Notes under the pieces: generated by a model
Told to the model about the DNA's origin: nothing
Database searches by the model: none
Seen by the model: the letters and a program-made list of their open reading frames with translations, nothing else
Shown here: in pieces, positions 1 through 64,000 of the stretch
Layout: each line of letters starts with the position of its first letter
How positions within the stretch are numbered: position 1 is the stretch's first letter
Position numbers and translations under genes: made by a program
Assembly: GCA_017654855.1 (NCBI GenBank)
Contig: CM030332.1
Coordinates: forward strand, 2,976,001 to 3,040,000
Length of the DNA: 64,000 bases
Origin: Podospora anserina
Taxonomy: Eukaryota
Direction of reading: 5' to 3'

Positions 1-741
1 AACCATACTAAACGTCTCCGGCAACGGCGCCCTAACCCACCCGCTCCACGCCATCGGATGCCTCTGCCCCCACCCCTTCTCCAAAATCTCCTTGATATCA
101 TCCGGGTGCAAGTTCATATGCATCGACCGATCCGAACTGTGAATATGGACAATCTCCCCGTTCCCACAAACATTCAACGGGTGTCTCGCAAACAGCGCAA
201 ACCCGTGCTTCTCCAGACAAGACGTTGCGGTGACAAACACACTGGGGTGCTTCTTTGACAGGTTCTCGAGTGCTGCCCTCAGTCGGTTGTAGCACTCTAC
301 TGAGCCGTGCTGGTTTAGCTGACGCTGGGGTGCCAGACCGGCTACGGTTGGGCGAGGGCCCGGGCGGTAAGGGAGTTTGGATAGGATCCCGGTGGAGGGG
401 GAGGAGACGACGTCCCGAGGGGGGGGTGTGAAGGGGTCGCGGAGGGTGAAGAGGCGGTAAAAGGTTAGACGGGCGTAGCCGGAGGGGGTGGGGGGTGTCC
501 CACCGGGGCCGAGCTTGAGGAAGTTGAGGTAGTCGTTGTGGATGAGGAGGGCGATGGGGACGGCGATGATGAGGAACTCGAGGAGGAGGTGGTCAACGAA
601 GTGCATTCCCAGGACTGTCAGGATGGAGACGGCCAGGAGGGCGGAGGCGTCGAGTGTTACGTAGAATGGGTCTTGGCGGATGACCATGTTGACGGTGGGT
701 TGCTGTTGTTGGGAGGACGGGTCGGCGGGTAGGGAGGACAT
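1..741 (-). CDS. Fungal luciferase (Luz)/DUF5519-family protein, 3' end beyond window
   Basis: Not in ORF track (no stop in window). Manual translation from ATG 741 gives 247 open codons: MSSLPADPSS..., N-terminal hydrophobic segments, DYLNFLKLGPGGTP, RPGPRPTVAGLAPQRQLNQ, SCLEKHG, GEIVHIHSSDRSMHMNLHPDD, EILEKGWGQRHP. These are the motif blocks of the fungal luciferase-like family. Confidence 0.85.
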   Translation of the reverse strand, partial: MSSLPADPSSQQQQPTVNMVIRQDPFYVTLDASALLAVSILTVLGMHFVDHLLLEFLIIAVPIALLIHNDYLNFLKLGPGGTPPTPSGYARLTFYRLFTLRDPFTPPPRDVVSSPSTGILSKLPYRPGPRPTVAGLAPQRQLNQHGSVECYNRLRAALENLSKKHPSVFVTATSCLEKHGFALFARHPLNVCGNGEIVHIHSSDRSMHMNLHPDDIKEILEKGWGQRHPMAWSGWVRAPLPETFSMV

Positions 742-2863
742 GGTTTTTGATGGCTCTGAGGTGACTGTGAGAGACATTTTGGACGATGCGATATCGTTAA
801 TATTGGTGGTGATATTGGTGTTGGGACTGTTGTGAGAGCACTCTGGGACCTAACAGTCCGAGCTATTTTGATTGATTTCAGCGTCGAGATGTCCAGCTGT
901 TAGCAAAGCCAATATTCATGTCAGTGAGATGGATGGTTGTGGTTATCGGTTGGGCTTGAGCATTCTTCAACACAGGGAGAGGACGAGATGGTCTTGTACG
1001 GCGATTCTATGTGCCTCCCGGGTCACTAGGGGTGAAAGCGGAAGAGGGCGGAGATATACAAGTAATACCAAGCGATTATCGGCAGCAAGGCAGGTGAGAC
1101 AACAGGTTGAGTTTCCAGAGTGTTCTAGTGAAGCGTGATGGCTCACTGCATATATAGACGATTCGGTGAAGACCACACGGCCCATGCCACGACAAGGTGC
1201 ATATTTGAAGCCCTGGTGTCTAGGATGTAAGGATGTGAAAGATCATGAACGACTGGTGGAACAATGGTGTCACCATGCGTTTAAGTGGGCCGCAGAGCAG
1301 GGCAGAGGGGGGCTGTCATCACTCGATGAGAACAAAGCAACCCTTTCCGTTCGGGTGGTAGCCGTAAGCTGATGCCCACTCAGGGTACCAAGCCCGCCCG
1401 ATGCTGATCCCAGCTGCATGTATGCGACTTATGAAGGAGCTAGCTTCAAATGCAGATGTCAAACGTGATATCTCGTAGATTCCGAAAGTTATGTTTTGTT
1501 GGATGGGAAACTGTTGTGTTCAGGAAGACAGTTTTCTTTCATGAGGAGGACGTCATGGTGGACTCGAGGGTTTGATCTGCATTGGCGTGTGTCTTCCATT
1601 GATGAATTTTGCTTGGGAGATAGGAATTAATAGACGTGGTGACGTCTGTTGATGATATGTGCAAGGTGTCTCACCCAAAGGCAACTTCCGTGTAAGTCGA
1701 ACATCAAAAAGTGCCATTGCCTCGTTGCAGCCTTCGATGCCTTTGGTTTGCAATAGCATCAACCTCAAGTCGACAAACCATTCCAACTTGGAGAGTCCGA
1801 AAATGTTTCGGTTCTACCATGCCCGTTATTCAAATCAACTATTGTACTGCCATCCCACGCACTCAGGTTCCCCTCTCGGACGCATTCTTCAAAACTTGAA
1901 GAACTGGCAGGTCTTATGATCTACTGCATTGAAGAAAAGCCATCTGATTCGTCTATACCCAGCCTATTCACACTGCAGAGCTAACGATGCGAGTACACCC
2001 GGACCAACAACCAAGGCGGCCTATAGACGATGTTGTGGCTTTTCGACGTTACTGACCTGTGTCTTTCATCGACGATCATGCAGCATGGATGCTCTTTTGC
2101 ACCAAAAAAGGGAAGCCGAAAGCAAATGAAACTGTCAAGTCACACCGAGGAATTGGACGATCTTGCCATCAAGTCGCATCAGTCTCAATTGATTGCAGAA
2201 AATGAAGCGATGTGATATATTTTCAATAGAATTAATGTCGCGTAAGGTAGTGAAGTCTGGCAGCGACGTCATAGAATGGTGGTGGAGGAGATGAGCTTGG
2301 TGGGGTGTTGCCGTGGATACCACGGTCCAAAAGTCAATAAAAAATGATCAACGTTTCTACTGGAGCATGGGATGACAATCACCCAGATACAAGAGCTTTT
2401 CAGTGATGCCTTGCGATGATATATCATGTGGCTATGTCTGGCCGCTCCTCGACCATGAAGAGGTACCATTCAGGCGAGGTAGGTACACCCACATTCATGT
2501 ATGATCAGTGAGCTCGCATGCGCTGTCATGGATATTTAGGTATCTAGCTAAGTGCATAGCCCCTCTAGACGAATATAACAGGTGACTGAACAGTTGCCGA
2601 CTTTCCTAAATTTATGCCGTTGACGGTGCTATCATAACTATCTGCTTCAGCTACTTGGTTGATGAAGCCAGGCTGTAAGACATAACCAAACAAAAGCAAC
2701 CTCTACAGCTTCTTGGGCCACAACCATTCTGCTGTTCGTTGGGCTCATTGAGTGTGGTTGAATACTGCCCTCTTGTGGCATTTCTGCTGAGCTGAACCCC
2801 GACTAACATTTATTTTTCAACTGGAAGGCACTTCGAGCCGGTTCTTTCTTCATAGAGTTTTCC

Positions 2864-3460
2864 ATGCTCGCTTGACATCCTGCTCGAACCACAAGGCTCC
2901 TTGGCTCCCTCTTCTGCTGAACACGGCGCTGGCCGCTGTTTGCACAGTCTGCTACCTGCTCATTATCATTCTTTATTTGGCCCCAAATGGCTATCAAATC
3001 AAGTCGTTATTGCATCCGGGCGTCGGCACAATCAAACCTACCGCCGTTGTGGGTTTTGCTGCAACCCTCGCCGCCTCAACATCGACCTTGGTAACAAGCT
3101 GCATGGAGCAATCGTTTAGCTTGCTTCTGGAGCGTCAAGAAGCAGTAGTCGCGCGTCAAATCGAAGCTAACTTTGACATGGCTACCTTGCAGGCCTTTGC
3201 CAAAGATCTGAATGCTTCCAGTCTGGTGTTGACCTATTCCAAGACCACTGCCGTGTATGTTTACAGCCCCATGTTTCTGCTTGCTCTTCGTGCGCCGTTT
3301 CTAGCAGTAATACTCGAAACCTGGGGCCGGTGCATGTCGGCAGCGCCGAAGGAGTTATAGGTATGACCCCATAGCTACTACTCGTCTTGGGCCTGTTGGG
3401 GGCCTTGCATCAGGTCCAACTCGAGCATCACCCACAACTGGAAGGAGTCCTCAGAATGAA
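2864..3460 (+). pseudogene. Degenerate membrane-protein gene remnant
   Basis: ORF 2872-3360 lacks a proper ATG and has TM-like segments (ALAAVCTVCYLLIIILYL; VYVYSPMFLLAL). A protein-like continuation (YDPIATTRLGPVGGL) lies in a shifted frame after 3360. Confidence 0.35.
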
Positions 3461-3974
3461 GGAAAATCTAACAAATCACACACAAATCCCAGATGCCAAA
3501 ACCAAAAAGCCCTGAACGCCATGTCTCCACTTAACGTTTTCAACTGAGGTCCTCTGATGAAAGCCCCGACCCCAGAGCGGGCCGCAATGTCTGCTCTGGA
3601 GTCAATATTGTGATGGCTCAGGGTAGACCCAGCCCCGGACTTGGTTCTTGGCGTGAGGCGTTGCCCCTGCGATCAAGTTAGGTAAAAGTTAACTTTGAGT
3701 TTTGGACATACAAGCCACCTACCCGGGTAGTAGGTGAGTGGCTTGATGCCACTGGTTCTGGAGGGCCCATTATGAAGGAAACCCAGATTTAAGCTAGGTC
3801 GGCACATCTCACTTCGTTCATCACAGTATTTCCACTCAGATCAAGTGCCCGCTCCTCTTCTCAAGGCCGACTTTGAAGTCTCTCAGTATCTCTCGTCAAT
3901 TGGACGGACAGTACCACTCAAACGACGGCCAACCTACGAGCGACATATCGAAAAGAATAATCAAGACTTGCTAC

Positions 3975-4535
3975 ATGCCCAAAATGTTTAGACAATGCTA
4001 CGAGATTTGGCCTGGTGACGCGCCAGCGGGCGCCGAGGTTCGTGAGGCCGCACAAATCCTCGTTGATATGTCAGCCAGCGCTTGGGAGCGGGACAATGCC
4101 GCCGAGTGTCCTCCGCTCCTTACCAAAGGTCCTCGCGCTCCCGAACGACCACATCCCGAGGTCCTCGAACAAGATGAGGCTCTCGACCCTGATGCCACGG
4201 ATGAAGAAAATTACGACGACGTTGCTGGCCCTTCCAATCATCAACCACAACCGTCGTCAAGCAAGAGGGGTAGGGCTGAACAGCGAGCGCAGCGGCTACA
4301 GAGAGATGGCGTGCTCCAGACCGGCGATGCTCGTTGCGAAACGTGCAAAGCGTACGAGAGTAGCTCCAAACCAAGCCCAAAAAGTCGTAAAAGCGGCTTT
4401 CAATGCCGTATACTGGAGGGAGAATCCCGCGCTTGTGCTCGCTGCGTTGCTGGGCGGGAAAGATGCAGTTTGGTCGGACGTAAACGACACCAAGAGGCCG
4501 AACAACTCGAAACATCTAAGCGACGCAAGGGATGA
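3975..4535 (+). CDS. Hypothetical nuclear protein with atypical Zn2Cys6-like motif
   Basis: First ATG at 3975 in ORF 3873-4535. C-x2-C-x19-C-x9-C-x2-C-x6-C (CETC...C...CARC...C), acidic patch, basic NLS-like end KRRKG. Confidence 0.5.
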   Translation: MPKMFRQCYEIWPGDAPAGAEVREAAQILVDMSASAWERDNAAECPPLLTKGPRAPERPHPEVLEQDEALDPDATDEENYDDVAGPSNHQPQPSSSKRGRAEQRAQRLQRDGVLQTGDARCETCKAYESSSKPSPKSRKSGFQCRILEGESRACARCVAGRERCSLVGRKRHQEAEQLETSKRRKG

Positions 4536-4721
4536 GCCCCCTCTGGCACTCGGCACCCACCTACAACATATATACACCTTCACCTCGTCTTACGACGCCT
4601 CCTCTCATTCACCTTGGCACTTGTCGACAACCCTTTGGGCATTTACTGACCGTGACCTTCAAGACCCGTCAATTACACAAAGAGACCCCCCCTTACCGGG
4701 ACGGACCCACCTAATATCTGG

Positions 4722-4864
4722 GGCTTGACGGCTTTTCAAGTTTGCAAATCAAGCCAAAAGGAAGGCTTGATTTAACTTGGTTAAAAATGAGCTTTACTTG
4801 ACTTGATTTACTTACTTATTTGACTTGACCGTCAAGTAAGTAATTGCTTGACTTAGTATCTCTA
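4722..4864. mobile_element. Probable DNA-transposon (hAT-like) terminal/subterminal remnant
   Basis: AT-rich block dense in CTTGAC/GTCAAG/TTACT motifs. Perfect inverted repeats AAATCAAGCC(4746-4755)/GGCTTGATTT(4764-4773) and ACTTGAC-C-GTCAAGT (4823-4837). Ends GTATCTCTA (= TAGAGATAC on minus). No transposase or partner end found. Confidence 0.45.
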
Positions 4865-5744
4865 CACGCTCAGCCGGCGCTTCAAAGTTCAGCATAAACG
4901 CCACATAGACCGCCATCAGTGGACGGATTTTCCAGTTGTCCTTACTTTAAGGATTTGATTGATGAAGCCTTCTCGATAAAATTTAATCATAGCTGATGAT
5001 ATATGATAGAACGACAGTGTCTCATGCTTCAAAACTTGTAGATGTTAAAGGAAGCCCGGAGAACGACATCTGGCATGCAACACTTCAACTCGATCATCAG
5101 GTGACTTGGTTTGTAGATTATTTGAGACATTTCAAGTATCATCTGTCACCTGCTGCCTGACTGTTCAAAAAGAAGATGTGAATGAAGGATGTTTTGGACT
5201 TGGGGGGAACGACCTGATATGCCAAGACGTGCCCCCTTTTTACCCCTACTCCCGTCCGTGCTTCACAACATATTGGCACCAGACTGACCGTGGCCGCACC
5301 ACTCTTGCATCAAAAAACGAAATTAATTCGGAAGAGTGTTCACAATGATTTAGTTTTGGGCTCTTCAAAGCCGTCCAGTTCGAGTGCCTGAACATTACTA
5401 TTCTCTGACAATAGTATACTTCTCAACAGCGGACAAAGGAATCTGAACAACCCCGTTGTCTCTATTCCCAGGCTTCAACAAAGCAATCACAAGGCTTCCA
5501 CATTCAAGGCCACCATCAACATTGCCATTTAAACACTTTGATATCCCTCGACCTCAAGTGAGATCTTTTCATCCCGCACACCAGTCAAGCATTCCCTCCC
5601 TTCAAGTCCCTCTGTCTCTAGAACCAGTCCCGGTGACATAAGGTTTACTTCTCTGAAGCAAGGAATCAACTGGTGGTGTCACCAACATTCATTGCTTTCC
5701 TACTCATCCCTTCCACCAAGAACACCAACTGTTTCCCAGTCACA

Positions 5745-6332
5745 ATGGCCACCCCCCTCTATCCCCCGGAGCGCAGGAGCAGGATCAAGACCCTCCTAGA
5801 CAAACTCCTCGGCCGAAACCCCAAATTCTTCAAGGTCATCAGGACCAGAAAGCTGAAATCCGCCAATGTACCCCACCCAGAGATGATGGAAGACGCATCC
5901 CACGACGCCGCCCTCCCAGACCCCTCCTTCACTACCTTTGCCAGCTCTTCTACCAACTACACTGCCCCTCCCAACAACCAAGGATGCCGTAGTCTCCTCT
6001 GCTTCACTAATCATCCCAACAGCAGCAACAGCACCACTTCATCGACCGGTGCCCGCACCTCTGCATTCTACGCCACTGGCCCATCACGTAGTTGTGCCGT
6101 GTTGGAAGGGACGCTAATCCCCACTGCTATCCAGCCCCAGACTTTCTTCCTGAGAGGTGTCCCCATACCGGAGAGCGCCAGTTCTGCTTCTTTCTCTCGT
6201 GACGATGATGATGTGAATGGACTCCCCGATGACAGGCGGACGCTTCCTAGTCAGAGGCGCCGCCAGCCGGGACTTGGACGGACGGGGAACATGAGGGATA
6301 TGAGGCAGGCTTATCTTGATTCAGGTAGGTGA
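5745..6332 (+). CDS. Hypothetical protein (195 aa, low complexity)
   Basis: ATG in good fungal context (CACAATGG), C-ending codon bias in the 5' half, no recognisable domain. Confidence 0.55.
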   Translation: MATPLYPPERRSRIKTLLDKLLGRNPKFFKVIRTRKLKSANVPHPEMMEDASHDAALPDPSFTTFASSSTNYTAPPNNQGCRSLLCFTNHPNSSNSTTSSTGARTSAFYATGPSRSCAVLEGTLIPTAIQPQTFFLRGVPIPESASSASFSRDDDDVNGLPDDRRTLPSQRRRQPGLGRTGNMRDMRQAYLDSGR

Positions 6333-6705
6333 GCAAGGTTCTGTGAGGAGGTGAGTAAGTGAATTTGTAAGATTGGAGAGATGAGGCTGGTCCTTGCGAG
6401 ATTCACCACCATGGCCAGACTGGGGTGACATGACATCGATAATACATAATTCTTTTTTTTTGGTCAATTGAACTAACTAACTTTCAGTGTGCTATTTCTG
6501 TGCAATTTTGTGTGTCGTGTTTTTGTGTTGTTGGAAGAAGTGAGGGAGCGCGTTGTTGCCCGCCCAGCAAAGTCGCAAAAACTCGACTGGCAAGCAGAAG
6601 CACGACTCCAAGAACCGCAACACTTAAGGATCACATGAAGCCCAGACCTACATCAAACAAAACAGATAGGAAAAGCTGATATCATGTAATATGAAGAAAA
6701 GAAGC

Positions 6706-6880
6706 AAAAAATGGCAAAAGCTCACCGGCCAACCCGTGGGGTGGCCGGCTACGAAAGCTGTTTCGGGGTCAAACAACTTTGCTTCGTAGGGGACTCGAAC
6801 TGGGCCTGTCCGAATCCCCGGATTGGGTGGGCGGACAGCCAGCCCACTTGACCATTTGGCCGTCGGATAGTGGGCTGCTG
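6706..6880 (-). ncRNA. Candidate RNA polymerase III-transcribed structured ncRNA (unknown class; tRNA-type internal promoter)
   Basis: Minus strand: upstream TTATAG (6904-6909), A-box-like CGGCCAAATGG (6852-6862), B-box AGTTCGAGTCC (6791-6801), four consecutive hairpins (6841-6876, 6806-6838, 6749-6789, 6725-6748), then TTTT (6716-6719) and TTTTTT (6706-6711). No tRNA acceptor stem. Confidence 0.6.
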
Positions 6881-8219
6881 TTGGAAGGTACAACTTGGAA
6901 CTACTATAAGTACTGCCTGCTCTTGCTCATGAGGAAGGAACGAGTTTCAAGGGTGACTGTTTGTCAGCGGGAGCCTTCGCCGTGACTTGCTCTTGCCCCG
7001 ACCAACCACCTGATCGTCTTTCTGCTTCCATGTCAAATTGAAATCGAGAGAAACAGTATTGGGCCTGACAGTCACCCAGCGGGCTGAAGTAAACTTTCAT
7101 CCAAGATATTGTAGCATGGATGTTGGCTGTTAGCTACCGTAATAAAAGGTGAAACTTGGGGGATTTCTCCCAGTTGAAGGTTGACTTGCGCGGCCTCATC
7201 TTTGCAATCCCAGACTGACGGACAGACTCGCACACAAATTTGATGTGGTTACACATCTCCCGCAAGACAAAAAGACATTCTGAATTTCATGGAACACATG
7301 TGACCTGTTGATCAACGTCTTACATTACCCTCTTGGTATCTGGAGTCTTGCGGCAAAGTGCCACCCGGCTGGGAACCGCCTGACGACCTCGACAAAGTAC
7401 GGGCGGGGCAGTTAAGAGACCAGGTCAAGAACAAAAAAAAATACTCTACATGACAGTTCTACAGTGGCCAATATCACGGTAAGCCCGACAAAAACTGTCC
7501 CTGGCGAAAAGCCGAAAGAATGTTGCATCAAAGCGACAGGCTACGACAGGCCCAGAGCCTCATCCACCACGCCGGGTCAGCCAAGCTGCAGCATTGACGA
7601 GATTCACGGAAATATGATCTAGAGTTTCTCGTCAAAGATTTTTGCTGGTGAATACTGGATGTGCATCACGGCAAACACCGATCAAAAGTGAGTGGGAGCA
7701 ACTCCGGCCATGACCCCTGAACAATAAGCCGAGCCTTCCTAATCGGGACTTGAATAAACACTGAATAGGGGCTTGCCCCAGACACCCAAACTTCGGCATA
7801 CTCGACAGACAAAAGAAAGCCCAGACACGCGACAAACATGTGGCCCGGTCACATCGTGTCTTTGATGATCTGTCTTGTCCTCGGGAAGCCATCGTAGAGT
7901 CTGCACCGGACTCGACGGCAAGGTCCATGAGCTGCGAATGAGTTTGCCTTCTTGCTTTTGATCGACTACAACATCTTTGTCGCGGATCGATCAATTCCTG
8001 GATTCTAGACAGCGCGTTGCCTATTCGGGGTCTGAATAGTTCATTGACATCCACCGGCATCCTCCAAAGTCTGGGCCACGGCAACAATAAACTCTTCCGT
8101 CTGAACGGAACATGTCTTTTGTCGAATGCTCCTGGGGATGTCCGATATGACCTGCTTATTCTTTGAACCTGTGCTATGGATAGCAACTGCTGAAGTGCCT
8201 CCACCACCTTCAGTGCTCA

Positions 8220-8284
8220 CTCAATAGAGCCCTATTGACACAATAAACACCAGCCCCTGAATAGGGGCGCTTTCGGATATAAAA
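8220..8284 (+). promoter_or_regulatory. Pheromone-gene promoter: palindromic CTATTG-type (alpha-box/HMG-like) sites and TATA box
   Basis: TCAATAG-agcc-CTATTGA (8221-8238), GCCCCT-gaat-AGGGGC (8253-8268), TATAAAA (8278-8284), followed by a pyrimidine tract, ~160 nt upstream of the ATG. Confidence 0.6.
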
Positions 8285-8313
8285 GGCCTCGTCCATCACC
8301 ACCATCTCTCTCC

Positions 8314-8340
8314 CTTTCCTTTCCTTTCCTTTCCTTTCCT
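8314..8340 (+). repeat. (TTTCC)n pyrimidine microsatellite / CT-box
   Basis: ctttcctttcctttcctttcctttcct just downstream of the TATA box. Confidence 0.8.
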
Positions 8341-8439
8341 CCTCATCCCGCTCAAGTCAGTCTTTGAATACTTCAGCTTCTTCACAACCCCTTTTTTTTA
8401 AAAAAAAAACAAAAAACTTCCCAACCAAAAACCACCAAA

Positions 8440-9105
8440 ATGAAGTTTTCCACCCCCCTCGCTCTCCTCGCCGTCGCTGCCGTCGACGCCGCTGTTGTCC
8501 AGGAGGACAAGCGCTGGTGCAACACCGAGGGCCAGGCCTGCAACACCGTTGCCCGCGCCGCCGAGGCTTTCACCAACGCCATCAAGGCCTCCGGCGTCGT
8601 TGCCCGTGACGACTCCGCCGCCGCTCAGGTCGCCGCCCGCCAGGTCGACCAGCTCGCCCTCGCCATCTCCGCCTCCCAGGCCGACCCCATCACCTTCTAC
8701 ACCGCCCTCGGCCTCGGTGACCAGTTCACCCTCGAGGAGAAGCCCCACGCCGAGAAGCGCGAGGCCGCCCCCCAGTGGTGCCTCCGCTTCGTCGGCCAGT
8801 CCTGCTGGAAGCGCAACGCCGCCCCCGAGGACGTCAAGCGGTGCACCGCCGAGGACGGCGCCTGCACCAAGGCCAAGCGCGCCGCCGAGGCCGTCATCAA
8901 CGCCATCGAGGCTTCCGCCGACAACCTCGCCAAGCGTGAGGCCGCCCCCCAGTGGTGCCTCCGTTTCGTCGGCCAGTCCTGCTGGAAGCGCAACGCCGCC
9001 CCCGAGGCTGCCTGCAACGCCCCCGACGGCGCCTGCACCAAGGCCACCCGCGACATCCACGCCATGTACAACGCTGCCCGCCACATCATCGATGCCTCCG
9101 CTTAA
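8440..9105 (+). CDS. mfm: Alpha-factor-like mating pheromone precursor (Podospora mfm; ccg-4/ppg1 family)
   Basis: Signal peptide MKFSTPLALLAVAAVDA. Two copies of KR-EA-AP-QWCLRFVGQSCW-KR (8773-8808, 8950-8985) with Kex2 KR sites and X-A/X-P dipeptides. 221 aa, strong codon bias. Confidence 0.95.
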   Translation: MKFSTPLALLAVAAVDAAVVQEDKRWCNTEGQACNTVARAAEAFTNAIKASGVVARDDSAAAQVAARQVDQLALAISASQADPITFYTALGLGDQFTLEEKPHAEKREAAPQWCLRFVGQSCWKRNAAPEDVKRCTAEDGACTKAKRAAEAVINAIEASADNLAKREAAPQWCLRFVGQSCWKRNAAPEAACNAPDGACTKATRDIHAMYNAARHIIDASA

Positions 9106-9726
9106 GCGGCTCGTTGGTCAACTCGGCAACAGCAAGAGTGACGCTCTTCTCCTTCTTTGTATATGGTTGGCGACATAGAAAACGACAGATCCCTTCTCAA
9201 GACAAGTCACCCCTCCACCCTCGCAACAACACGTTAGAAAACCGATGATATACATCCCTTTCTTCGACAAATACCCTTATTCACCTTCTTCGCGCGGGCA
9301 CTGAACCCGACATCTGGCAAGTTCTTTACACTTGCATTTCCCAACATGAGCATCGCCTTCGTTTGCTTCAACCGGTTTCCCGAGAGTTGGAGTAGGGTCG
9401 GCAGTCCAACACTTTTTAGTATCGCGGGGTGGACATCTGTCAACTTTTTCATAGTTACATAACAAACAAATACATATTTATTCTGGCGTTGGGCCGGCAA
9501 AAAACCATTTGTTCTCTATGCCTTGACGTGAAGTGTGACCTGTGCCAATGTTAGCCCCTGAGACCTGAGCATGATCATCCAGACCTTGTTCTCTCCAATG
9601 CACATTCACCCAACAACTACAGGCTCAAGTTTGTTCAAAAATGTTGAAATTCCCGCTTGCTTTGCTTTTGGCTCCTTTATACATGACAGCCCCATCCATC
9701 CCCACCCCTGGACATCATCATCACAA

Positions 9727-10622
9727 TTACATCAACAACCTCCAAGCACCCAACATCAACGCCGCAAACCCCGTGCATACCCCCATCAACCACTGCAAAG
9801 TCTGAAACTTGACCTGCTCCAACTGCTGCCTCAACGCCGCAACCTCCTGCTCAATCTTCGTCTCCGTCTCCTTAATCTTCAACTCCTGACTCACCGCCTC
9901 CTCCCTTATCCTCCCCTTCTCCAAGTTCAAGTCCAGCCTCACGCTCGCCTGCGTGCGACCAATCTCGTCCCGCAGTCTCGAGCTCAGCTTGGCGATGTCA
10001 TTCGTCAACCTCTCGTGCGCGGCCCGCGTGGTGTTGGACTCGGTCGAGTCGGCTGACAGGAGCTCCGAGCGGAGCTTGGCAAAGTCTACTTTTTGGGTGT
10101 AGGTTGTTTTGGCTGCTTCTTCGCGGGGGACCATGGTACGGGTGAGGTTTTGGATGCTGTAGACGGCACAAGGTTAACAACATGGGGTTGAAGAAGGGAA
10201 GGGGGACAGGGGGGGTACCTCTCTTCAATAACATCGTTCAGAACCTTCATCATGGCCACTGCTTGCTCCTCCGTGAAACCTTCTTCCTGCAGCCGCTGGA
10301 CAAAGCGGAGGGTGTCAAAGTGGTGATCACGCTGGCGGGAGGGGGTCGTGGAAAAGGGGCGTCCCTGGTTCTGAGAGAAACATGGTGGGCTGGCGCGGAA
10401 GTGCGCGGTGAGACTGCGCTTTGGGATAGTAGTAGGTGTCCCTTTTGAGGAGCCGGAGGTGTGGTATGTTCTCTTGTGAGGTGGTTGTCGAGAAAGGGAG
10501 GCGTTGCTGCTGTCTCTGGCTTGCTGGAGCAGCGCGGCCGAAGCTCCGGTGATGCTGCCGCTTGGGCCGGTCCAGCTAAGCCGGGGGAGGAGGAAGCGCG
10601 GGAGGGATTGTGCGGCCGTCAT
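9727..10622 (-). CDS. FMP32: Mitochondrial CCDC90/MCUR1-like coiled-coil protein (DUF1640, FMP32-like)
   Basis: Transit-peptide-like N-terminus, HHFDTLRFVQRLQEEGFTEEQA, intron 10157-10218, then SIQNLTRTMV...RLDLNLEKGRIREE...KFQTLQWLMGVCTGFAALMLGAWRLLM. Confidence 0.85.
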
Positions 10623-11586
10623 GGTAGGTATTCCGTTAAAGCAGTAGTCGCTCAGGCATCTGTTCAAATATCAGGTTCGTAAGAAGCAGGCAATCCAGGG
10701 CGATGATCGTCTTTGGAGCTCCCAGACGCAGTCAGTCATTCCGGTTTCCGGGAAGCAGCGGCATCCAATGTCGCATGCCAAGCCAAGCCCCCTTTGCCCA
10801 ACTTCCCACCATCCGTTCCATCCAAACCCGCTTTCAGCCACAACCCCCCCAAACCCACCAGCCACACTAGGCCCAAGCTCAGCCCCACCACCCAAATCCG
10901 CCCATAAAACCTCTCTTTGCCTTTCCAGATTTGATTTTTTTCCCTTTTACTTCTTCATATTGAACAACGCAAATTATCACATTCACACAGGACTAGTTAC
11001 CTTATATGCGATTGAGAGGTTCGCTTTCTGCTATTCTTCGGGATGGCAATCGTCTGGACCCACGACCAGTTTGCATTCGTCTCTGGCTGTAAATGGAGAA
11101 CAAACCACAAAAATGCTTGATCTTGGGTGCGGTTCTCTTCTTCCCGTGGAGAGGGGCGCAATGATTGAACATACATTTCTTTTGCTTTATATTTGGAGTG
11201 TTTTGATTTGATTTGCCTCTGTCCACTATTCGGTCTGTAAAAGAGGACTTGTGGGTGGTCGTTGTCTTGCAACTTTGCTTGCTCATCTGGATGGCAAGAA
11301 AACTCTGTAATCTGCGAAACTTCGCGACTCCTGCAAAAGTTGTCTGCTTCCAGCATGGGACCATTTGTGTGGTCCAGGTCGAATTTTGCAAAGGGGGGAA
11401 TCTCAGAAAACTCTGTCAGTATGAGTATTTTGCATTTGGGTGAGTCCACAGAAACTCAAGCCTGTGGTGGAAGAGAGTTATAGTCACGACTGCATCAATG
11501 GTTGGTCAATGTCAATAATGAGAAACAAGTTGAGGTAATTACCAGGCTCGACACCAAGCACAAAGAGTTTATTCGTGGCATTAAAT

Positions 11587-13937
11587 CTACTTTTTAGCCT
11601 TCACCTTCTCCTTCTTCTCCTTGGGCTTCGCCTTCTCCGTAGTCTTCTCCTCCGCCTTCTCGACCTTGGGTGTCTCCTTGGTCTTCTCCTTCTTGTCCTT
11701 CTTCTCCTTCTTCTCCGACTTGGCCTCGGCCTTCTCAGCCTTCTCCTTGGGCGCTTCCTTCTCCCTGGTCACTTCCTTCGTAGGCTCCTCCTCGGACGTC
11801 TCCTCCTTCATCCCCTTCTTCTCCTTCTTCTCTCCCTTCTTCAACGCCCTAGGATCCAGACCGCGTCTCCTCATGGCGTTGCGCTTCGCGCGCTCAATGT
11901 AGTCCGCATCCTGATCGTCATCGAAACCACCAAAGTCATCCTTCGCCTCCTCGCCAGCCTCCTCGGTAGCGATGGGGGTCTTGTCAATGACCATGGCATC
12001 ATCGTCGACGTTGCGAGTGACAGCCTTGTCCTTCTTGCCGTTGGCAAGGACAGCATTTGGAGGCGTTGGGCCGATCTTCTGGAACTTGGCTACGAAGAAA
12101 CCGTCGACGTTGTACAAGTGAGGATAGTAGCGGCGGGTCAGCTTGAGACTGGGGTGGAACTCCTTGCCCATGAAGCTAGTGAACCCTTCTTTACCGAATG
12201 GCAAGCCAGTCTGTACAAAACATTAGCATTGTAATCTGAAGTAATTCGAGTGGGACAGTCATACCTCGACTAATCTGACGTTGGGGCGGCGGCTCAAAGC
12301 ATAGGCGACGACTTGTTCGCTAAAAGAAAGGGTCAGTAAAGGTTGTCGTAAGAGTTCCTCATCAAGACTTACTTTTCCTCAACAGCGACACTACAGGTAG
12401 AGTAGACCAGGTAGCCACCGGTCTTGCTGGCATGGTTGACCGAGTCGATCGCAGCCAGGATCAGCTGCTTTTGAAGATGTGGCAATTGCTGGAAGTCCTT
12501 CTCGTCTCTGTTGGTCTTGACTGACGGATCCTTGGCAATAACACCAGTACCCGAGCATGGGGCATCCAACAAGACTCTATCGAACCCGCCCATAACACGA
12601 GGGAACTCGCGGGCATCGTAATTGCAGACAATGGTATTTCTGACACCAAGACGGTGAATGTTACCAATCAAACCCTTGGCACGAGCCTTGCTGGGATCGT
12701 TGGCAAAGATAACACCAGTGTTCTTCATCAGCGCCGCCATATGCGTAGTTTTACCACCGGGTGCAGAGGCCATATCCAGGCAGCGCTCGTTCTCCTGTGG
12801 GCACAGGGCCATGACGGGGAGGAAAGAAGAGGCGGCTTGTAGGATGTAATGACCAGCGAGGTACTCGGGCGTAGCACCCAGAGGCACGTTGGAGTCGAAA
12901 ACTTGCAGACCGACCTTGGACCACTTTCCAACTGGCTCCAAAGTAACACCGCGGTTGATCAAAGCCTGGGCGAGATCGCGACGATGGGTGCGAAGGGTGT
13001 TTGTGCGGATGACAACAGGACGGGCACTTTCGTTGGCTTCGAAGAAAGCAAACGCTTCTCTGGGGGGGAAGAGATTCATCAGCTTCTCCGCCAGGAACTC
13101 GTTGTAGCCATAGTAGGCGCAAACGTCCTTCAAGAGCTGGTTGGTGTACTCGGCTCTGTCCCGCCCCTCCTCAGCAAGCTCGCCGAAATCTTCAAGCACC
13201 CGAATTGTCTCTGTTATCCTGGTTCTCAACATCTGGAGATCGGGGGCCAACAAGCTCTTGGTCTTGGCGGCCAGGTCTTCGTCTTCGTCGTCGCTGTCGA
13301 GAACATGGGGCTTGTCGCCGTCGATGTTTGTTTGCATGGCATCTTCGCGCAACTCGGCTTCGTTTTCGGCCTCCTCTTCCTCCCTCTGTTGATCCAGTTT
13401 CCTCGACAGACCTTCGATATTGGCGGCAGTGAGCTTCTCCTCTCTTTCGTCATCATCCTCGTCTTCATCATCAGAGAAGACAAACTTCTCCTTCTTGCCT
13501 GCATCCTGATCCAGATCCGAATCGTAGACTGAGTCATCATCCGACCCAAGGAAGTCAGATCCCAACTTCAATTCCTCATCAGAACCAGCCTCATCCTCGA
13601 GGTCGGAGGCATCGAACTCATCATCCATCTCCTCGTCGGAATCTGATTGAGGCTCTGGGGCCTTCTTGCCCTTTGTCTTGGAGGCCTTCACGCCATTGCT
13701 GGGTGCGCTGGCTGTCTTCTTAGAGCCATTGGCCTGTCTCCCAGTTCCCTTTGTTCCTGTGGCGCTTTTGATCGCCTTCTCGGGCTTCTTGGATGCTGTG
13801 CGACGCTTCTTGCTTGAGTGTTCTTCGGCGGGGATGTCGTCGACTGGAATTCCCTTTTTGCGCTTCAAGTTGGCGAAGTGGGCTTCCGATAATGGCTCGG
13901 GAGGGCCCTGTTTCTTCATGCGACGGCCGACACCCAT
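11587..13937 (-). CDS. NOP2: 25S rRNA cytosine-C5 methyltransferase Nop2
   Basis: Acidic N-terminus; LDMASAPGGKT, FDRVLLDAPCSGTG, YSTCS, RRYYPHLYNVDGFFVAK; K/E-rich tail. Introns ~12320-12372 and ~12211-12264. Confidence 0.95.
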
Positions 13938-14692
13938 CTTGATTTAATGGCAGGTGCGATAGTGGGGGAGTGGTCTGTGATTGCTGAATGCGAAATGGTA
14001 GGCTTCCTGCAGAGGTTTCTCGCAGATATTTTGGCAACTTTTCTGTTATCGATAAGTAGTAACTTTTTTCCAGCTCTGAGCCACATCCAATCCCCTGCAA
14101 TTCCCAGGGAACCCACATTGGGTGATCTGATTGGTGGAGACAGGTTGGTCTACGCTAGGCCGAATGCAGGATCCCTGCCTCCACACCTGGAGCCAAGAGC
14201 CGACGCTTTGCCTGGGAGACCTGGCCGGCAGCAGCAGCAAAGAGAAGGGGGCAAGCAGGAGGCAGTCGCGAGGAGCTCTTAACACATCACTCAAAAGTTG
14301 ACCGACCCGCAAACCGCCTCTCTGTGGCACCTGCAGCAGCCTGCACAAAACAACACTCCATCCAGAGCGTCGCTTCCCTTTAGTTATTTCTTTGCACGTC
14401 AGGCACAAACGACTCTTCTGTCACCCTCCTTCCCGTGATTCTCCTTCTCTTTTTTTGATCAGCGAATTGCCTGTTGTTGCTCTTTCTAATTGAGCTTCTG
14501 CAGCTCCTGCTGATTTATTACGACTCCTCCCTCAATTCTCCGGCCTGCCGAGCTCCACCAATTCCCAAGCCCCTTTCAACGTCACTGCGTTTGGAGCGTT
14601 CAACTTCTTCCATCTGACGCCAGCAACTTTTGACAAGTTGGCTGCTAATTCTCCCTAAACTGCGCGCCCCCAAGCGCAAAACCGACTTCACC

Positions 14693-17600
14693 ATGGCCGC
14701 GCCTAATCTACCCATCAAATTCCAGGAGCTGCTCCAGCTCAGCAGCCTGGGTGTTGGGCCAACTGCTATCACATTCAACACTTGCGTATGTCCCGCCGAC
14801 ATCTATCTGCCTGTGTCGCCTGACCGCCATGTGCTAACCCTCCCTCTCTCGCCCCATACAGACATTAGAATCAGACTCGTACATCTGCATCCGAGATAAG
14901 AAGGACGAAGCCTCTTCCCCCGAAGTCATCATCGTCGACCTCAAGAATGGCAACAATGTCATTCGCCGGCCCATCAAGGCCGACAGCGCCATCATGCACT
15001 GGACGCGTCAGGTCATCGCCCTCAAGGCCCAATCGCGAACACTGCAGATCTTCGACCTCGAGCAGAAGCAGAAGCTCAAGTCGACCCAGATGAGCGAGGA
15101 CGTGGCCTTCTGGAAGTGGATCAGCGAGACCACGCTCGGCTTGGTGACAGAGACATCCGTCTATCATTGGGATGTTTTTGATCCGACCCAGGCGGCACCT
15201 GTCAAGGTGTTTGACCGCCACAGCAACCTCACAAATAACCAGATCATCAACTATCGGACGAGCGCTGATGGAAAGTGGATGGCCGTCGTTGGCATTTCGC
15301 AGCAACAAGGCCGCGTTGTTGGAGCCATGCAACTGTATTCGAAAGACCGCGGCATTACCCAGGCCATTGAAGGCCATGCCGCTGCCTTTGGCACTATTCG
15401 TCTCGACGGTGCCCCCGAGGACACCAAGCTGTTCACCTTCGCCGTGCGGACCGCCTCTGGAGCCAAACTTCACATCGTGGAAATTGACCACCCGGAAACG
15501 AATCCTGTCTTCCAGAAGAAGGCAGTTGATGTGTTCTTCCCGCCAGAGGCCGGCAGTGACTTCCCCGTTGCGCTTCAAGTGTCACAGAAGTATGGTATCA
15601 TTTATTTGATCACCAAATACGGATTCATTCATCTCTACGACCTCGAAACTGCTACATGTATCTTCATGAACCGCATCTCGGGCGAGACCATCTTCACAGC
15701 TTGTGGCGACAGCAATTCGACTGGTGTCGTCGGTATCAATCGCAAGGGTCAGGTACTCTTCGTTAGCGCCGATGAAAACAAGATCGTACCCTATGTGTTG
15801 GAAAGCCACGGCACCGAGCTGGCCCTCAAGCTGGCGTCGCGTGCTGGTCTGCCCGGTGCTGACAACCTCTATCAGCAACGGTTCGAGCAGCTGTTCAGCA
15901 ACGGAAGCTACCAGGAGGCTGCTAAGGTCGCCGCCAACTCGCCCCGTGGTTTCCTGCGGACACCCCAGACGATAGAGCGTTTCAAGCGGCTTCCGCAGCA
16001 GCCTGGCTCCATGTCGCACATCTTGCAATATTTCGGCATGCTTCTTGACAAGGGTGCTCTGAACCAGCACGAAACCCTTGAGCTTGCTCAACCCGTGCTT
16101 GCCCAGAACCGGAAACAGCTCCTGGCGAAGTGGCTGGAAGAGAACAAGCTCGAGTGCTCCGAGCAACTTGGTGACATGGTCCGCCCGCATGATATGCCCA
16201 TGGCCCTCAGCATCTACCTGAAGGGCAATGTGCCCAACAAGGTTGTCGCTGGCTTTGCCGAGTTGGGACAGTTTGATAAGATTCTCCCCTACTGCACTCA
16301 GACTGGCTATCAACCAGACTTTATTCAACTTTTGCACCACATCGTCCGCGTGAACCCAGAGAAGGGTGCCGAGTTCGCGACAGCACTTGCCAACAATGAA
16401 GGGGGCTCGCTTGTTGACCTCGAGCGCGTCGTGGATATCTTCCAATCGCAGGGCATGGTGCAGCAGGCTACCGCTTTCCTTCTCGATGCTCTCAAGGACA
16501 ACAAGCCTGAGCAAGGCCATCTCCAGACCCGCCTCTTGGAGATGAACCTTCTCAATGCCCCCCAGGTTGCTGATGCTATCCTCGGCAACGACATGTTCTC
16601 CCACTTCGACAAGGCGCAGATTGCCAAGTTGTGCGAGCAAGCAGGATTGTTCCAAAAGGCTCTGGAGCTCTACGAGGACCCCGCAGCCATCAAGCGTGTT
16701 GTCGTAGGCATTGCCGGGGCGCCAAACTTCAACCCCGAGTGGTTGATTGAGTACTTCGGTCGCCTTTCCGTCGAGCAATCCATTGACTGCCTCGATGCTA
16801 TGTTGAAGCACAATATCCGCCAAAACCTCCAGTCCGTTGTGCAGATTGCCACCAAGTATGCCGAGCTTCTCGGGCCCCAGCGTCTTATTGACCTGCTTGA
16901 GAAGTACAAGACCGCCGAAGGTCTTTACTACTTCCTTGGTAGCATTGTCAACGTTACCGATGATTCTGAGGTTGTCTTCAAGTACATCGAGGCTGCTACC
17001 AAGACGGGTCAGATCCGCGAGGTTGAGCGCATTTGCCGTGACAACAGCGTCTACAACCCAGAGAAGGTCAAGAACTTCTTGAAGGAGGCCAAGCTCAGCG
17101 AGATGCTTCCACTCATGGTGGTGTGCGATCGTTTCAACTTTGTACACGACTTGGTCCTCTACTTGTACCAGCACCAGCAGTTCAAGTCCATCGAGGTGTA
17201 TGTGCAGCAAGTCAACCCTTCGAGGACTCCCGGTGTTATTGGCGGCTTGTTGGATGTCGACTGCGATGAGAACATCATCAAGAACCTTCTCAGCACAGTC
17301 AACCCAGTATCTATCCCCATCGATGAGCTTGTCCAGGAGGTCGAGACCCGCAACCGTCTCAAGTTGCTTCTTCCCTTCCTCGAGGCGACCCTGGCTGCTG
17401 GCAATCAGCAGCAGGCAGTGTTCAACGCTTTGGCCAAGATTTACATCGACTCCAACAACAATCCTGAGAAGTTCCTCAAGGAGAACGACCAGTACGACAC
17501 CCTCACTGTCGGAAAGTACTGCGAGAAGCGCGATCCCAACCTCGCCTACATTGCCTATAGCAAGGGCCTGAACGACCTTGAGCTCGTCAACATCACCAAC

Positions 17601-19885
17601 GAGAACGCCATGTACAAGGCCCAGGCCAGGTACCTGCTTGAGCGTGGTGATAATGACCTCTGGATGTTCGTTCTCAGCGAGAACAACCTCCACCGCCGTT
17701 CCGTGGTCGACCAAGTCATCTCGACCGCTGTTCCCGAGTCGACGGATCCCGCCAAGGTTTCTCTTGCGGTTCAATGTTTCCTGAGCGCTGATCTTCCAGC
17801 TGAGCTCATTGAGCTGCTCGAGAAGATTGTCTTGGAGCCATCACCCTTCAGTGACAACCCGAACTTGCAGAATTTGCTCATGTTCACTGCTGCCAAGGCT
17901 GACAAGGCCCGCGTGATGGATTACATCCATCGTCTTGACAACTTCTCCGCGGATGAGATTTCTAATGTCTGCATTGAGGTTGGTCTGTTCGAGGAAGCCT
18001 TCGAGGTTTTCAAGAAGATCGACAACAAGGAGGCGGCTGTCAACGTACTCGTTGAGCATGTGGTTAGCATCGATCGTGCTCAGGCTTATGCCGAGGAGGT
18101 CGACATCCCTCAGGTTTGGAGCAGAGTCGCCAAGGCTCAGCTTGACGGTCTCCGTGTCAGCGACTCGATCGAGTCTTACATCAAGGCGGAGGACCCCAAG
18201 AACTACGAGGAAGTTATTGAGATCGCTGTGGCTGCTGGCAAGAATGAGGAGCTCATCAAGTATCTGCGCATGGCCCGCAAGACCCTTCGCGAGTCTGCCA
18301 TTGATACTGCTCTTGCCTTTTGCTATGCTCGCCTTGATCAACTTGCCGAGCTCGAGGACTTCCTGCGGGCTACTAATGTCGCCAACATTGAAGAATCCGG
18401 AGACAAGGCTTACGCCGAGGGCTTCTTCGAGGCGGCCAAGATCTTCTATACCAGCATTTCCAACTGGGCGAAGTTGGCTACCACATTGGTACATCTTGAG
18501 GATTACCAAGCTGCTGTTGACTGCGCGCGCAAGGCCAACAACATCAAGGTCTGGAGAGAAGTCCATGAGGCTTGCGTTGGCAAGAAGGAGTTCCGTCTGG
18601 CCCAGATCTGCGGTCTCAACCTTATCGTTGATGCTGAGCAGCTTCAGGCTTTGGTTAAGCAGTATGAGCGTGAGGGCTACTTTGACGAGCTCATCAGTCT
18701 TCTTGAGCAAGGTCTTGGCTTGGAGCGTGCCCACATGGGTATGTTCACCGAGCTTGGCATTGCCCTTTCCAAGTACCACCCTGAGCGGTTGATGGAGCAC
18801 CTCAAGCTCTTCTGGAGCAGAATGAACCTGCCCAAGATGATCCGTGCTTGCGAGGAGGCCAACCTCTGGCCTGAGCTGGTCTTCTGCTACTACCACTATG
18901 ATGAATTCGACAACGCTGCTCTTGCGGTTATGGAGCGGCCGGAAAACTCCTGGGAGCACCAGCAGTTCAAGGAGATCACCGTCAAGGTTGCCAACCTTGA
19001 GATCTACTACAAGGCCATCAACTTTTACCTTGAGCAGCATCCTTCGCTCCTTACCGACCTTCTCCAGGTCCTCACTCCTCGCATCGATGTCAACCGTGTT
19101 GTCCGCATGTTCCAGAAGTCCGACAACTTGCCTCTGATCAAGCCATTCTTGCTCAGCGTTCAGTCGCAGAACAAGCGCACTGTTAACGATGCCATCAACG
19201 ATCTTCTGATCGAGGAGGAGGACTACAAGACTCTCCGCGACTCTGTCGAGAACTACGACAACTATGACGCTGTCGAGCTCGCCGGTCGCCTCGAGAAGCA
19301 CGATCTCGTCTTCTTCCGCCAAATTGCCGCTAACATCTACCGCAAGAATAAGCGCTGGGAGAAGTCGATCAACCTGTCCAAGCAGGACAAGTTGTGGAAG
19401 GATGCCATTGAGACTGCTGCCATCTCTGGCAAGACCGATGTTGTTGAGGAGCTTCTCCGTTATGTATGTTTCCCTTTTGATTCATGCTTGTATTTTGATT
19501 GTAACATGTGCTAACAAGCCCGCCTTAGTTCGTCGACATTGGCAACAGGGAGTGCTACGTCGGCATGCTTTATGCCTGCTACGACCTCATCCGCCCCGAT
19601 CTTATCCTGGAGCTCTCTTGGCGCAACGGCCTCCATGACTTCACTATGCCGTACATGATCAACCTCCTCTGCCAGCAAACCAAGGAGTTGGCCGCCCTCA
19701 AGGCTGACAACGAGGCTCGCAAGGCCAAGGAGGCTGCCGAGAAGACCGAGGATGACAACACCCCCATCCTGGGCATGAACCGCCTCATGATCACCGCTGG
19801 TCCCGCTCAAGGCCGGGCCTCTCCCGCGTCTTTTGGCGGACAAACCAACGGATTTGCGCCCCAACCTACCGGTTTCGGATTCTAG
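14693..19885 (+). CDS. CHC1: Clathrin heavy chain
   Basis: MAAPNLPIKFQELLQL...; introns 14786-14861 and 19464-19528. N-terminal propeller (RRPIKADSAIMHW, QAIEGHAAAF), CHCR repeats, ends ...APQPTGFGF. Confidence 0.97.
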
Positions 19886-20364
19886 AGGGTTGCACCGGTG
19901 GTATTTGAGTGCCCTTGCGTTTACGATCCCTACACGGGACGTTGGTTTTACCCTTATCAGCAGCAGTATTCCATGATGCCAGGCGAACCGGTGTATGTGG
20001 AAGAGCTTGGTCGGGTTTCCAAAAGGTTTCTTCAATCGCACAAGCTTCTTTGTTAGGGAGGCCAGGAGGAGAGGGTATCTCAAAAGTAAAAGGATTTCTT
20101 TACTTTTTTCTAGGGCATGATGGATGGAATTGAAGGCTGGGGCATGCAGGAGGCTGTTTTTTTGAAATGTTGCTACCATAAATGTTAGTGTATGATATAT
20201 TTGCCCTTGGGGCTTTTTCAAGTTTTTATTGGTGTTGCTTTTGCTTTTTTCCGTGGTGTCTTTCGAAAATGATGATGTGATGTTGTGCATATATGGTTGA
20301 AAACATATTGCTATTTGGCCTAGGGTTCTTGAATGTGCCATTGAGCCTGTGTAAGTTCCTAAGA

Positions 20365-20580
20365 GAAAGTCTTTGCAAAGTCTAGAGAGAAGAAGTTTCC
20401 AAGAAGTGTACAGAAAGTCGAGGAGAAGCTATGAGAAGCCTATAAGAAGTCTATAAGTCTGTCTATAAGAAGTCTATAAGAAGTTTATAAAAAGATAAGA
20501 AGTTATAAGTAAGGGAGAATAAACCTATAGTATAAGTTTCAGTCGCCGGTACTATTACAGAGTAAGACTGGCCATCCCTA
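20365..20580. repeat. Degenerate ~11-bp tandem repeat (AAGTCTATAAG), TpA-rich, possible transposon end
   Basis: aagcctataag aagtctataag ... aagtctataag aagtttataaa, between the convergent CHC1 and PYC 3' ends. The block ends at CATCCCTA (TAGGGATG on minus). Confidence 0.65.
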
Positions 20581-21039
20581 AGAATGTTGGGCATATCGCG
20601 ATAAAACAGCGCAGTATCCCAAAGGCAAGGGCTTGGGGTTGGGCATCTGATATTATCTTCACTTGTGGACCATCTTGAAGACGATAGGACAAGAATATCA
20701 CACATTCACATAGACTCAAGCCTTTATTGAACTGTTATTTAATTCCTACTTGTATGTGTGTGCGTGCTCGGATATAACCAGTTGTGCTTGACAGAAGAAC
20801 AAGGGACCTATCCCGATACCTTTCCACGCCTGCTGCTCCAGAATCATGGGAACCCCTCCGTTACGAGAAAAGAAAAACAAGGATAATCCCAGATATCCAC
20901 GGCTCCCTTAGCTTCACCATAGCCCCCCCTCACACGAATTGCTCGGCTCGTTTGAGCGAGCGGGCGTGTCTTGAGGTGTGAGCAACGAAGCAGAGGGATT
21001 AACTCGGTTTCTAGTGTGCTGCTAAACGAATCACGTCGC

Positions 21040-24000
21040 TCATTTCTTGTCGCCCCTGGTGATGCGGCACACCAGGTCGGAGCCGTCGACTGAGTCGCCT
21101 TCTCTCACTTGCAGAGAGGAGACTACACCATTGTGAGGAGCGGAGATAACCATTTCCTAGAAAGATTAGTTAGCAAGTTGAGTTCAAGTGCGGAAATTCA
21201 GAGGGTATATCCTACCATCTTCATGGCGCTCAGGACAGCAAGGGGATCGCCCTTCTTGACCTCAGAGCCCTCGTGGACGCGGAGCTCAACGAGCACACCG
21301 GCCATGGGGGCACCGACCTGGCTCGAATCGCCAGGGTCGGCCTTGGGTCGGCTCACGTTCTCCACCGACGCCTGCTTGTCGTCGACAGTGACTTGGCGAA
21401 CCTCGCCGTTCATTTCGTAGAACACCTCGCGCTGGCCAGTGTTCTCGGAGAGCGGGCCGACGGCCAGCAACTTGAGGATCAACACCTTACCCTTCTCGAG
21501 CTCAACGTGGAACTCCTCGCCAATCTCAGGCTTGCTGAGGAAGTACTTGGTAGGCAAGACGCTGAGGTCTCCGTACTTAGCGATGAAGGCCTTGTAGTCG
21601 GCGAACACCTTGGGGTACATGATGTGACTGGCCACGTCGCACTCGGTAACGCTGCCGTACTTGCGCGACAGCTCCTTCCTGACCTTGGCAAAGTCGATGG
21701 GCTCGAGGAAGAGACCAGGGCGCTTGTCGAGCTTGCGGCGACCACGGAGAGCCTTGGTGCGGAATGGCTCGGGGAAACCACCGTACGGCTGGCCCATCAT
21801 ACCCTCGAGGAACTCGAGAACGGAGCCAGGGAAGTCGAGCTCGCCAGCACGCTCAATGACATCCTTGGGGCTGAGCTTGTTGGACACCATGAACTGGGCC
21901 AAGTCACCAACAACCTTGGAGGTAGGAGTGACCTTGACGATGTCGCCGAGGAGTTCGTTGGCTTGCTCGTAAGCCTTCTTGGTCTCCAACCACTGGGAGC
22001 CAAGACCAAGCTGAGAGGCCTGGAACATCATGTTGGTGAGCTGACCGCCAGGAATCTCGTGCTCGTACACCTCAGGATCGGGACCCGCAAGATGAGCCTC
22101 GAAGGGCGAGTAGAGGAGGCGAAGCTGAGACCAGTAGGTATCAAGCGCACGAACGTGAGCAGGGTTGAGACCGGGCTGCTTATCGGTACCATCAAGCGAC
22201 GCAATGATGGCGTTGATGCTGGGCTGCGAGGTCATACCAGACAAGCTGTCAGTGGCAGCGTCAACAGCATCGGCGCCGGCCATGGCGCAGGCAACCATGG
22301 AAGCCACACCAGTACCCGCGGAGTCGTGGGTGTGGACGTGGATGGGGAGGTCAGGGTACTTCTTGCGGATGGTACCGATGAGGATGGTGGCAGCATGGGG
22401 CTTGAGAACACCGGCCATGTCCTTGATGCCAAGAACATCAATGTCGAGAGCAACAAGCTTGTCAACAAGGTCAATGTAGTAATCCAAGGAGTACTTCTTC
22501 TTGGGGTTGAGCATGTCACCGCTGTAGCAGACGGTACCCTCGCAGACACCACCAGCCTTTTGCACGGCCTTGATACCAACCTCGAGCTGGTTGATGTCGT
22601 TGAGAGCATCGAAGACACGGAAGATGTCGACACCGTTGTCCTTGGCCTGCTTGACGAAGTGGTCGATGGCATTGTCAGGGAGCGAGGCATAAGCAACGCC
22701 GTTGGCGCCACGGAGCAACATCTGGAAGGGGATGTTGGGGATCAACTTGCGCATCTTGCGGAGGCGGTCCCAAGGGTCCTCGTACAAGAAGCGGAAAGCG
22801 ACATCGAAGGTGGCGCCACCCCAGCATTCCAGAGCGTACAAGTTGGAGAGCGCATGGCTGGTCTCCTTGGCAATGTTGAGAAGGTCGACTGTGCGGACAC
22901 GGGTCGCCAGGAGAGACTGATGGGCATCACGCCAGGTGGTATCCATGAGCAAGCAGCCCTTGTAGTTGCGAACAGCCTTGGCGAAAGCCTTGGGGCCTTG
23001 TTCGACGATGATGTTGCGCCAGCCCTTTTGCGAAGGCGAAGACACATCGAGCTTCTTGCCAGCATCGTCCAAGAGCTCGGGGATGATGATGTCGCCCTTG
23101 AACTTGGGCTCACCGATTTGACCCTTGATGCTGCTACCGTTGACGGCGAGGTCACCAAGATAGGCCAGAAGCTTCTGGGCGCGGTTCTGACTGCCAACGA
23201 GGTCAAACAGGGACGGGGTATCATCAATAAAGGTCGTCCAGCAGTTGCCATCAATAAATGTTGGGTGGGTCAGGAGAGAGGCCAGGAAGGGGATGTTGGT
23301 CTTGACGCCGCGAATGCGGAACTCGATAAGAGCGCGAAGAACCTTGCGGCGGGCAATTTCGTACGTTGAGCCGTGGCACGACACCTTGACAAGCATGCTG
23401 TCGTAGTAGGGGGTAATGACGGCGCCAGCAAAGCCGTTGCCACCATCGAGACGCACACCGTTACCGCCAGCGGAGCGGTACACCTCGATCTTGCCAGTGT
23501 CGGGCTGGAAGTTCTTGGCCGGATCCTCGGTCGTGATACGACACTGGATGGCGAAGCCGCGAGTAGAGATGCGGTCTTGGGTAAGGCCGAGCTGCTCCAG
23601 GGTAGCGCCAGCGGCGATCTGGATCTGAGCGGCAACGATATCGATACCGGTGATTTCCTCAGTGATGGTATGTTCGACCTGGATACGGGGGTTGATCTCG
23701 ATAAAGTAGTAGCGGTTCTGCTGGTCAACCAGGAACTCGGCGGTACCAGCGTTGCGGTAGTTGACAGACTTGGCGAGTCTGACAGCATCGTTCAGGATAG
23801 CATCGCGAACGCTGGCGGGAAGATCCTTGGCCGGAGCGATTTCGACGACCTTTTGGTGTCTGCGCTGCACGGAGCAGTCACGCTCGTACAAGTGGACAAT
23901 GTTGCCATGGTTGTCACCGAGGAGCTGAACCTCAATGTGCTTGGGCTTGTCGAGGAAACGCTCAACGAAGACGGTGCCGTTCCCGAAGGCGCTCTTCGCC

Positions 24001-25284
24001 TCGGAGGTGGCTCTCTCGAAGGACTCCTTGAGGGAAGCCTCCTCACGCACAACACGCATACCACGACCACCACCGCCATAAGCAGCCTTGATGATGATGG
24101 GGAAGCCATACTTGTCCGTGAAAGCCTTGACTTCCTCAAACTTCTCGACGGCGCCCTCGGTGCCTGGGACGACTGGTACGTTCGCAGCAATGGCAATCTT
24201 TCTGGCTGAGACCTTGTCGCCAAGGGCATCGATGACGTCGGGAGAGGGACCGATGAACTGAGAAAAGGGCGGGTATCAGCGGACAAAAATTCCCTCCTCA
24301 GATGGTTGAGTGGATACCTACGATAAGACCGGCAGCCTCAACCTTGCGAGCGAACTCGGCATTTTCAGACAAGAAACCATAACCTGTGATAACGGTAAGC
24401 CTGAATGTCACTCATGAAATCTCTCTGGAGGACCTACCAGGGTGAATCATCTGAGCACCGTGCTCAACGGCGATCTTGACGATTTCATCGCTGGCAAGGT
24501 AGGCGCCAACAGGTGTGTACTGTCCACGCTTGCCAATGACATAAGCCTCATCGGCCTCTGTGGTGTATTTGTTAGTCTGTGTTGACAGGTGCAAAAAACA
24601 GCAAGCAGGGTTAGCCTAGGACTGTCAAGAGGCACATACTCTGTCTGTGCATAGAAAGGCGATCCTCATAACTGTAGAAAATCAGCAGCTGTTCATATCA
24701 TCTGAGAGTGGTGTCTTCTGGAAGTCTTACCTGAAGATGGCAATAGTGTGAAGTGAAAGTTCGTGGGCCTAGAGCAAGCGTTGTCAGAACCAGCTTCTTC
24801 GACCCTGGAGAAAAGGGTGGCGTGACCTACCGTTCTAAAGATCTGTAAAGCGCAAGATAATCAGTGAGCAAGCTTGTCATTCCAATTCGAATTCCTCATC
24901 GTAGTCCTGAAAAGAAAGGGCGGTTTCTGGGCTCGGACATGGATCGTTACATACACGAATAGCTATCACATGTCAGCATGGAATTCATGTGTCACGTCAC
25001 GATGGCCGGCCGTCCTCCGGAGGACCGCCAGTGGGAGAGCATCACTTACGAATTTCACCTCTGTTGGCAACTGTAGTTGACACAATAGACGTTAGCTTTT
25101 CCCAATGCAAGAAGGACATGGTCTGAGGGGCTTGCTGCAGCTCCTCAAGCCAAAACTAACCCAAGATCTTGTTCAACTGCATAATAGTAGAGTTGGCACG
25201 GATGCGATGCACCGTCTGGGCCTCCTTAGGGACATCCCCCTCCTCGAAGACATCCTCATACTTCTTGTCGTTGTCGGCGGCCAT
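21040..25284 (-). CDS. PYC1: Pyruvate carboxylase (10 exons)
   Basis: Exons 25161-25284, 25050-25070, 24955-24962, 24831-24842, 24731-24768, 24640-24671, ~24438-24557, ~24322-24383, ~21217-24257, 21040-21156. They rebuild KILVANRGEIPIRIFRT, RDCSVQRRHQKV, RDAHQSLLATR, HVHTHD and biotin site AMKM. Confidence 0.97.
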
Positions 25285-28200
25285 GGTGAATCGATTGGCG
25301 TGCAAGGACGACGGTCAATTGCAGAAGGAAAGGGGGAAAAAAGGGGAAGAAGTAGGAGAACAGAGGATTCAGAGCCAGCAGGGAGGGATGCCCGCGCCGC
25401 TGCAAGGCCGGGTATGACGCCGACAGCGGGGTAGATGTGATGGTGGGGTAGGTGTGTGGGCAGCCCCGCGGCCAGGTAGGGGTCAAGGGTACTAGAGATG
25501 CTTGGGTGGGCTAGAAGCTCTGAAGCTCCGGTTAAACCTTAGCTTGATTTGACGACGACACAAGCTGTGTTTTACCGCTGTCACGCTTTCCCGAAGAGGC
25601 AAGGCAAGACAAAGGTCGAGATGGAGATAAGGATTCTTCGGCGTACGCAGAACTGTAAAGCCGGAGGTGACGTTGTAGGGAGCGAGGATGAAAGTGATAA
25701 CATCGACACAAAGGAGAAGGACGTGGAAAAGAGGGGAATTTAAAATCAGAATGGGATGATTGTTGAGCTATGTTGTGGCAACTGCAGGCCAACTGGTTGT
25801 GCCAGGGGGAAGCGACGATTTTGGATATGAGGGGATTTCTGTCTTGCCAGGAACAGCCCAGAAATGCTGAATGGAGCGAAACAGCCTCACCTCGGTCCTC
25901 ACGGCTCTCTCTCTGTGACCGGCCAACAAGTCTTCTCAACTGTGCTTTGCCAAGAAAGGTTTAAGGCGGTGATTCACACATCAGACTGAGAGGGTGACGG
26001 CTCAACAATTTGATCAAGTCGAGGCCGAGTGATCCGCGTGGGTGAGGAGGAGGAGGGTGACTCTTCTTCTCTCTCGTGCGCTTTCCGCCGGCTCTAGTCC
26101 ACTCAGCTGTTACTTGACGTTGGCTGACGAGGTATATAATATCCTGACAAGCCGCAGGTTGGCAACTGATTGATGGTGCTGGTTGCTTGTGTGCATACGT
26201 GGGAGGCGTTCGCCGTTCATCAGCTTGGCCCAAACGGGTTGGGAAGCTGTCGGTCCCATGGCTCTGCCGCCTGTTATCGAGCAATCATTGATCAATCAGT
26301 AGTGTATGCAGGAAGCACAAAACCCGATCTCCAATGGCTTTTCCGTCATCTTGGCACTGGGTCTTGGAGGGTGATGGGAATGTTTGTTGAACGTTGCGTT
26401 CGCGGAGCTTGCAGCCTTGTATGACAAGCATCTTGAGATCAGAGTTGGCCAATCAGATGTCTGCCATGAAGAAGACCTTGCCGAGTTTGTCGCTGGTGCA
26501 GGGGTGAGGGGAACGTCCCTTTCTGCAGCCGTCACTGAAAAAAAAATTATCCCACTTTGCGAAGAGACTCCGAGATGCTAAAACAGTGGTAGGGTGGGGT
26601 TGCTGCCACCACCGCTCAGAGCTGACATGGCCGCCGTGGGGAATCTTGACGACTGGTTACTATGACCAGATATGGCGGCTAGACACACAGTACTCCGCCC
26701 TACAGTAACATTGTCGGGGTTGTAGCGGGATGAAGATTCTCAGCAGGGTTAGCCGTGGCCTCCAGCGAGCTTAACCGATGTATACACTGACACTAAGAGA
26801 CATTGTTCTTGAAACCGATTGCCTCACAGAATTCACCTGACGCATGTTGTGAGACAACCCTCTGCCTCCCACCTGGGGAAGATGGGGGTGCATTTGTTTG
26901 ACCAACCAAAAGATACTTGATCTAATAAGTATTTTTGCTAATGACCAGAACCCCCAACTGAACTCCCGCCCAGGCTTAGCTTGACTGGGTTTTTCTAATC
27001 GCCGCAAAAGCCGTTAATAAACCAACCTAGGTAACTAACTTCAACACACCATCCAAAAAGAGCCGGCACAGCACCTTGATATTCCTCCGTAGCCGAAGGC
27101 CGGGAAGAGAATCAAGTTGATCATGTGCTCCTCATCTCATCCCAGACCGTCCTCCGACTTTGACAGCAGATGGCTTCTAACCGGCTACTTCCACCCCCGG
27201 TTTTTCGTCGAGCCGAGGGTAAAGCTCTATCAGTCTGCAAAAAGAGGATCCTGCCGAACTTCAACTACTTGACGTGCCCGAGATGTCGGGACTTGACACA
27301 CTAGCTAGCAGCGGAACCCCAGGATTGACACCGTACCTTTTCTTGTTTTGCGGAGACTTGTCAGATGAAAGACCCGGAGACAGTTGTGCTTCGAAAGGTA
27401 CCTAGGCAGATTGCCCACCCCCGCCCCGTTCATGAGTACCGTGAACCGAACCGTTCCCGGGGTCTAGGCACCAATTTTCTGGGGAAGCTGGCGTTTTCCC
27501 TGCATCATCCATGAAGGTCACCCGATGGAAAAGATGAGTGAGGTAGCGTTGTAAACACCCTGGTGAACTTGGAAAACAGAAGCATAATGGCGGTGGGTGG
27601 CGCTTGCCTCAGCAATAGAGCCCCCGGGGACTCCGAAGGCCACATTGTACCACTTACAAGATCTCTCATAGGTATTCAAGAGCCGACTGATGCCAAGATT
27701 GATTCTGTGTTTCTCAATATCGACCACATATCACGGCAGCTGTCGTGTCGGTTGATCATCAACGTTGTTGTATCCCAGTTTCATCTTTACTCTTACTCTG
27801 CGTCATGGCCATCTACTCGTTTGAGCTGGTCACGAGATCAAGATTTCTGAACCATTGAATGGGATTTAAACCCTTCTCGACTCGCAGAGGAATGACAAGC
27901 TGCCGTTTGTCACAGTTATGGAGTCCTCCCTGTGTCGGTTAAGCTCTGCGGAAGCATATCAAAGGTACGTGCTGTGGGGTTACTGAGTCGCTCCGTGGAC
28001 TTCACAGTCCCAATAAATGCCATGATTGTTTTGCAAGATATATTGTACCGACTTTATCTACAAAAATATTCCACGCTTCCCCTAGTTGGTGTAGCTCAGT
28101 GTTCAAGGCTACGACGGTACACCGCATGAGGGTCCATCGTCTTACGGGAACGCATGATGCGTCAGGTGAGCAACTCACGGTTGCATAATGAGGAGAACAA

Positions 28201-29696
28201 ATAAGAAAAAAGAAAGGAAAGAGACAACCACCAGCCCTTTTACCCCTCCTTTTTCCAACATCTCGAACCTCAACCTCACACCCCCACGGTCGATCTGCCA
28301 GGGTGTGTTTTTGACCTTTCTGCAACAGATCTCCTGCCAAGGAAAATGCAACCGCCGGCGCCGGAGTTGCAAGATGCGGCCCTGCGTGGCCGGGTCATCT
28401 TGGCATCTCGATCTTGACCTCTCTCCACCAAACATCCAACAACACGCCGTGGTTGCCGAATACTTTGTCTCGGCCGAATTCTGTCTTTTGGCACCACCAC
28501 ATGAAAAAAAAAAAAATAGTTCGTCCGTAGGCTAAGTCAACTCGGCTGCCAAGGAGGGTTGTGAACCGCATGTGTTCGAGAAGGAAACCTGGCCAAGAGT
28601 CCGGTGGAACAGCTTTGCCTATCTTGCGTCTTCGTATGCAACCCAGATTCCATCTTGAACGAATCTCAACAGCTCAGCCGGATCTTTGACTGGCAACACA
28701 ACAGTCAAGAGGGTGTACTGGCTATCCGAAAGACACAAACAGCACATCCGAGCCTTCCATAACGCCATCTTCAACCCTCGTAGATAGGTAACCAACGCAT
28801 CAAGCTTTTCGTCTTGGGGAGTGCATCCCACCTCCCTCAACACCACAGGCAAGCATGCCGTGGCCCCTGGTAAGAATGCAGCAGGGGAATGGACACCATC
28901 AATCTATCAACACCAACCCAGTAACCAACCTCACGGTAAAGTAACACCACAGATGAAGCGGGGTAGTAGCAGATTTAAAACCCGCAACCGCCTCACTCTT
29001 CCCCAGATAGACCTTCGCTCGTGGTAATTATGCCCGAGATGGAATGGGACCGCATGTAGGATGATTGCCTTGCAACTGGAGGTGTACACGCACCAACGCT
29101 GTGGCATGCTTGCGGAACCTCTTCCGAGGAGAGGCAAGTCTGAAAGTGTCATCTCATCCTTCTCCCGATGTCAATAGTGAGCAACTGTCGGAGCTCCCGC
29201 GTAACCCCGAGTCGTAGGCACCAACCCCCAACATAAGGTATAACCAACTGCTTTCCAAAACCCCTGATATACGATCAGGGACTCTTATCCCCGTGTGGTT
29301 CCCATACGCCCCCCCAGCTTGCCCAAGCCACTGCGAAACCAACCATAGCACCTCAGCCTCGGACATCAACCCAGTAAAGAATCCCATTCTCGTCTAGAAG
29401 ACCACAGGTCAACACAGCTAAATAGTACAACAGCAACCAAACCACATACACAAGCCCATTCTTACATCACCACCCCCTACCCCCCTCCCACCTCCCTCAA
29501 CAGCACCACAAAGCAAATGAAAAATGACCAAACTCATATCATTCATACACCCCCAGTTTCTCGCTTTTCATTTCCCTGTTCCCATCCCCCCATAGGTACC
29601 CCCCTATGTTCTGTATGTTGTTTCGTCCATCCCCTATTCCCATTCTCAACCCTCCTTCCCATTACACCCCCCATTCAACCTCCCAAGCCAGGTGGT

Positions 29697-30419
29697 CTAC
29701 CGGGCAGCAGGCGTAGCAGCAGCAGCCTCAACCGGCTTCCCCTCCAGCGCCCCCTTCTTCAAAGCCTCCTCCTTTCCCCCCCACTTGTGCCACTGCAAAT
29801 ACCTATACCCCTGCGTCAACTGCGCAGCCTCATTGACAGCATGGCACGCAAACAAGAGGTAATTTGCGGGGGTGACAGCGAGGGAGAAGCGCATAAACGT
29901 CGCGGAATAAACGCAGAGAGCGCCCGTCATGGGGCCCGAGATCCTGTTGCACCACCACCACCATTGTCAGCTTTTGTTTCTGTTCACACCACGACAAGGA
30001 AGGGGGTAACCTACAGTTCAGGGCTCTTCTGCGTATCCATCACCGCAGCAAGGGGGATGCCAAAGTTGGAGACGGGGCCCCAGAAGTCTATTCCATCATG
30101 AATGTTAGCAACGTGGTCACGTGCCTGTTGTCCCTCAATCTCTCTCTCTCTCTCTCTCCTGATCCAACGCTCCCAACAACCCTCAACACCTCCCCCCAGC
30201 TCCCAAATCTCCCAATCCCCCCTTCCAACCCTCCTCCCCTCAACACCTGACCTTCCCTCCCTTCCCGGCCGGAATCGGCCCTCCCTCACCAACAAACCCT
30301 CCCAACTCCCGGCCGAGATCCCAAAAACTAAAACCAAAGAACTTACGCGTAGAGCAAACATAATCCAGCACCGGGTGAGCCCGAATCTTAGCATTGATCG
30401 CCTTGACAAAAGCAGCCAT
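29697..30419 (-). CDS. MPC1: Mitochondrial pyruvate carrier subunit 1
   Basis: Three exons: [25 protein letters not shown] / [24 protein letters not shown] / [38 protein letters not shown]. Confidence 0.92.
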
Positions 30420-31280
30420 CTTTTCTTTTCCGTTCTGTCTGTCTGTCAGTCGTCGGTGTTGTCGGTGGAGTGGCTAATAATGTCGGAGGGATCGGAGAGT
30501 CGCAACAACTAGTCCTGGAAATAATTCTTGGGGATGCTCCGGGGACCGCTGCTGCAGCGCTGGCACAGGTCCGGTCCGCCCGCTGTAACAACACTGAAAA
30601 AATAGCGGGCAATCCAATTCGCAGTCATCAAATGGGGTCCGTGCACCCCTTTTTTGCGTCACCGGACATTGATGACAACAAAACCATGAGCTGTCATTGT
30701 AAAAGTCAAGGTTGCCAATTGGTTGAATTTGGGGGCGTTTACTACATCTATTATTCACAAGTGAGATATCTGCAACAGTAGAATAGACAGTTGGCACCTA
30801 ATCGTTGTGAATTTGTTGTTGAAGCTCGCTCTCGAGCTTCTGTATGGGGTGTCCAAGGGTTGTGCGACACCAACATCCATCCATATTCACGACCGCATAT
30901 GTACATAGTCCCCAAAGGCAACAGCAATATCCTCTGTTCTGTCACCATCCACGCCGCCCAAACTCCTCGGACTTCTCATTCCTCTTCTCTTTGTCCCGTT
31001 TGCCTGTCTTGCATACTCTGCTCGCCCCTTATTCTCAAGAACACAATTCGCTGATTTCCGGCCCTTTGTAATGTTTCATCAAGAAATCCCCAAACGCCGC
31101 CAAAAGAAAACAGTAAAACCTTCAAGCTTTCCAGGCAGAAATCTAGCTTTTCGTCGGCCAAGTGAAGATCCACCCCCATCACATACAAGTTCGCAGCCAT
31201 TCGTCGTATTTGATGTCGTCATATGTTGTGTGGCGGGGCATCTCAGTAAGTAGTGTTGGGTCGGCCACCAAACGTAATCA

Positions 31281-32189
31281 TTAACGGCGAGGAGGAGGGT
31301 TAAAGCCAGAAGGAGGGCCACCGCCGGGAGGGAATCCAGGGGGGAAGCCACCGGGCGCGCCGGGAAAGCCAGCAGGAGGGAATCCACCTCCAAATCCTGG
31401 TGGAGGGGCTATAACTTCGTTAGTGAAGGTGTCAACAGCAAGGCTTGGAGAAGATCAGCTTACGAGCACCACGGCCAGGGGCGCCAGGAAAACCGGGAGC
31501 ACCGGGGAAGCCTGGGAAAGCTGGGGGAGGGACGGCGCCGCCAATACCAGCAGCAGGGCCGGCAAGAGAGATGGGAGCAGCGGCGCCGCGGCCAGCCGGT
31601 CTTGCGACACCAGGTCCCGCTGCGAGCGCAGAGGCAACACTGGGACCGCCAGTCTTGCCCAAACGAGCGCTTGGGTCAGCCGGCGGCGGCGATTCGACGG
31701 AAAGGGATACAATGTGGGCGCCTCGAACGATCGTCAGACCCAGTGTCCGCTTCTCCTCCTGCTCGATGGTCTGCGCGCCGGATGATGATGCGCCGGGGGC
31801 GGAGGGCTTGTTTTGCTTCCTTTTGATCCGGCGGAACTCTTCGGTATCGGCGAGCACAAGGTTCATGTGCTTATCGAAAGCGAGCATCTAAGATGATTCG
31901 AGTCAGTGGCAAGAAAGTGCTAAGAGGTGGTAGGAGATGCGTACCTGACCCGTCATCTGGCGGCCATCATTCAGCGTTACGCGCATCCGGTAGTTGATCT
32001 AATCAAACGTTAGTTCTGCCTCGCCGTGTGCTATCGTCACTGGGGAGGTATACATACGTAACCGGCCTAGATATCATGCGCCTTGTCAGTGGTCAATGTC
32101 AACAAACAGATGCCTGTAAGAGCGGTCGCGCGGAGGGGAGGACGGATGCCTGAACTTACCATCTTGCCCTGCTTGTTAGAGGCCGACAT
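31281..32189 (-). CDS. SMB1: snRNP core protein SmB
   Basis: [50 protein letters not shown]...[13 protein letters not shown]; Pro/Gly-rich tail. Five exons including a 9-nt exon at 32058-32066. Confidence 0.93.
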
Positions 32190-32644
32190 GGTTGCGGCGT
32201 TGTTGCCACTGCAAAGTAGCTTCTGGTTTCAAAAATTGGGGTTTGGGTTGACGAAGTTCTGGTAACTATCGTCTGTTGCGGTCTCGTAATGCGCTTTGGG
32301 GGAAAGGCTTCAGAGTCTCGCGTGGTGGTTGGTTAGCGGGAGCACAAGAGGACGAGGCCCAATTGAAATTTGAACGCGAGGCTGAGAGGAGAGCTCCCGA
32401 CGCGACTGGCCAGCCCGCCACGAGCTCGAGCCACACCCCATCAGCCATTTGACACAAGCCACATTCACCTTGTCCCCCACCAGCGTTCCCGCACCAGCAG
32501 GCAGGAGCGAACTCTTGGCGGGTCCCCACACCCACAATCCAAAATTGTGGAAGCAAAATCAACCTCACACTTTTTGAAATTTCTCGATCGTCAACCACGA
32601 GCCGAATCGCCCAGTCCCCCGATTTCGACGACAACACCGCCGCC
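32190..32644. promoter_or_regulatory. Bidirectional promoter region SmB / RPL11
   Basis: Divergent ATGs ~455 bp apart. Confidence 0.6.
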
Positions 32645-33299
32645 ATGGTACGTGATGATTGGGGAAAAACGCTTCTCAAGAGAATTCGGAAATACTAACA
32701 TCGTGATTTCCAGTCTGCTGAGAAGGCCCAGAACCCCATGCGGGAGCTCCGCATCCAGAAGCTCGTCCTGAACATCTCAGTCGGCGAGTCTGGTGATAGA
32801 CTTACCCGTGCTGCCAAGGTGCTGGAGCAGCTGAGCGGTCAGACCCCCGTCTACAGTAAGTTTTGTTTTCTCTCCAGACAGCCTTGAGGATTTCGACTCG
32901 ATTCTAACTCGTATGTCCCCAGGCAAGGCCCGCTACACCGTCCGTACCTTCGGTATCCGCCGTAACGAAAAGATCGCCGTCCACGTCACCGTCCGTGGCC
33001 CCAAGGCCGAGGAGATTCTCGAGCGTGGCCTCAAGGTCAAGGAGTACGAGCTGCGCAAGCGCAACTTCTCCGAGACCGGCAACTTCGGCTTCGGTATTTC
33101 CGAGCACATCGATCTCGGCATCAAGTACGACCCCGGTATCGGTATCTACGGCATGGACTTCTACTGCTGCATGACCCGCCCCGGTGAGCGTGTTGCTCGC
33201 CGCCGCCGCGCCAAGGCCAGAGTCGGTGCCAGCCACCGCATCACCCGTGACGACACCGTCAAGTGGTTCAAGCAGCGCTTCGATGCCATTGTCCGCTAA
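32645..33299 (+). CDS. RPL11: 60S ribosomal protein L11 (uL5)
   Basis: ATG-only first coding exon, introns 32648-32713 and 32856-32922. [34 protein letters not shown]...[19 protein letters not shown]. Confidence 0.97.
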
Positions 33300-34300
33300 A
33301 TGTGGTCAGTTGTGTTAGTGCTGGGCGGAATCAACAAAACAAAACTGGGAAATCAAAGGGAATGGGGAGTTTCGGCTCATCGGCATCTCTAGGAGGAGGG
33401 GGGAAAACACACAAAATGGATGGCGTTTTCTCTCCAACGGGCAAATGTGTAGTGCAGCTTATGATACCTTGGCGATTCTTTCGTCCACCTGCTTGTTCCT
33501 GCTTTTCAGCAGGACGAGCCACGGCCTCAGAGACCGACCGGCGTTATGCCGGCTTACCAATCCCTTAATTCCCGTGACAGAAGCGTTCTGCGCGTCTCCC
33601 TCCCACTTGTTTGGTGAAGCAATGGATGTGACTGTCCGAGAGCTCGTCTCCTCGAAGTATGGTGTTCTCCAGGTGTTGAGGCTCGTATGTGCTGCAGCAT
33701 GTGCCGTAGCTTCGTAGATCAGGAGTCAGCGAACCTGTTTCTTGTCCGCTGTCAAGATCGAAACTAAGTATCAATAGTCTGTTGGAGAGACTCGTGGCTT
33801 AATGGTCAGGATCTTTACACATGTCAAGGACTAGGCAGTTAGCATCACCTCGCTCATCAGAAGTGTGATTCTACAATCGAGGAAGTCGATGTTGCTGCCA
33901 TGGCCTCTTGGGGAACAAGTATCACAAACACACATAGAGTAAAGACAGACCAATACAATGATAACAACTATTTCCCAAAACCTCCAATTCTGTGGCTGAA
34001 TGACACCGCCGCCCGCTCACTTGCTAGCTAAATTACATAAACCCTCATGTACAGTATATGCATATCATGCCAAAAATGCATTGCATTATGATAGCCCTTC
34101 TTGCGTCCCCCATTCATGTCATTACTGGGACATCAAATTAACGCTGACTATCCCCTTCCTATTTCCCTTTTTAATGGCCTCCCCGGCATGTACATGCGTT
34201 CCTGTTATCGTAAATATCATCCGTCCACAACTCAGGAGCCATCTCCTGATATCTCATCATGTGTACAGTATATAAAACAATAGAAAGAAAGGACGATGAC

Positions 34301-36010
34301 TCAAAGAGCATTCATTGAAATTGGGTTAACTGGAGGACTGGGCAAAGGGCCAGTCTCCTGCGCGGCATACCTGCTGGCGGCAGAAGGCTTTCTCTCGCGC
34401 TGGGTCGAGTGGATGTCGATCAGTAAGTCCACCAGAGTTTCGGCGTCCTCTCTCAGCAGTTCGAGTTGCGCCTGGTTGTTGTCCGTAGGAGTGTTGCGGT
34501 ATGCAGCAAAGACGATGCCTCTATTCGGCTTTTTGGTCGATGGGGCGCCCAGAGATTCCTGCTTGGAGGGATGGTAGCAGGTGTGGAACGAACACATGTA
34601 TCCACGGGCGTGTTCATCCTGCTTCAACTCGTCGCTCCTATACTCTAGCCAGTCTTCGGTCTGTAGGACCTTTTCATGAACAGGCGCGGAGATGCGGAAT
34701 GGGTATTTGATCGAACTCAAACCGTAAGCTGCGAGCAGACGGCCGGTTATTCTCCTGCTGGGTGTCCTACGGACAGAGGGTGTCGATCCAGAGATCGGCG
34801 TCTGAGGAGGAGAGGGCGGGTATGGCGACCGTCTAGAGGATGGTCGAGAAAGGCCCATGTCATTAGGCCAAAGATTGACCACATACACGAGATCAAAGTT
34901 GTATTTGGCCGCAATTCTCGCAGCTTCAAACGCGGCGGCCGTTGCTGGCCTGCTCGCAAGAGGAGGGGAGAGTGTCAGAAGAGGATATGTGGCAGAGGGT
35001 CGGCGAGGAGTAGGCGAGACTGGGGGATCGGGTGGCAATGGGAAGCTGGGCGGATTCCGACTCGATGGGTTTGGGCCCGGCTGGTTTGGTTGAGGCGGCA
35101 TCGGAAACCCATCGAGGATCTCGTCGTCGCTAAGCGCCATGAAGTCGTCTAGGCTTGGTTCCTTCAGGATCGTGTTGCTCTTTGCCATCGGTTTGGTCTG
35201 TCGGAGGGTCGAAAGACTGCTCGTCTTGCGCGGCTCCTTTTCAAGTTGGCCGGAGGCTTGCTCCCCAAAGACATGGACACTCCGTGATCGCTCGAGAGGT
35301 TCGATCAGGCCAAGTTTGGCCCGATAGGCACCAGCAAGAGGCCGTGGAACGAGACTGGGAGATACCGGAGGAGAAGCTGGGGGAGAGCATGGAGGTGTAG
35401 GAATCGGCGCAGGGCCAAATGATAACGACGGAGATCCTTCTTGTTCCGAAGGGCACCGCTTTCGATTGATCGGCGCCTTGGGCGAGACAGAGGGAGAAGT
35501 CGAACGTGGATTAACCTTGGAATTGGATCTCGACCGACGCTCCATTGTATCGTTATCACCCAGGCCCAGTGCGCCTGCTCCATCGAAGCTGAAGTCGAGT
35601 AGTTCAGCCAAGGAAGAACTGGTGCGGCTACTCCTAGGGCTGAGAGACGAGGTTCTTTGTGGAACGCGAGGGCTCTTCGCTGAGTGGTTGGATGGCCGAG
35701 GACTGATACTGATAGATACCAGTGAGTTCATACGAGGTGTGCTTGGGGCATCCGGGAGACTCTGCGCGCGTCGAGATTGTCTTGGACTCAATACGACCTC
35801 ATCTCTGGCCATCATTCGTTGTGAAGTCGGCCGGATGAAAGATGGCGAAGGGAAGGTCTGCGAAGTGTCTCCTCCATTTGCTGACCAAGGGTCAACCGAA
35901 GATGGCTCGCTCTCATGCTCGGGTGTTCTAGAGGTAGTCTTCTTTTTCGACGTTGAGAAGAGCCGGAACCTCTTCTCAAGCCTTTCGAGCTTATCGAGAC
36001 CCACGGCCAT
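34301..36010 (-). CDS. Hypothetical S/P-rich protein with globular C-terminal domain
   Basis: 569-aa ORF. Disordered S/P-rich N-terminus; C-terminal blocks AAAFEAARIAAKYNFDLVYVVNLWP, GRLLAAYGL, RGIVFAAYR. Confidence 0.8.
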   Translation of the reverse strand: MAVGLDKLERLEKRFRLFSTSKKKTTSRTPEHESEPSSVDPWSANGGDTSQTFPSPSFIRPTSQRMMARDEVVLSPRQSRRAQSLPDAPSTPRMNSLVSISISPRPSNHSAKSPRVPQRTSSLSPRSSRTSSSLAELLDFSFDGAGALGLGDNDTMERRSRSNSKVNPRSTSPSVSPKAPINRKRCPSEQEGSPSLSFGPAPIPTPPCSPPASPPVSPSLVPRPLAGAYRAKLGLIEPLERSRSVHVFGEQASGQLEKEPRKTSSLSTLRQTKPMAKSNTILKEPSLDDFMALSDDEILDGFPMPPQPNQPGPNPSSRNPPSFPLPPDPPVSPTPRRPSATYPLLTLSPPLASRPATAAAFEAARIAAKYNFDLVYVVNLWPNDMGLSRPSSRRSPYPPSPPQTPISGSTPSVRRTPSRRITGRLLAAYGLSSIKYPFRISAPVHEKVLQTEDWLEYRSDELKQDEHARGYMCSFHTCYHPSKQESLGAPSTKKPNRGIVFAAYRNTPTDNNQAQLELLREDAETLVDLLIDIHSTQRERKPSAASRYAAQETGPLPSPPVNPISMNAL

Positions 36011-39000
36011 TGTGCTGTCTCGGGCTCGACCAGGTCTGAGAACGCCTGATCAGCAACGGTACAACTTGAGATGTGTGATGAGAGTAAATGTTGATTCGGG
36101 GAAACTCACCAGAGATGAGCTGAAGAGAGCGAGAGGTGATCACGGCTGGGGGTATTGAGTTTGTTTAAAAAGCTGTGTTGCAGTGGTGGCGAGATGGTGA
36201 ATAATTTGCTGGCTGACTGGCGGAACCCACGACGAAAGGTGATGAAGAGTCGCAGTGCTGTTCCCAGGAGAAGGACGGGCGTGGTCGGTGATACAGAGCC
36301 TTGATCACTTGCTCATGACGGACATTTCAGTGGGTCTGACAAGGGGAGTGCAGAGCGGAGATGTCGATGTGGTCGGAGGGAAATTGGTGGTGGCCGTCAG
36401 ACGGGTTGCTCCTCAGGGTCTCATGAAGATGATCGAGTTTGTCTCTGCCACACGCTTGTCCGAAGGCCACCTCGAGTTTCTCGAACACGGTGAAACCAAA
36501 AGTCGATAGAAGTCTGAGACCTGGCAGGGCTACTTATGGTCGTAAAAGGGAAGAGGATCGAGCATCAACGGAGGCGGGTTCGGTGGGTGATATGCTTCTC
36601 GAATCTCCTGGCCGACCTTCCGGCACCGTTGGACCGCAGCCAATCCCACGGGGTTTCACCGACAGTGGGAGGGGCACGAGACGAGGGGAGGCCGAAAGAG
36701 AAGCAGGAATTTTGAGACGAAAGGCTTTCGCGTCTACGTATGCCAGGAAAAGAAGAAGAAAGAGCACATCACCAGTCCAGGCTAGTGTGGCGGATGCAGG
36801 AGGGCGGAGGTCGCTCTTTCCTTCCGAGAGGCTCGACGTTTGCAGGAGTAGGGACGACTGGATATTTAAGCCAACCTTTTTTTTTTTTTTTTTTTGCTTG
36901 CTTCTGGCTCTATAATCAGCTGGAGGCTGGATTTGACATTGGCTCGTCTGAGACCTCGTTGGTGAATTCAAGAGGGGAAAGAAACCTAGGGTCTGGATCC
37001 AGGGAGGAGGAGGTCGAGATCAAAGATCAAAACCAGCTCTAAGGGGAGGACAAACACGGCACAAAGGGTGGGTTGTCACGAAAGAGTAACCTAAACTGAT
37101 GGATCTCAAGCTGCAAGTGATCCATCTACCCATGTCGTCCATCCCAACCTTTGAGAGCATATCAAGCCCTCCTCCCAAGCCTCCCCTCCCGTGGTGCCCT
37201 TCGGCCCGGCAGATGGGGGTCATTGCATCCCTGTACAACCTCTCTCTCCCTGACTCTCAACCAGCAAGACAACCCCCATGTTTGGCCATCGATGGTGGAC
37301 ACTGTGTTGCGGCAGATCGGCTCATGAATACATCATCCTCCAGCCCATGTCCAGATGCCTGTTTTCATGATCCGTCTCTGTCAACTCCCACGCTCGAGTG
37401 GCAAGAAAGGAAGCCGTCCAGCTTGGCCAAGGTTTATACGGAAGAAGCGATGCTGAAAAAGCAATATCAACGACGACAAAACAGGCAGTGTTGCGAGCGG
37501 GAGAGAGGGGACCTGGATGGACGGCGACGAAAACAGAAGTTGGGATATCGGCGCACAGACGCTGACTGGGAACGTTAACAACGGTTGAGGTCCGTCCCCC
37601 TCCAGGGATCACATCAAGGGCAACATGCACCGTCGCATCGCGGGGGGGGGGTGATTGAAAAGATCACATTGGCGGTGACTTCCTTTTCCCATCTCTCCTC
37701 TTTCCCAATTCCGCTTTATGAGAGGGCCAGCCCCCCGTCAAGACCTGTCAGCCGTGCCGCAACTGCTACGAGCCAGGATTCGACCCCACCCAGAGAGGGC
37801 CTTCTCAACCCTGCCCCCGCCCCAATTTTTCAACTTCAGGGTAGCATTCTGGCGAGAGCCGCCTTGGATTTCGTCCGAACTCGACATCACATCACCACCC
37901 ACTCCCACACTCCTTTTCCCGACACCGGCACTCGACGTCTCGAGAATTCCGACATCTCAACCTCTTGCATAATGCGGTGAGAGAGTCCCAGGGCTTTTGT
38001 GCTGCCTGCATTGCGGCCTGCCTGGTTACGGCCGCGTATGGTTGATGATGAGGGGGACAGTTTCCTCCTGTCTTGAACATCGGCAGCCCCCTCTACCTAC
38101 CTATCCTCAAAGTTTTTTTGTTTGTCGCTGCCCTGTTGCAAAGCGGCGGAGATCGACAATGCATGACAGCAAGGCTGCTTGTGCTAATGTAGGTCTTTCA
38201 GCGCCATTTGCTCCCCGCTCCAATCATCCCTTCGTAGCCATCACTTCTCAGATCTCAGTAGACAGCCAGAGTTGACCCTTGGCTAGCCACCACTTGCATC
38301 TGTCATTTTGACAGCCAGCTCTAGCTTCTTGACAGCATTTTCAGCTGGGGGTTTCCTGGTCATGAGGATCGATCTCCAGGATCCTGGTATCTCAAAAATC
38401 CCCCGATCACGATGGCTCCCCACGACATCTCAAGCTCGGATCTGGCTTTTGACTCTCAATCCTGGGCTAGTGCCATTGGATCATTGAGGGGTCGAACGGC
38501 GTGCTGCTGTAATAAGTGCAAACAATGGGTTTATACTTTTCGCTTGACACAGTATACCGGAGCGTGCATGGGTTTGATGCAGTTTTCTTCTTTTCCTCCT
38601 ATTGCATTACCTTTCACAACCTGCTGGCCATACATGTGGTCATAATCATCCTCACGTATCGGGTCAACCCCCGAGCAGCACCGTGACGCGTGTGTTGCTG
38701 TAGCTTCCCTTGTGGTTGGGCGATCCAACATAGGATATCCTCTCGGCCCGGCCCCCAGTGGTCGAGAACATTTACCGACCCTCCTACTGGCAGAGTCTGG
38801 AGTCACTCGTTGCCTCTGATGTCAACAATGACGGACCCAGAGCGGCCCGGAAGTGAATCCGCTGGCTTGTTAGCGTCTTGCTTTAAGATGTGAGAAGCCA
38901 GCTTCCGCGGTTGGCGAGGACCCCCACTGGCTAGAGTGTGTCCTATACGCATACAGGATCTTGACAGCTTTGGGCCTCGCGTACACAGCAGCAGCATTGC

Positions 39001-40830
39001 ATCCCGTTCACTTACAGCTGCTTCAGGCACGAGGCTACACAATGTCACACTGGGACGCAGCAACTAGCGGCGCTGGCGGCGGTGGCGAAGGGACATACTC
39101 GCACCGCCTTGGTTCTCTGTTGCAGTTGGAAACGTGCCAGGACCTGGTGTATCACCTTGCCCCCGGGACTCTGGGACTTTTGTCTCGAGAGTCATTTATC
39201 CTCTGGGCCTCCGAAAGGGTTGTCTCGGACCCAGCTATGACGCTGGACGCTGGAAAGGCCGGTTTGCCCCAGCCAATCGCTCGGTCGGGACTCGAAAGAA
39301 AAAGCAACAAGGAGACTTGACCGAGGTGCCGTAGCGTCGGGTCAAAGACGAAAATGCTCACTCACGCACGGTGAGGAAAAACACCCAGACCGGGTCGTCC
39401 TTTTGCTTGTGGATTCGGGGTTGCTGGGGAGCGAGCCTCTGTATGTCACAGTGTGTGGTCGAGCGAGCCGAGGCTGCGAGTATCCGGTGTCAGTCAAAGT
39501 ATGTCCCTTTCCTCCTGTTGTCATGCCGTCGACCTCGAATACGATGATATGATAACCGCGAGACTTGGGGCTGAGAAAACGACAGAAGCTGTACGCCCGT
39601 AACCACCTGAGGGAGAGACGCTCGAAAAGCTAATTCCTTGGCTGTTGGGTATTGTGTTACTCTCACTTCTCACCATGTTGCTGTCAAAACAGCAGAAAGC
39701 GTCCGCCACAGTGTGGGATGGACAAGCAGCACACGCAGTTGTGGCTGCGAGTACCTACCTGAATGTGCTCGACTAGACACAGCCCCCCAGCACACACGCG
39801 CGCTTGACCATTAGGAGAATTCCGCGCATAATAATATTTTTCATGCTGTTTCTCGTAGATTCCTTGCTTAAAAATTCCAAGCAGCTGGACGGTTCTATAG
39901 TGGAGGATATCACGGCCTTGCCAGTTGGCACAGTTCCTCTACCTACATCCAATGATGAGGATTTCCGTGTGTGTGGGATTTCCGGTCCCAGCAGCGGCAG
40001 CAGCGGCAACCGGCACACCACGGCTGAGAAAAATGGGAGGAGGTGAGGTAAAGTAAGATAATGTACTGCCTGTCGCTTCCCGCGAGAGGAGCCCCCCCGT
40101 TATCTACCGACCTCACTCAGATCCAACCCCTTGGACGCTGGGTGATAATGGGCGGCGGCCCGTTTTGACCTGGAGCGGAACGGGGAGAGGGGATCGTACA
40201 GGTGCCGCACGGAGGTTTTTATGTACGAAGGGGATTATCTCGATCTCGGATGCTCCCCCTTCCCCAAGATATTGGTGAGTATATGTGTCCAAGCGTGCTC
40301 ATGATATATTTACATTTCGGTCTAATATATTCTTTGTGCTCTTTTCTTCTTTCTTCTACTCTATACGGTTGTCTGGGGAATGGCTTCATAGCAATGCCCA
40401 TATCCGAGATCTTGGGGTCTCAACACCCCTCACAAGTTTTTTTTTTCACTTTCTTTTCTTTGCGGAAATGTTTCATGTTACGCCATGTTGTAGATTAGAG
40501 TAGAGCATGGTAGACATGAACACGTAAGCCCCGTTTTGTACTGTTTCGTTGTCAATCTTTCTTTATTCCCATCTTGATTATCATTATCGCCCAGAAAAGA
40601 GAGAGAGAGAACGTCATAAACTTCATCCACACCTTCCCTATGGTGGTGGTCTCTGAAAACGGGATCATCGCCCAGACGGCATCCTACATAATCACCCCTT
40701 TTTTCCCCCTTCGCCTCCTCGCGCATATGCGGGATATCTAATGCGAGGGGCCGCGGGTCGCGCCCGACGCACAGGTATGGTACATGCTTAATGCTGCCGG
40801 TAAAGGGAAAGAAGGGGGGAAGAGGAAAAC

Positions 40831-42310
40831 TCAGAGTTTGGAAACATCCTCATCCACCTCCCCAAAAATGTTCAGAAAGGCGGTATGCACCTCATCAGTG
40901 AGGTCACTGGCCTGAAGGCTGCGGCCTCTTTTGGCAAAGGCAAGGCGGGAGCATTCCTACATGGCTTTTCGTCAGCGCTTGTTCATCTAGAAGCAGGATA
41001 TCTTTCATATCCTCAAAAAGAAAAAAGAAAAAAGCACTCACCCTCGTAATCACACTCCCGCCAAAAACCGCCAACCCCGCCGTCTCCTCCTCCTTCATCT
41101 TGTGTTTAACATCCCACAACCCCTCATGATAAGCCTTCCTCCACCCCAAAAAAGTAGCAATACTCCCCGTGAGCGTATCCCCCTGCCCACCACTCCTCTT
41201 CTTCCCGCCCTCCAAGTCAACACTATACGTTACTGTCCCGTTGCTGAGGTGATCTTTTCCCCCCTTTTGCAAAACCATCACCCCTCCCAACTCCCTAGCC
41301 AACCGTTCCACTCTATCTGTCTCCTTGCCCTCCTTTGCCACCTCCTTCTCTATATTCAGTGCCTTGGCCAGTCTCTCAAACTCAACTACGTTGGGGGTGA
41401 GGACAGCCTCTTGGTAACCCCTTACAAGGTCGGGGTCGTTGCAGATGAGGAGGAGGGCGTCAGCGTCGAGGACCATGGGTATGTTTTGTTTCTTTGCCGC
41501 TTGGATGACCAAAGCAACGGTTTTTTGCATGAGGGGGTCACGGCCTAAGCCGGGGCCGATGACGAGGACATGGAGGCGGGAGAGGAGGGGGATGATTCTC
41601 GAGGCGATTTCGGAGGGGTCGGTGTCGTGTTTGCTGGCGGTGGAGGGGTCGCTGTCCTCGCCGGCGGGTTTGGCGGGGGAGGAAGGGAGGGAGCGCATCA
41701 GGGGGTGGACCATTAGGTTGGGGGAGTAGGTTTTGATTACGGTTGCTGCGGTGGGAGTGCAGATTACATGGGACTGTAAGGGTCATGGTGCTTAGTAAAG
41801 TGTATATGGAGGTGTGAGGGTATATCTTCATGGTGGTCAGTCCCCAAAAGCAGGGCGAGGTAGGGTGAAGATCTCAAGGTGATGTTCAAAGGGAGTAGTT
41901 AAAGATAGAAGATGAAGAAACACATACCAAATCACACCCCAACCTAGCACTCGCCATAGCAGAAAAGTACGGCGCCCCCGTGTAATCCTCACTCCCGCCG
42001 ATCACGGCTACTCTTCCCATCTGCCCTGTATTCTCATTCATCAGCATGTCTTCTTTAACTCTCCCTACTCTCCTCACCCCCAATATCTCACCCTCCCTAC
42101 CTCAACCTCCACGAGGAGGTAAAACAGACAGATAACGGTAAACGTGGAAATAATAAACCAAATCGAATGTAGGGACAGAAAACAACAGTCTCACTCACCC
42201 TTATGAAACCTCTCCAACATAGGCGGAATCAACTGCCTCACCCTCCCCAAAATCTCCTTCGTAGCAGAAGACATACTGGCTTCGCTATTCGGGGTTCCAC
42301 TGCTGCTCAT
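40831..42310 (-). CDS. NNR2: ATP-dependent NAD(P)H-hydrate dehydratase (YjeF C-terminal / Nnr2)
   Basis: [60 protein letters not shown]. Four exons; the last (40831-40956) ends DVSKL*. Confidence 0.92.
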
Positions 42311-42708
42311 CTCTACACCTCCATGTTAACCCCCTAACCTCAAAAAACAACACTAGCATAAGATGGATAAGATGGGATGAACCTCTCTCTCTTTGCCTCG
42401 AATGAGGGGCAAGAGCTTGCTTACCTCCTTGCAATTTGGAGCCGTTGTTGAATCAGGAACAAACTACTCGTGGTCTCAACTCAAATGTGTCTCAGTCGGT
42501 AAATCATTTAATTCAATGCGGCTGCAATGAGTGAAAGATCGTATTGGTGATTGTCAAATTGGTTGCAAGTTCTGGTGTAAATTGACGTTCGTTCGCCAAG
42601 GACCCATCATGATGTCACCGAAGTACCCAGTGGAGGGGGTTCGGGCGGTTGCTCCTAGCTCCCGTGCCCCACATCCATATCATCATCAAAGCACAAAACC
42701 ACCAAGTC

Positions 42709-43061
42709 ATGGAAGACTGTCGTCCTGAAAAGGCGATGAAGGCAAATCAAGGTGTTTTGAGAGATAGTTGATAGGCGTTTAAACATCGCTGGGATGCCTT
42801 CAATAATGCTAAATGGGCCTTATAGTGTTATCATGAGACCTTCAAACATAATCAGCAGGCCTTGAATATTTATTAATACGCATTGAAAGATAGTTTTTTT
42901 TTTCTTTTTGGGATGCCTTGAAAGATAGTCAAGAGGCCTTAAATATGAATGAGCAGGCCTCAAATATGTATCAGTAAGCCTTGAAACGTAATCAAATGGC
43001 CTTACGACATAGCCAAGAGATGTTTCTGTTACTTTTCAAGGCCTTGAAAGGACGTAGCATT
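42709..43061 (+). pseudogene. Degenerate 21-bp tandem array encoding heptad repeats (RIP-like stops, poly-T frameshift)
   Basis: Units starting GCC TT(G/A/C)-like every 21 nt at 42733-42880 and 42915-43041. Translation AMKANQG VLRDS** AFKHRWD AFNNAKW AL*CYHE TFKHNQQ ALNIY*Y ... ALKDSQE ALNMNEQ ASNMYQ* ALKRNQM ALRHSQE. Confidence 0.6.
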
Positions 43062-43352
43062 CTCCATTCTCATATTCACAACATATCAGGCAAACAGCCT
43101 AGGGACAGTTCGTGTATCATATTCAATGACAAAAGGAATCGAGTGCTTGATTGAGTCTTAACGCTCTATTTTACAATGGTTTTCACCGGAGAAAATCTCC
43201 CCTCCTGACGGGTCCTTTTCTCAGTCAAGCACCCTTTTGAGACGGAACACCTGCTCTAGAAACACATGGACTCGGCGGTATAGACACCCCTCCCCTTTCC
43301 CTCACTGATGGCCCCAGGAACTCCGCGACGTAACGTTTTATATTATGTGCAT

Positions 43353-45651
43353 TTAACCGAGGAAGCCCTTGGTGAAGGTGGAGATGACGTCCTTCAGTCT
43401 AGCCTCAAGGTCCTTGCTGATGGCACCCTCCTTCTCGATGGTGGCAAGGAGGTCAGCCTCGTTGGTCTTGAGGTGAGAGAGGAAGTCAGCCTCCCACTGG
43501 AGGATCTTGGCAACGGGGACCTGGTCGAGGAAACCGTTGACACCGGCGAAGATAAGGGGAACCATCTCGTTGACGGCCATGGGGGAGTACTGCTTCTGCT
43601 TGAGGAGCTCGGTCAACTGTAGGATAGTGTTAGTCAGCTGTATTCTATTCTCAAAAATTGAGTAAACCTACGCGTTCACCACGGTTGAGGGTCTGCTTGG
43701 TGGCGGCATCAAGATCGGAACCGAACTGGGCGAAGGCAGCGACCTCACGGTACTGGGCCAAGAAGAGCTTGAGCGAACCAGCGACTTGCTTCATGGCCTT
43801 GAGTTGGGCAGCGGAACCGACACGAGAGACGGAAAGACCGACGTTGATGGCGGGACGGATACCCTTGTAGAAAAGCTCAGCCTCCAAGAAGATCTGACCG
43901 TCAGTGATGGAAATGACGTTGGTAGGAATGTAGGCAGACACATCACCACCCTGGGTCTCAATGACGGGAAGGGCAGTCATGGAACCACCACCGTGCTTGT
44001 CGTTCATCTTGGCAGCACGCTCGAGGAGACGAGAGTGGAGGTAGAAAACGTCACCGGGGTAGGCCTCACGTCCGGGGGGACGACGGAGAAGAAGGGACAT
44101 CTGACGGTAAGCAACGGCCTGCTTGGACAGATCGTCGAAGATGACGAGAGAGTGCTTGCCGTTGTCACGGAACCACTCGCCGATGGAAGCGCCGGTGAAG
44201 GGTGCCAAATATTGAAGCGGCTGGATTTTTCTGTCAGTAGAGAAGCCTCAAGAGCGAGAGAGGACGTGGGAGAAAGGGGGGAAAGGGGTTGAGGGTTGGG
44301 GGTTGTTGATGATGGTTAGGGTTGGGTTTTTGGGGGAGACATACAGCAGCCTCGGAGGCGGTGGCGGCGACGACGATGGAGTACTTCATGGCGTCGTTCT
44401 CCTCGAGGGTCTTGACGAGCTGGGCGACGGTGGAGCGCTTCTGGCCGACGGCGACGTAGATGCAGTAAAGCTTCTTGGTCTCGTCGTTGCCGCTGTTCCA
44501 CCGCTTCTGGTTGAGCATGGCATCGAGAGCGACGGCAGTCTTGCCGGTCTGACGATCACCAATGATCAACTCACGCTGACCACGACCAATGGGGACCATG
44601 GCGTCGATGGACTTGAGACCAGTCTGCACGGGCTGGTTGACGGACTTGCGGGGAAGAATGCCGGGGGCCTTGAGCTGGGCACGACGCTTCTCCTTGGTGT
44701 TGATGGGGCCCTTGCCATCGATGGGGTTGCCGAGAGCATCGACGACACGGCCGAGAAGCTCGGGCCCGACGGGAACGTCGACAATTTCGCCGGTACGCTT
44801 GACGGTCTCGCCCTCCTTGACAAGACGATCAGAACCGAAAAGCACGACACCGACCTGGCCGGCCTCCAAGTTCATGCACATGCCCTTGACGCCAGAGGCG
44901 AACCTAACAGGGGTGTTAGTTCGATATCCGGGATATCAAAAAGCACGGATCAAGGTTTTTCTCAACGTACTCGACAAGCTCCTCAGCCTGGACATTGGCC
45001 ATGCCGTGCACACGGGCGATACCATCACTATTCAGGGACTCGGGTCAGTGTCTATGTTCGCTATTACGGTTTGAGCGGTGAACGCGGGGGGTCCAAGATG
45101 AGGCCGTAGCAACACAAGCTTCGCTGTTTGCTCCCGTCCTCGTCCCAGCCATGCCACCGCCAAGCCCCTCATGTATTTCTGGAAAAAACGTACCCGACGG
45201 AGAGGACACGACCGGTCTCGGCGAGGTTGGACTCCTCCTGGACACCGCGGATTCTCTGCTCGAGGATGGAAGAGACCTCAGTCGGGGAGGCCTTGGCCTC
45301 GGCGAAGGTGCGGGCCTGGATGGCAGCGGGTGCGGCATTTCGCTGTGGACGGACCAGTTAGCCAACCGAAGACCGAGAGGGGCGCAAAAACAGTGAGCAT
45401 AATTGTGTGAGGTGCCCATTGCCCATCGCGCACCGGTCCTAATGCCCCGGCGGCATAACAAAAAAGCTTCATGAAGCTCGCCGACAGCCGGCCGGGGACA
45501 TTGAGATTGATTCGGGGCGTCGAGGGATGGAATTGGGATCGGGTCGGCCGGGCGGAGAGAGGTGATGTGTGCTACTAACCACAGCGAGTCTGCTGGTGGC
45601 AGAGAGAGCGCCCACGGCGCGCGTGCTCTGTCTGAGGGCGTTCCGGAACAT
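43353..45651 (-). CDS. ATP1: Mitochondrial F1 ATP synthase alpha subunit
   Basis: Presequence [32 protein letters not shown]-loop, [22 protein letters not shown]; multiple GT-AG introns. Confidence 0.97.
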
Positions 45652-46413
45652 CCTGACGAGGTATATGGGGCCTCTTCAAAATAGGGAAAACAATTGCAAG
45701 CGGGTTGCAATTGCGTGGAGGGGAGATTTAGACGGAGAGGTTGATGGAAGATTGGAGAGCCGGCGTGAGGAAAATTGTCGAGAAGGGCTGGTTGGCCTTG
45801 GTTCCCAGCACAGAGTGGGTCAGAAGCTCCGGGGCAACCAATCAACAGACGGAGAGAATTTTGCTCAATCAAGGCTCCCGAGTTCCCCACCTGGCATCTT
45901 CAAAAACCTGAGCTGGATCGAGCTGCCCGACACAGCTCTCGCAACTACAAAAGACATGGTGGTGTAGACGAACGAAACCATGGGGTCCTTCCCTGTCAAT
46001 TCATGGCATTTTCTTCTCGTCGAGGCCAACCTGCTGTCACGCCCAAACCTCGGGGGTTCTTCCCCCCATATATCCCTCTCCTCTTACCAACGGTTGTTCA
46101 GCACCTGGTTTCCCGGGTAATCCCGGAGAATTGCAAGAAGAAGCTCTGACCAATTCCGATCCAAGCTGCCATCGACATCACACATACACACACACGGGTG
46201 TCTTCAGCCAACCACATCGACTTGGCAACACCAAAAGCTCTTGATTTCATATTGACAGGTTTACAGAAATTCTCAATCTATCAACAAAAAGCACCATTAC
46301 CCTAGGAAAAAATGCTCCAGGCATTCTAGTCATTCTTCAATATCTTCCGGCTTCAACCCCTCATGAGCCCCTCATGTCGCAATACTCGGTCTTGGCGTCC
46401 TGTCCTCAACCAG

Positions 46414-47911
46414 TCACTTAATGCTAAGCTGCTCAAAGTCACGGGAAAACATGTCAAACTCCCACTCGATAATGCCATCGTCTTGATACGTTGGCATCAA
46501 TGTCCCCGATATTTCCCGGACAGCCAGGTCGATATCCAGCGGCTCGCCGAACACACTGACGAGAAATGTTAGCATCGGCACTCAGTTATATCACAGGGTC
46601 GGAAACCTTACACCAATCGTCGGATAAAAGGGGCCGCCGACAGATCAGCTACCCTTTGCATGCAGTCTGCTACATTCTCAAAGGGTTCGCAATCCACGTC
46701 CGAGGAGGCCTTCATGTCCCGAACCCATATCGTAAAAACGGTCAAGACATCTTCCTCTTCCTCTTGGAGTAGGAACTTCTTGTCATCCTCCGAGTTCAGC
46801 TTGGGGTGGAAAATCGCCTCAAAAGTTTGTTTGGCCATTTGCGCAGCTTCCGGGTCTCTGACCCTTGGTTGTTCGGCTGCATCTGGTTCGAGGTGAAAAG
46901 CCCGGTATGCGGCCAAGAACACCGATAGTTGTTCGAGGATCTCATCCTCGGAGAACCACTCAATGGCAAGGGCAAATGAAGGGTTGACAGAATGTTCGGT
47001 TGATATGGCCTGGCAGGAGCTGTGTGACCCAAGCTGTAGTTCAGCTTGGGTATTTGTTTCTGTTTCTTTTCGTCAGCATCAGCTCTGTTGTTGCTTCCCA
47101 CTCATTGTCTCGTTCACTTACTGGTTTCGGCAATCGGAGTGTTGCCTGGGTCGATGGCAACACGAGTAGAGCCAACCAGATCAATGGTGAGCTGCTGGAT
47201 ATGCTGGAGTGACTGTCCAGTTGCCGGCTCCTGGTATTGCGCCTCAGAGTACCCCTCGTCTTCGACATCGACACCCATACTGCGCCTTGCCTTCTTAGGA
47301 CGGGGAGCGCATGGAGAACCGGGAGCGCGCTTCGACCCTGTACGGATTGGAGTGTCAGGTGTCAACGGAGGGACCTGGCCAAAGATTAAGGCCTGCATCG
47401 ACAATGTCACAGTTGGCGTGTGAGATGAAGTTGTCGCTCGGGCTGTCTCCAGAGAGTCTTCGCTCGGACGGTGGGTTTTTTCTTGATCATTGGAATCATT
47501 GGCATCAGACGCCTGGCTAGGGGTGCTCGGGGCGTCTGTGTTGCTTTCGCTCCCAAGAGTGAGAGAAGGTGGTCTGGACGGCAACAACTGCGAAAACAAA
47601 CAACCTATGCCGGTCATCGTCTGGTTGTCTGGTCCTTCCTCCAGCTCCGGAGGCGGCGTTGCAGGGGCAGAAAGCGGAACAGGAGCTGCTGAAAGCCGGC
47701 CAAACAGCCACGAGCCGCGTCTAGCTGGCTCCTCGGGCACATTCATCTCTAGACTGGTATGGCCTTCTGTGCTTGAGGTTGTCTTCGACGTGTTGGTTGA
47801 GGTCCGTTCGGGGCAGACCAGTGGGTCTGGTTTATCAACCTGCCAGTTTGTCAGAACGAAGTGTAGTGCTTGCCAATGACTACTACCAACCATTTGATTG
47901 CTGCTGGACAT
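46414..47911 (-). CDS. Hypothetical protein; C-terminal part resembles an internal segment of fungal dynamin-like/SLIP-GC GTPases
   Basis: Spliced model joins ORF 47114-47932, an exon reading FALAIEWFSEDEILEQLSVFLAAYRAFH...AKQTFEAIF...APFIRRLV, and a last exon ending ...FEQLSIK* (TGA 46414-46416). Confidence 0.55.
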
Positions 47912-49498
47912 TGCGCTGGCGGTCCTTGGCACTTGATGGCGCGGTGGGCGATGTCAGCGATGACTTCGGGGCGGGCCCCAGTGATATGATCAGAGCACTG
48001 ATGAAAAGGGGACCACGGCTGAAATGTTTTCTTTGGAGTTGCTTGACTAAGAGAAAGACAAACTTGTCTTGAATTGCGAATATTCAAGGTCTACCTTTCA
48101 CCTTTTGTGGTGAGTCTTTGTGGGCCCTCTTATATCAAAGTCCTCCGGCGGTTCCCTCCCAGACCAGAAGCCCAGAAGTCCAAATGTGTGGGGTGCATCA
48201 CAGCCAACCTCGCCGGCCTACCCACACTTGACACAAAGATTATTTTTCTTCTTTAGACTCCAAGATGGTGTCCAGCAGCCCAGTACGGATAACGGGCGGT
48301 AATTGGGACCGCCAGAGCACATGGCCTGGAACAAGGCATATGCAGCCTCTTCAGCCTCCATTTCTATTTTGCTATGGTCTTCTGCATCCCGCAATCTTGG
48401 CTTTACACCACCTCAGATCAATCTGCAGAATGAGTTTTATTGCAACTCTCAATATTTCTTCAGCCCAGGCACGCTGCATCGTGGGATCTGCCGCGAGGCT
48501 GTAGGTCGCGTCAATTGGTCGCCTATGGCGGCTGGCGCTTACCGCACAACTCCTGATTGGGGCAGTGGTCCCAACAGGCTGGACACGAACGAAGCTTCGC
48601 CGCAAAAGCAAGCCATGTGTGTTTGAGGACGTCGAGTCCCACTTGCTGAAGGGATTGGACTGGTCGGTCAAAGATGGCGGGAGCCTTCCCCGGATGGTTG
48701 GACTGTCGGGATAGGGGGGCATATCTGCTGGCCCGGCCCAAGGCTTTGGTCGCTATGGGAAGTTGATATCCAATGGATTGAGAAGAATCAGGGGTGTGAA
48801 GTCAGCATAGGAGAATGCCCTCTACGCAAGTGCAACCTGCCTGCAATTGTTTTCCCTATTTGTGTGCCATTGGCAAAAGCCCTAGAATGATCTATTGCGT
48901 GGTCGGCTGTGCTGCGGCCATGAGGGGGCTCTGACATGCGAGTCAACTCGGGAAAAGCGGGATGGGGTTCGACCCGGAATGAAGTCCCCTGTTCGGCTTC
49001 GCGGGAGGCTCCCTCCCGGCATTGGGGATGGACGGATTGTGGGTGGCCGGTGGATGGGGTCAGGTCGTTCATGTGGGGGGAGGATGAACGTAACGTTGAC
49101 TTGGCCGGTATGGAATGTCTCTTGGGGGCTGCTGATCAGCATGATGCTCGATAGTAGGTGCCAGCTGATGTTTGCCGGATGTTCAGGTTCCAAGGCAGGT
49201 GAAATGTTAGTCGATGGTATCTGACCTAGTGTGGTCCTATGCGAGTATTGGCAACTGGCCTGGTGATCTGAAGCATGATAATATTAGCCCCCCAATCACA
49301 CCACAAGTGCACAGATGGACGTGCAGTTCCTTGAAGATCCGTTCCCATAACAGCAACAGTCTAGTTCCGTGGAAGTACTATCAAAGCATGATGGTGAATT
49401 TTGTATAAAATCAAACTGCCCAACTCGTACATCCTCTAGCTGAAACACCCCCAGTCTAATAATACAACCAAGAATAGAAAACTTTATAATACAGTAAA

Positions 49499-51177
49499 TC
49501 ACATCATAGTCCTAACCCTCATCGGACTAACAACCCTCACCGCAGGATCAAAGCAAGCCTGCTTCAACAATTGGTATTCCTGCCCCTGAATATTCCATGG
49601 CAAGCCCAACGGTTGATCCATCACCGCCATCCGTGATCCAATCTCCTGCCCCTTCCCCTCACCAAATTGCCCCTCCGCCTCACTCCCAACACTAGGACTA
49701 TTCTCCTTACTACTACTGACCTTCTTCCCCCCATGGTGACAATCCGTCAACCTCGAACCCCCATACCTTCTCTTGACATCCTGATACTTTTCCATAGGAA
49801 AAACCTCTCCTTCCACCTCGGTAATCAGCGGTACAGAGAAATCTATTTGCCCCAAAAAATGTCAGCTCTTTTCACCTCAAGGCGCAGAAAAAAACTTACC
49901 ACCACCCAAATAACTCTCGACCTTGTACCCCGCCACCCCAGCCGCCATCCTCCTCCCGTTTTTCCCTCCCCCTCTCTTTATCACAAAACTCGCCCCCTTT
50001 TCGCTTTTGTCATCACCCCCATCCCAATCAACAAAAAGTTTTGGCCTCCCCCCAAAAAATTCCACCTCCCACTCCGCCCCAGGATCATATCTTGTCACGA
50101 GCCTCATGAAATCAGCGTCTGTGACTTTATCTCTCAGCTCCCCCTCCTGGGCGTGATCGCGGAGGTAGTTGACAAAGAGGTGGCACAGGTGATGCGTCAC
50201 CATTGCTGCAATATGGAAAGCTAATCTTCTGAAGCGGGCTGTTTGGGCTTCGGAGGCGTCAAACCGTTTGTGGCGCCTGGATATGTCTGACTTGAGGCGG
50301 GAGTGGTAGAGTTTGGTGACGAGGTGGGTGTTGAGGTGGAGGATGGCGGCGCTTTTGGGGTTGAATCTCGAGGAGAAGGAAGGGGGGAGGTGGAAGAGAG
50401 AAGTGGTGGAGGGGCAGGCGAGGAAGCCGTTGCGTTTTGGGTCGAGTTTGATCAGGGGGAGGTTGTGGCGGACGGTGTAGAGGAAGTCGTCTACCGCGGA
50501 GGGGGTGTTGATTTTTTTGGGGAGGGGGGGTTCATGGTTGGAGATGGGGCGTTCGCGCCAGACAAGGAGGGATTTCTGGGCGAGGTTGGAGAGGGCTGGA
50601 TAAAGGTTAGTGATAGGGAATAAGGGGGAGGAGGGAGGGTGGACTGACCTTGGCGTCCTCGGGGGCTTTCGAGCATTCGGATGCCGAGGTCGACGACGGA
50701 GGAGACTACCCAGGCTCGGCCGCCGGAGGGTTCGAGGGGGATGGTGGTGCCGTTGTCGAGGAGCTCTGAGATGCACACGCCGTAGAGGCCGCCGGTTTCT
50801 CTTGGAAGGAGTTGAGGGCGGAGTTTACCTTGCTCTATGGGCTGGGGAGAGGATGTCCATGTTGTTGAAGGGATGGAGGTGGAAAAGGCGCGGCCGATCT
50901 CCTTGCTGTCTAGCTCTACCGCGTGGGTAGGGTAGGCTGGGTAAGCTGGAAGAGATTGGTGATGCTTGTGTTGCGGTACCGGGCGTCGTTGAGGAGGCTG
51001 CTCAAAAGAGACAACACTCGGCTTGCCGATGATGCTATGCCCAGCCGAACGTTTACCTGTAGCTGGCTGGGCAAACGAAACGCTGGGTCCGGCAGTGGTA
51101 CTGCGCTTTACCAGGCGTGAAGGAGGCTGCTCAAACGTTACGCTGGCACTCGCACTGGCACTGCGCGAGGGTGCCAT
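49499..51177 (-). CDS. Hypothetical protein with degenerate HExxH-like motif
   Basis: Three exons (introns ~50596-50648 and ~49847-49899) join ORFs 50491-51306, 49877-50776 and 49499-49855. Contains VTHHLCHLFVNYL and PGAEWEVEFFGG. Confidence 0.7.
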
Positions 51178-52444
51178 CGCCACCGGTGATTCAGGGGGTA
51201 AACTGAGAAGGGGGTAAGCTAGGGACAGCTTTTGTGACAAAGCTCCTGATTCAGTGCTCGGTGAATGTAAACAAACTGCATAAAAAGTTGAAACAAACAA
51301 AAACAATGCAAGAGTTTCTTTGTCAAAGCTTTACGGTTCTCAGAAAAAGGTTTTAGACACAATCCATGCTTGTCGGCTTCATCCTTGTTTGACGAGACCA
51401 AAACCGAGGCATGGGATGCCCATGCCCGCGTTGGGGGGACGATGTGTTGATATAGGCTTGGATCTACTGACCACCTACACAGCCATATTTGGCAGCTCTA
51501 GATGTCCGCAGTCAACCTACAATAATGTGAATCATATATGGAACAGGCCAATTCTGGAGAGCCGGGCCTGCCTGTCCCGACTGGCCTGATGACCAAGTCA
51601 TCATCAAGTCAGTGGAGAACTGTCTGTTTCTGGGTCCGAGAGAGGTCGTTGTTCATGATAAGGAAAGAGCGTGATCTATAGATCGCTAGCGACATGAATA
51701 TTTTCCGTGGGGGACCATGAGGGCCAACTGAGTTGGTGTGAATGATACCGACCAGGCAGCCAGCCTGGATCAATAACCCGAATGCAGCGTGCGTAACCGC
51801 CGGGAATGATAGAAGAAAGTGCGACGAGAACGAGGTCTGTAGATGAGCGACTCATGATCCGGGAGAGCAGTTGCATTTGTGTGATGCGGTCTCGGCCAGT
51901 TGTGTGGGTGGCCCAGCAGCATAAGCTGGTGTTTCGGGTCAACGGGTCGATACTCGGCCATGGGTTTCCATGGCCAGAGACAATAGCCCTTGTTCGCCGT
52001 GCCACTCATCTCTGAATTGAAAGATTCAAGAGAGCCTTTGGAGGTTTGAAGATGATCTGAGCCAAGAATCCAAGAATCCAAGATGTGTGAAGTTGAAAGA
52101 GATACGTAATAGTGGGAAGGGTTAGGGTTAAATGAGGTAGTTGGCATCCCTGCAGCTGCTCCCGCTGTCGCAGTTGCCGATCTGCCACACCGTTCAGAGT
52201 GCCACTGGCATGCGCGTTCCAGCTTCATCTCTCAAAGGACATTTTCCCAATTCGCGCCTGAATAAGCAGCCAATCACAGCATGGTGCCATTGTCTGCTAT
52301 ACAAAGATTACACTGAATTCCTCGTGCCTGAGAGCACTGTAAGCATCGACTTTTTGTTGTGTGCCCTTTCGGGAACGCCTCGTGGCACCTTGTTGCAGTA
52401 CCTAGGTACCTTGCTGGCCGTTGCTGTCGCTGTCGCTGGTCACA

Positions 52445-55281
52445 ATGGCTCCCGCTCCCGGCATGGCACCCTACTCCGATGAGCCGACCGGTCCCTTCCA
52501 CAGACCAGAACACAACGACGAGAGCACAGGCAGGATGTCGCACGAATCTGAGTCCTCGGTGTCTACCACGAGTATCGTCTTCGATCGGATCGAGGAGCGC
52601 CTCGCTGCCAAGGAGGGCCACTTCGAGCTCGACGACCACGACCCCATGAAGGAGGCCGACGACGACGACAATGACCTCGAGACTGGTCGCTTCCTCGGTG
52701 GGAGATCCAGCACCCAAGAGGAAGATTTCCCAGCCAAAAACGATGGCATGAACCGGGGGATGCGCAGGACGCTGATCATCGTGGCCGGGCTCTTGATCTC
52801 GGCGTGGGTTGTCGGTCTCTTCTTTTACGTTTCCCACAAGTCCTATAAGCCCGCCTCCCAGATCGAACACGACCCTCAGGCGACTGTCGTGCAAGGGACT
52901 GGGAAGCAAGTGACGCTCGATCAGGTTATGGGCAGCTACTGGCGTGCTGAAAGTCACTCCATAAGCTGGATCGAAAGCCCGGACGGTGAAGATGGGCTAT
53001 TGCTTCTGAAGGACGGCCCCGGAAAGGACTTTCTCGTTGTTGAGGATGTACGGACCCAGAACAGCGCTGGCGTGAATGCCGCTGTGGACGTTGCGAGCAG
53101 CAGAACGTTAATCAAGGAAAGGCACTTTGACTTTGGCGGCCAGACGCACACTCCTGGAAGGGTATGGCCAAGCAAGGACCTCAAGAAGGTGTTGATTGCA
53201 ACAAATCTGGAGGCCAACTGGCGCCACTCGTTCTATGCCTCCTACTGGGTCTTCGATGTCGACATGCAAATAGCAGAGCCCCTTATTCCTGGCGAGCCAA
53301 ACGTCCGCGTTCAGCTTGCCCAGTGGAGCCCTACCAGCGATGCTATTGCCTATGTCAGAGACAACAACTTGTTCCTGCGCAGCCTCAAGCACGACAAGGT
53401 TGTCCAGATCACCAAGGATGGCGGTGCTGAGGTGTTCAACGGTGTTCCTGACTGGGTATACGAAGAGGAAGTCTTCTCGGGCAACAGCGCTACCTGGTGG
53501 TCCGAGGATGGCAACTACATCGCCTACTTGCGCACCAACGAGACGGGCGTCCCTGAGTATCCTGTTCAGTACTTCCTCTCCAGGCCCAGCGGCACGGAAC
53601 CGGCACCCGGCGAAGAGTCGTACCCCGAGGTCAGGCAGATCAAGTATCCCAAGGCTGGTGCTCACAACCCCGTCGTCAACCTCAAGTTCTACGACGTGGC
53701 CCGCGATGAGAGTTTCACAGTGGAAATCTCTGGCCGGTTCGCGGATGATGATCGCCTCATCACAGAGGTGGTCTGGGCTGGTGGCCAAGTTATCGTCAAG
53801 GAAACAAACAGAGTCAGCGACGTCCTCAGGGTCGTCCTTGTTGACGTCGCTGCGCGCACTGGCAAAGCAGTTCGCGAGCTGGACGTCAAGGCCATCGATG
53901 GTGGCTGGTTCGAGATTACGCACAAGACCAAGTACATTCCAGCTGACCCTTCCAAGGGGCGTGAGCAGGACGGTTACATCGACATGGTGATCCACGATGA
54001 CAACGATCACCTCGCCTACTTCACGCCATTGAACAACTCGGAACCAATCATGTTGACTTCTGGACATTGGGAAGTTGTCGACGCCCCCTCCACCGTTGAT
54101 TTGGATAACAACATTGTCTATTTTGTCGCAACCAAGGAATCTTCTATCCAGCGCCATGTCTACCAGGTCGATCTGTCGGGCAACAACCTGAAAGCGGTGA
54201 CCGACACGGGCAGTGAAGGCTATTACGACATTTCGTTTTCGGCCGGGACAGGGTATGCCCTTCTATCTTACAGAGGTCCCAACATTCCCTGGCAAAAGGT
54301 TATCAGCACTCCAGCAAACGCACACAAATACGAGCACATGGTGGAGGAGAACAAGGAACTGGCAAAGAGTGCCAGGGAATACGAGCTCCCTATCAAGATC
54401 TACGGCACCATCAAGGTTGACGGTGTTGAACTCAACTATGTTGAGCGTCGCCCACCACACTTTGACAAGAACAAGAAGTATCCAGTTCTGTTCCAGCAAT
54501 ACAGCGGCCCTGGGTCTCAGAGCGTTAACAAACGGTTTACTGTCGACTACCAATCCTATGTCGCCGCCGGCTTAGGTTATGTGTGCGTAACTGTTGATGG
54601 CCGCGGAACTGGTTTCATTGGACGCAAGAACCGTGTAATCATCCGCGGGGACCTTGGAAAGTGGGAAGCCCATGATCAGATCGCTGCTGCCAAGATCTGG
54701 GCGTCGAAGAGCTATGTTGACGAGGAAAGACTGGCCATTTGGGGCTGGAGTTTCGGTGGATTCAACACCCTCAAGACTCTCGAGCAGGATGGTGGACGGA
54801 CCTTCAAGTACGGCATGGCCGTTGCCCCAGTCACCGACTGGAGATTCTACGACAGCATCTACACCGAAAGATACATGCTTACGCCTCAGACCAACGGGCA
54901 TGGTTACGATACAAGCGCCATCAACAACGTCACGGCTCTGAAGCAGAGCGTCCGTTTTCTCATGATGCACGGTGTTGCGGATGACAATGTGCACATGCAG
55001 AACTCCCTGACGCTACTCGACAAGCTAAATATGGTTGGCGTTGAGAATTATGATGTTCACGTCTTCCCAGACAGTGACCACGGGATTTATTTCCATAACG
55101 CCAACCGGATTGTTTACGACAGTAGGTTCTCTTTTTCGACAGCGCATACTGCTCAACACTAACAACCGCCACAGAGTTGACCAACTGGCTCATCAATGCC
55201 TTCAACGGAGAATGGATCAAGGTTGCCAATGCAAAGCCTCAAAAGAAGAGGAGCATACAGCCTATTCTTCCAATTCTATAG
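52445..55281 (+). CDS. dapB: Dipeptidyl aminopeptidase B / DPP IV family (S9B; Dap2/Ste13-like), type II membrane protein
   Basis: Single N-terminal [13 protein letters not shown], catalytic GWSFGG, DDNVH, DSDH. Intron 55122-55174. Confidence 0.95.
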
Positions 55282-55430
55282 GAATTTGAGACGGGGTTCA
55301 GCAAACACGGCGTTACTGGGCATTGATCGGCGTTTTGGTACATGACTATTCTTTAACGTTACAATATGAGGCATCATGAATAGAAACAGATTAACTCCTT
55401 CCTCTCCACCGCCAATCTCCTAGTTGGAAC

Positions 55431-55937
55431 TCAAGATGTCCGAATCAGTTGCGGATGGGTCTCGACGCTCTGGTCGATCTTCTCGATAACCGCAGCAGTT
55501 CCATACGCGCACACTTGGGCAAACCCGCCCATGTCACCGGCATCGAATCTGAGGGCGATGACGGCGTTGCCGCCTCTGCTTTGGGTCTCGGCTACGATGC
55601 GGGAGATGGCGTCGTTTCTGGCCGAGTAGAGCTGTTTCCGTGTCAGTTACCTGGTGTATTCAGATGTTGGTGAGGGAAAAAAATGCCGTACCAGGTTGGT
55701 AAACCACTTGAGCTCACCACCCACAACGCTCTTCAGCACCATCGACATGCCTGCCGCCCAGTTCCGAGAACGGACAGTAATGCCGTAAATTGCGCCTAGG
55801 ACTTTGACGACACGGTAGCCGGGGACGTCGAACATGGTTGTTGTGATGACGCCGTTGGTTTCGGTGAAGCAGTGGAGGTCCTGGATGGAGGCAGGAATGT
55901 CTGCTTGTTGGTTTTGGGGTTTGGTGGAGGAGGACAT
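55431..55937 (-). CDS. UPF0145/YbjQ family protein
   Basis: ITTTMFDVPGYRVVKVLGAIYGITVRSRN...LKSVVGGEL / ARNDAISRIVAETQSRGGNAVIALRFD...VCAYGTAA; one intron. Confidence 0.88.
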
Positions 55938-57076
55938 CTTGGTGTTAGAGTTTGGCTGGAACTCGAAATATGGACTCAGATTGTTCTATTGTCTCGGGAC
56001 GGTTGAATGATAGCTACCTATAGCAAAGAAACATGGACATAGACTCGTTATATGCACTTTTGAGCTCTGCCAAAAAGAAGCTGCCACGGGAACAACTGGC
56101 AGACTCCCGTCTCCTGCCTGCCCGAGATGTCATCGCCATGGCAAGGCTTTGGGCCTCTTTCAAGCCAATGAATATACCGCACGTCCTCATAACCTGGAGG
56201 TATGCTAGGACGAAGTTGGCCGTATTTCGTATCCAGCCACGCCAGCTTCACTTACACCAGAGCACAGCCCCACTTACCCCAGGCCAAGACGGACTTGTCA
56301 GGGGGGGTAATGGCAGGGCTGAGAGGGGATCAGCAGTTGGGCAGACAGCAGGCTGGATGAAGTCGGGTAAGCCGACTGCTTTCTCGGACAGTATTCAGAC
56401 CTTAAGCCATCTTACTTGTCATGGGAGAACATCGCATTGCGGGAGATATCGGAAGTGTGTCAAAGATGGACAAAAGAAGGGTTAGGGTAATCCGCCAAGC
56501 AAAAAGCCCAGAACGATCAAGCATTGCCAAGAGATCCGAAAGCACTCCACGAACCACCATCACTATCAGTCAATGATACCCAACTGCTGTCTGGCGCATC
56601 TGTCAAAAAACAGATCATAGTCCCTACACTTTGCGAACAAAGTGCACCGAGAGATGAAGTCTGAACCAGAAATAGAAAAAAGGGAACAAATATCGCGCGG
56701 CAGGAGATGGGTAACACTTTTCACCGGGGAGATTCCCCACCTCGTTTAATCTGGAATCACGGAACGTCCTTTCCAGGAAAACTGGTCTGGGGGGAGGACG
56801 ACGTTCCGTGATCACCAGGGGCCGGCTCCCTACTGTAGGAACAGGCGGTTGGCGATGCCGGCTCGCTAATCTTCAATTTATCATTCAGCCGCAAGAGGGG
56901 AGACAGAATGAGAATGGTCTCATTCCGAGGCATGGATGTGATCTGGGTTGATCGTCCCGGAGGTGAATGATATGGATATATAAACCATTCTCACCTCCAT
57001 CCATCTTACATTTCCGGATTTCAGGAGAAGTCACTTGATTACCCCCATCCTTGACTCCCTGTATAAGCCACCCAAA

Positions 57077-58078
57077 ATGCACCCCTCCCTCCTCCTCGGC
57101 CTCCTGGCCGGCACCGCCCTCGCCGGCACCATCCGCCGCCCCGGCCGTCCCCGTCCCCAAGCCCCCACAGCCGAAACCCTCTGCCCCATCGTCTTCGACG
57201 GCCGGCCCGACTCCTCCCTCGAACCCCTCGACTTTGACGACTGGAACACCTCCCCCTTCAACCCCGACTACGTCAAAGGCGCCGGCCTCCCCTGGTCTTC
57301 CATCCTCCAGTTCCCCGACATCTCCCCCCCGGCCCGGTTCGACGACCCGACCTACCAGAAGCCCTTCGAGGTCACCATCAACGACTCGTCCATCTTCAAC
57401 AACCAGCGGGGCTTCCGCCGCGCCGGCCTGCAGTTCCAGGGGGACACCAACCGAGACTCCCCCGGCTCGTCGGGCATCAAGACGATCCACTTCTCCCTCA
57501 AGTGGGACGCCCAGCGGCCCCTGAACCTGAGCCACGAGTACCTCAACGTGTGGCACGAGACGGCCGACTACAGCGCGAACCAGTTTAACTTTCAGGCCGG
57601 CGCCATACTCGGGCAGAACAGTCTGGCGAGGGACACGTGGAAGGTGCTCAACAGGCAGAACAGGCAGGTCTGGAGCACGCCGATCCTGAGGAACGAGTGG
57701 CAGAACTTTGCCATCTCGTTGGACTTTGTCAGAAAGTTTGTTTACCTTATTCCCACACGCCCTATCCCGGTTATCATGACAAGGCAAAAACAAAAAAAAC
57801 AAAAAAAAAAAAGGTGTGAAATGGTTTAAACTGACATGAAAAATAACAGCACCCTCCGTGTATACTACAGCAGAGGCTCCGAACCCCTCCGCAGCGTGAC
57901 CAACGCCCTGACCAACAACAACGCCGGCGAGGGCCAATACCAAGTCGGCATCCTCCGCAAGCCCACCGGCACCAGCGACGTCGTCAACTCTGGCTACCAC
58001 CAGCGCAACCTCAACGAAGGTCTCATCTACGGCAGCGTCTTTGTCGAAGACGGCGAAGGCGGCTGCGTCTCTCTTTAA
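57077..58078 (+). CDS. Secreted glycoside hydrolase family 131 protein
   Basis: Signal peptide; IVFDGR, PFEVTINDSSIF, GFRRAGL, LNLSHEY, WHETADYSANQFNF, WQNFA, YQVGILRKP. Intron ~57736-57849; no CBM1. Confidence 0.85.
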
Positions 58079-58217
58079 TCCCCACCTCAAAAATGTACAT
58101 AAACCATTATCAACATTACATAAAACATATGAATTCACACCGTTCATAACTCCCCATCTTTTTTTTAAAGCCAGTTCACCATCTCAATTTCACCCAAGGT
58201 AGGTACCTAATCTATCC

Positions 58218-58899
58218 TCAAGCATCGTCCCCGTCCCCATCCCCGGGAATAAACCCCCTCCCCCCACTAACCCTCCTCCCCTTGACGCTGAAATTCCCCG
58301 GGCCTTGGTAGATCTGCCTGGGGTAGCTCTCGCCAACCATGGGCATGTCCTCCCTGCTCAGCAGCGCCCGTCCCTCCATCCTCGTCTCGTTGCTGATGAC
58401 GCGGTAGAGCAGGAGCTCGGCGTTGAGGGGGGTCTTGACGGTCTTGTTCGGGAAGGTCTCCTGCTCGACGTTGAAGTCGAGGGACCAAAAGACGTCTTGC
58501 GGGGTGGGGGGGGAGTCGGTGTTGCGGTTGCACCAGAGTGGGTGGACCTCGCCGATTGTTTCGGTGAGGGAGGTGCCGATTGTGTGGCAGTAGGTTGTTA
58601 GGGGGGTGGATTCGAAGGGGGTGTTGGGGGGGAAGGTTATGTTGAAGTTCACGCTGGTGAAAGGTTAGTATTGAAGGTATGGGACGGGGGGAAAGATATG
58701 TCGACAGAGTAGGAATGGGAGGAGGAAGATAGACGTACTAGAAGCGGTGGGAGAGGATCACGGCGCCGGCTCGGAAGTTTGTGATTTGGATGTCGGGGAT
58801 GGGGTCGATGCGGACGGGTTGAGGGGGAGGGCGGCCGTCGTTGTTTTGGGGGGCTCTGCCTGCCAGGAGGGCACCGAGGAGGGCGGTTGGGAGACGCAT
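58218..58899 (-). CDS. Small secreted hypothetical protein (possibly Alt a 1-like fold)
   Basis: MRLPTALLGALLAG signal-like start; IQITNFRAGAVILSHRFY / VNFNITFP...TYCHT...WC; one intron ~58654-58738. Confidence 0.65.
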
Positions 58900-60726
58900 T
58901 GTTGGTGGTCTTGAGTCTCCGTATCGGTGACAGTTGCCTGGCTAAAAGTCTTTGTTGGTTGGAGGGTACAATTCTCTCTTGTGCTGGGGAATAATTTATA
59001 GGCGAGAAATGTATAGATTGCTCTATCTGCTCCGCCCGCAAGCCTGACAACAAAAGGTCACGAGAGTTGTCTCCGACAATTCACTGCTTCGTCTGGAGTC
59101 CTCCGCCATCTTGGATGCTCCAGATAAAGGGGAGGAAGTTGCTCTGAGCCATTGCTCATCCCGTCAGTTGCCGCCGGTCTAGAGAGAGCAAGAAGAATTG
59201 AAGCCTCCTGACGTCACGCAACGCTATCTTTGCTCCTGATCACAGCCGCGGTACCCATTTATTGGAAAGCGTGATACACAATGGTTTTGACTGTAATCTC
59301 CGTTATGCTCTTGTTGACAGCGGCTCAGGGGTTCAGATGAGAGCCACGAGAGGGTTTGATATGGGGCTGAGTCTATCGCACGGAGGATATGATGAGGTTG
59401 CTCCGGGAGCATCTCTTATCAATATTTTACTTATTTTGGGAGCTTGAGACTATCTACCCGTCTACCTTCAGCTGATGAGGCCCTACACATATGAATATCG
59501 AGGTGAATGTCAGAGGGGCAATGAGCGGTGTACCGTCACACACCGAGACCTTCCCGGATCCGAGAATAACCACGTCTCTTCACCTCAGTGAATCCCAAAA
59601 AGGAAGTTTTCATTTGTTCAAGTATATAACCACCGCTATTACCGCCAATATTGGCATGACTGTCCAATTGGGTAATAGTTGGGCGGTGAGATAGTGAGGG
59701 GGTGTCCGAGAAGGTAAGTGGAATGTCGTGGACCTGATGGAGGGGCTGGAGGGGAGATGGAGGGGAAACTTGGGCAGAAATCTCGATTTGATGCCGTGTT
59801 CATGCCTACATGTGCGATGGGAAAGACTGAGTGGTCCAGCGGACGTCTGAGAGCTGCAGTAGCCCAGAGACAGAGAGGGGTGAATGCTGCCCCACCGCCA
59901 ACTCAGCAGGAGCTTTGCTTCCAGCCCTCAAACCATGCCCGGTGGCCCGGGTACACCAAGTTTTGAAATCGGGTAGAAAACCTGCTTTTTCCCAGCCGTT
60001 GGGTTTTTGCATTTTCCTTTTCCTTTTCCTTCTCCAAACCCTTCAAGCCAGGCGGTCTATCAACTGTCTGCTTTGGATTGAAGGAGTAAACCCTTTCCGC
60101 GGCATCGTCGCCGAGTGGAAGTCCCCCACCAACGCTGGTCCGATTCGGCCCCGGCCACGGCTCCAATTAGCGGGCAGTGACCAGGGGTGCCGTTTCGTTT
60201 CCAGGCTCATTTCGGAAGGGCCGTCACCCAGCCCAGCGTCCACTATTGCCGATTTGACCCCCCCTTGGAAACGACGAGACGATAAGAAGGAGAAAAAAAG
60301 ATCTGACGACGACGACTTTGCAATTCGCAACACCATCACAACCTCCTTTACGAAGCATCGAGACGCTGTTGCCTTTGGCATTACGTGTTGACCGGTTCAG
60401 CCGTTCTTTCGGAGCTACCAAAGGTACGTAAGACGCCCATTGTCATTACCTACCAAATTTCCAAAGGGACCCCACAGCAGCAGAGGGATTGGATTCGCGC
60501 CCCCTTTCCACCGCCTGGGGCGTTCCCAGTTGTAGCGGCCCAACTTAGGTACTTATTGTATTTTTCAGCGATTAACTTTTATCGCGTTCTTGCCAGATCT
60601 CTCCAATCCCGCACCTCAGCCTGCAGCCTAGCAGCCGTCGTCAAGACACCACGCCTGCTGGTCGCATCTAATTTCTTCGCCTCCTCCCCTCTTCGCCGTG
60701 CTTGCAAAGCCACCAACACCGACAGC

Positions 60727-61254
60727 ATGTCCATCCAGGTTCCCATCGACCTGCTCACATCGCGCTTCAGCATGGGGGAGCGCTTCAGCAGCCTGCGCGC
60801 CAACACCATTGGCAACCGCTTTGCCAACCTCAAGCCCCTCTCCGAGTTCCTCGACATCAAGCGTGTGAACAAGCCCGAGAACTTTGTCGAGATGCAATCG
60901 CGTGTCAACTACAACCTCGGCCACTTCTCGAGCAACTATGCCATCGTCTTCCTGATGCTCTGCGTCTACGGCCTCCTCACCAAGCCCTTGGTCTTGTTCG
61001 ACATCATCTTTGTCACCGTGGGCATGTTCATCATTGGCAAGCTCGACGGTCAAGATCTCGAGTTTGGTACCCAGCGCTTCTCGACAATGCAACTTTATAC
61101 CGGCCTTTGGGTCATTGCGATCCCAATCGCCCTGATTTCCGGCGTCTTCGGCCTCATGATGTGGTTGATTGGCGCCAGTGGTGTGGTCATTCTTGGCCAC
61201 GCCGCACTTTTGGACAAGCCTATCGATGAGGCTTTTTCCGGGGAGGTGGTCTAG
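60727..61254 (+). CDS. YIP3: PRA1-family Rab-GDI displacement factor Yip3 (short form, 175 aa)
   Basis: LKPLSEFLD...RVNYNLGHFSSNY, hydrophobic hairpins, WLIGASGVVILGHAA...DEAFSGEVV*. Confidence 0.93.
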   Translation: MSIQVPIDLLTSRFSMGERFSSLRANTIGNRFANLKPLSEFLDIKRVNKPENFVEMQSRVNYNLGHFSSNYAIVFLMLCVYGLLTKPLVLFDIIFVTVGMFIIGKLDGQDLEFGTQRFSTMQLYTGLWVIAIPIALISGVFGLMMWLIGASGVVILGHAALLDKPIDEAFSGEVV

Positions 61255-62420
61255 GTGGTCGGCCACGAGCTCCCAAATTTTCGCCCCATGGGGGAAGACC
61301 ATCCAGGCGCGAGCGGAGGAAATATGAGGCGCGCCAGGGGGACGACAGCTGGTGGGGTGATGACCGGCGTGTCGAAGAAGTGGATGAATCTGATTCTGGT
61401 GTCGGGCTGGCCTCGAGCGCATTGGTCAGACGGGGTGGAAGCTTTGGTTCGGGCATGAATATCGTTGCTCGGGAGGACGGAGAGGAGACGACGGACGACT
61501 CGGAAGACGGGACGGATGATGACTATGACGATGACATGCCCATGCTCAGCCCGCGGGAGGAGGCTCTCGCCGAGGCTGCCATGGCACGTGTAGCGCGTGC
61601 CCATTCGAGAGGCAAGACGAATGTGAAGTTGGGCAAGGAGGAGTTGGCTGCCTATCAGAAGAAGCTGGCGATCATCGAGTACCAAAGGACGAGGCCACCA
61701 CGGAGAGAGCGTGTTGCTGTTCCCATCACTGCACTTGGACCTGCTGCCCGCAGCGCCAATCGACTGCCATCTGACGGCAGCACACCCCCTTCGGCCTCTT
61801 CGCCCGATCCAAACTCGGAAAGAGAACCAGCACAGCCACCAATGGGCTACTTTCCTCCTTCCTCTTCGCGCTCGTTTCCTCGTTCAGGCTCTAGTGCATC
61901 CAGGACACCTAGCCAGACCAGGGTTGACAGAGACCGGGACTTGTCGCCGTTCACGTATTCGTACATTCGCAAGGGCGATTCCGAGATTCGACCAAGCTCT
62001 CGGCAGCCCTCTGATTCTTCCGACCATCCAAGGGTCCCTCAACGCCGCAGCGAGTCTCAGGATCCTTTCCAGTACATGACGGACAAGCAGCCATCGCCTC
62101 TTTCAGGAGCCTCAGCCTCGTCGCGGACACTTCATCTTGATCCTTTGTCGGGAGCACCCTATTATGGATCTTCAACGGTTGTTCGCCGACGGACCGGCGG
62201 TCACGAAGACAGCGCCAGCGGCAGCGAGGACGCCTTTGACCCTGCGCCTCCTGGGCGGGTCAACAGCTCCGGCACCACCCGTCCTGACTCGAGGGGCGAT
62301 GACAAGTTGTCTCCTTCGGCCAAGAAGTCATCTTCTTCCAGTTCGGCTGTGCCTTCTCGCAAGAAGTCGGTTGCTACACGGACCAGCATCTTGGGTACTG
62401 CTAGAAGGAAAGCGAAATGA
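61230..62420 (+). CDS. YIP3: YIP3 -1 frame C-terminal extension (long form via programmed frameshift)
   Basis: Open from just after TGA 61227-61229 to 62420, with no ATG for the first 75 codons. Overlaps the YIP3 end across T TTT TCC (61233-61239). GFFRGGGLGGRPR..., acidic, helical and S/P/R-rich segments. Confidence 0.8.
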   Translation, partial: GFFRGGGLGGRPRAPKFSPHGGRPSRRERRKYEARQGDDSWWGDDRRVEEVDESDSGVGLASSALVRRGGSFGSGMNIVAREDGEETTDDSEDGTDDDYDDDMPMLSPREEALAEAAMARVARAHSRGKTNVKLGKEELAAYQKKLAIIEYQRTRPPRRERVAVPITALGPAARSANRLPSDGSTPPSASSPDPNSEREPAQPPMGYFPPSSSRSFPRSGSSASRTPSQTRVDRDRDLSPFTYSYIRKGDSEIRPSSRQPSDSSDHPRVPQRRSESQDPFQYMTDKQPSPLSGASASSRTLHLDPLSGAPYYGSSTVVRRRTGGHEDSASGSEDAFDPAPPGRVNSSGTTRPDSRGDDKLSPSAKKSSSSSSAVPSRKKSVATRTSILGTARRKAK

Positions 62421-62792
62421 TAAAGCCGAATGTGTCTCTGTTTTCTGTTTTTTTTTCTCTCTTTTCATTCTCCTCTCTGGGCAAAGTTTTGTGTGCGTGC
62501 GTGCGCGGCGGTCGGAGTCTATTTATCATCCTGGAGCAAACAGCGCGGATTTTGGGAAAAGAGGATCGGCTGGGATAACTATAGACTTGTGGGAATTTGA
62601 AATCAAATGAGTTTGTGTGAAGTTTTCTTGTTTGCAATATGTGCCCTTGCCATGTTTGATTGTCCTGACTTACAAATTCCACCGAGGTATACTTGACCAT
62701 TAACGCCCGTTGTTTAATAATATCCATCATGATACCTTTTCCCACGTACCATCATCATCATCGTCATCATTATCGATTGTCGTTTGTGTCAG

Positions 62793-63809
62793 TTAATCAG
62801 AAAAGAACTTTGTCACCCCCTTGACCATCCCATCCCCCCATCCACCACCACCCCCCAAGTCCCTAGTAAAACTCTCGGTCGTCTTCTCCCACGAACTCCC
62901 GTCGTAACCCCTCGTCGATCGTTCCACTGTTGATCTGGCCATTTTGACCGCCCCGGCGGCACCCCCAGCCGCCCCGGCGAGTTTGACTGCCTCGCCGACG
63001 AGTCCTACGCTGTCTCCTGATGCGGCTTTACCGGCCACCCCGATGAGCCGCTCGATTGCTTTGGGGAGACGGATCCCTACTTTTGCGAGGAGGGCGGTGA
63101 GGAACCCGCCGGTGAGGAGGGGCATGATGACTAGCATGAAGACCTTGAGGGGGTGGCGCTTTGCGTGGTTGAGAAGGTCGCGAAGGAGGCGGCGGATTTT
63201 TTTGTGGAGTTTGGTTAGGAGGTTGGGGCGGGGGGAGCGTTTATAGTAGGAGGAGGGGGTGCTTGGGCGGCCGCCTGGGGGGGGGGAGGGGAGGTTAGTA
63301 TGGGATATAAGGAAAGGGGGGGTTTAATGTGTGGGAGACGAACCAAACCCAGCAAAGAAGGAGGATCGGGATGCGTTGCCGCCTGCGAGGTTAAACAACG
63401 CGCGTGAGGCGTTGGATTGGGAGAAGAACGAACGGGAATCATCATCCACACTGCCCCTATGACGAGACCTCGACCGGGAACGGTTGCGCTGGGAGCGGGA
63501 GGGGGCGGGCTCATGGTCGCCGTAGATGAGGTCGTCGTCGTCTGAGGACGGGGAGGCGAAGAAGGAGGTTATACCCCCCATCACCGACCCGCTTTCCTCC
63601 CCCGCATGACGATGATGATGCTTCTTTGAAGAACGGCGCCTGCTCCGGGAGCGCTCCTCGCGATGATACTCCCGGGGAGAAGAGCGGTCCTTGGACCTCG
63701 AACGGTGGTGCTTCCTGCTGGAGCGGTGGTGGGATCGGTGGTGCCGTTTGGAGGTTGAGTGGGCTGTTCGACCCGAGATGACGGAGGAGGCGTCGTCTAG
63801 GAGGCCCAT
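62793..63809 (-). CDS. Hypothetical protein (R/S/H-rich N-terminus, hydrophobic C-terminal segment)
   Basis: One intron (~63275-63343) joins ORF 63324-63809 to SSYYKRSPRPNLLTKLHKKIRRLLRDLLNHAKRHPLKVFMLVIMPLLTGG... Confidence 0.75.
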
Positions 63810-64000
63810 TTTGACGATAGAGTCTTCTCAAGATGTGGTGGAGGTTCTCGCGAGAAACAGGGGACGCGTTCGTAGGGCTGATCAGCAAGGTCCCTTGAAA
63901 ATAATGGAGCTATCACCAAGAATAGCAGAGGCACCGCAAAATGCAGGTACGAGTTGCGTCAAACCAGACACTAAACCAATGCACGAAACAAAGATTGACA

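Follow-up and report, generated by a model that had tools for sequence, protein, structure and literature searches.

The feature studied here lies on the minus strand at positions 6706 to 6910 of the window, by which we mean the whole 64-kb stretch of Podospora anserina DNA that was analyzed. Direct reading of the sequence recovered every motif that the original prediction had listed for a Pol III-type RNA gene in this interval. In the sense direction, a putative TATA-like element, TTATAG (6904 to 6909), precedes the CAAC start region by ∼27 nt. The putative start region, TACCTTCCAACAGC (6877 to 6890, with CCTTCCAACAGC at 6877 to 6888), is also the 5' border of the family described below; in contig alignments with loose ends, the likeness of paralogues ends at 6887 to 6890. 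Hairpin 1 (6841 to 6876) has an 8-bp stem formed by AGCCCACT (6869 to 6876) and AGTGGGCT (6841 to 6848), and it encloses the A-box-like motif CGGCCAAATGG (6852 to 6862). A stronger A-box match was found at 6844 to 6854, where TGGTCAAGTGG agrees at 10 of 11 positions. Next comes a variable middle (6802 to 6840), which contains either the predicted hairpin 2 (6806 to 6838; CTGTCCG at 6832 to 6838 and CGGACAG at 6806 to 6812) or the 5' arm (6808 to 6819) of an alternative 12-bp hairpin. The B-box-like motif AGTTCGAGTCC (6791 to 6801), a 10/11 match, is offset by 53 nt, start to start, from the best A-box match. Hairpin 3 (6749 to 6789) has the base CGAAG..UUUCG and a variable apical stem. Hairpin 4 (6724 to 6749) is the near-invariant core of the tail and reads RCCGGCCACCC, a loop, GGG, a bulged U, and UGGCCGGU. 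The 3' end, GAGCTTTTGCCATTTTTT (6706 to 6723), comprises GAGC (6720 to 6723), a run of four T residues (6716 to 6719), and a run of six (6706 to 6711), the latter a possible Pol III stop; on this side, paralogue likeness ends at 6706 or at 6716/6717.

The 175-nt window copy folded with a minimum free energy (MFE) of −75.9 kcal/mol, compared with −56.5 ± 4.7 kcal/mol for 200 dinucleotide shuffles (z = −4.09), and none of the 200 shuffles folded as well. Hairpins 1, 3, and 4 of the original prediction were kept in the MFE fold, and hairpin 2 was replaced by the 12-bp hairpin, which pairs 6808 to 6819 with 6789 to 6800 and takes in letters of the B box. The data favor neither of these two modeled pairings. 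The B-box match is at chance level when taken alone: four matches with at most one mismatch occur in the 64-kb window, and 4.97 are expected. Because of this, the argument depends on the features taken together and on cross-sequence comparison. By its fold statistics, its seven tail copies, and its three relatives on ascomycete contigs, the locus exceeds chance.

The earlier statements that the locus has no tRNA acceptor stem and belongs to no recognized RNA class both held. With default settings ARAGORN found no tRNA, and no cloverleaf was found; no tRNA was reported in the window with introns allowed or disallowed, and reading of the sequence around the window B box revealed no T stem. At Rfam 15 gathering scores there was no match at the locus, the sole match in the window being an Afu_182-type RNA at 10958 to 11176. 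With the threshold relaxed to an E value of ≤10, a stretch of 800 nt surrounding the locus gave just scattered matches of 11 to 18 bits to unrelated families. A bacterial promoter and terminator scan returned irrelevant matches only.

Copies within the genome

A blastn search with the element found no second copy in the 64-kb window. The stretch is contained in 20 public runs of one organism, with 35 to 52 Mb of contigs each, and four of these runs (X2, X21, X22, and X24) were aligned over 5600 to 9200. Run X2 is DNA from another strain, and X21 and X22 resemble low-coverage DNA. Run X24, which like the rest of the 24 runs listed is not recorded as RNA, is RNA-like in its content, with the pheromone gene at a depth of ∼1,000 to 3,000, adaptor ends, and zero intergenic depth. 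In X21 and X22 no contig crosses ∼6400 to 7060 or 6570 to 7320, gaps that are uninformative on presence.

There are about seven tail-bearing copies in this genome, as counted in X2. The tail (6733 to 6749) occurred there in seven contigs with depths of 46.2, 41.7, 42.9, 47.5, 44.3, 46.5, and 35.9 (sum, 305), each at single-copy depth (35.9 to 47.5). Hairpin 1 reached a depth of 319.8 at 6861, which at ∼46 per copy corresponds to about six copies. The middle (6775 to 6834) reached only 93.7, so that it is alignable in two of the seven copies, where substitutions and insertions are numerous. On an 18.5-kb contig, a paralogue of almost full length spans 6717 to 6890 with 14 substitutions and 12 gap letters. 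Another copy has 6771 to 6847 (77 nt) swapped for three letters, a further one is tail-only, with likeness limited to 6716 to 6774, and three copies depart from the alignment within hairpin 3. The loose ends, which are the flanks of the copies, are unlike one another, and the four 3' flanks listed are pyrimidine-rich in the sense orientation, with a T run of four to eight in each. Among the upstream loose ends of 30 letters, reverse complemented, two paralogues carry ATAGTA or TGTAGTA letters as counterparts of TTATAG, at other distances. The seven tail-bearing contigs, the deleted and tail-only copies included, rule out a single-copy gene. The proposal of a unique RNA gene thus found no support, given that one genome contains seven tail copies whose flanks are unrelated.

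The changes that separate the window copy from the full-length paralogue fall unevenly. The 5' hairpin has no listed substitutions, the tail has three, and the middle has eight as well as ∼11 inserted letters; positions of substitutions near indels are uncertain, because they were taken from gapped contig alignments. Of six substitutions located in the hairpin 3 and hairpin 4 stems, five keep the pairing. In hairpin 4 of the paralogue, C to U at 6747 yields a G-U pair and G to A at 6749 yields an A-U pair with U6724. In its hairpin 3, U to C at 6775 and A to G at 6759 form a compensatory double change, and U to C at 6776 turns a U-G pair into C-G. The one disruptive change, A to C at 6787, affects a part of hairpin 3 that extends its base and is missing in the relatives. 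Length changes among the copies concentrate in or beside the hairpin 4 loop.

Two paralogue tails lie within RNA-like contigs of X24, at depths of 127 and 33. One of these contigs extends at least 255 nt to either side of the tail; the other begins 27 nt upstream of 6756, at the base of hairpin 3, and continues at least 255 nt beyond the T runs. Because these two tails sit in longer RNA contigs, some copies are read within other transcripts. No X24 contig covers the window copy, a gap that is uninformative on its expression, and assembled contigs of this kind cannot reveal transcript ends or the polymerase. The original prediction had set the RNA gene upstream of the pheromone locus; there is no demonstrated link to the neighboring pheromone gene (8440 to 9105).

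Relatives in other ascomycetes

When metagenomes were scanned for a degenerate pattern of the tail, 14 loci came back, three of which (L002, L006, and L008) have the whole build; together with the window copy, these make up the four members compared here. The other 11 loci were GC-rich, coding-like chance matches that lacked the rest of the element, and they were left out of the counts. The same pattern gave no matches in a scan of viral_contigs. Genes flanking the relatives are ordinary ascomycete genes, encoding an IBR-type E3 ligase, a pectinesterase, and a histidine phosphatase. In pairwise BLAST the tail of the window copy was 95.6% identical to that of L002 over 45 nt, 93.2% identical to that of L006 over 44 nt, and 95.5% identical to that of L008 over 44 nt. 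L006 and L008 aligned with each other over 211 nt at 69% identity. Head sequences from the window copy, from L002, and from the L006/L008 pair could not be aligned with one another, and tblastx and blastn found no similarity among the flanks of the four members beyond the element. One tail is joined to different heads.

The order of parts is the same throughout. In all four members a 5' hairpin presents an A-box-like motif in its loop, on stems of 8 to ∼18 bp that differ in sequence. Their best A-box-type matches have 1, 3, 0, and 1 mismatches, the perfect one being TGGCTCAGTTGG of L006, measured against a 12-letter form. The B-box-like motifs have one mismatch in the window copy and in L008, two in L002, and three in L006 (in the relatives, GGTTCGAACCC with one, CGTTCGAATCA with two, and AGTTCAAATTC with three). 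By motif alone, both boxes are putative promoter elements. The start-to-start spacing from A to B box is 45 to 53 nt in all four. At the position equivalent to the start region, L006 has CCCTCCAAC, which resembles TACCTTCCAACAGC; the TATA-like motif is absent from L002, L006, and L008. An A/C-rich linker joins head to tail in these three relatives, and the window copy has none. Hairpin 3 is present in every member with differing apical sequences, on a CGAA..UUCG base in three of them. It is followed by UA, hairpin 4, and GAGCYUUUGC in a near-invariant series whose differences lie in the hairpin 4 loop. GAGCYTTTGC is common to all four, and because L006 has CTTT where the window copy has four T residues (6716 to 6719), that run is a conserved part of the tail and not merely a terminator. 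A junction closed by GAGCU and AGUUC is feasible in all four members, but each of its partners owes its conservation to something else.

All four members folded better than their own shuffles, with z scores of −4.4, −3.7, −4.2, and −7.5 (100 shuffles each). The proposal that G-U wobbles mark the RNA strand did not generalize, the sense strand folding better in two of the four members and worse in the other two. The strand is given by the orientation of the A- and B-box-like motifs, which agrees in all four.

ARAGORN with default settings found no tRNA in the window, L002, L006, or L008. With thresholds lowered to 80%, the L008 head was called Pro(tgg)-like and that of L006 Trp(cca)-like; no threshold yielded a tRNA call for the head of the window copy. 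The L008 head contains a D-arm and an anticodon-arm-like hairpin with UGG. The Rfam tRNA model had no match on the sense strand, its sole match (12.5 bits, E = 9.2) being on the opposite strand of L008. At an E value of ≤1, no Rfam family matched the elements of the three relatives. The tail had no Rfam origin at an E value of ≤10 in the window or the relatives, where matches were confined to scattered hits of 11 to 18 bits. The only Rfam match for the relatives at an E value of ≤1 was a C/D snoRNA candidate beside L006, 145 nt downstream on the same strand and between intron-like signals.

Nature of the family

The original prediction had offered three readings, namely, a novel Pol III RNA gene, a milRNA-type precursor, and the head of a tRNA-derived SINE. 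The Pol III-type anatomy behind them was upheld, with boxes at tRNA-like spacing, stable hairpins, and T runs, and it returns in all three relatives. The last of the readings fits best, because the copy test gave many copies and different heads on the same tail; the novel gene, as a unique locus, was not supported. We give about even chances to the identification of 6706 to 6890 (minus strand) as a copy of a low-copy, dispersed, tRNA-derived, SINE-like family of Pol III type in ascomycete fungi. An element of this family would consist of a degenerate tRNA-derived head, made up of the 5' hairpin and the boxes, a variable linker or body, and a conserved tail comprising the variable hairpin 3, the near-invariant GC-rich hairpin 4, and GAGCYUUUGC. 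TFIIIC and TFIIIB would bind the internal boxes, perhaps assisted in the window copy by the upstream TTATAG, and Pol III would read through the tail until it met a run of T residues. The stem-loop tail would then be gripped by the reverse transcriptase of a non-LTR (LINE) partner, which would copy the RNA into new sites. Transcription by Pol III, retroposition, and the LINE partner are steps that we infer. An almost complete paralogue, a deleted copy, a tail-only copy, and varied tRNA-like heads on one tail are typical of SINE or other retroposed families. L008 has a flanking direct repeat of 17 bp, 15 of 17 positions being identical, and none of 200 shuffles reached its score; the repeat directly adjoins the head on one side and recurs 36 nt past GAGC on the other. 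Flanking repeats of the window copy, L002, and L006 were no better than those of shuffles, leaving one member of four with a repeat, and the window copy bears no sign of recent movement.

Several observations weigh against a SINE. An A-rich or simple-repeat 3' end is absent from all four members, which end in GAGCYTTTGC followed by T-rich sequence. Not every LINE clade leaves such an end, and for that reason its absence weakens membership among SINEs and does not exclude it. Tad-type LINEs of Neurospora make target duplications of 14 to 17 bp and are not known to carry a poly(A) end, and a partner of this type would fit both the length of the 17-bp repeat and the missing A tail. Scanning of 10 open reading frames on the contigs of the relatives revealed no reverse-transcriptase domain, and no tail-bearing LINE was seen. 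Between head and tail, L008 has a run of five T residues and L002 a run of four, either of which could halt Pol III before the tail. The longer RNA contigs that contain two paralogue tails also count against this reading for at least some copies. Uneven divergence combined with preserved pairing looks like selection on each copy, not neutral decay.

The main rival, which we lean against while taking it seriously, is that the copies are working genes for Pol III small RNAs. Here the tRNA-like head would be an internal promoter, perhaps also a leader that RNase P or RNase Z would cut off, and the domain of hairpins 3 and 4 would be the working RNA or a tRNA-linked small-RNA precursor; the constant hairpin 4 could serve as a protein handle, with the variable hairpin 3 or middle conferring specificity. 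Such a family would account for tails that are 93 to 96% identical over 44 to 45 nt across genomes with unalignable heads, for the retention of hairpin 3 in all members despite its differing apical sequences, and for loops that carry the variation while five of six stem substitutions in the paralogue pair, one compensatory double change among them. The conservation of the 5' hairpin and tail between paralogues whose middle is replaced, the pyrimidine-rich 3' flanks with T runs of four to eight in the four listed, and a precedent in a related fungus, where a tRNA-linked milRNA is Pol III transcribed and RNase Z dependent (PMC3547838), point in the same direction. However, no discrete small RNA was seen, the X24 contigs over paralogue tails running at least 255 nt past them, and deleted or tail-only copies, one direct repeat, and head swapping better suit retroposition. 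The hairpins are also short for Dicer (hairpin 3, 5 to 14 bp in MFE folds and 9 to 11 bp by manual reading; hairpin 4, 11 bp), and two of the four members have the T runs between head and tail. A bolder form of the gene reading, held more tentatively still, is that ascomycetes share a conserved class of Pol III small RNAs that had not been catalogued. Its disposable head would promote transcription and then be removed, its variable hairpin would lend specificity to the individual paralogue, and its module of ∼45 nt formed by hairpin 4 and GAGCYUUUGC would be bound by a conserved protein. A functional master gene with retrocopies would merge the gene and SINE readings, which can overlap.

It is improbable that the family is a DNA-level repeat, such as a MITE or a Helitron/Helentron, or a recombination or protein-binding site, with incidental tRNA-like motifs. 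Conserved 5' and 3' modules around a variable or deleted interior would be in keeping with this, as would the near-perfect GC-rich palindrome of hairpin 4 near one end, the absence of a flanking repeat from three of four members, and folding energies that show no strand preference (sense in two of the four, antisense in two). However, all four members have A- and B-box-like motifs that agree in order and spacing, which is not expected of such elements, and neither are subthreshold tRNA calls with proper anticodon loops in two relatives. Reading of the ends reveals no terminal inverted repeat, and the inverted matches that BLAST listed between members stay within single hairpin regions, with none joining one end to the other. 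Helitron-type ends have the form TC...CTRR with a subterminal hairpin, and TGAGCTTTT, the window sequence after hairpin 4, is not a CTRR-type end. Chance hairpins and promoter-like motifs in ordinary intergenic DNA, finally, are barely credible as an explanation: the B-box count and the lack of X24 RNA over the window copy, a gap silent on expression, would be in line with it, but the 200 shuffles are not, and seven genomic copies with three relatives of the same build refute it in effect.

Comparison with known systems and significance

The SINE-like reading has parallels in Aspergillus fumigatus, for which PMC5063351 describes low-copy tRNA-derived SINEs, the AfuSINE2 families, of 140 to 493 bp, among them AfuSINE2-1a with a tail that matches a LINE of the Tad1/I clade; Mg-SINE of Magnaporthe is mentioned in the same source. 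By that description, the present family resembles AfuSINE2 in being short, with a tRNA-related head that carries Pol III boxes and a remainder unrelated to tRNA, and in its very low copy number, its dispersal, and the presence of some copies inside other transcripts (PMC5063351). Unlike AfuSINE2 as described there, it has no A-rich or ACT-repeat end, it has a direct repeat in just one of four members, and its tail is a two-hairpin module that is near-invariant across genomes. For the gene reading, the nearest parallels are milR-4 of Neurospora and the tRNA-miRNA units of MHV68, the former described in PMC3547838 and the latter cited there. The milR-4 locus is a Pol III tRNA-linked unit, dependent on RNase Z and flanked by true tRNA-Ala genes (PMC3547838). 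These units share with the present family the order of a tRNA or tRNA-like unit, one or two hairpins, and a T run, with the internal-promoter logic of Pol III, and by analogy an RNase Z cut after the tRNA-like part of the present family is plausible. The present family differs in its degenerate heads, its short hairpins, and its multiple copies, some of them deleted.

Canonical tRNA genes share the spacing of the A- and B-box-like motifs at 45 to 53 nt and, in the case of L008, the D-arm and the anticodon-arm-like hairpin with UGG, but no member of the family has a cloverleaf. Dimeric and composite SINEs of the Alu type have an internal A-rich linker, which the A/C-rich linkers of L002, L006, and L008 recall. 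The window copy differs from them in having no linker, and the family differs in having a tail with no known RNA-gene origin (Rfam, E ≤ 10).

A search of published full text for a 13-letter core of the tail, in DNA and RNA letters and on both strands, returned only an unrelated human enzyme study. SINEs of filamentous fungi are poorly catalogued. The literature on SINEs in Podospora and the Sordariales offered nothing specific, and the main text of the Podospora genome paper makes no mention of SINEs or MITEs; libraries of transposable elements, in supplements or Repbase, may list the family.

For annotation of the locus, the element is to be treated as a member of a repeat family, and a label as a regulator of the pheromone gene needs evidence. 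If the tail is a functional RNA module, it would represent a new conserved fungal Pol III RNA. An uncatalogued Pol III class would provide a cellular counterpart of the viral tRNA-hairpin units, and the dispersed copies would be working paralogues or a gene with its retrocopies. If instead the family is a SINE, the combination of a stable tail with exchanged heads would be a clue to the LINE clade that mobilizes it and would give insight into how chimeras originate in genomes policed by RIP.

Contig structure within the element head

In the DNA run of another strain (X2), the contigs that cover the orthologous locus break and overlap at window positions 6858 to 6881, within the 5' hairpin of the SINE-like element (6706 to 6890, minus strand). 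The position fits what is expected of exact long words common to other copies of the head.

Transcripts and RNA families in the window

The secreted pheromone-precursor open reading frame (ORF) (MKFSTPLALL...; 8440 to 9105, plus strand) contains two QWCLRFVGQSCW repeats downstream of KR-type sites and is covered at a very high depth, about 1000 to 3000, in X24, a run that behaves as RNA. Immediately 5' of this ORF, a repeat at 8305 to 8424 was skipped during contig alignment for both X2 and X24, and the contigs of both runs are cut on either side of it. Two short, low-depth RNA contigs from X24, at 7340 to 7557 (depth, 7.7) and 7884 to 8082 (13.1), map to the interval separating the element from the pheromone gene, where no obvious long ORF was recorded. 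Across the 64-kb window, the only Rfam family detected was Afu_182, an Aspergillus fumigatus sRNA, matched over its full model length at 10958 to 11176 on the plus strand (81.1 bits; E value, 7.7e-13; gathering score, 65).

Neighbors of the metagenomic relatives

Two of the metagenomic ascomycete contigs with a relative of the element, L002 and L006, also encode an IBR-domain (RBR E3 ligase) ORF each, at 132 to 3038 (minus strand) and 406 to 1350 (plus strand), respectively. These ORFs lie within ∼1.3 to 3.1 kb of the elements in differing orientations, and the likeness between the two contigs is weak and at the domain level only (tblastx); the shared proximity is probably a coincidence. On L006, a snR56-like C/D-box snoRNA candidate (4669 to 4742, plus strand; 37.1 bits; E value, 0.05; under the gathering score) lies on the same strand as the family member, 145 nt 3' of it. 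The intron-like signals around it, GTACGT, a TTAAC branch-like site, and a TAG, suggest that this candidate is intronic, with a non-coding transcript as its host.

Follow-up and report, generated by a model that had tools for sequence, protein, structure and literature searches.

A published −1 frameshift gene revisited: independent support for the long form of PaYIP3 in the Podospora anserina group

Analysing a stretch of 64,000 nucleotides of Podospora anserina DNA (contig CM030332.1, hereafter the window), we conclude that a locus towards its 3' end is very probably PaYIP3 of the Podospora anserina group, the long form of which is made via programmed −1 ribosomal frameshifting. The predicted long form shows no difference from the public P. 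anserina protein PODANS_1_8470 over 564 residues, and the CDS Pa_1_8470 is the gene whose −1 frameshift has been demonstrated by Malagnac et al. (2013; PLoS One 8:e73772, PMC3777964); both the mechanism and the precedent had been named rightly in an earlier note on this DNA. Locus and paper also agree in the Phe codon 170, in the product masses (19.5 and 61.6 kDa) and in a 5'UTR intron of 173 nt; all tested features are the same and none differs in the locus itself. Gene, site, structure and conservation throughout the Pezizomycotina were already published in 2013, and the case is listed in the review of Atkins et al. (2016), so that nothing here is new as a discovery. Beyond these two publications, no follow-up experimental study of the site was found in the accessible parts of the literature; PMC9104712 (yeast peroxisomal proteins), PMC9375231 (a review on phenotypic mutations) and PMC13517186 (a review on viral readthrough) apparently are not such studies. 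What the present analysis adds is independent support only, consisting of RNA-derived contigs, 80 metagenome loci, pair counts, dN/dS values and a structure prediction for the tail.

The zero frame of the YIP3/PRA1 ORF ends with GAT GAG GCT TTT TCC GGG GAG GTG GTC TAG, the stop codon lying at 61252-61254. The −1 frame, closed upstream by a TGA, is open for 396 codons (61230-62417, stop TGA at 62418-62420), of which 394 are used after a shift, and its overlap with the zero frame is just 22 nt (61230-61251), with T TTT TCC inside. The earlier note had described this layout, including the TGA, the overlap, the first ATG at 61455 and products of 175 and about 564 aa, and we read all of it in the sequence again; the products have 175 aa (19.5 kDa) and 564 aa (61.6 kDa). 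The features of the locus are as follows.

60036-60423, plus strand: 5'UTR exon 1, start approximate (RNA-derived contigs begin at 60036, 60059 and 60081 and reach the splice donor)
60424-60596, plus strand: 5'UTR intron of 173 nt, GTACGT...CAG, skipped in the contigs of X2, X5 and X6
60597-60726, plus strand: part of 5'UTR exon 2 (spliced 5'UTR about 518 nt)
60727-61254, plus strand: YIP3/PRA1 ORF, 175 codons and UAG, short form of 19.5 kDa, matching PF03208
61227-61229, plus strand: TGA closing the −1 frame upstream, 5' limit of the shift window, read in the sequence
61233-61239, plus strand: U UUU UCC, Phe170-Ser171 in the zero frame, read in the sequence and matching the paper
61236-62420, plus strand: −1-frame extension after the shift, 394 codons and UGA, long form of 564 aa and 61.6 kDa
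61241-61251, plus strand: 5' strand of stem 1, lower part GGGAG (61241-61245) and upper part GUGGUC (61246-61251), from RNAfold and RNAalifold
61252-61260, plus strand: 9-nt loop of stem 1, with the zero-frame UAG (61252-61254) and the 5' strand of stem 2 (61254-61260)
61261-61274, plus strand: 3' strand of stem 1, GGCCAC (61261-61266), bulge GAG (61267-61269) and CUCCC (61270-61274)
61284-61294, plus strand: small invariant CCCC/GGGG hairpin inside the long pseudoknot loop, from RNAalifold
61297-61303, plus strand: 3' strand of pseudoknot stem 2, GACCAUC, from pair counts
61455-61457, plus strand: first AUG of the −1 ORF, not conserved in position among the 54 relatives compared
61551-61691, plus strand: predicted helical hairpin, extension residues 107-125 and 135-153, AlphaFold2 pLDDT 92-97
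62421-62808, plus strand: 3'UTR as far as the contigs reach (ends at 62742 in X5, at 62808 in X2 and X6)

The 175-aa product, a small protein of membrane traffic, matches the Pfam family PRA1 (PF03208) with an E-value of 7.8e-37 and 126.5 bits against a cut-off of 30.1. GC content by codon position is 0.53/0.35/0.80 in PRA1 and 0.59/0.60/0.60 in the extension, which has no GC3 bias, a point that counts against the present reading. The neighbouring minus-strand ORFs (62796-63323 and 63327-63827) gave no match to a Pfam family.

Contigs from three studies (X2, X5, X6) each skip the 173-nt GT..AG intron, which the DNA-like run X18 retains, and from 60595 onwards extend to 62742 or 62808 without interruption, free of gaps, further joints and insertions or deletions of letters; their RNA origin is deduced from the spliced joint, no run being recorded as RNA. 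The mRNA is thus collinear with the gene except for the 5'UTR intron, a statement which holds for the major form, as assembled contigs lose rare variants. A splice or an indel at the overlap, which the earlier note had named as refuting, is absent from the contigs of the three studies and from the DNA-like run, and Malagnac et al. (2013, PMC3777964) report 12 cDNAs as collinear, unspliced and unedited. One mRNA of about 2.55 kb bears both ORFs, its sole intron lying in the 5'UTR. The spliced 5'UTR (about 518 nt) contains no ATG where about 5.6 are expected; only eight of 2000 shuffles were ATG-free.

Orthologous DNA was available as metagenome contigs only, in which 80 loci were found by alignment of PRA1 plus extension. 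A −1 ORF crosses the PRA1 stop in 76 of them, complete in 61 (379-514 codons) and open at the contig end in 15. The remaining four (L019, L020, L021, L034) have the +1 arrangement of the published type: UUUCU replaces UUUUU, the extension lies in the +1 frame, and an intron-like insert of 50 or 56 nt, placed within the structure's loop, immediately follows the stop codon. The named relatives of these loci are Cladosporium, Zasmidium, Cercospora, Hortaea and similar fungi; Malagnac et al. (2013) described such +1 variants, with the same two ORFs, from Capnodiales and Ophiostomatales, whereas the window is of the −1 type. Third-position identity in the zero frame climbs from 0.44-0.61 to 0.84-0.98 across the final 30 nt of the ORF plus the 15 nt that start with the stop codon, and in 15 of 15 independent pairs of loci dS is 0-0.05 in this cassette compared with 0.09-1.0 in the adjoining sequence; these closer pairs were used instead of comparisons of the window with the loci, which are saturated (dS >1 or undefined). 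Alignment of relatives, as suggested by the earlier note, finds the heptamer core, the hairpin and the −1 ORF all conserved. As a side observation, public gene models of relatives bridge the frames by invented introns or split the gene, a recurring annotation trap.

At the shift site itself, C UUU UUC is invariant in all 52 distinct related sequences, the synonymous third position of the codon before being fixed too, while the seventh base of the heptamer is C in 44, U in four and A in four. The heptamer at 61233-61239, already pointed out as non-canonical in the earlier note, is also the site of the paper and breaks the X XXY YYZ rule of viral-type sites. According to Malagnac et al. (2013, PMC3777964), U UUU UCC at codon 170 is followed 2 nt downstream by a pseudoknot with a 3-nt bulge, described as conserved in stem 1, and a tRNA on the A-site UCC can re-pair on UUC only via a middle G·U; the idea of slippage dominated by the P site is also present in their Discussion.

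Downstream of the heptamer, the bulged stem 1 is both the MFE and the centroid structure of the window in RNAfold, as well as the RNAalifold result on the 52 sequences, and its loop pairs with 61297-61303 to give a pseudoknot. The hairpin GTGGTC/GGCCAC and its extension GGGAG/CTCCC, seen in the earlier note, stand, but the spacer of 6 nt given there holds only up to the upper stem (61246): the base of the full stem 1 lies 1-2 nt from the heptamer, short of the canonical 5-9 nt. Conservation and covariation in the cassette are far beyond chance. Pairing is found in 98.4% of 1092 cells, against 29.8-68.8% with the partners slid, and 0 of 500 shuffles reached the observed pairing or covariation score, both controls flattering the structure because the sequences are related and the structure was derived from the window. 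Helices 1-3 are paired in 96.9-100% of cells, helix 3 (pseudoknot stem 2) in 97.5%, and four pairs show changes on both sides, one of them resting on a single sequence (the window) and one on two. The stem 2 pair 28-81 occurs as GC in 29, GU in 15 and AU in eight sequences, a loop A always standing opposite U (8/8) and a G opposite C or U. An H-type pseudoknot has covariation support, with most pairs invariant: of the 21 modelled pairs, 14 are constant and so uninformative, and the three pairs of the CCCC/GGGG hairpin are invariant, so that covariation speaks neither for nor against it. Pairs 14-50 and 27-82 are each broken in eight of 52 sequences, further pair types number seven, under the shuffle mean of 8.1 (500 of 500 shuffles at least as high), and the covariation term of RNAalifold is only −0.42 kcal/mol. 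The window cassette is unremarkable in its folding stability (z +0.57), which 138 of 200 shuffles equal or surpass, hence folding thermodynamics is unusable as evidence here. Over 61233-61303 no Rfam covariance model matched at E ≤ 1; two weak snoRNA-like hits lie elsewhere.

In the very probable reading given at the outset, most ribosomes read the PRA1/YIP3 ORF and terminate at the UAG (61252-61254), yielding the 19.5-kDa membrane protein, and a minority slips by −1 at U UUU UCC, four codons ahead of the stop. The P-site tRNA-Phe would re-pair from UUU to UUU; in the A site, a tRNA-Ser might re-pair from UCC to UUC via a middle G·U, or the site might be empty, with UUC then read as Phe. The junction peptide ...AFFR... 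predicted in the earlier note holds if slippage involves the P site only, and tandem slippage would give ...AFSR... instead. Shifted ribosomes would continue for 394 codons to the 61.6-kDa form. The slip is probably promoted by the H-type pseudoknot beginning 1-2 nt past the heptamer, with an 11-bp stem 1 (5 + 6 bp), a 3-nt bulge and a loop which bears the stop codon and would pair with 61297-61303. For the long protein in vivo and for shifting of about 1% in yeast, the evidence comes from a single paper, in which western blots and microscopy revealed the GFP-tagged long form, and shifting of about 1% versus 0.3% was measured with the yeast reporter (Malagnac et al. 2013, PMC3777964). The same source states that the short form alone suffices for complementation, that the long form alone fails, and that the PaYIP3 pseudoknot does not stimulate shifting on the heptamer of the coronavirus IBV; the benefit of shifting is therefore unproven.

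Judged by its substitution pattern, the extension evolves as a protein under purifying selection, with dN/dS of 0.05-0.36 over codons 26-100 (15 pairs) and of 0.06-0.27 beyond (14 pairs; in the 15th dS is saturated). All named ones among its 60 homologues belong to filamentous ascomycetes. The 23 residues with which the −1 frame begins, encoded by the cassette, are nearly invariant, and most of the invariant residues outside them fall into the predicted helical hairpin. AlphaFold2 gave a mean pLDDT of 50.8 and a pTM of 0.26, the model being usable for this hairpin only, and pLDDT is below 50 in 267 of 395 extension residues; the tail is Ser/Arg/Pro-rich, is predicted to be mostly disordered with one helical hairpin, and presumably is cytosolic. 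Searched against PDB sequences, the extension profile had no match at E ≤ 1, and the ESM Atlas returned only the clusters of the family itself, at scores of 0.91 and 0.89, to which no Pfam family is assigned. A kinship to SVIP (PF15811) was considered and rejected: the match is weak (E 0.0084; 16.7 bits, where the cut-off is 27), covers an Ala/Arg-rich helix at extension residues 96-136, and recurs at E ≤ 0.1 in only one of 42 extension sequences.

With respect to function only, and in a manner compatible with the frameshift mechanism, the tail could be a mere disposal tag, inactive in itself, with which shifting sends part of the PRA1 to degradation. We give this a minor but real chance, given that the frame-corrected long form was weak on western blots, absent from the centrum of the fruiting body and unable to complement, and that a degradation signal was proposed for it (Malagnac et al. 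2013, PMC3777964), as well as the largely disordered prediction. A pure degron, however, would not need some 400 residues at the dN/dS values of 0.06-0.27, nor a confidently predicted and conserved helical hairpin together with several short motifs conserved across the subphylum.

Much less probable, in our opinion very improbable, is a shift at the level of transcription, in which one extra U is incorporated by RNA polymerase II at the T5 run (61233-61237) in a small share of transcripts, which then encode the long form in a single frame, reading ...AFFR... at the junction. The resulting protein would be identical to that of P-site slippage, the yeast reporter of the paper would not distinguish this event from a ribosomal shift, and 12 published cDNAs are too few to reveal a variant of a few percent, which contigs would lose as well. 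Productive sites of transcriptional slippage usually have 7 or more U, for which a U5 run is short. The inserted letter was found in none of four runs, and such slippage leaves the bulged stem with its pseudoknot, the compensatory changes and the near-zero synonymous change downstream unexplained; moreover, placing a slippery sequence out of frame lowered the signal, indicating dependence on the frame of the ribosome (Malagnac et al. 2013, PMC3777964).

We consider it extremely improbable that the downstream ORF is translated separately, unfused to PRA1, from the AUG at 61455, a non-AUG start or an internal transcript. Besides that in-frame AUG, the idea draws on several public models in which a hypothetical protein consists of just the extension (P0007, P0010 and P0012 among them) and on an AUG at extension codon 16-17 in 18 of 54 distinct relatives. 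Among the 54 distinct complete ORFs, however, the first Met lies anywhere from codon 16 to 218, which leaves no conserved internal AUG for the independent initiation that the earlier note had considered; codons 26-100 are under purifying selection also in four pairs without an AUG before codon 100, and the near-invariance of the first 23 residues likewise speaks against it, as do the contigs, which represent one mRNA over both ORFs, and the GFP fusion observed at 88 kDa, a size consistent with PRA1, extension and GFP in one chain (Malagnac et al. 2013, PMC3777964). A joining of the frames by a minor splice, RNA editing or an assembly indel has a practically negligible chance, for although public models of relatives join the ORFs by introns (P0004, P0005, P0006, P0008, P0017), their junctions differ, are mutually incompatible, remove conserved residues and look like software work-arounds, while the window is matched by three RNA-derived contigs and by a DNA-like one, free of any joint or indel at this place, the two-frame layout recurs in the 76 of 80 independent metagenome loci, and the 12 cDNAs are collinear (PMC3777964).

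Returning to programmed ribosomal frameshifting, the cassette is near-invariant across the subphylum beyond the needs of pairing and double coding, including the unpaired 3-nt bulge and the run GGGGAAGACC. A trans-acting factor was brought up by Malagnac et al. (2013, PMC3777964). Tentatively, and with only a small chance of being right, we suggest that the cassette might do more than block ribosomes passively and be the sequence-specific site of such a factor, setting the ratio of long to short form by tissue, and that the conserved hairpin of the tail might then endow the long form with a separate function at ER/Golgi membranes.

A −1 signal of the IBV type consists of a heptamer X XXY YYZ, a spacer of 5-9 nt and an H-type pseudoknot. 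PaYIP3 resembles it in the −1 direction, the U-rich site and the H-type pseudoknot, also in its 11-bp G+C-rich stem 1, 6-7-bp stem 2 and long connecting loop of about 30 nt, but differs in its heptamer outside X XXY YYZ, the spacer of 1-2 nt, the bulged stem 1 and the zero-frame stop inside the loop. It is moreover a cellular gene without viral ancestry, shifting with an efficiency of about 1% in yeast, and its knot lacks stimulation of the IBV heptamer (PMC3777964). Mammalian PEG10/Edr and PNMA/Ma3 likewise lengthen a cellular protein by a −1 shift, and the Edr pseudoknot shares the 3-nt bulge (PMC3777964); unlike PaYIP3, in which a retroviral signature is absent according to Malagnac et al. 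(2013, PMC3777964), they are derived from retroelements and use canonical heptamers. PaYIP3 stands among very few eukaryotic cellular −1 frameshifts without a retroelement origin, kept for hundreds of millions of years, and is a model for non-canonical shift sites with a short spacer, a bulged stem and a stop codon within the loop.

Re-reading the sequence returned every ORF end, stop, first ATG and shared nucleotide, as well as the T TTT TCC, where the earlier note had placed them:

60727-61254, forward strand: PRA1/YIP3 ORF, 175 aa, ending ...GCT TTT TCC GGG GAG GTG GTC TAG, UAG stop at 61252-61254
61227-61229, forward strand: TGA closing the −1 frame upstream (read directly)
61233-61239, forward strand: T TTT TCC, inside the 22-nt overlap of both frames
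after the TGA at 61227-61229 to the TGA at 62418-62420, forward strand: −1 ORF, 396 open codons (read directly)
61455, forward strand: first ATG of the −1 ORF

The 175-aa zero-frame product matches Pfam PRA1 (E 7.8e-37), and zero-frame residues 1-170 continued in the −1 frame give a long form of 564 aa, the computed masses being 19.5 kDa (short) and 61.6 kDa (long). In protein comparison this long form shows 0 differences from P0068 ('LOW QUALITY PROTEIN: uncharacterized protein PODANS_1_8470 [Podospora anserina S mat+]'); the P. comata protein differs in 3 residues and the cluster representative P0003 solely in residue 170. This CDS, Pa_1_8470, was the subject of Malagnac et al. 2013 (PMC3777964). 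The parts of that paper drawn on here place U UUU UCC at codon 170, with a stem-loop or pseudoknot starting 2 nt after it whose 3-nt bulge is conserved, and give 19.5 and 61.6 kDa for the products; they further report a 173-bp 5'UTR intron, 12 collinear cDNAs, an 88-kDa GFP fusion made in vivo from the wild-type allele, and yeast reporter shifting of 1% against 0.3% in an out-of-frame control. Conservation is reported there for Pezizomycotina, the Capnodiales and Ophiostomatales having +1 variants. The PaYIP3 case is also included, in the portion consulted, in the review of Atkins et al. 2016. The published long form named in the earlier note is therefore the correct precedent; the frameshift is already in print for exactly this gene, and as a discovery nothing is new.

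A search with the extension alone (8000 candidates scored) yielded 60 proteins at E ≤ 1e-3, every named one from a filamentous ascomycete. In public gene models of relatives (P0004, P0005, P0006, P0008, P0017, P0036 and P0043), the extension either stands by itself as a hypothetical protein or is joined to PRA1. The fused models have mutually incompatible junctions, with 17-26 conserved residues deleted, and give the impression of annotation software getting round the change of frame; the recoded gene is systematically misannotated in relatives. Scanning metagenome contigs with a PRA1+extension alignment left 80 loci, anchored on the PRA1 stop: a complete −1 ORF (379-514 codons) crosses this stop in 61, it is open up to the contig end (4-421 codons) in 15, and four (L019, L020, L021, L034) have neither. 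Of 77 rows (the window and 76 loci), 43 have an overlap of 22 nt and the remainder a longer one, so the common shift window is the same 22 nt.

For the shift site, 52 distinct 90-nt contexts were aligned, duplicates being collapsed and the four exceptional loci and the truncated L064 left out. C UUU UUC is unchanged in all 52, down to the third, synonymous base of the codon before; the seventh base of the heptamer is C in 44, U in 4 and A in 4, and the zero-frame stop (UAG 45, UAA 7) lies four codons past the Ser codon in every context. A structure of four helices was written from the window:

61241-61245 / 61270-61274, forward strand: stem 1, lower
61246-61251 / 61261-61266, forward strand: stem 1, upper
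loop 61254-61260 / 61297-61303, forward strand: pseudoknot stem
small CCC/GGG hairpin, forward strand: fourth helix

Both the hairpin GTGGTC/GGCCAC and the GGGAG/CTCCC pairing that extends it are present as first described, with a 3-nt bulge between them on the 3' side. The layout is an H-type pseudoknot with an 11-bp bulged stem 1, a stem 2 of 6-7 bp, a first loop of 2-3 nt holding the stop codon and a connecting loop about 30 nt long. The six-nt spacer first proposed holds for the upper stem only, the base of the full stem 1 lying 1-2 nt from the heptamer, which reconciles that geometry with the one in PMC3777964. Among the aligned sequences, 98.4% of 1092 cells are paired, against 29.8-68.8% when the partners are shifted by 1-3 columns, and 0 of 500 shuffles reached the observed pairing. 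Both sides change in alignment columns 14-50 (GC 30, AU 14, unpaired 8), 20-38 (CG 51 and, in the window itself, UA 1), 21-37 (GC 50, AU 2) and 28-81 (GC 29, GU 15, AU 8), and in the pseudoknot stem the loop A is paired with U in 8/8. Several points count against the structure: it was drawn from the window and judged on related sequences, 14 of the 21 pairs are invariant, pairs 14-50 and 27-82 are each broken in eight sequences, further pair types number 7 against a shuffle mean of 8.1 (500/500 shuffles at least as high), and the RNAalifold covariation term is just −0.42 kcal/mol. RNAalifold independently finds stem 1 and the small hairpin, and on the window RNAfold returns the bulged 11-bp stem as both MFE and centroid; the fold energy is ordinary for a sequence of this composition (z +0.57; at least as favourable in 138 of 200 shuffles), and no Rfam family matches the shift-site element.

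The programmed −1 frameshift of the earlier note is supported and its observation confirmed: the long form very probably arises, as published, when ribosomes shift by −1 at U UUU UCC with the help of the pseudoknot. Ribosomes would slip by −1 on the heptamer, the downstream pseudoknot promoting the slip; if both tRNAs slipped the junction would read ...AFSR..., and if the P-site tRNA alone did so, ...AFFR.... The public annotation carries ...AFFR..., and PMC3777964, in the text considered, favours P-site slippage. Insertion of a U during transcription would also yield the long form and is compatible with the 12 cDNAs and with contigs from which rare variants drop out, but it leaves the conserved structure unexplained and is highly unlikely.

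Constraint within PRA1 rises towards the overlap: in 57 distinct ungapped rows (10 loci with indels, introns or truncation left out), zero-frame identity at third positions, 0.44-0.61 between −180 and −31, climbs to 0.84 and 0.96 over the last 30 nt and to 0.98 over the 15 nt that begin with the stop codon. Since dN/dS between window and loci is saturated, 15 independent closer pairs among the loci were used instead. dS is 0-0.05 in −1 ORF codons 1-25 in all 15 pairs and 0.09-1.05 in codons 26-100; the dN/dS check suggested at first description gave 0.05-0.36 for codons 26-100 and, past codon 100, 0.06-0.27 in 14 pairs, dS being saturated in the fifteenth. The first Met of the −1 ORF falls anywhere from codon 16 to 218 among 54 distinct complete ORFs, and four pairs lacking a Met before codon 100 (L006/L007, L002/L005, L028/L033, L040/L066) still give 0.05-0.36 for codons 26-100, so the stretch upstream of any AUG is translated. 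A translated stretch of this kind argues for entry by frameshifting over separate initiation of the extension, which is even less probable than U insertion. Flat GC by codon position in the extension (61305-62417; 0.59/0.60/0.60, against 0.53/0.35/0.80 in PRA1) is at odds with a strong coding signature when the window is taken by itself. An in-frame AUG at codon 16-17, within the long pseudoknot loop, occurs in 18 of the 54 ORFs (for example in L043, L056, L058, L063, L067, L070-L079) and is missing from the window's lineage.

Of 24 sequencing runs listed, 23 contain the stretch and 0 are recorded as RNA; X2, X5 and X6 (transcriptome-sized, three studies) and X18 (genome-sized) were compared over 60000-62900. 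X2, X5 and X6 each hold one contig (2606, 2541 and 2555 nt) skipping 173 nt with GT..AG ends (60424-60596), whereas X18 keeps this segment, and we infer that the three contigs derive from spliced RNA. Their match to the window is unbroken from 60595 up to 62742 or 62808 (0 gaps) and shows neither a second joint nor indel letters; therefore the main mRNA covers both ORFs, and in this major form, rare variants dropping out of contigs, the overlap is neither spliced nor edited. The splice or indel named in the earlier note as telling against frameshifting appears at the overlap in none of the four runs' contigs, rare variants again aside, and a splice, edit or indel joining the frames is scarcely credible given the unbroken contigs of X2, X5 and X6. 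The sole difference from the window is at 60673 in the 5'UTR, where all four runs, including the DNA-like one, have C for T; this is a strain difference or a window error. The spliced 5'UTR (60036-60726 without 60424-60596, ~518 nt) contains 0 AUG against ~5.6 expected (8 of 2000 shuffles AUG-free), which suggests selection against upstream ORFs. Past 62808, the base at which the X6 contig terminates, that of X2 continues with 29 letters exactly matching 63345-63373; the 536 nt skipped lack canonical splice ends on both strands, and the jump may be a chimera with the transcript of a convergent neighbour. On the minus strand, 62796-63827 holds two adjoining Ser/Arg/His-rich open frames (176 and 167 codons) without a Pfam match, converging on the YIP3 3' end, and what by eye seems an intron-like stretch between them; minus-strand contigs start at 62842 and 62849.

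In the four exceptional loci, which are of the +1 type, an insert of 50 or 56 nt (L019:3023-3072, L020:2932-2981, L021:3023-3072, L034:543-598) adjoins the PRA1 stop codon directly, within the loop of the shift-site structure, and carries the signals of a canonical intron (GTGAGT, CTGAC or CTAAC, and YAG, in this order). Once it is taken out, the upper stem and the pseudoknot stem are complete again and a 475-478-codon extension lies in the +1 frame. Unspliced, L019 would be open in frame 0 for 493 codons, and L020, L021 and L034 meet stops after 2-7 codons. These loci have UUUCU where the −1 type has UUUUU, and their named relatives are Cladosporium, Zasmidium, Cercospora, Hortaea and the like. 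In the available text of PMC3777964 the sole intron mentioned is that of the 5'UTR, and the pseudoknot is stated not to be conserved in Capnodiales.

The tail comprises 394 aa (pI 9.7; 16% Ser, 12% Arg, 10% Pro). An alignment of 42 extensions displays an invariant cassette-encoded start, an acidic stretch, a conserved helix region, a basic C-terminus and several short motifs, among them PPMGYFPP-, SPFTYSY- and DPFQYMT-like ones. AlphaFold2 with this alignment gave a mean pLDDT of 50.8 (<50 in 267 of 395 residues), the single confident element being a helical hairpin (residues 107-125 and 135-153, pLDDT 92-97). No sequence relatives of the extension were found in PDB, and an Atlas search returned the family's own clusters only; a weak match to Pfam SVIP (16.7 bits, cut-off 27), present in 1 of 42 extensions, was rejected. 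Given the usual PRA1 topology, the tail is presumably cytosolic and for the most part disordered, with one small module that folds. A pure degron role fits the instability data in the consulted text of PMC3777964, but fits poorly with selection on about 400 residues and appears rather doubtful. What makes the PaYIP3 site interesting is how rare its mechanism is and which questions it raises, not discovery.
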